The notes: a model not told the origin generated them from the letters alone. A stretch of 27,035 bases of DNA from a virus (IMGVR_UViG_3300042991_000632:1-27035); one strand, 5' to 3'. Counted from the first letter of the stretch, positions 1 to 27,035 are shown. Numbers and translations are program-made.

Positions 1-350
1 TGTTTTTTTATCTTAACGGCAAAATTTGTTTCACCGGGGTCTCTGCCAATACCATTAGTATATAAGGGAGTTTGTTCAATTTTAATATCATATGACGTGC
101 TAACATTAAAAAACATTGATCCAACGTTTATTGGTAATCCATTTGGATATTGTGTGACAATATGAAAATCAATTCCATTACAAATCCTGCTTCCCAAAAC
201 CCGAAATGAATCATCTTGTATTAATTCAAGAGCAAGAGAAAGTTCTTCGTATAGTTCAATTTCCTCTTTAGACCCCTTACAGTTCTTTCTCGAATATTCA
301 ATAATACGCATTCTTTCTTCCTCAACTTCATCATCATCATCGTAAAACAT
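1..350 (-). CDS. Hypothetical protein, truncated at window start (>116 aa)
   Basis: Manual translation from ATG at 350: MFYDDDDEVEEERMRIIEYSRKNCKGSKEEIELYEELSLALELIQ...FAVKIKK, open to position 1; not in ORF track. Confidence 0.6.
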   Translation of the reverse strand, partial: MFYDDDDEVEEERMRIIEYSRKNCKGSKEEIELYEELSLALELIQDDSFRVLGSRICNGIDFHIVTQYPNGLPINVGSMFFNVSTSYDIKIEQTPLYTNGIGRDPGETNFAVKIKK

Positions 351-437
351 ACCCAAATTGATTGTTTACAAATATAATAATTACATGTGGAAAATCATAG
401 TATTTTATAAAATTTTAAACTTTTTTATAGTTTAAAG

Positions 438-445
438 TATTTATA
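438..445 (+). promoter_or_regulatory. TATTTATA motif (candidate late promoter)
   Basis: Same octamer lies a similar distance upstream of the ORFs at 466, 4277 and 5185. Confidence 0.45.
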
Positions 446-465
446 TATGTGTTATTCAGTTTCTT

Positions 466-750
466 ATGACAAAAATAACATTAAATAACATTAGAGAAGG
501 ATTAATCTTATTCTGTGCACAAATGACATCATTTGCTGTTATCAGCATTAATTATAGAGCAATTGCACAGGCAAATTATCTATGGTCAATACTGACTGAT
601 ATCATTGTTGCAAGTATATCATACTTTGTTGTTAGAAGAATTGCAAAATCAAAATGTAGCAGTGTTGCACAATGGATAGGATTTACAATTGGTAGTGCCG
701 TTGGAACAACAATCGGCATATGGGTTTCAAAGTTAATTCTCGGAGCATAA
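466..750 (+). CDS. Small integral membrane protein (about 3 hydrophobic segments)
   Basis: 94-aa ORF with hydrophobic stretches and a GxxxG-like GSAVGTTIG motif. Confidence 0.7.
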   Translation: MTKITLNNIREGLILFCAQMTSFAVISINYRAIAQANYLWSILTDIIVASISYFVVRRIAKSKCSSVAQWIGFTIGSAVGTTIGIWVSKLILGA

Positions 751-789
751 ATTATTTTTATTTCATTCGTCAAAAATATTGAATTACTC

Positions 790-822
790 TTGACATTTTA
801 ATTTATTGTGTCTACATTTACG
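790..822 (+). promoter_or_regulatory. Housekeeping-sigma-like promoter TTGACA-N17-TACATT(TACG)
   Basis: TTGACA 790-795, TACATT 813-818; identical spacing at 4507 and 23768; precedes the 852-4225 gene run. Confidence 0.5.
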
Positions 823-851
823 TGATTTTAATTTAATATTTTTATATCACA

Positions 852-1139
852 ATGACCACAAGAGAGATTTATTTCAAAGCGTACACAACCGCAACAATGC
901 CAATTGGAATATTATATTACACATACACAGATAAATATGGCGTAATCCATTTAGGCGAATCGGTATGGCTTCATTTCGATAAGGAATGCCATGAGGATAA
1001 TATAATGGAAATGGAAAAAATTGAAAAACGAAATGGTTTTATGTTTTGGAATATTTCCGATGAGGGTCAAAAGTTCGTTGAGGATCATTCAAAAGAACTT
1101 GGTGAACTTCTTAGTAATTTAATTATGAAACAATGGTAA
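852..1139 (+). CDS. Hypothetical protein
   Basis: 95-aa ORF, first of a tightly packed co-directional run. Confidence 0.7.
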   Translation: MTTREIYFKAYTTATMPIGILYYTYTDKYGVIHLGESVWLHFDKECHEDNIMEMEKIEKRNGFMFWNISDEGQKFVEDHSKELGELLSNLIMKQW

Positions 1140-1140
1140 T

Positions 1141-1347
1141 ATGGAAGCACTAAAATTTATCTTTTCGAGTTTTTGGGTATGGGTGGGATTTATGTTAATG
1201 ATAAATCTTATATTATATTTTATTGTTAATTTAATACATAAAATGTACTGCAAAAGAGTAAAACATAAAACATTAAGAATGATTGGTTATCCACCCGAAC
1301 ATTGCGATGCTGATGGTGATCCTATACAAGAAATTGAAGATGACTAA
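1141..1347 (+). CDS. Small membrane-anchored hypothetical protein
   Basis: 68 aa, N-terminal hydrophobic helix, basic then acidic tail; starts 1 nt after the previous stop. Confidence 0.65.
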   Translation: MEALKFIFSSFWVWVGFMLMINLILYFIVNLIHKMYCKRVKHKTLRMIGYPPEHCDADGDPIQEIEDD

Positions 1348-1570
1348 GATTCTTAGAATAAATGTTGCATGTGAATTTTATCCATGTCATCTGGGTCTGG
1401 AAGATTGTACATTTTGTTGGTGTCCATTTTATCCGTGTAAGGATGATGAAAAGGGCAAGTACGTTAGAACCAAAACCGGACAAAGAGTTTGGGATTGCAG
1501 TAGTTGTAATTGGATACATGAAAAAGAAATTGTTGATCGAATATTTGAAATAATAAGACAAAAATTTTAA
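1340..1570 (+). CDS. Cysteine-rich small domain protein (zf-like, PF04071/COG2158-like)
   Basis: CEFYPCH..DCTFCWCPFYPC..G..VWDCSSCNWIH pattern; ATG at 1340 overlapping the previous gene preferred over the track start at 1283. Confidence 0.75.
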   Translation: MTKILRINVACEFYPCHLGLEDCTFCWCPFYPCKDDEKGKYVRTKTGQRVWDCSSCNWIHEKEIVDRIFEIIRQKF

Positions 1571-1573
1571 AAA

Positions 1574-1999
1574 ATGGAAGATAAAAAACAAGGATTGGTG
1601 ATAATGGAAGCACCAGTTGAACTAAAAACAGTTCACGGCAAACACATACTTCAATTAACTGGCAGACATGAAACGTTAATGTGGGATATGGATTATATGA
1701 CTTCCAAGGAAGTTAAAACATTGGTAAGTTTTGTTGAGTCCGTATATAAATCTGGATTTGCCGATGGTAGTATTGCAGCAATGAACATTGATAAACCAAA
1801 ACTCAAAATGTTTGCTATAACACCTGATGAAACTGGATGCGACTCATATTTTGTTATGAGCGATACAAAAGAAAATGCAATCACAGCAGTGTTGAAACAT
1901 ATAGACACCGACAGAGGTTGTGATTATGCCAGAAGACCGGAAAAATACACAATAACCGAACACGAACTTAATGACTCTGTTTGGCACGAAAATGCATAA
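1574..1999 (+). CDS. Hypothetical protein
   Basis: 141-aa ORF in the operon-like run. Confidence 0.7.
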   Translation: MEDKKQGLVIMEAPVELKTVHGKHILQLTGRHETLMWDMDYMTSKEVKTLVSFVESVYKSGFADGSIAAMNIDKPKLKMFAITPDETGCDSYFVMSDTKENAITAVLKHIDTDRGCDYARRPEKYTITEHELNDSVWHENA

Positions 2000-2001
2000 T
2001 T

Positions 2002-2139
2002 ATGGAAGAAAAAGACTGTAAAAAACACGAGTTGGTCTTCATAAAAAATATTTACGAAGGTGATAAACCTAAAAGCGAATGGAAATGTTCTAAATGTGGA
2101 AAAGTGAAATACAAAAGATATTATCATAAAAAAAACTGA
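2002..2139 (+). CDS. Small zinc-ribbon-like protein (45 aa)
   Basis: MEEKDCKKHELVF...WKCSKCGKVKY; fills the gap between neighbours exactly; below the ORF-track cutoff. Confidence 0.6.
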   Translation: MEEKDCKKHELVFIKNIYEGDKPKSEWKCSKCGKVKYKRYYHKKN

Positions 2140-2421
2140 ATGAAAATAAAGGTTAAAAAATACGATTACGTTTGGCTTGAAGGCAAACTTCATCGAAGCG
2201 AAGTTGAACAATCTAACCTAAAGCGTTACTTTAATTCAGTTATTGTACTTCTCTTTAAATTAATTAATTATAAACACGTAACAGCAAAAGATTATGACGA
2301 CAAACCAATGATTAAAGAGATCACAGAAATCAGAGGTTTAAGAAGTTGTACATATATTGGTGGGGGTGGTCAGGTTGTTGTTTGTCAGTTTATGTGGAAA
2401 TTTGGTAAATATTATATATAA
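2140..2421 (+). CDS. Hypothetical protein
   Basis: 93-aa ORF abutting both neighbours. Confidence 0.65.
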   Translation: MKIKVKKYDYVWLEGKLHRSEVEQSNLKRYFNSVIVLLFKLINYKHVTAKDYDDKPMIKEITEIRGLRSCTYIGGGGQVVVCQFMWKFGKYYI

Positions 2422-2687
2422 TGAAATTATTTAAATGTACTGTTGAAACATATCCCAATAACTGCTATATTGAAACTTTGTTAATCGTGGCAGAAGATGA
2501 AAAAGATGCTGATGAACAGATTCAAGCCAAAAGACGCAAACGTGATGAAGGCAGTGGTCGAGTGGATGCAAAATATTATATTAAATATACACAACCATTG
2601 AGAGAAATAAAAATTGACTTAACAAAAAAAGGTATTTTAGAAGTTGGTTTTGGGCATGGCGATGATGGTCGTGAAGGTGATGATTAA
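2421..2687 (+). CDS. Hypothetical protein
   Basis: 88-aa ORF, start overlaps the previous stop. Confidence 0.7.
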   Translation: MKLFKCTVETYPNNCYIETLLIVAEDEKDADEQIQAKRRKRDEGSGRVDAKYYIKYTQPLREIKIDLTKKGILEVGFGHGDDGREGDD

Positions 2688-2707
2688 ATTATGAAATAAT
2701 ATATGAT

Positions 2708-2929
2708 ATGGCAACAAAAGCAATGACAACAGCCAAAGATTTGGCATGGGGAGCATATCTCACCGCATTTAAACAAATTGGTACAGTTACCGATGATGCA
2801 ATTCCTAACATCAGAGAACGTTTTGAGTCTTGGTGGAGTGAATATTATAGCAGAGAAGAACATAGGGATGGCTTTTATCATAAGCATAGTGTGTTTATTG
2901 ATTTAAAACGATTTATACAAGCAGAATAA
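2708..2929 (+). CDS. Hypothetical protein
   Basis: 73-aa ORF in run. Confidence 0.65.
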   Translation: MATKAMTTAKDLAWGAYLTAFKQIGTVTDDAIPNIRERFESWWSEYYSREEHRDGFYHKHSVFIDLKRFIQAE

Positions 2930-2931
2930 TT

Positions 2932-3096
2932 ATGATAACATTTGAAGAAGGAACAATCACAAAGGAACAACTTGTCGATATGACAAAAGGTTTTCTTGGA
3001 ATAAGATACCGTACTTATAATGATGGTAGTTTTGAAGCATATGCCAATGCTTGGACGATGATCGTTGACATTTTCAGATACATTAGAAAAAAAATA
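2932..3096 (+). CDS. Hypothetical protein (54 aa)
   Basis: MITFEEGTITKEQLVDMTKGFLGIRYRTY...IRKK; fills gap; below the track cutoff. Confidence 0.6.
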
Positions 3097-3106
3097 ACTA
3101 AATAAC

Positions 3107-3466
3107 ATGAAAAACATTATTAAAGGAATTTTAGAACAAGAACTATATATTAATGAAAATCACACCATTGCAGGTATTGACAATGCTGTGGAAAGACTTC
3201 GTATGTGGTTTAGTGGCGATGTGGGAATTGCTGCTTTAAATATGGTTCAATGTAAAACACAATCGGGAGAACCTTCTTCAATTTCATCTAACCCAATTGA
3301 GAATATTGAGGATAAAACTCTTCAAGCCAATAATATTTATGGTGTTAACATTGAAGAAAAGAAAACTGCTGACAACAATAATGTTGTGATTGATGAAACG
3401 ATTTGTCCAGACTGTAAAGGTCAGACATTTCTTATTAAACCAAGTGAACCAGAAAAAAACGAATAA
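3107..3466 (+). CDS. Hypothetical protein
   Basis: 119-aa ORF with a C-terminal CPDCKG motif. Confidence 0.65.
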   Translation: MKNIIKGILEQELYINENHTIAGIDNAVERLRMWFSGDVGIAALNMVQCKTQSGEPSSISSNPIENIEDKTLQANNIYGVNIEEKKTADNNNVVIDETICPDCKGQTFLIKPSEPEKNE

Positions 3467-3467
3467 T

Positions 3468-3876
3468 ATGAGTGACGTTACCCTTGATAAAAAAACTTAC
3501 AAAGAAGTTATCAAAGAAGATATTGAACTTGTGGAAAAGTATATACCCAAAGAGCATATACTTCGAACCCAACATACTTGCAGTGCTTAATTGGAGCATA
3601 GATAAACAATACCCACCCGAATATTGGGATAAGATACCTTGTCCTGATTGTAAAGGTGAGGGTTATTCATTTTTTGTTGACCAAGGTGAACCAGACCCCG
3701 GTAGTAAATGTGCAAGATGTAATGGAAAGGGTAGAATATTGCCTGAACCACTAAAAGGTGAAGGTATATGCAAATGCTGTGGTAAAAAAATGAAAAACAA
3801 AACAGAACCCGAATATATTTGCATGAATCCTTATTGCGATAATTATATTAAAATCGTAAAAAATGAAACTATCTAA
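3468..3876 (+). CDS. Zinc-finger protein with DnaJ-type CxxCxGxG repeats; apparent +1 frameshift near 3567-3573
   Basis: ATG 3468 frame (MSDVTLDKK...KEHILRT) stops at 3590; the +1 frame continues ILAVLNWSIDKQYP...CPDCKGEG...CARCNGKG...CKCCG. Confidence 0.55.
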
Positions 3877-4225
3877 ATTACAAACAATAAACGAAAGACA
3901 ATACGAAAGACTTCGTTTGGCTGGTATTGATGTTGGAAGAAAAACAACTGTACATGAAGTTCTGAAATTCATGCAAACTCAGGATGCTATTGAATTAATA
4001 AATAATAATGCAGCAATGTACTGCAGAATTTATGTAAGTGCATATTATGTTGCAGAAGTCGCTTGGTATGGTGAAATTGATGAAGGAACTTCGGGTTGGC
4101 TGAATTGGTATAGTATGGGTGTGCATAGTTGGGAAATTGCTGAAAGCCTTGCATTGGACTTCATGCTTGGTACATTAGAAATGCCAGAACTGCATAATAC
4201 AATAAAATACGATAAGTTAAAGTAA
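3863..4225 (+). CDS. Hypothetical protein
   Basis: 120-aa ORF overlapping the previous stop. Confidence 0.7.
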   Translation: MKLSKLQTINERQYERLRLAGIDVGRKTTVHEVLKFMQTQDAIELINNNAAMYCRIYVSAYYVAEVAWYGEIDEGTSGWLNWYSMGVHSWEIAESLALDFMLGTLEMPELHNTIKYDKLK

Positions 4226-4252
4226 ATTTTTCACTAAACTATCACTTAACGA

Positions 4253-4260
4253 TATTTATA
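4253..4260 (+). promoter_or_regulatory. TATTTATA motif (candidate late promoter)
   Basis: 16 nt upstream of ATG 4277. Confidence 0.45.
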
Positions 4261-4276
4261 TAGAAAAATTACTATT

Positions 4277-4441
4277 ATGATAGATTATGGTTTCAGTGAA
4301 TTTGAAGCCGATATGGATGATAGAACAAATTCATATCGTGGTCAACGTGAAAAAAGAAAACGTGCATTTTTTAAGGCACGCAAAAGAATAATAAAAAATT
4401 CTGAAAAAGAAAATAAAATCAATTCAAAAATAAAAAAGTGA
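4277..4441 (+). CDS. Small basic protein (54 aa)
   Basis: MIDYGFSEFEADMDDRTNSYRGQREKRKRAFFKARKRIIK...; acidic N-terminus, K/R-rich C-terminus; preceded by TATTTATA. Confidence 0.55.
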   Translation: MIDYGFSEFEADMDDRTNSYRGQREKRKRAFFKARKRIIKNSEKENKINSKIKK

Positions 4442-4506
4442 TATTTCGCACAAAGTATCGAATTTCAACACTTATTGCAAAAAATAACTTTTTTCAAAAA
4501 TTTTCA

Positions 4507-4537
4507 TTGACATTCTTTTTTATTTACCTTAGTTTTG
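4507..4537 (+). promoter_or_regulatory. Housekeeping-sigma-like promoter TTGACA-N17-TAGTTTTG
   Basis: TTGACA 4507-4512; TAGTTTTG 4530-4537 fits Bacteroidota TAnnTTTG; lies so close to ATG 4542 that the mRNA would be near-leaderless. Confidence 0.4.
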
Positions 4538-4541
4538 TCTT

Positions 4542-5144
4542 ATGGAAAAGAGACAAAAAATTGATCTATCGCTTATTGAACAAGCGAAGAAAGGAAATCA
4601 GGCAGCATATAATAGTTTATTTAAACACTATCATGGTTTCATTCGATATGCAATATCTAATCTTGTATATAATACTGCAGACGCTGAAGATTTAACAATG
4701 ATAGCGTTCCAAAAAGCATTCAGTAAACTTGACAAATATACACCAATTTATGAATTCAATACTTGGTTATCAGTTATTGCAAAAAATACTGCAATTGATT
4801 TTCTTATTGCAAAAAAAAGAAACATATTAGATTATGTTGAGGAAATTACCGACACACATTATCCAACAAAAAATAAAGTTACCCCGGAAGATGAAATTAT
4901 TAATAAAGAAATTGGAATATATCTCGAAAAAGGAATTAATAGATTAAATGATAAACATAAAAAAGTAATACAACTTAGATATATTGATGGCTTGAGTTGT
5001 GATGAACTTGCTGAAAAACTGAATATTCGTGGGAATACAGCACGTGGTCAGTTACTTCGAGCAAGAATGAAATTATTAGAAATAATGAAAATACCTTTAC
5101 CCGAAAAAACTGATGGTCAAAAAATAAGTTATTTTAAATCATAA
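4542..5144 (+). CDS. RNA polymerase sigma-70 factor, ECF subfamily
   Basis: Region 2 (DAEDLTMIAFQKAF...FNTWLSVIAKNTAIDFL) and region 4 HTH (KVIQLRYIDGLSCDELAEKLNIRGNTARGQLLRAR). Confidence 0.92.
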   Translation: MEKRQKIDLSLIEQAKKGNQAAYNSLFKHYHGFIRYAISNLVYNTADAEDLTMIAFQKAFSKLDKYTPIYEFNTWLSVIAKNTAIDFLIAKKRNILDYVEEITDTHYPTKNKVTPEDEIINKEIGIYLEKGINRLNDKHKKVIQLRYIDGLSCDELAEKLNIRGNTARGQLLRARMKLLEIMKIPLPEKTDGQKISYFKS

Positions 5145-5158
5145 CGATTGATATTGAG

Positions 5159-5166
5159 TATTTATA
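5159..5166 (+). promoter_or_regulatory. TATTTATA motif (candidate late promoter)
   Basis: 18 nt upstream of ATG 5185. Confidence 0.5.
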
Positions 5167-5184
5167 TAAAATATTCTCTTATCA

Positions 5185-8100
5185 ATGAGTGTTTTTCGAA
5201 TATTAGCCGAAGAAATAGAAAACTGGTACGCCAATCAACCTACGGTTTCATTAATCAATGAAGGTGATAAAAAATATTATTATCATGGTAGAAATACTGG
5301 CGCAAGACCATATTATGGTAAATATATATTCATAACTGATAGTTTTGGTTATGCATCTGGATATGGCGATGGTAAAATAGTGCATGTATATACATTACCA
5401 TTTGGTGATGATAGATTATTTTCAATCAAAAATCCCCATCATTTAAGTCATTTAAGAAAATATATTGATGATTATACTATAAGTGTAATATTTAAATCAA
5501 GCAATAATGATGAGGAAATAGATTGGGCAGCACTTTCATATATCGGTACTGACGAGTTTGAACAACCCGAAGATTTATTCGAACATATGGGTTATTATGG
5601 TATTAAATTAAAAGAACGTACTGGTATTAATTCAATTTATGTGTTTGATGAAAAATATTTAACTTATGAGGGTACTATCGATCTTACCACACCTGAAATG
5701 CAAAATAAGATCAGACAATTCTATCATAATTTCGAAAAAGATAAACATTTCATTGAAGAAGAAAATGAGGTCACTGGCAGCACTAAAACACCACAGGAAA
5801 TTGCAAATAGTTTAGTTACTGATCCACGTTTTAAAAAAGTAACTGTACTTGTAAATCTTGATGTGCAACTTGCTGATGAAGCATTTAAACGTGACACTGG
5901 TTTCTATATTGGCAAAGAAGATAAAGGTATTGGTATCCGTAAAGAAAAGGTCATGGAACTTATTAAAAGCGGTGAACTCAAATATGCACCAGAGGCAAGC
6001 ATTTATTTAACTAACGATGGTAAACCAAGATTATCTTTTGGTGACGGCAGACATAGATTTGCTGTACTCAGAGACTTGGGAGTTAAATCAATAAACATGT
6101 CAATCTGGAATGCGCCACAATCAAGGAAATTAATACCGTTACTACAAAGAAATGATCAAAATAATGAAAAGCAAAATCAGTGGGAATCATATACTGCTGA
6201 AGAAATTGCTAAACATATTTATAATTTATTAACCCCAGAACAACAAGAAGAAAATGACTGGAACTTCAATGATTATTATAATACTATCAAAGGATTTGGT
6301 GAAGCATATGAGTTAATCGACATAAATCCAAACGATTTAAAATTTAATGAGGATTTCTATTTTGATACCGTAGAAAACTATGAATATCTGATGAAACAAA
6401 ATTCGCCAATACCGGAAATTGTTATTGATGCGGATAATGGAATAATTGATGGTAATCATAGGGCAAAAGCAGCAATGAATCTTGGTAAAACAATTAAAGC
6501 ATATAGGGCAATTCAACAATATGCAAATGAAAGTAATGATATACCAAAAATTAACGAAACAACATATAAAGTTTATCACGGAACAAATGAAAAATTTGGT
6601 AATTTCAATTTTAATAAAGCAACACAAGGCATAATCTGGTTCACTGACAGTATTGATTCAATTCAAAAGGGTGAACATGGCGGTCAGGGAAATAAATATA
6701 TCATGACCAGATATATAACAATCAATAACCCTGCTGGTTGGAAAGAATATGAAAAATATGGATTGCAACAACTTCAGGATATGGGTTATGATGGTGTGAT
6801 ATTACCACAAGGCAATAAAACAGATTATTTTGTATTCTCAAATAAAAATATTTCAGCAAAACCATTAACTGAAGAAGAAGATTATCGTGGTCAGCATACT
6901 GCACCAACCTCTGAAGATTCACCTATGTATGACGTTACAAACGCATTTGGTGAAGATATTTATACGGACAAAGCATTAAGAATGTTTGGTTTGTACGGTT
7001 CTTATGATAGTTATAGCATTGCTTTGATCCAGAGAGCAAGAAATAAACCCAACATGCTCGTTAAAATATATCGTGCAATTCCAAAAGTTATAACTAATCA
7101 GGATAGATTTAATGACTACGAAAAACAAAAGTTATATATATTAAAGACTGGAAGATTACCAAAAGGTGCTGACAATTGGAGAAATAGCAGCGAATATTAT
7201 GATTGGCTTTCTAATGAAGTTGACAGACTAAGAGGATTGCCCCAAGAAACAGAAGAAAAGGTTAAGATTAATAACGGTGATTGGGTAACAATAAATCCTG
7301 CATATGCAAAAGTACATGGTCAAAGTAATCTTAATAATAAATTCAAAGTATTAAGTAAAACCGTTCCAGCAAAAAATTTGTTTACTGATGGCAATAGCAT
7401 ACACGAATGGGGTTATGTTGGAAATGATTTAAACGAAAGAAAGAAAAAAAGACAAATTGGTATGGCATTGCCACTTGGTCAAATATTTACTGGTGGTATG
7501 CTTGAGGAACAAACAGAACCAATAGAAAGAGGTACTTCTGGTGACTGTTATAAAAACGTTCAGGATTATCTTCTTGATAACGACATACCATATGCAACAA
7601 TAGTACACGGAGTTGTGACAAGCAGAAACGGAACTCTAAATCATGCTTGGATCGAAACAGATGAAGATGTATATGACCCGACAACCGGAGTTAAAACAGA
7701 TAAGGAAAAGTATTACGCAAAACTTAATCCACAGGTTCATGCAAGATATACATTCACAGATGCATTAAAACAAAGATTCATAACAGGTAATTATGGTCCG
7801 TGGACTGAATCAACAAACGAAGGCGTTGCAGACAAATACGCAGAAAAAGCATTTAATATTCCCGATACCGGGGAAGAAGATTATTATAAAGCAACTGCAG
7901 CACTTCCACCAGACCCATCAATGGGTGAATATGTCTGTGATGTTTATGATGATGAAGATCATCCATTGGTAGAAAAAAGAAAGTTGTTATCCAGAATATT
8001 TAAAAATCCAAAAAACCTAACAAAATTCGGTAAAAACGTAAGAGCAGTATCTGACATAAACGGTAATTTTTATATCGCAGAAACAGACGCACCGTTCTTT

Positions 8101-8763
8101 CATCAGGAACTTCAGGATGCTCTCTGGAATAAGGGTATTCATGATTCATTTATGCAATGGTACAGAATGGGATTATCAAACCTTTTCACATTAAGCGGAT
8201 CATATATGGGGTTATCATCCAATACTGAAGAAACATATCTCAAAAACGTTAAGACAAAAAATCCTCAATTCAGATTTCTGACACGCCAGAATACCGAAGT
8301 CGCTAATGAAGGCGTTGCCGATGATGCAAGAGAAAGAATGTTTAACATTCCAAACCCTGAAGCAGAAATGGATTATAAAGCAACAAGAAATATTGAACCA
8401 ACATCAGATATGGGTGAATATGTCGGTGATATTATTATTGGTGATGAGTTTCAATCCAGAGTATTCAAAAATCCTAAAAATCTCGATAAATTCGGAAATC
8501 GTCATGGCGGATCAGTTAAAGCAATCAGTCTTCCAAATGGTGATATATATATTGCAGAAAAAGATGCGTTCTTCTTTCATAACGATATATTAAGAAGTTT
8601 AAATTTACCACGCAGTCCGTATATCGCATGGTATGCAAGTAATTATAATGACGGATTCTCAATGGCTATGAGCAGTTTCGATAAAAAGTCAATGGATCGT
8701 ATAACTAAAATGCGAGATGTTGTTCAATATAGATTTCCTCAATATAAGTTTAATATTGATTAA
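5185..8763 (+). CDS. Large multidomain polyvalent-type protein (ART-like, ParB/Srx-like x2, ART-PolyVal-like, papain/transglutaminase-like, C-terminal tandem repeat)
   Basis: YYHG..YIFIT..YA.GYG; SFGDGRHRF; IIDGNHRAKAA; VYHGT..WFT..YDGVI..YFVF; DYRGQHTAP..IYRAIP..GDWVT..EWGY; GDCY..HAWIE..YDPT; two NEGVAD-initiated repeats. Confidence 0.75.
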   Translation: MSVFRILAEEIENWYANQPTVSLINEGDKKYYYHGRNTGARPYYGKYIFITDSFGYASGYGDGKIVHVYTLPFGDDRLFSIKNPHHLSHLRKYIDDYTISVIFKSSNNDEEIDWAALSYIGTDEFEQPEDLFEHMGYYGIKLKERTGINSIYVFDEKYLTYEGTIDLTTPEMQNKIRQFYHNFEKDKHFIEEENEVTGSTKTPQEIANSLVTDPRFKKVTVLVNLDVQLADEAFKRDTGFYIGKEDKGIGIRKEKVMELIKSGELKYAPEASIYLTNDGKPRLSFGDGRHRFAVLRDLGVKSINMSIWNAPQSRKLIPLLQRNDQNNEKQNQWESYTAEEIAKHIYNLLTPEQQEENDWNFNDYYNTIKGFGEAYELIDINPNDLKFNEDFYFDTVENYEYLMKQNSPIPEIVIDADNGIIDGNHRAKAAMNLGKTIKAYRAIQQYANESNDIPKINETTYKVYHGTNEKFGNFNFNKATQGIIWFTDSIDSIQKGEHGGQGNKYIMTRYITINNPAGWKEYEKYGLQQLQDMGYDGVILPQGNKTDYFVFSNKNISAKPLTEEEDYRGQHTAPTSEDSPMYDVTNAFGEDIYTDKALRMFGLYGSYDSYSIALIQRARNKPNMLVKIYRAIPKVITNQDRFNDYEKQKLYILKTGRLPKGADNWRNSSEYYDWLSNEVDRLRGLPQETEEKVKINNGDWVTINPAYAKVHGQSNLNNKFKVLSKTVPAKNLFTDGNSIHEWGYVGNDLNERKKKRQIGMALPLGQIFTGGMLEEQTEPIERGTSGDCYKNVQDYLLDNDIPYATIVHGVVTSRNGTLNHAWIETDEDVYDPTTGVKTDKEKYYAKLNPQVHARYTFTDALKQRFITGNYGPWTESTNEGVADKYAEKAFNIPDTGEEDYYKATAALPPDPSMGEYVCDVYDDEDHPLVEKRKLLSRIFKNPKNLTKFGKNVRAVSDINGNFYIAETDAPFFHQELQDALWNKGIHDSFMQWYRMGLSNLFTLSGSYMGLSSNTEETYLKNVKTKNPQFRFLTRQNTEVANEGVADDARERMFNIPNPEAEMDYKATRNIEPTSDMGEYVGDIIIGDEFQSRVFKNPKNLDKFGNRHGGSVKAISLPNGDIYIAEKDAFFFHNDILRSLNLPRSPYIAWYASNYNDGFSMAMSSFDKKSMDRITKMRDVVQYRFPQYKFNID
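7816..8760 (+). repeat. Two diverged tandem ~150-165-aa protein repeats
   Basis: Units start at 7816 and 8305 and share NEGVAD..FNIP..YKAT..MGEYV..FKNPKNL.KFG..NG..YIAE.DA.FFH. Confidence 0.85.
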
Positions 8764-8766
8764 GTT

Positions 8767-9690
8767 ATGAAAATCAGAAATATTATAAAAGAAGAAATAA
8801 GAAAATTCATTAAAGAAGAATTTACTGGCGGTAAACTTTATGGCTATCATTGCACACCATGTAAGAACTTAGAAAATATCGAACATAACGGATTTAAAAT
8901 CGGTGAACGTGCAATGCAGGGTGAAGGTGTTTATGCTTTCTATAACCTTACTGATGACAGTTCAGGTAACGCAGCAGTAGGATACGGTCAAAGACATATA
9001 AGCGAAAACGAATTCTGCATTGTTAAGTTTGAAATCGAACATCCAGAGTGGTTGTTAATACTAATTAAAGATATTGCTGAAGATGTTCTTGGAGAAAAGG
9101 CAGATATTATAACACAAATAACAAGACTATTCAAAGGTTGGGATGAAAGCAAACCAAATGGCTGGGATAATTATATAGAAGACTTATTCAAAAGTGTTGC
9201 TTCTGAATATCGAACACCAGAATTTGCCGAACAACATAAACAATGGCTGATAAAACAATTTAATGGCGATATACAAGCAGGTTCAAGTAATTTAATGTTT
9301 GGTACAAGTGATTTAGAAAGCAAAGCAAGATTCGGTGTTATATATTATGGTGAATATGGAATACAATATCTGATTAAACGTGCAAATATTATGAAGCCAA
9401 TAGGATATCATAATGTTAAAAGAGTTAACTGGAAGTTGGAAGTGTCTGATTTTATTCCGTTTACTGGTAAAAGTAAAACAATTAAAGATAAAATACTTTC
9501 TGACGAGAAATATAAAGACCTTGCTACATATATTGATAAGATCAATAGCATGGAAGATTTACAAAAACTTAAATTTGAGTTTAAGGAAAAAAGAAATGCT
9601 GCCAGAAATAACAAGGACTATGAATATTATGACAATATGTATGAACAAATTGATGAGTTAACTTATACACAAGGCGGTAAACTTACTTAA
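8767..9690 (+). CDS. Putative ADP-ribosyltransferase/PARP-like fold protein with an IKEE-type leader
   Basis: MKIRNIIKEEIRKFIKEE leader, then YGYHCT...L..I...GF......QGEGVYAF, resembling the H-x-T / G-x-G-x-Y ART signature. Confidence 0.55.
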   Translation: MKIRNIIKEEIRKFIKEEFTGGKLYGYHCTPCKNLENIEHNGFKIGERAMQGEGVYAFYNLTDDSSGNAAVGYGQRHISENEFCIVKFEIEHPEWLLILIKDIAEDVLGEKADIITQITRLFKGWDESKPNGWDNYIEDLFKSVASEYRTPEFAEQHKQWLIKQFNGDIQAGSSNLMFGTSDLESKARFGVIYYGEYGIQYLIKRANIMKPIGYHNVKRVNWKLEVSDFIPFTGKSKTIKDKILSDEKYKDLATYIDKINSMEDLQKLKFEFKEKRNAARNNKDYEYYDNMYEQIDELTYTQGGKLT

Positions 9691-9697
9691 ATTTTTT

Positions 9698-9820
9698 TGG
9701 AAAATTTTTTCCAGTAAGAATATTGGGTCAATAGTCTTATTCTCAGGAATTTACGATATTATGATACTATTTAAGGCAATTATTTTCCAATAAGGTAAAA
9801 TTTTTGGAAAATAATTTCCA
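9698..9820. repeat. Two related palindromes TGGAAA-N4-TTTCCA in an AT-rich spacer
   Basis: TGGAAAATTTTTTCCA 9698-9713 and TGGAAAATAATTTCCA 9805-9820. Confidence 0.65.
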
Positions 9821-9901
9821 TTATAAATATTTAAAAAAGATTATTTACTCCCAGAAATTTGTCGTGTTGCACCCCTACCCAGCCAGCACCCGGCAGTTGC
9901 C

Positions 9902-9942
9902 GGGGGGACTAAGGGGGGGATATGGTGGGGGGATGCCGGGGG
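9902..9942 (+). other. G-quadruplex-forming motif (G6-N5-G7-N7-G6-N5-G5)
   Basis: G runs at 9902-9907, 9913-9919, 9927-9932 and 9938-9942 in a non-coding gap between convergent genes. Confidence 0.8.
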
Positions 9943-10031
9943 AATATTTAGGTGGGTGTTCCTAAACTTTTGTAGTTTATTTAGGAAAGGGGGGCGGTTT
10001 GTTTCACCCGCCACACCTTGCCGTTGTCGAA

Positions 10032-10601
10032 CTACAAATTTACCTCAATTCGTTTTCCGTTCAGTGTAACATCTTTCACGTTTGGGATTATGAAGTTACG
10101 GAACTTATCGGTTCTCAGCCTTAACTGCTTTTTGAGCAGGTTTTTGGCTATCGTTTTGGGTGCTGATTTGACCTCTTTGTATTCACCCTTTTTGATCACG
10201 TTCTTACGGATTGCCTGACCAAAGATATAGAGGGTTTCGGTTTCGGGATCAAGTTTCACAGAGGGAGCAATAAAGACGTAATTGTTAGTCTGACCTTTGC
10301 TCTGATTGGTACGTTCCTCAAAGTTTTCAGAAACGTTCTTAGAGGCACTTTCAAGCATTTCTGACAGAGCCAACCTTACTATGTCAAGGGCAATACTACC
10401 TTTGTCGGCAACTGCCATTAAATCGCTTTCTTTTGCGTTCTGTATGCGTTTCAGATCGCCTTTCTTGGCTTTCATAACATCAGCACCCGTATTAATAAGG
10501 TGGTCTGCAATTTCACCGCTTGTCTTAGCGAAGTAGTTGTTAACACTAATGAGCCTTGCACCATTTTTGTTCAGATTTTTGAAAGCATCAAAGTTTTTCA
10601 T
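10032..10601 (-). CDS. Hypothetical phage protein
   Basis: 189-aa ORF with natural composition, own candidate promoter, divergent from the sigma gene. Confidence 0.8.
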   Translation of the reverse strand: MKNFDAFKNLNKNGARLISVNNYFAKTSGEIADHLINTGADVMKAKKGDLKRIQNAKESDLMAVADKGSIALDIVRLALSEMLESASKNVSENFEERTNQSKGQTNNYVFIAPSVKLDPETETLYIFGQAIRKNVIKKGEYKEVKSAPKTIAKNLLKKQLRLRTDKFRNFIIPNVKDVTLNGKRIEVNL

Positions 10602-10648
10602 TTTTGTAAGTATTAGTTCAACATTAAAATTGTTTCAGTTTGATGTGT

Positions 10649-10681
10649 CAAAGATACGGAATAAAAGTAATACCATCCAAA
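10649..10681 (-). promoter_or_regulatory. Bacteroidota housekeeping-type promoter TTTG-N21-TATCTTTG
   Basis: Reverse complement of CAAAGATA (10649-10656) and CAAA (10678-10681); points at the 10601 gene. Confidence 0.55.
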
Positions 10682-10897
10682 TATTTTTAAATAAAAATTC
10701 ATTCAATTACGTTAATGGATCGTTTCCGGTGACGAACATCAATATCCGGCAATGTCATTTTTTCTATGTTTCCTATACCTTATATTATATAGGAATGAGT
10801 TAACTCATAACCGGCTGATCTTCAGCAGAATAGAAAATAAATGAAAAATAAATGCAATTTTTATTTAATAATTGATACATCGTATTGAAATAATGCT

Positions 10898-10905
10898 TAT
10901 ATTTG
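10898..10905 (+). promoter_or_regulatory. Bacteroidota-type -7 box TATATTTG upstream of the sigma gene
   Basis: TAnnTTTG 38 nt before ATG 10944; no well-spaced -33 box seen. Confidence 0.45.
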
Positions 10906-10943
10906 CAGGGTCATTTTGAATGTTTCACTAACACTACAACACT

Positions 10944-11453
10944 ATGGAACTTACAGACAAGAAGTTAATGGAAATCAGAAAAGATGTTATCACCTTTGTT
11001 AAATGGAAAATGGGTAATGACGTTGAGGCTGAAGATTTCGCACAAGACACCTTAATTAAGGTTATCACAAACATTGATGTTTACGATGAGAGCAAGAGTT
11101 TCCGTACATGGTACATCAGTATTGCCAACAACATGATTATTGATATGTATCGTAGGAACAAAGACATCAAAGAGTTTTCAATCTCTGACTATCTGAATGA
11201 CAACGGAACTGAAAAGATACAAATTGCTGACGCATCAGTTAATGCTGAAAATTCCGATACTCATAAGCAGATAAGGAAAGCAATCAGAAATCTCAAATTT
11301 GAATATCGTAAAGTTATCGTATTGCGTTTCATTCAGAATATGTCATGCAACGAGATTGCTGAATATTGCGATATGCCCTTAAACTCTGTTTTGTCAATGA
11401 TTGCAAGAGGTAAGAAGTTATTGCAGGAGCAGTTGCAAGGTCAGTTAGTTTAA
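10944..11453 (+). CDS. RNA polymerase sigma-70 factor, ECF subfamily (candidate early/middle phage sigma)
   Basis: Region 2 (EAEDFAQDTLIKV...SFRTWYISIANNMIIDMYR) and region 4 (RKVIVLRFIQNMSCNEIAEYCDMPLNSVLSMIARGK). Confidence 0.92.
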   Translation: MELTDKKLMEIRKDVITFVKWKMGNDVEAEDFAQDTLIKVITNIDVYDESKSFRTWYISIANNMIIDMYRRNKDIKEFSISDYLNDNGTEKIQIADASVNAENSDTHKQIRKAIRNLKFEYRKVIVLRFIQNMSCNEIAEYCDMPLNSVLSMIARGKKLLQEQLQGQLV

Positions 11454-11499
11454 TCCGGCTGACCTTTGGGCAATGTCCAAAAATATAATGTCCGGTAAA

Positions 11500-11525
11500 T
11501 GCAATATTTTTAAATAAAAAACGTA
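11500..11525 (+). promoter_or_regulatory. ECF-type promoter TGCAAT-N16-CGTA
   Basis: Exact match, upstream of 11554. Confidence 0.8.
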
Positions 11526-11553
11526 TATTAGTAGAAACCAAAACACAAACGAC

Positions 11554-11967
11554 ATGAAGGTATCAGATTACAGCGAATTGAAAAGTACATTAGGTCGCAC
11601 TCCCACAATGGACGAAGTGCGTGAGATGGAAGACAACAAACTCATGGAGATCAAGAAGTACGCCAACTTTTGTGGGTACACTGATGTCGATCCTTACGAG
11701 GTAGTAAGAACAATCTCTCCGATTTGCGTTGAAGTTCGTGCAATGTCCACTAAGCAGATTGAATTCCCGAAGCAGTTTTATCCGGGCGGTTTCGTTGGTC
11801 ATTTTGCTGACAATCGTGGCGGTCAGAAGTACGAATACACATCAAATCCCGATGCTCCGGTGTTTCGCATCCGGTGGAGCAGAAGTAACAGACATTGGCA
11901 GACCGCAAGTAAGATGAGGTTTGCAATGTCCGACAACCCCTACAAATTCTACGACTACAACTTTTAA
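11554..11967 (+). CDS. Hypothetical phage early protein
   Basis: 137-aa ORF between promoter and terminator. Confidence 0.8.
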   Translation: MKVSDYSELKSTLGRTPTMDEVREMEDNKLMEIKKYANFCGYTDVDPYEVVRTISPICVEVRAMSTKQIEFPKQFYPGGFVGHFADNRGGQKYEYTSNPDAPVFRIRWSRSNRHWQTASKMRFAMSDNPYKFYDYNF

Positions 11968-11971
11968 AAGA

Positions 11972-11997
11972 GAGAGGGTGAAATTCCCTCTCCCTTT
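11972..11997 (+). terminator. Intrinsic terminator
   Basis: GAGAGGG-tgaaatt-CCCTCTC followed by CCTTTT. Confidence 0.6.
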
Positions 11998-12023
11998 TGC
12001 AATATTTTTAAATAAAAAACGTA
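11998..12023 (+). promoter_or_regulatory. ECF-type promoter TGCAAT-N16-CGTA
   Basis: Exact match, upstream of 12052. Confidence 0.8.
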
Positions 12024-12051
12024 CTATATATATAACCAAAACACAAACGAC

Positions 12052-12315
12052 ATGGCAACAACAACAAGACCGCTTTACATGATTGCTCACGAAATCGAAG
12101 CAAATTGGAAGAGATCAATATCCGGCACTGATCTGTATTTCGGTGCAAAACCTTACCTCAGTGCAATGTCCACTTTGAATAGCATCAATGATAACTACGG
12201 CATGGACTCCGGCAGATCAATAGTGGCATACTTTCTTTCCAATGCAACAACGTGGCGTGGAGAAACTGCTAAGAGGGTTAAGAAGGAACTAAATGATATG
12301 CTGAAGGCACGATAG
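12052..12315 (+). CDS. Hypothetical phage early protein
   Basis: 87 aa, YFGAKPYLSAM..YGMDS..YFLSNATTWRGE; own promoter. Confidence 0.8.
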   Translation: MATTTRPLYMIAHEIEANWKRSISGTDLYFGAKPYLSAMSTLNSINDNYGMDSGRSIVAYFLSNATTWRGETAKRVKKELNDMLKAR

Positions 12316-12430
12316 GTGCTGATGGGAATAGTGACTATGCCGGAAGTATAGTAGACCACACGAGGGCAACTCAAACCGGATATTAAAAGTTAGCACTATA
12401 CCCCTGATGCCAAAATATAATGTCCGGCAA

Positions 12431-12456
12431 TGCAATATTCTTAAATAAAAAACGTA
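12431..12456 (+). promoter_or_regulatory. ECF-type promoter TGCAAT-N16-CGTA
   Basis: Exact match, upstream of 12484. Confidence 0.8.
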
Positions 12457-12483
12457 CTATATCTGTAACCAAACACACACAAC

Positions 12484-12651
12484 ATGACACCAAAAGAAAG
12501 ACGCAAAGAACAGAAGAGGCAGTACGAATATATCAAAGACATTCGTACAAGGATTCAGAAAGGTCTTACGACCACGTTTGCAGAACGCAATCAGATGCAC
12601 ATCTACGACAAGAAGATGGCTCAGAAACGTAAATCAATGTCCAACGCATAA
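12484..12651 (+). CDS. Small basic protein (55 aa)
   Basis: MTPKERRKEQKRQYEYIKDIRTRIQKG...; directly after promoter and ACACAC leader; below the track cutoff. Confidence 0.65.
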   Translation: MTPKERRKEQKRQYEYIKDIRTRIQKGLTTTFAERNQMHIYDKKMAQKRKSMSNA

Positions 12652-12663
12652 TACCAATGTACG

Positions 12664-12957
12664 ATGAAAACAATACAAGACTACGTTGACGAGATTAAGA
12701 AAGCAAGTGATGCCGATTGGCAGAAGCATGGCTACGACATGACCAAAGCACCGACCTATACCATAATGTCCGGGAGTAAGTTTCATAAGATTGTTGTTTC
12801 AACTTGGGGATCACAATCTGTGCATTGTTTTGTTGACCGGGAAAGCGGTGACATATACAAAGCAGCGACATGGAAAGCACCCGCAAAACACGTCCGGGGA
12901 AACATCAATGAGGATAGGAAACCTCTGTTGGGATGGGACTTTTATTGGCGGAGATAA
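12664..12957 (+). CDS. Hypothetical phage early protein
   Basis: 97 aa, SVHCFVDRESGDIYKAATWKAPAKHVRGNI. Confidence 0.8.
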   Translation: MKTIQDYVDEIKKASDADWQKHGYDMTKAPTYTIMSGSKFHKIVVSTWGSQSVHCFVDRESGDIYKAATWKAPAKHVRGNINEDRKPLLGWDFYWRR

Positions 12958-12982
12958 TGTACTAACTTAAAACTAATGTACG

Positions 12983-13141
12983 ATGGAACGCAAAGATTGG
13001 ATTGTTCGTTATTACGACAAGAAAGATAAATTAATCAGTTCGTATATCATTAAAGATAGGACTGAGCATGAAGCCGAGAATGAGGCAATGGGAGATATGA
13101 CTTATGAATGTGATGATTGGACGATGGTAGTAAAAAAATAA
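12983..13141 (+). CDS. Hypothetical protein (52 aa)
   Basis: MERKDWIVRYYDKKDKLISSYIIKDRTEHEAENEA...; fills gap. Confidence 0.65.
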   Translation: MERKDWIVRYYDKKDKLISSYIIKDRTEHEAENEAMGDMTYECDDWTMVVKK

Positions 13142-13149
13142 TGTCCGGG

Positions 13150-13175
13150 TGCAATATTTTTAAATAAAAAACGTA
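13150..13175 (+). promoter_or_regulatory. ECF-type promoter TGCAAT-N16-CGTA
   Basis: Exact match, upstream of 13202. Confidence 0.8.
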
Positions 13176-13201
13176 TATATATTGAATCAAAACTTACGAC
13201 T

Positions 13202-13546
13202 ATGACACTCGAAAGAATTATTGAACTGCAAAAAGATTACGGAGTAACCGGAACGCAGAAAGGAATTAACACCGGGGAGATATGGAAGTTTGAAGGAAGC
13301 GTTGGAAGGTTTGCAATGGATATGGTTGAAGGCGGAATTTGTCTTCTCCCGGAAGAACGCACTCAGGACTATTACGGAAACACAATTCCTTCCCGGAACG
13401 ATTTGAAACCCGGCACACATGGAACATTGCTTAATGCTGAAAACTTTTGGCAGAAGGTTGAAGACGGTGACTTTGAGGCAATAGAATATCTTGAAGGTAC
13501 ATTCGCCCCGGAGAATAATGTAATTGATTTCCCGGAAGAAGAATAA
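13202..13546 (+). CDS. Hypothetical phage protein
   Basis: 114-aa ORF between promoter and terminator. Confidence 0.8.
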   Translation: MTLERIIELQKDYGVTGTQKGINTGEIWKFEGSVGRFAMDMVEGGICLLPEERTQDYYGNTIPSRNDLKPGTHGTLLNAENFWQKVEDGDFEAIEYLEGTFAPENNVIDFPEEE

Positions 13547-13579
13547 GATTTTCCATTTTTTTTGTTTGATATATTTAAG

Positions 13580-13615
13580 ACCCTGCACCGTTTAATCAGA
13601 ACGGCAGGGTTTTTT
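13580..13615 (+). terminator. Intrinsic terminator
   Basis: ACCCTGC...GCAGGGT followed by TTTTT. Confidence 0.6.
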
Positions 13616-13638
13616 ATTTAAAAATTGTTGTATCTTTG

Positions 13639-13664
13639 TGCAATATTTTTAATTAAAAAACGTA
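13639..13664 (+). promoter_or_regulatory. ECF-type promoter TGCAAT-N16-CGTA
   Basis: Exact match, upstream of 13693; TATCTTTG abuts at 13631-13638. Confidence 0.8.
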
Positions 13665-13692
13665 TTATACATATAAACTAAAACACATAGAT

Positions 13693-14634
13693 ATGGAAAC
13701 AACAGTCGCATTACCTGAAACCCGGAGAGAACGCAGAGTTCGTCAGAGGGTTGAAAAGAAGATCAAAGTAGGTGCAATTGAATGTACACTTGCTGATCTC
13801 ATATTCCCGGTTGAACTCATTGCCAACCCGGATAAGACCAACAAAGAATATTCACGTGTTGTTGTTGGCATGGTTGATGGCGAAAAGATGTCATTGAACT
13901 ATTGCTCAAACATTTATCAACTCGTCCCCAATGAAGCAATCTTCCCGGAGATTGAGAACGTTCTTGATAGGAACAACATTCAGTATGAAGTAACTTATTC
14001 TCATATTGATAACGTCAAATTCTTTGTTGAATACAAGATTACTGATCCCCGGTTTGCTTATAGAATGAAGGGAACAAACGATAATATCGTTCCACTCATC
14101 CGGGTTCAGCACTCTTACAATGGTCTTATTAAGTATCGTATTATCTTCGGTTATTTCAGATTTATTTGTGAAAATGGTCTTGTTATAGCAGTTGAAGAAC
14201 TGAAGAAATACAATCTCGTGGTGACCGGGAAACATACCAAGATCATTCTGAACTCATTTAAATTGCTCAACAAGATGCTGAAAAACTTTACCAAGAATGC
14301 TGATACGATGATAGCAGACATTACATCAAAGTATGAAATTCTTGGTGGTCGTTGGATTAAGAACCCGGAAGATCGTATAACTGAGGTTCTGAAAGCAAAC
14401 AAGATCGCTATTCACGACAATAGTAAAGCAAGTACATTGAATTTCATTATGACAAAACTCCGTACTGAGGCTGATCATACCGAACTCGGATACAATGGTC
14501 ATGTGAACGATTGGCTGATCTACAACGCAATCAATCAGTATCTCTACAAGAACGGAAACATAATGACACCAACCATCAGAATGGAGAAGGATAGCAAGAT
14601 ATTTGAGTATATGCTGAAATACCAACCCGCATAA
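13693..14634 (+). CDS. DUF932-like domain protein
   Basis: CSNIYQLVPNEAIF and IRVQHSYNG..Y....GYFRFICENGLV match the DUF932 pattern (NSyDG...G.fR..C.NGl). Confidence 0.65.
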   Translation: METTVALPETRRERRVRQRVEKKIKVGAIECTLADLIFPVELIANPDKTNKEYSRVVVGMVDGEKMSLNYCSNIYQLVPNEAIFPEIENVLDRNNIQYEVTYSHIDNVKFFVEYKITDPRFAYRMKGTNDNIVPLIRVQHSYNGLIKYRIIFGYFRFICENGLVIAVEELKKYNLVVTGKHTKIILNSFKLLNKMLKNFTKNADTMIADITSKYEILGGRWIKNPEDRITEVLKANKIAIHDNSKASTLNFIMTKLRTEADHTELGYNGHVNDWLIYNAINQYLYKNGNIMTPTIRMEKDSKIFEYMLKYQPA

Positions 14635-14650
14635 CCCGGCAACCCGGATG

Positions 14651-14679
14651 AAGGAGAGAAGAAATTCTCTCCTTTTTTT
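14651..14679 (+). terminator. Intrinsic terminator
   Basis: AAGGAGAGAA-GAAA-TTCTCTCCTT plus T run (10-bp stem, GAAA loop). Confidence 0.8.
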
Positions 14680-14680
14680 A

Positions 14681-14706
14681 TGCAATATTTCCCGGCATCT
14701 TACGTA
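14681..14706 (+). promoter_or_regulatory. ECF-type promoter TGCAAT-N16-CGTA
   Basis: Exact match, upstream of 14734. Confidence 0.8.
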
Positions 14707-14733
14707 TATTATAATGAACCAAAACATAATGCT

Positions 14734-15003
14734 ATGTATGAAACAATGATTTTAACGCTTGACGTTAATTCTTTTAGTGATGGTCGCAAAGTCGCTGAAA
14801 GGATTGAAAACGAAAAGTTTGAATCCCACACAGACCTTGTTAAACGGCTCATGCTCGAACTTGGTACTGAGGGTGCAAACTATGATGACTACAATATCCA
14901 AGTATGGTCACTTACTGACTTCATGGATGCGTGCAACAACCAAGAGATTAACTTGGAGAACGTTTGGATTGGCTATGTTCAACTAAGAAAACTATTCTCA
15001 TGA
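14734..15003 (+). CDS. Hypothetical protein
   Basis: Start moved to ATG 14734 (MYETMILTL) because the track start lies inside the promoter. Confidence 0.7.
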   Translation: MYETMILTLDVNSFSDGRKVAERIENEKFESHTDLVKRLMLELGTEGANYDDYNIQVWSLTDFMDACNNQEINLENVWIGYVQLRKLFS

Positions 15004-15230
15004 ATAAGGCATACTTTGTTAAGGAGATTATGGTCACAGACCCAGACTCCAAAGGAGAAGTTGAACTCTCCGTTTACAAGCACGAGAATGGTGGTATGTT
15101 TGCTGTTGATAGTTCATTCCTTGACCAAGTTGTAAGGACTGATGAGTACGACAGACCTATTCTTCCTGATCCATTTAGTGATTGTGGTGTGGAAGTAGGT
15201 GTTATTGAACACGTTGTGTTATTTGACTGA
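15000..15230 (+). CDS. Hypothetical protein
   Basis: ATGA overlap with the previous stop (MNKAYFVKEI...). Confidence 0.7.
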   Translation: MNKAYFVKEIMVTDPDSKGEVELSVYKHENGGMFAVDSSFLDQVVRTDEYDRPILPDPFSDCGVEVGVIEHVVLFD

Positions 15231-15250
15231 CAGAAATAATGTCCCGGATT

Positions 15251-15276
15251 TGCAATATTTCCGGGACATTTACGTA
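15251..15276 (+). promoter_or_regulatory. ECF-type promoter with -35 in a hairpin loop
   Basis: TGCAAT-N16-CGTA inside AATGTCCCGGA/TCCGGGACATT (15238-15270). Confidence 0.8.
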
Positions 15277-15308
15277 TATTTAATGTACACTAACTAATTA
15301 TTACGATC

Positions 15309-15647
15309 ATGGAACTGACACTTATAAAAACACAGACATATAAACTTGAACCTTACGGGCATTTCGTATTCAAGTGGAACAGACCCAAGGGTATTTTAAA
15401 ACCTCACCAGATACTTGTATCGGAACTTCGAATGTACCACGATAGTGCAATGCCACTTACCGAGGATCAAGAAAATGCTTTCGTTAAGGAGATGAAGAAA
15501 TACAAAACAGACGTATTCACAGACGGAGAAAAGTTTTACACCCGTACCAATAGCGGGATGACAGAAGTATATCATGTCAGATCATACAACTATAAGATCG
15601 ATAAAATGTATAGATCATTAGTTGATGCAACTGAAAGGTTTTCATAA
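15309..15647 (+). CDS. Hypothetical protein
   Basis: 112-aa ORF after promoter. Confidence 0.75.
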   Translation: MELTLIKTQTYKLEPYGHFVFKWNRPKGILKPHQILVSELRMYHDSAMPLTEDQENAFVKEMKKYKTDVFTDGEKFYTRTNSGMTEVYHVRSYNYKIDKMYRSLVDATERFS

Positions 15648-15687
15648 AGATAAATGTTGTTTTGGTTCATAGTGGTTTTGGTTTAAC

Positions 15688-15717
15688 AACCCGCATCGAT
15701 GAAGGTGCGGGTTTTTT
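15688..15717 (+). terminator. Intrinsic terminator
   Basis: AACCCGCA...TGCGGGTT plus T run. Confidence 0.7.
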
Positions 15718-15719
15718 CT

Positions 15720-15750
15720 TTGTTTATTAAAGTATTTATCACTATCTTTG
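15720..15750 (+). promoter_or_regulatory. Bacteroidota housekeeping-type promoter TTG-N20-TATCTTTG
   Basis: Upstream of 15770, a gene that follows a terminator but lacks the ECF motif. Confidence 0.5.
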
Positions 15751-15769
15751 CAAACTTAAACACATAACG

Positions 15770-16081
15770 ATGAAATACACGAACTATATTATTAATGGAG
15801 ATGCAATAAATGCGAAAGCCTTGGAGAATGTACCCAAAATCCTTTTACCATTTACGCTTTCCGTTGCTATTTTCGGTGTGATTCTTCTTGCTGGGGCAAT
15901 ACCAATGACATTAAGCATAGACGGAGTGAGATCATTGAAATGTCAGATGATTAGGTTTGAACGCAGATATCATTATGGTCAAACCATTGTCCAAAACAAG
16001 GCATTCAGATTTGCTGTTGTTAAACCAATCAACATTGTTGTTGTTACTCCAATTCATAATATACTAAGATTTGTTGCATAG
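15770..16081 (+). CDS. Hypothetical membrane-anchored protein
   Basis: 103 aa with one hydrophobic segment (LLPFTLSVAIFGVILLAGAIPM). Confidence 0.65.
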   Translation: MKYTNYIINGDAINAKALENVPKILLPFTLSVAIFGVILLAGAIPMTLSIDGVRSLKCQMIRFERRYHYGQTIVQNKAFRFAVVKPINIVVVTPIHNILRFVA

Positions 16082-16083
16082 AC

Positions 16084-16109
16084 TGCAATATTTCCATATG
16101 TTTTGCGTA
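16084..16109 (+). promoter_or_regulatory. ECF-type promoter TGCAAT-N16-CGTA
   Basis: Exact match, upstream of 16138. Confidence 0.8.
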
Positions 16110-16137
16110 TTATGTATATACCAATATACACATAACT

Positions 16138-16368
16138 ATGGCAAAACCGAAATTCTTTCAAACAGCATTACTCAGACTTGATGACGACCAAGTGAAAGAT
16201 ATACTCAAAGGTTCTTCAATGTCCGAGAGAATGGGTTCAGATAGCGCAGAATGTCCAGAGTGTGGACTTAACGTCTGGTGGTTGCTTCCGCTTGAAAGTG
16301 TTGCAAGACGTGAAGGTGGCAAACCATATTGTGAATGTTTGAATTGTGGTTATACCACACATATGTAG
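16138..16368 (+). CDS. Small zinc-ribbon protein
   Basis: CPECG...CECLNCG. Confidence 0.7.
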   Translation: MAKPKFFQTALLRLDDDQVKDILKGSSMSERMGSDSAECPECGLNVWWLLPLESVARREGGKPYCECLNCGYTTHM

Positions 16369-16414
16369 GATTTCTTTTTCTCTACATAATTTTAATTGGT
16401 TACATGACCCCAGA

Positions 16415-16440
16415 TGCAATATTCTGGGGTTTTTTCCGTA
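16415..16440 (+). promoter_or_regulatory. ECF-type promoter with -35 in a terminator loop
   Basis: ACCCCAGA-TGCAATAT-TCTGGGGT-TTTTT-C-CGTA. Confidence 0.8.
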
Positions 16441-16463
16441 TTATATATGTAATCAAAAACTAA

Positions 16464-16811
16464 ATGCAAATGAAACAAGAATTAAAAGAATTGCAAAACT
16501 TAGCCAACAGATGTCTGAATGACGTTGCAAATGTCATTAGGATACTAACGGCAGACAATCCACTTATCCTTTTTGATAAGGATACTATTGAAAGCGATAA
16601 TGATACGCTTTACGACTTGCCATTTGGTTATTATGTTGGCAAGTATGAATACTATAACGAGGGAACTATTTGGAAAGTTCACGGCAACGATGTAACGATC
16701 ATGTTGCGTGGTGAACAATTTGGCGACACATGGGAACTTAGCGTTTCTGATCTGCCTTTTGAAAGTCAGGTTGACTTACTCACATACTTAGCAGAAAGGA
16801 TTGAAGAATGA
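16464..16811 (+). CDS. Hypothetical protein
   Basis: 115-aa acidic ORF after promoter. Confidence 0.75.
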   Translation: MQMKQELKELQNLANRCLNDVANVIRILTADNPLILFDKDTIESDNDTLYDLPFGYYVGKYEYYNEGTIWKVHGNDVTIMLRGEQFGDTWELSVSDLPFESQVDLLTYLAERIEE

Positions 16812-17065
16812 GAATAATTAACTTAGTGACAATCAAAGCAGGTGTTGTTGACAACATCGAATCCTATGCTGTATGGGAAGAACAACTCGTACAAGATGTT
16901 GTTGATGTAGCCGAGAAACGCTTTCTCGAAATAGCCAAAGAACTTGGTTGGGACGAGAATGAAGAAGATGCTATCACCGAAGAAGAACTTTTGGATGGTG
17001 GCTATTTTGAATGTGAAACGGGGACATGGGATAGCATTTGTATCTCGTGGTCAGACGTAGTGTAA
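16808..17065 (+). CDS. Hypothetical protein
   Basis: 85 aa, ATGA overlap. Confidence 0.75.
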   Translation: MRIINLVTIKAGVVDNIESYAVWEEQLVQDVVDVAEKRFLEIAKELGWDENEEDAITEEELLDGGYFECETGTWDSICISWSDVV

Positions 17066-17084
17066 CGCTTTTTATTTAAAAACA

Positions 17085-23937: not shown

Positions 23938-24444
23938 ATGGGATACACACATTACTGGATAGGAAAAAGGAGCACGGATGAGAACTGGAACAAGTTCCGG
24001 GAAGCATGCGAGAAGTTATACCAGAATCTTCCTGAAAAGACAGATACTGCAGGTGGATTCTATAAAGACAGCAAACTGAACATAGGATCAGGAAGTGGAA
24101 AAGGCAAGCCAGTGTTTGATGGAGTAATGGTTGACTTCAACGGAAGAGGAAATGAACTTAGTAATGAAGGATTCAGGATTGTGAAACATGCCGGAGATTG
24201 GGATTTCTGCAAGACAGCCAGAAAACCGTATGATCTTCTGGTGGTTGCTGTCCTGATCGCTGCATGGCAGATTCTGGATTACAGGTTTGATTCTGACGGT
24301 TTCACTGATTACAAAGGTGAGAAGCATATCAATGACCTGATACCCGGCATGAACTTCTACAATGAAGTTATGAGACCAGATGTGCTCATAACAGAAGACA
24401 TGCTCTGGGAGCAGTGTAAAGAAAAGAATGAATTGGTTTCATAA
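23938..24444 (+). CDS. Hypothetical phage protein
   Basis: 168 aa; MGYTHYW...FNG...FCKTARKPYD. Confidence 0.8.
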   Translation: MGYTHYWIGKRSTDENWNKFREACEKLYQNLPEKTDTAGGFYKDSKLNIGSGSGKGKPVFDGVMVDFNGRGNELSNEGFRIVKHAGDWDFCKTARKPYDLLVVAVLIAAWQILDYRFDSDGFTDYKGEKHINDLIPGMNFYNEVMRPDVLITEDMLWEQCKEKNELVS

Positions 24445-24503
24445 AGATATTTCTGCCTCGATTCGAGAGGCAATTGTGTGTGGTTAATACGTTGGTTAGT
24501 ATG

Positions 24504-24539
24504 CCCTACAGAAGTTGTGACCCTGTAGGGTTTTTTTTT
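24504..24539 (+). terminator. Intrinsic terminator
   Basis: CCCTACAG...CTGTAGGG plus T9. Confidence 0.8.
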
Positions 24540-24546
24540 ACCCGGC

Positions 24547-24572
24547 TGCAATATTTCAGGAAGTTTTACGTA
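24547..24572 (+). promoter_or_regulatory. ECF-type promoter TGCAAT-N16-CGTA
   Basis: Exact match; followed by a non-coding element. Confidence 0.8.
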
Positions 24573-24584
24573 CTATATATGTAA

Positions 24585-24684
24585 CAGATTTTATTTAAGA
24601 ATTGTGTAATAGGAACATCACCTGAGACCGGGTAGACTCCAACTTACTTTATAGTCTGAATTTAGAATCATTCTAAACAACAGC
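24585..24684 (+). ncRNA. Putative structured small RNA/leader, copy 2
   Basis: Paralog of 18581-18681, at the same position relative to its promoter. Confidence 0.5.
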
Positions 24685-24775
24685 CAGAAATGAACAGTTT
24701 TTATTTAAAAACATACTGTATTTAAAGTTGATGATGTTTTTATTTAAAAAATAAATGAAATATATTTTGCAATAT

Positions 24776-24801
24776 TGCAATATTTGTGTACTTTTGACGT
24801 A
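24776..24801 (+). promoter_or_regulatory. ECF-type promoter TGCAAT-N16-CGTA
   Basis: Exact match; -35 overlaps the palindrome TTGCAATATTGCAA (24767-24780); upstream of the rIIA-like gene. Confidence 0.8.
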
Positions 24802-24843
24802 TTATACATACAAACACTTAGTATTAACCAAAATTTAAAACAC

Positions 24844-27035
24844 ATGGAACTTAACATTAAAACACTTGGATCGCAGGACACGCAATCAACAACAGATGTC
24901 AAGAAAATGCGTCTCGATGATGATGCTGCTGCAATGGTCTTTCAGATGTTCTCGAAGACAATCTATTCAAACCCAATTGGTACGGTAGTCCGTGAGATCA
25001 CCAGTAATGCTGTTGACAGTCACATTGAAGCAGGTATCAATCTCCCTGTACTTATCAAAAGATCAATTGACGGTGAGACCGGAACACACTATATATCTTT
25101 CATAGATTACGGTGTTGGTATGTCTCCTGAACGTATTGAGGAAGTTTACATGACCTTCTTTAAATCGACCAAACGTGCCGACAATTCACAAATCGGTGGC
25201 TTTGGCATCGGTGGCAAAACTCCACTGGCATACAAACGTTCAACAGGTTACGGTGAGGGTGAATATGATAACAGTTATCAGATTATTACCGCATTCAACG
25301 GCATGAAATACAGTTACTTGGTGTATGAGGGCAAGGAAACTCCGCTTGTTGCCTTACAGCACACTGAACCTACCAAAGAACACAATGGTACGGAAATACG
25401 CATACCAGTACTGGAAAAAGATATGGAGACCTTTGCAAAAGAAATGGTCAAGCAATTGTACTACTTCGAGAATGTTATCTTTGAAGGTTTCGAAAACGAA
25501 TGGCGTTACAGTGAAGTATTGACCAATGATTATAGTATCATTCGTGGTAAGAACTTCCTGTACAGGGGTAATGATGTGAACAGTGCAATGCACGTCTGTT
25601 TAGGCAGGGTTGCATACCCAATTAACTATGACTTACTTAACTTAAACTCAAGCGATTACTACCTGCCAATTGCAGTAAAGGTTGAGATAGGTGAGATCAG
25701 TGTAACAGCATCGAGAGAGCAGTTGGATTACAGCGAGACTACCATAAAGGTTTTGAAGAAGAAACTGGCAGAAGCAAAGGCAGAGATCGCTGAACTGATT
25801 GCAAAACAGTATGCCAATATTGTAACTCTGGAAGATTACTTTAAGGTGAAGCATGAATTTGGGAAACTCGAATTTCCAAATGGAATGACCATGAGTGTAA
25901 GCAGTCTGATTAAACAGGCTGATGTTGACTTCTCCAATTTCAGGTATAACTTTATGAAGATGCCGAATGACAGACAGTTGTTCAAATTCTTCTTCGAGGT
26001 TAAATCATACGGTAAGAAACCGTCAAGGTCAAGGTATTCATCAAAGTACGAATTTGAAGGTGGCTACAGGGAATTGGGTGAAAGCGGTAATATATTGTAC
26101 GTTGATGGTGAATTCAATCGCAAGGTTGTTAAACAGGCATACCTGAAATCAAAACATGACCTGTACCATATTATAATGTGCAGAGACATCACTGGTGGCT
26201 TCATCAGAACAGAGATCGCTGAATTATTCAATGTCCATGTTGATAGTACTGTTGATGCTAACGGCAAACCGATTACCTATGTACAGTCGCTGATTGATAT
26301 GCAGGAAGAATACTTTACTATTGTACAGCAGTATGCAAAAGACTATGACAGTATTGAAGTGCCGGAAGATTTCATTGCCAATCGCAAAAGGAAGAATGGA
26401 ATGTCGCAGGATGTTCGCAACACTACCATACCTGTTAAGTATCTTGGTTACTATGGCAAACGGAGAACGAAACTGGATGACCTGTTCAAACTCAATACGC
26501 CTATCTTCTATGCTACACAAGAGAATGAAAGTGCATTGTCCAAAGCATACGAAATGTACAAGGCATTGTTCGATGAAAAGGCAATTGGTTACTATGACGA
26601 ATACAGTAAGAAATTCACAACTGGTTATGACAATCATTCTTACAGGAAAACCAGTGGTAACACTTCTCCGAAGAGCAAGATATTGTTCATAGTGCTGTCA
26701 ACAGCAAACGTGAAGTACATGGAGTATTGCAAGAAAGCATACAAGCCGGAAGAATTTGGTTGGAGAATGCTGTATCGTAAAGAGAATATTGTCAGGTCAT
26801 ATTTCCAGACCTTTGACATCAAGAATACTTGGGATAACGTTGATGTAATGTACAGGATAGAATCTTTCTCAAAGGTTAATGCAACATGGGGAAAGAAGAT
26901 AAAGGAAGTATCAGCATTCATCGAATCGCTTCCGACATCAAAAGGCAAAACTGATATTGGTTATCTGAAAGAACAGTTAGGCAAATTCTTTGACCTTACT
27001 GATACCGGAATGACAGCCGAACAGAAACGTATCAG
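24844..27035 (+). CDS. rIIA: rIIA-like protein with N-terminal GHKL (HATPase_c/Hsp90-like) ATPase, truncated at window end (>730 aa)
   Basis: Manual translation: IYSNPIGTVVREITSNAVDSH (N box), DYGVGMS (G1), STKRADNSQIGGFGIGGK (G2); frame appears open to 27035; absent from the ORF track. Confidence 0.75.
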   Translation, partial: MELNIKTLGSQDTQSTTDVKKMRLDDDAAAMVFQMFSKTIYSNPIGTVVREITSNAVDSHIEAGINLPVLIKRSIDGETGTHYISFIDYGVGMSPERIEEVYMTFFKSTKRADNSQIGGFGIGGKTPLAYKRSTGYGEGEYDNSYQIITAFNGMKYSYLVYEGKETPLVALQHTEPTKEHNGTEIRIPVLEKDMETFAKEMVKQLYYFENVIFEGFENEWRYSEVLTNDYSIIRGKNFLYRGNDVNSAMHVCLGRVAYPINYDLLNLNSSDYYLPIAVKVEIGEISVTASREQLDYSETTIKVLKKKLAEAKAEIAELIAKQYANIVTLEDYFKVKHEFGKLEFPNGMTMSVSSLIKQADVDFSNFRYNFMKMPNDRQLFKFFFEVKSYGKKPSRSRYSSKYEFEGGYRELGESGNILYVDGEFNRKVVKQAYLKSKHDLYHIIMCRDITGGFIRTEIAELFNVHVDSTVDANGKPITYVQSLIDMQEEYFTIVQQYAKDYDSIEVPEDFIANRKRKNGMSQDVRNTTIPVKYLGYYGKRRTKLDDLFKLNTPIFYATQENESALSKAYEMYKALFDEKAIGYYDEYSKKFTTGYDNHSYRKTSGNTSPKSKILFIVLSTANVKYMEYCKKAYKPEEFGWRMLYRKENIVRSYFQTFDIKNTWDNVDVMYRIESFSKVNATWGKKIKEVSAFIESLPTSKGKTDIGYLKEQLGKFFDLTDTGMTAEQKRI

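Follow-up and report, generated by a model that had tools for sequence, protein, structure and literature searches.

A polyvalent-type polyprotein of a giant T4-related phage, predicted to be a capsid cargo precursor cut at I/L-x-E joints

In bacteriophage T4, the prohead protease gp21 cleaves after L/I-X-E, and within the capsid targeting sequence (CTS), MKTYQEFIAE (PMC8442874), residues 4 and 7 control targeting while residues 8 and 10 control processing (PMC9026906). The head cargos Alt, IPI, IPII and IPIII have a leader of about ten residues, hydrophobic at positions 4 and 7 and with I/L-x-E at 8-10; they are variable, defence-related or host-modifying, and include an ADP-ribosyltransferase, each cargo being one protein that receives one or two cuts close to its ends. 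On the T4 map, alt and the ip genes are located away from the cluster of head genes.

In phiKZ, 201phi2-1 and SPN3US, head-internal proteins are cut by gp175/gp245, distant homologues of gp21, and many inner proteins of such giant phages are cleaved after Glu at a three-residue motif (S/A/G-x-E), some of them multiply, and then ejected (PMC9026906). Polyvalent proteins, as described by Iyer et al. 2017 (PMC5512222), combine many unrelated effector domains per chain with extreme mosaicism, have ART-PolyVal as a hub domain alongside ParB/Srx-like domains, and are predicted to be co-delivered with the DNA; processing has been proposed there via embedded zincin, assemblin-like or LonC peptidases. 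The same work covers DdrB/Dar of phage P1, an anti-restriction protein that carries a ParB/Srx-type domain, is packaged in the head and is processed proteolytically, DdrB being thought to process itself with its own zincin domain. A term search of that text turned up neither a CTS-like leader nor I/L-x-E joints, and a papain-like module was likewise not found.

The window analysed in the present study is the whole 27,035-nt stretch from a giant T4-related phage (IMGVR_UViG_3300042991_000632:1-27035). An earlier note, made from the sequence alone, had proposed that the frame at 5185-8763 encodes about eight modules in 1192 aa; the frame is open, the modules were confirmed, and all sequence motifs quoted were found in the order given. 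The features of the locus are the following:

4542..5144, plus strand: gene for an ECF-type sigma factor, directly upstream of the polyprotein gene (context only)
5158..5165, plus strand: promoter-like word GTATTTAT, 27 nt 5' of the polyprotein ATG
5185..8763, plus strand: polyprotein open reading frame (P0001), 1192 aa
5185..5262, plus strand: leader, aa 1-26, with CTS-like F4, L7-A8-E9 and EEIE, and a conserved NQPTVSL-INE element ending at Glu26
5263..5760, plus strand: module 1 (M1), aa 27-192, with YYHGR and FITD, ending in IEE (190-192)
5761..6150, plus strand: module 2 (M2), aa 193-322, ParB/Srx-like candidate with GDGRHR
6151..6558, plus strand: module 3 (M3), aa 323-458, ParB/Srx-like candidate with IIDGNHR, ending in INE (456-458)
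6559..6873, plus strand: module 4 (M4), aa 459-563, with YHGT, WFTDS and YDGV, ending in LTE (561-563)
6874..7437, plus strand: module 5 (M5), aa 564-751, with DYRGxHxAP ... GDWVTI ... EWGY, ending in LNE (749-751)
7438..7509, plus strand: spacer peptide of 24 aa, aa 752-775, with a basic RKKKR start and LPLGQIF..G..E, flanked by LNE and LEE
7510..7821, plus strand: module 6 (M6), aa 776-879, with a putative triad of C788, H820 and D831, ending in TNE (877-879)
7822..8310, plus strand: module 7 (M7), aa 880-1042, repeat unit 1 with a GVADKY start and conserved KNPK..L..F and H, ending in ANE (1040-1042)
8311..8763, plus strand: module 8 (M8), aa 1043-1192 and stop codon, repeat unit 2, 40% identical to M7
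8767..9690, plus strand: following gene (307 aa), which begins 3 nt past the polyprotein stop and bears the family leader MKIRNIIKEEI...

Module limits were drawn without reference to motifs, at the points where BLAST homology to differently built homologues ends, which gave breakpoint clusters around aa 27, 193, 322, 456, 560, 744-785, 879 and 1039. Across 40 full-length relatives and some 140 others, the order of the modules and the number of copies vary widely, the polyprotein's N-terminus being kept in 949-aa relatives (P0002-P0007), and single modules also stand alone behind leaders of their own (P0184 and P0185 for M6, P0187 for M2). Eight modules of at least five kinds on one phage-encoded chain, thus shuffled, are a likeness to polyvalent proteins in domain disparity and mosaicism, to which ART-PolyVal, candidate ParB/Srx-like domains and the co-delivery predicted here may be added. 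Of the polyvalent hub domains, ART-PolyVal was found above cut-off and DdrB-ParB just at E 0.14; a Pfam search of the polyprotein returned no MuF, zincin/MPTase or assemblin-like domain. Judged from its sequence, the polyprotein is probably of the polyvalent kind, with adaptations to capsid targeting and maturation cleavage as in T4. P1, the source of DdrB, is not T4-like, and the proposed self-processing of DdrB sets it apart from the polyprotein.

The family leader consensus, MKSIKQIIKEEI, is in the register of the T4 CTS. With the register defined as a hydrophobic residue at positions 4 and 7, one of I/L/V/M at position 8 and a Glu at position 10, it is matched exactly by 32 of 170 distinct homologue N-termini and with a shift of one residue by 23 more, as against 4 of 240 and 3 of 526 ORFs (~1%) in two phage genomes. 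The leader of the polyprotein itself is displaced from the T4 register by one residue (L7-A8-E9) and has a second site, INE, at 24-26; the NQPTVSL..E element to which this site belongs recurs in 10 relatives, N-terminally as well as internally. In the cultured T4-like Vibrio phage VH7D, a stand-alone M5 follows MKTYTEFLSE, a near-canonical T4 CTS, and in Vibrio phage 1.081.O the sequence ...FSEFINLAE lies ahead of an M5 domain. The polyprotein family and the T4 cargos are alike in leader layout and in being variable and, for the family by prediction, defence-related or host-modifying, ADP-ribosyltransferases included. They differ in that the polyprotein has eight modules with internal sites, resembles neither Alt nor the IPs detectably in sequence, is known here from sequence alone, and comes from a phage whose host is not an enterobacterium.

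The phage's own 148-kb contig (CheckV completeness 45%) contains no prohead protease or head genes; it aligns to 165-356 kb of a complete relative (G001; 364.7 kb, with terminal repeats), and the head region was therefore not sampled. Homologues in this relative were found for 93 of the contig's 240 ORFs, in largely collinear order. Its genes for a gp21-type protease (Peptidase_S77, PF03420; 60.6 bits, above cut-off), a scaffold (third of 250 ORFs in [IL]xE density) and a gp23-type capsid protein (PF07068, 214 bits) follow one another as gp21, gp22 and gp23 do in T4, and its capsid protein shares a homologous propeptide with T4 gp23, the end being INE where T4 has LTE65. The clade of the polyprotein has a T4-like head module, unlike phiKZ-type phages, whose inner-body proteins are unrelated to the polyprotein. 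At the matching syntenic place the complete relative encodes a different 1020-aa leader-tagged polyprotein with ART-PolyVal, a locus with differing cargo that is comparable to the hypervariable CTS-cargo loci of T-even phages (PMC3012670).

The polyprotein gene sits in an early-looking block adjoining sigma-factor and rII genes. No Pfam or PHROG family was matched by the 307-aa gene that follows it, whose positional counterpart in the complete relative is likewise leader-bearing. The word GTATTTAT has 38 copies in the phage's own genome, 26 of them within 80 nt upstream of an ORF; the ORFs behind it include a tail-fibre gene, tail-region genes, a second polyprotein and leader-tagged small genes, and a gp46-like gene is preceded by it too. 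In the complete relative it is found 21-27 nt 5' of about 50 ORFs, most of them in structural regions, with the DNA polymerase gene also preceded by the promoter-like word. From this placement we infer a late timing of the polyprotein gene.

An alternative is that the polyprotein is a cytoplasmic early or middle multi-enzyme, never packaged, whose leader is an amphipathic helix serving oligomerisation, membrane binding or partner binding. The position of the gene among sigma-factor, small accessory and rII genes would fit this reading, as would a contig without head genes. We consider it distinctly unlikely: the leader is in a CTS register rare elsewhere in proteomes, the stand-alone M5 of the cultured, T4-like VH7D is preceded by an almost canonical T4 CTS, the upstream word is common to tail genes, and the alt and ip genes of T4 also lie, like the polyprotein gene, outside the head cluster.

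Evidence for a cleavable cargo precursor comes from the joints. Six of the eight joints of the polyprotein, together with its leader, carry I/L-x-E (INE 24-26, IEE 190-192, INE 456-458, LTE 561-563, LNE 749-751 and LEE 773-775). The earlier note had placed module boundaries at eight x-x-E motifs, among them these six; the M2/M3 limit (322/323) is without I/L-x-E in the polyprotein, a relative (P0010) having IME at that joint, and eight further I/L-x-E sites lie inside modules. TNE and ANE, which the note had counted as well, are non-canonical yet placed at breakpoints; as a site class they are not supported, [STAG]xE showing no enrichment across the family, which also separates the family from the S/A/G-x-E motif of phiKZ-type phages. 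In the polyprotein alone the coincidence of motif and breakpoint is modest. The Glu of an [IL]xE falls within 6 aa of five of the ten breakpoint clusters, and chance did as well in 93 of 20000 random placements and in 19 out of 5000 shuffled sequences.

The family-wide signal is strong. Per 100 aa, module cores contain 0.69 [IL]xE sites, linkers (n = 42) 3.5 and leaders (n = 40) 5.4, making linkers 5-fold and leaders 8-fold denser than the cores, and module interiors stand at about half of the proteome average of 1.4. After identical sequences were dropped (leaving 39 linkers and 39 leaders), comparison with composition-matched residue shuffles (n = 2000) gave 34 sites in linkers against 12.7 expected (z 6.6, 0 of 2000 shuffles) and 49 in leaders against 22.8 expected (z 6.4, 0 of 2000 shuffles), z-scores that overstate significance because homologous linkers are not independent samples. 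No enrichment in linkers or leaders was seen in this test for [IL]E, Ex[IL], [STAG]xE or [KR]xE. The motif [IL]xD was in excess in leaders (18 against 8.1 expected, z 3.9) and flat in linkers, and the excess of [IL]xxE was mild for linkers (z 2.5) and strong for leaders (z 9.4), the latter being expected because of the IIKEEI leader. It is therefore the arrangement of I/L at P3 and E at P1 that is enriched beyond composition, and the enrichment at linkers that the earlier note had required is seen across the family for I/L-x-E.

Individual joints show the same pattern. Linkers from M4 to M5 carry LTE, LNE, VKE, LQE, LSE or VNE across relatives, those ahead of M4 (43 relatives) nearly always L/I-[NS]-E, and at many joints just the three-residue motif is conserved, the surrounding linker being unrelated and of variable length. 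The 24-aa spacer element recurs in 11 relatives between differing modules, with an x-x-E ending in every case, and would be propeptide-like. The M6/M7 joint, the sole joint modelled, has pLDDT <50 at aa 878-882 and is predicted to be flexible.

These joints could also belong to an ordinary polyvalent protein that acts, packaged or not, as an intact multidomain chain, its I/L-x-E joints being unused relics of fused leaders. At some joints (P0023, P0047) the whole leader persists, even its Met, and a history of fusion therefore lies behind them; moreover, TNE, ANE and the M2/M3 joint are off motif, and the N4 virion RNA polymerase, a polyvalent protein, is packaged uncut (PMC5512222). Against relics stand the many joints that retain the three-residue motif alone in unrelated, length-variable linkers, its depletion in module interiors to half of the proteome average, and the presence, in 11 proteins, of a motif at either end of the spacer. 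As far as sequences can tell, these three features suggest selection on the motif itself, and we regard an intact chain as unlikely. The core reading of a precursor cut at I/L-x-E joints is supported, with several lines for it and no result against it.

Two modules had been described as ADP-ribosyltransferase-like. This is borne out for M4, whose match to PF18760 (ART-PolyVal) scores 43.7 bits where the gathering threshold is 31.2 (E 6.2e-11; profile positions 8-66 of 140). M1 is only a probable, predicted ART-PolyVal/AcrIF11-like ADP-ribosyltransferase: its own sequence has no PF18760 match, one of 21 members matches at E 0.038, and hhalign of M1 against M4 gave E 1e-3 with a probability of 22%. 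The nearest clusters to M1 in Atlas feature space carry ART-PolyVal (0.93) and AcrIF11_ADP_ribosyl (0.91), which suggests an anti-defence ART as a language-model lead, at scores of 0.91-0.93 with no HMM-level match. In 20 relatives, M1 occupies other positions.

For M2 and M3, the ParB-like assignment stands as far as the DGxHR motif goes, with profile matches below threshold. GDGRHR is invariant in 14 homologues of M2, whose matches are weak (SbnI, E 1.4; PFIN, E 0.049). M3 matches PF18763 (ddrB-ParB) at a sub-threshold E 0.14, and its best PDB match is 5k5d, a 'ParB domain protein nuclease' (E 0.2), aligned over the DGxxR region; hhalign of M2 against M3 gave a probability of 2%. Both are weakly indicated as ParB/Srx-like.

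M5 is a widespread uncharacterised phage domain with thousands of relatives: it matches PHROG 2579 (E 1.6e-35), and among the best 150 of 3838 representative matches to the polyprotein most are to M5. No Pfam family was matched in 58 members, and its model (pLDDT 89.6) had no PDB or AFDB neighbour; neither Foldseek nor VIA assigned it to the ART fold or to any other known one. The two C-terminal repeats were confirmed as M7 and M8; the repeat occurs one to three times per relative (41 copies aligned) and matched no Pfam family, and the modelled part of M7 (pLDDT mostly >90) had no clear structural neighbour.

M6 had been proposed as a papain-like module with Cys, His and Asp, and its model (pLDDT ~80-90) is papain/transglutaminase-like with these residues in that order (G-D-C at C788, H-A-W-I-E at H820, Y-D-P-T at D831). 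Of the 50 VIA matches listed for residues 5-106, nearly all are papain-like; the best is 3c9q at a modest Z of 7.0 (99 aligned, rmsd 2.8), followed among others by LapG (5.9), SseI (5.6), C39 peptidases, protein glutaminases and NlpC/P60 proteins. A Transglut_core3 match is weak (E 0.032), and small homologues were found in AFDB (E 3e-7). On this model, M6 is a putative papain/transglutaminase-like Cys hydrolase, either a protease or an amidase.

Such a fold, with its Cys-His-Asp arrangement, raises the alternative of a self-cutting precursor with the embedded M6 as processing protease, in line with the domain release by embedded peptidases proposed by Iyer et al. 2017 (PMC5512222). M6 is embedded only in the polyprotein and P0013 among ~180 relatives and therefore cannot account for cut motifs found family-wide; its stand-alone copies bear their own leader, like other cargo, and several of its top structural neighbours are amidases or deamidases (NTAQ1, SseI, protein glutaminase), not proteases. 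Self-cutting by M6 is accordingly very improbable.

We propose, with a probability of roughly 60%, that the polyprotein is a polyvalent-type precursor for a T4-style capsid cargo route, predicted to be cut into several injected effectors. The short, amphipathic leader would dock the precursor onto the scaffolding core during prohead assembly, as the T4 CTS does, and a gp21-type prohead serine protease would cleave after Glu at exposed I/L-x-E, stripping off leader and 24-aa spacer and freeing the modules. Expected products would be M1 (~19 kDa), M2 and M3 (possibly still joined), M4, M5, M6, M7 and M8. These small proteins would remain in the head with the DNA and be ejected into the next host, there to act on host or defence targets at time zero as two ARTs, ParB/Srx-like, papain-like and two uncharacterised domains. 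Targeting, cleavage, retention and ejection, like all enzymatic targets, are what we infer from this comparison. There being one leader for the whole chain, we further propose that its eight cargos would be loaded in equal numbers.

More tentatively, and somewhat short of even odds, the family may follow a principle of 'one tag, many cargos', in which CTS-tagged cargo genes fuse and split freely, a protease site is kept at each joint, and loading is equimolar. The spacers RKKKR..GQIF..E and NQPTVSL..E would then be discarded handles for core binding or protease recruitment, and M5 and the GVADKY repeat new injected-effector folds. If this is true, a single targeting leader would deliver a whole equimolar effector set in this clade.

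The polyprotein is encoded by an open reading frame on the plus strand (5185-8763, 1192 aa) within the window, the opening 27 kb of a 148-kb contig judged 45% complete. An ECF-type sigma factor gene precedes it, a 307-aa gene (8767-9690) with the N-terminus MKIRNIIKEEI begins 3 nt downstream, and an rIIA gene lies at the end of the window. Megablast of the polyprotein gene against 50,697 phage records gave no match, tblastn of the protein against phage records matched module 5 only (17 records), and a related-locus search with a single protein piece found none. A word-indexed search yielded 40 relatives of 655-2086 aa, and exhaustive phmmer recovered 3838 cluster representatives at E ≤1e-3, including 2047 at E ≤1e-10. 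BLAST of relatives against the query revealed block-wise homology, with block order, copy number and combination varying; the 949-aa relatives P0002-P0007, for example, are missing exactly aa 194-455, and the relative P0008 has the order M4-M5-spacer-M7-M1-M2. Module limits were drawn without motifs, from clustered homology ends where the subject protein goes on. These clusters fell at aa 27, 193, 322, 456, 560, 744-785, 879 and 1039.

Modules of the polyprotein (plus strand), delimited by homology breakpoints
aa 27-192, M1
aa 193-322, M2
aa 323-458, M3
aa 459-563, M4
aa 564-751, M5
aa 752-775, spacer of 24 aa
aa 776-879, M6
aa 880-1042, M7
aa 1043-1192, M8

Two peptides recur between differing modules, both bordered by cut-type motifs: RKKKR..LP.GQIF..G..E in the spacer (aa 752-775, window 7438-7509; 11 proteins) and NQPTVSL..E (aa 17-26, window 5233-5262; 10 proteins).

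All sequence motifs quoted in the earlier note were found in the polyprotein. The note's ART-like assignment of M4 is borne out by ART-PolyVal (PF18760), the sole Pfam family in the whole 1192-aa protein; aa 456-563 scored alone gave 43.7 bits, above the cut-off of 31.2. The same assignment is only probable for M1, based on the YHG and F/W-x-T-D elements common to M1 and M4, an hhalign match between the two (E 1e-3, probability only 22%), atlas feature matches to ART-PolyVal (0.93) and AcrIF11_ADP_ribosyl (0.91) clusters, and one M1 homologue matching PF18760 (E 0.038). PDB profile searches with M1 and M4 returned nothing relevant. M2 and M3, called ParB-like in the earlier note, do carry the motifs (GDGRHR and IIDGNHR, respectively), but their ParB/Srx profile matches were all sub-threshold (ddrB-ParB E 0.14, SbnI E 1.4, PFIN E 0.049), as was a PDB ParB-domain nuclease match over the motif (E 0.2), and a sensitive M2+M3 search found four proteins, none annotated as ParB.

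M5 was modelled at a pLDDT of 89.6 and has no structural neighbour in the PDB or AFDB; its best matches were E 0.44 in Foldseek against the PDB and E 0.09 against AFDB clusters, with helical-hairpin matches only (Z up to 6.3) VIA-wide. No Pfam family was found among its 58 members, and a PDB profile search gave a chance match only. Atlas leads to PARP, ART-PolyVal or Arr scored <0.8 and were not relied on; aa 563-752 belong to PHROGs family 2579, whose label ‘ParB C-terminal domain’ is no more than a name. A joint model of M6 and M7 (pLDDT 83.8) has its sole internal stretch below 50 at the joint, aa 878-882. The modelled M6 matches papain/transglutaminase-like proteins throughout (NTAQ1 3c9q Z 7.0, LapG 5.9, SseI 5.6, as well as C39 peptidases, protein glutaminases and NlpC/P60), with Cys788, His820 and Asp831 in typical sequence contexts, which agrees with the papain-like C-H-D module proposed earlier. 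M7 and M8 are 40% identical to each other and gave no Pfam family, PDB profile match, atlas match or convincing structural neighbour; an Ntox43 match (E 7e-3, rmsd 20) was disregarded.

The T4 prohead protease gp21 cleaves after L/I-X-E, and Alt is stripped of propeptides at both ends (PMC9026906). The earlier note saw module boundaries coincide with INE, IEE, INE, LTE, LNE, LEE, TNE and ANE. The polyprotein has 14 I/L-x-E sites, six of them at joints (Glu 26, 192, 458, 563, 751 and 775), but the final two joints carry TNE and ANE, outside this class, and the M2/M3 joint has no I/L-x-E motif. In this single protein the coincidence is moderately significant: random placement matched it in 93 of 20000 trials and shuffling in 19 of 5000. 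The family-wide signal is much stronger. Across 141 relatives of distinct architecture, the density of [IL]xE per 100 aa rises from 0.69 in module cores to 3.5 in linkers and 5.4 in N-terminal leaders, with at least one site in 29/42 inter-module linkers and 34/40 leaders. The proteome-wide density is 1.4 per 100 aa, and selection against internal sites would be expected to give the halved density in module cores. After identical sequences were dropped, residues were shuffled within each of 39 linkers and 39 leaders. Linkers held 34 sites against 12.7 expected (z 6.6) and leaders 49 against 22.8 (z 6.4), with 0 of 2000 shuffles as high in either case, so that the arrangement is specific and not mere composition; these z-scores are upper bounds, since homologous linkers are not independent. 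No enrichment of [IL]E, Ex[IL], [STAG]xE or [KR]xE was seen in linkers or leaders, and phiKZ-type S/A/G-x-E sites were rejected as belonging to a class without enrichment. [IL]xD was flat in linkers and raised in leaders (z 3.9), and [IL]xxE was raised in both (z 2.5 and 9.4, respectively), as expected from the IIKEEI leader. In T4, an Asp at P1 prevents processing.

The main rival reading is that the polyvalent protein remains uncut and its joints are relics of fusion. The motif-free M2/M3 joint would sit easily with this, but orthologous linkers vary in length and sequence and retain only hydrophobic-x-Glu (the M4-to-M5 linker has LTE, LNE, VKE, LQE, LSE or VNE), and we consider fusion relics unlikely. 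Cleavage at the joints is the reading we prefer.

Where the first module of a relative lies close to the N-terminus, the protein opens with a shared leader of 10-12 residues, of the consensus M-K-S-I-K-Q-I-I-K-E-E-I. The T4 capsid targeting sequence (CTS) is MKTYQEFIAE (PMC8442874), in which residues 4 and 7 serve targeting and residues 8 and 10 processing (PMC9026906). A corresponding pattern (hydrophobic at 4 and 7, I/L/V/M at 8, Glu at 10) is present in 32 of 170 distinct N-termini and, shifted by one, in 23 more, compared with just 4/240 and 3/526 ORFs of two phage genomes. The polyprotein itself starts one residue off the T4 register (F4, L7-A8-E9), followed by a conserved NQPTVSL-INE element that ends at Glu26 and recurs in 10 relatives. 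Leaders also occur on stand-alone modules (M6 in the homologues P0184 and P0185, M2 in P0187). A stand-alone M5 homologue in Vibrio phage VH7D, a cultured T4-like phage (Straboviridae), begins MKTYTEFLSE, with 7/10 residues equal to the T4 CTS and L-S-E at 8-10, and Vibrio phage 1.081.O has ...FSEFINLAE ahead of the same M5 domain. The VH7D gene, gp301 (L062:1474-1911), is flanked by regA-like and DNA polymerase genes and is annotated only ‘ParB C-terminal domain’. In the window, a 119-aa ORF (3107-3466, +) without a Pfam family has the leader-like N-terminus MKNIIKGILEQEL.

A PF03420 (gp21-type protease) search of the 148-kb, 45% complete contig found none. Through its DNA polymerase we reached a relative, G001, with terminal repeats (364.7 kb, 62% polymerase identity), which has largely collinear homologues of 93 of the contig's 240 ORFs. 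The contig corresponds to 165-356 kb of G001, and the head genes lie at 1-165 kb, a part absent from the contig. They include a Peptidase_S77 (gp21) gene (60.6 bits, above cut-off), a 559-aa acidic scaffold with 3.6 [IL]xE per 100 aa (third of 250 ORFs; T4 gp22 has 5.9) and a gp23-family capsid gene (214 bits), in the T4 order. Homology to the T4 capsid propeptide is recognisable in that of G001 (…W.K..LLEG … FENQ …), which ends in INE where T4 has LTE65, an established cut (PMC9026906). A GIY-YIG-like ORF (L038:2130-2807, -) lies directly upstream of the G001 protease gene, placed similarly to the seg homing endonuclease genes near T4 genes 23 and 24.

At the G001 site syntenic with the polyprotein gene is an unrelated 1020-aa leader-tagged protein (L050:5512-8574, G001 165512-168574, +). 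It has HExxH at about aa 157, a leader-like stretch inside the chain around aa 636-652 and, at the C-terminus, ART-PolyVal with LNE just before it; a small leader-tagged gene follows. The locus is thus conserved and its cargo is not, and from these sequences it looks like a hypervariable cargo locus, resembling T-even internal-protein genes, which have only the CTS in common (PMC3012670).

The promoter-like word GTATTTAT lies 27 nt before the polyprotein ATG. In the same contig 26 of 38 copies precede ORFs, including a tail-fibre gene, tail-region genes, another polyprotein, leader-tagged small genes and also a gp46-like gene; in G001 it peaks 21-27 nt upstream of ~50 ORFs, mostly in structural regions with few in 160-300 kb. 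This distribution fits a late or structural gene class. A clean late promoter was rejected, as the word also precedes gp46-like and DNA polymerase genes. A different element, TGCAAT-N15-17-CGTA, has 18 plus-strand copies in the window (11500-24801) against 0.2 expected, starting just past a second sigma-factor gene, and none upstream of the polyprotein.

Further genes with these features, given by genome:
G000 (the contig) 132048-132728, minus strand (L004:8048-8728), and G001 343883-344572, minus strand: orthologues of 226/229 aa
G000 94557-94763 and 95476-96135, minus strand, and G001 303322-303528 and 304973-305587, minus strand: two conserved small genes

Among ORFs of at least 150 aa, the 226/229-aa orthologues have the top [IL]xE density in each genome (4.9 and 5.2 per 100 aa). 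They adjoin the second polyprotein, have GTATTTAT upstream, belong to no PHROG family and could be scaffold-like. The two small genes, with leaders of the IKEIVKDEI and IIKEEI types and GTATTTAT upstream, are candidate further head cargos.

The pattern described in the earlier note is confirmed and, with corrections to individual modules and to TNE/ANE, its effector-polyprotein reading is supported computationally. We put at roughly 0.6 the probability that the polyprotein is head-targeted and, as predicted, cut by the prohead protease to yield injected effectors. Polyvalent proteins were defined by Iyer et al. 2017, who predicted their injection and proposed processing via embedded zincin, assemblin-like or LonC peptidases (PMC5512222), and a 2021 jumbo-phage survey mentioned both gp21 orthologues and injected polyvalent proteins, but separately. 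The CTS and gp21 principle is known, as is the polyvalent class; their combination, with cut motifs kept at shuffling joints, appears undescribed, and full-text searches on prohead protease, polyproteins, capsid targeting and polyvalent proteins turned up no paper joining these.

If true, this would link two literatures so far apart, the computational one proposing that polyvalent proteins are injected and the experimental one on T4 capsid targeting and gp21 cleavage, and would explain the mosaicism of such polyproteins. The T4 CTS protein-delivery platform would also gain natural models for multi-cargo designs. Several untouched families (module 5, the GVADKY repeat and the minimal papain-like domain) would be nominated as first-minute host-takeover or anti-defence effectors, and a leader plus I/L-x-E joints would provide a simple, testable rule for predicting which proteins uncultured T4-related giant phages inject.
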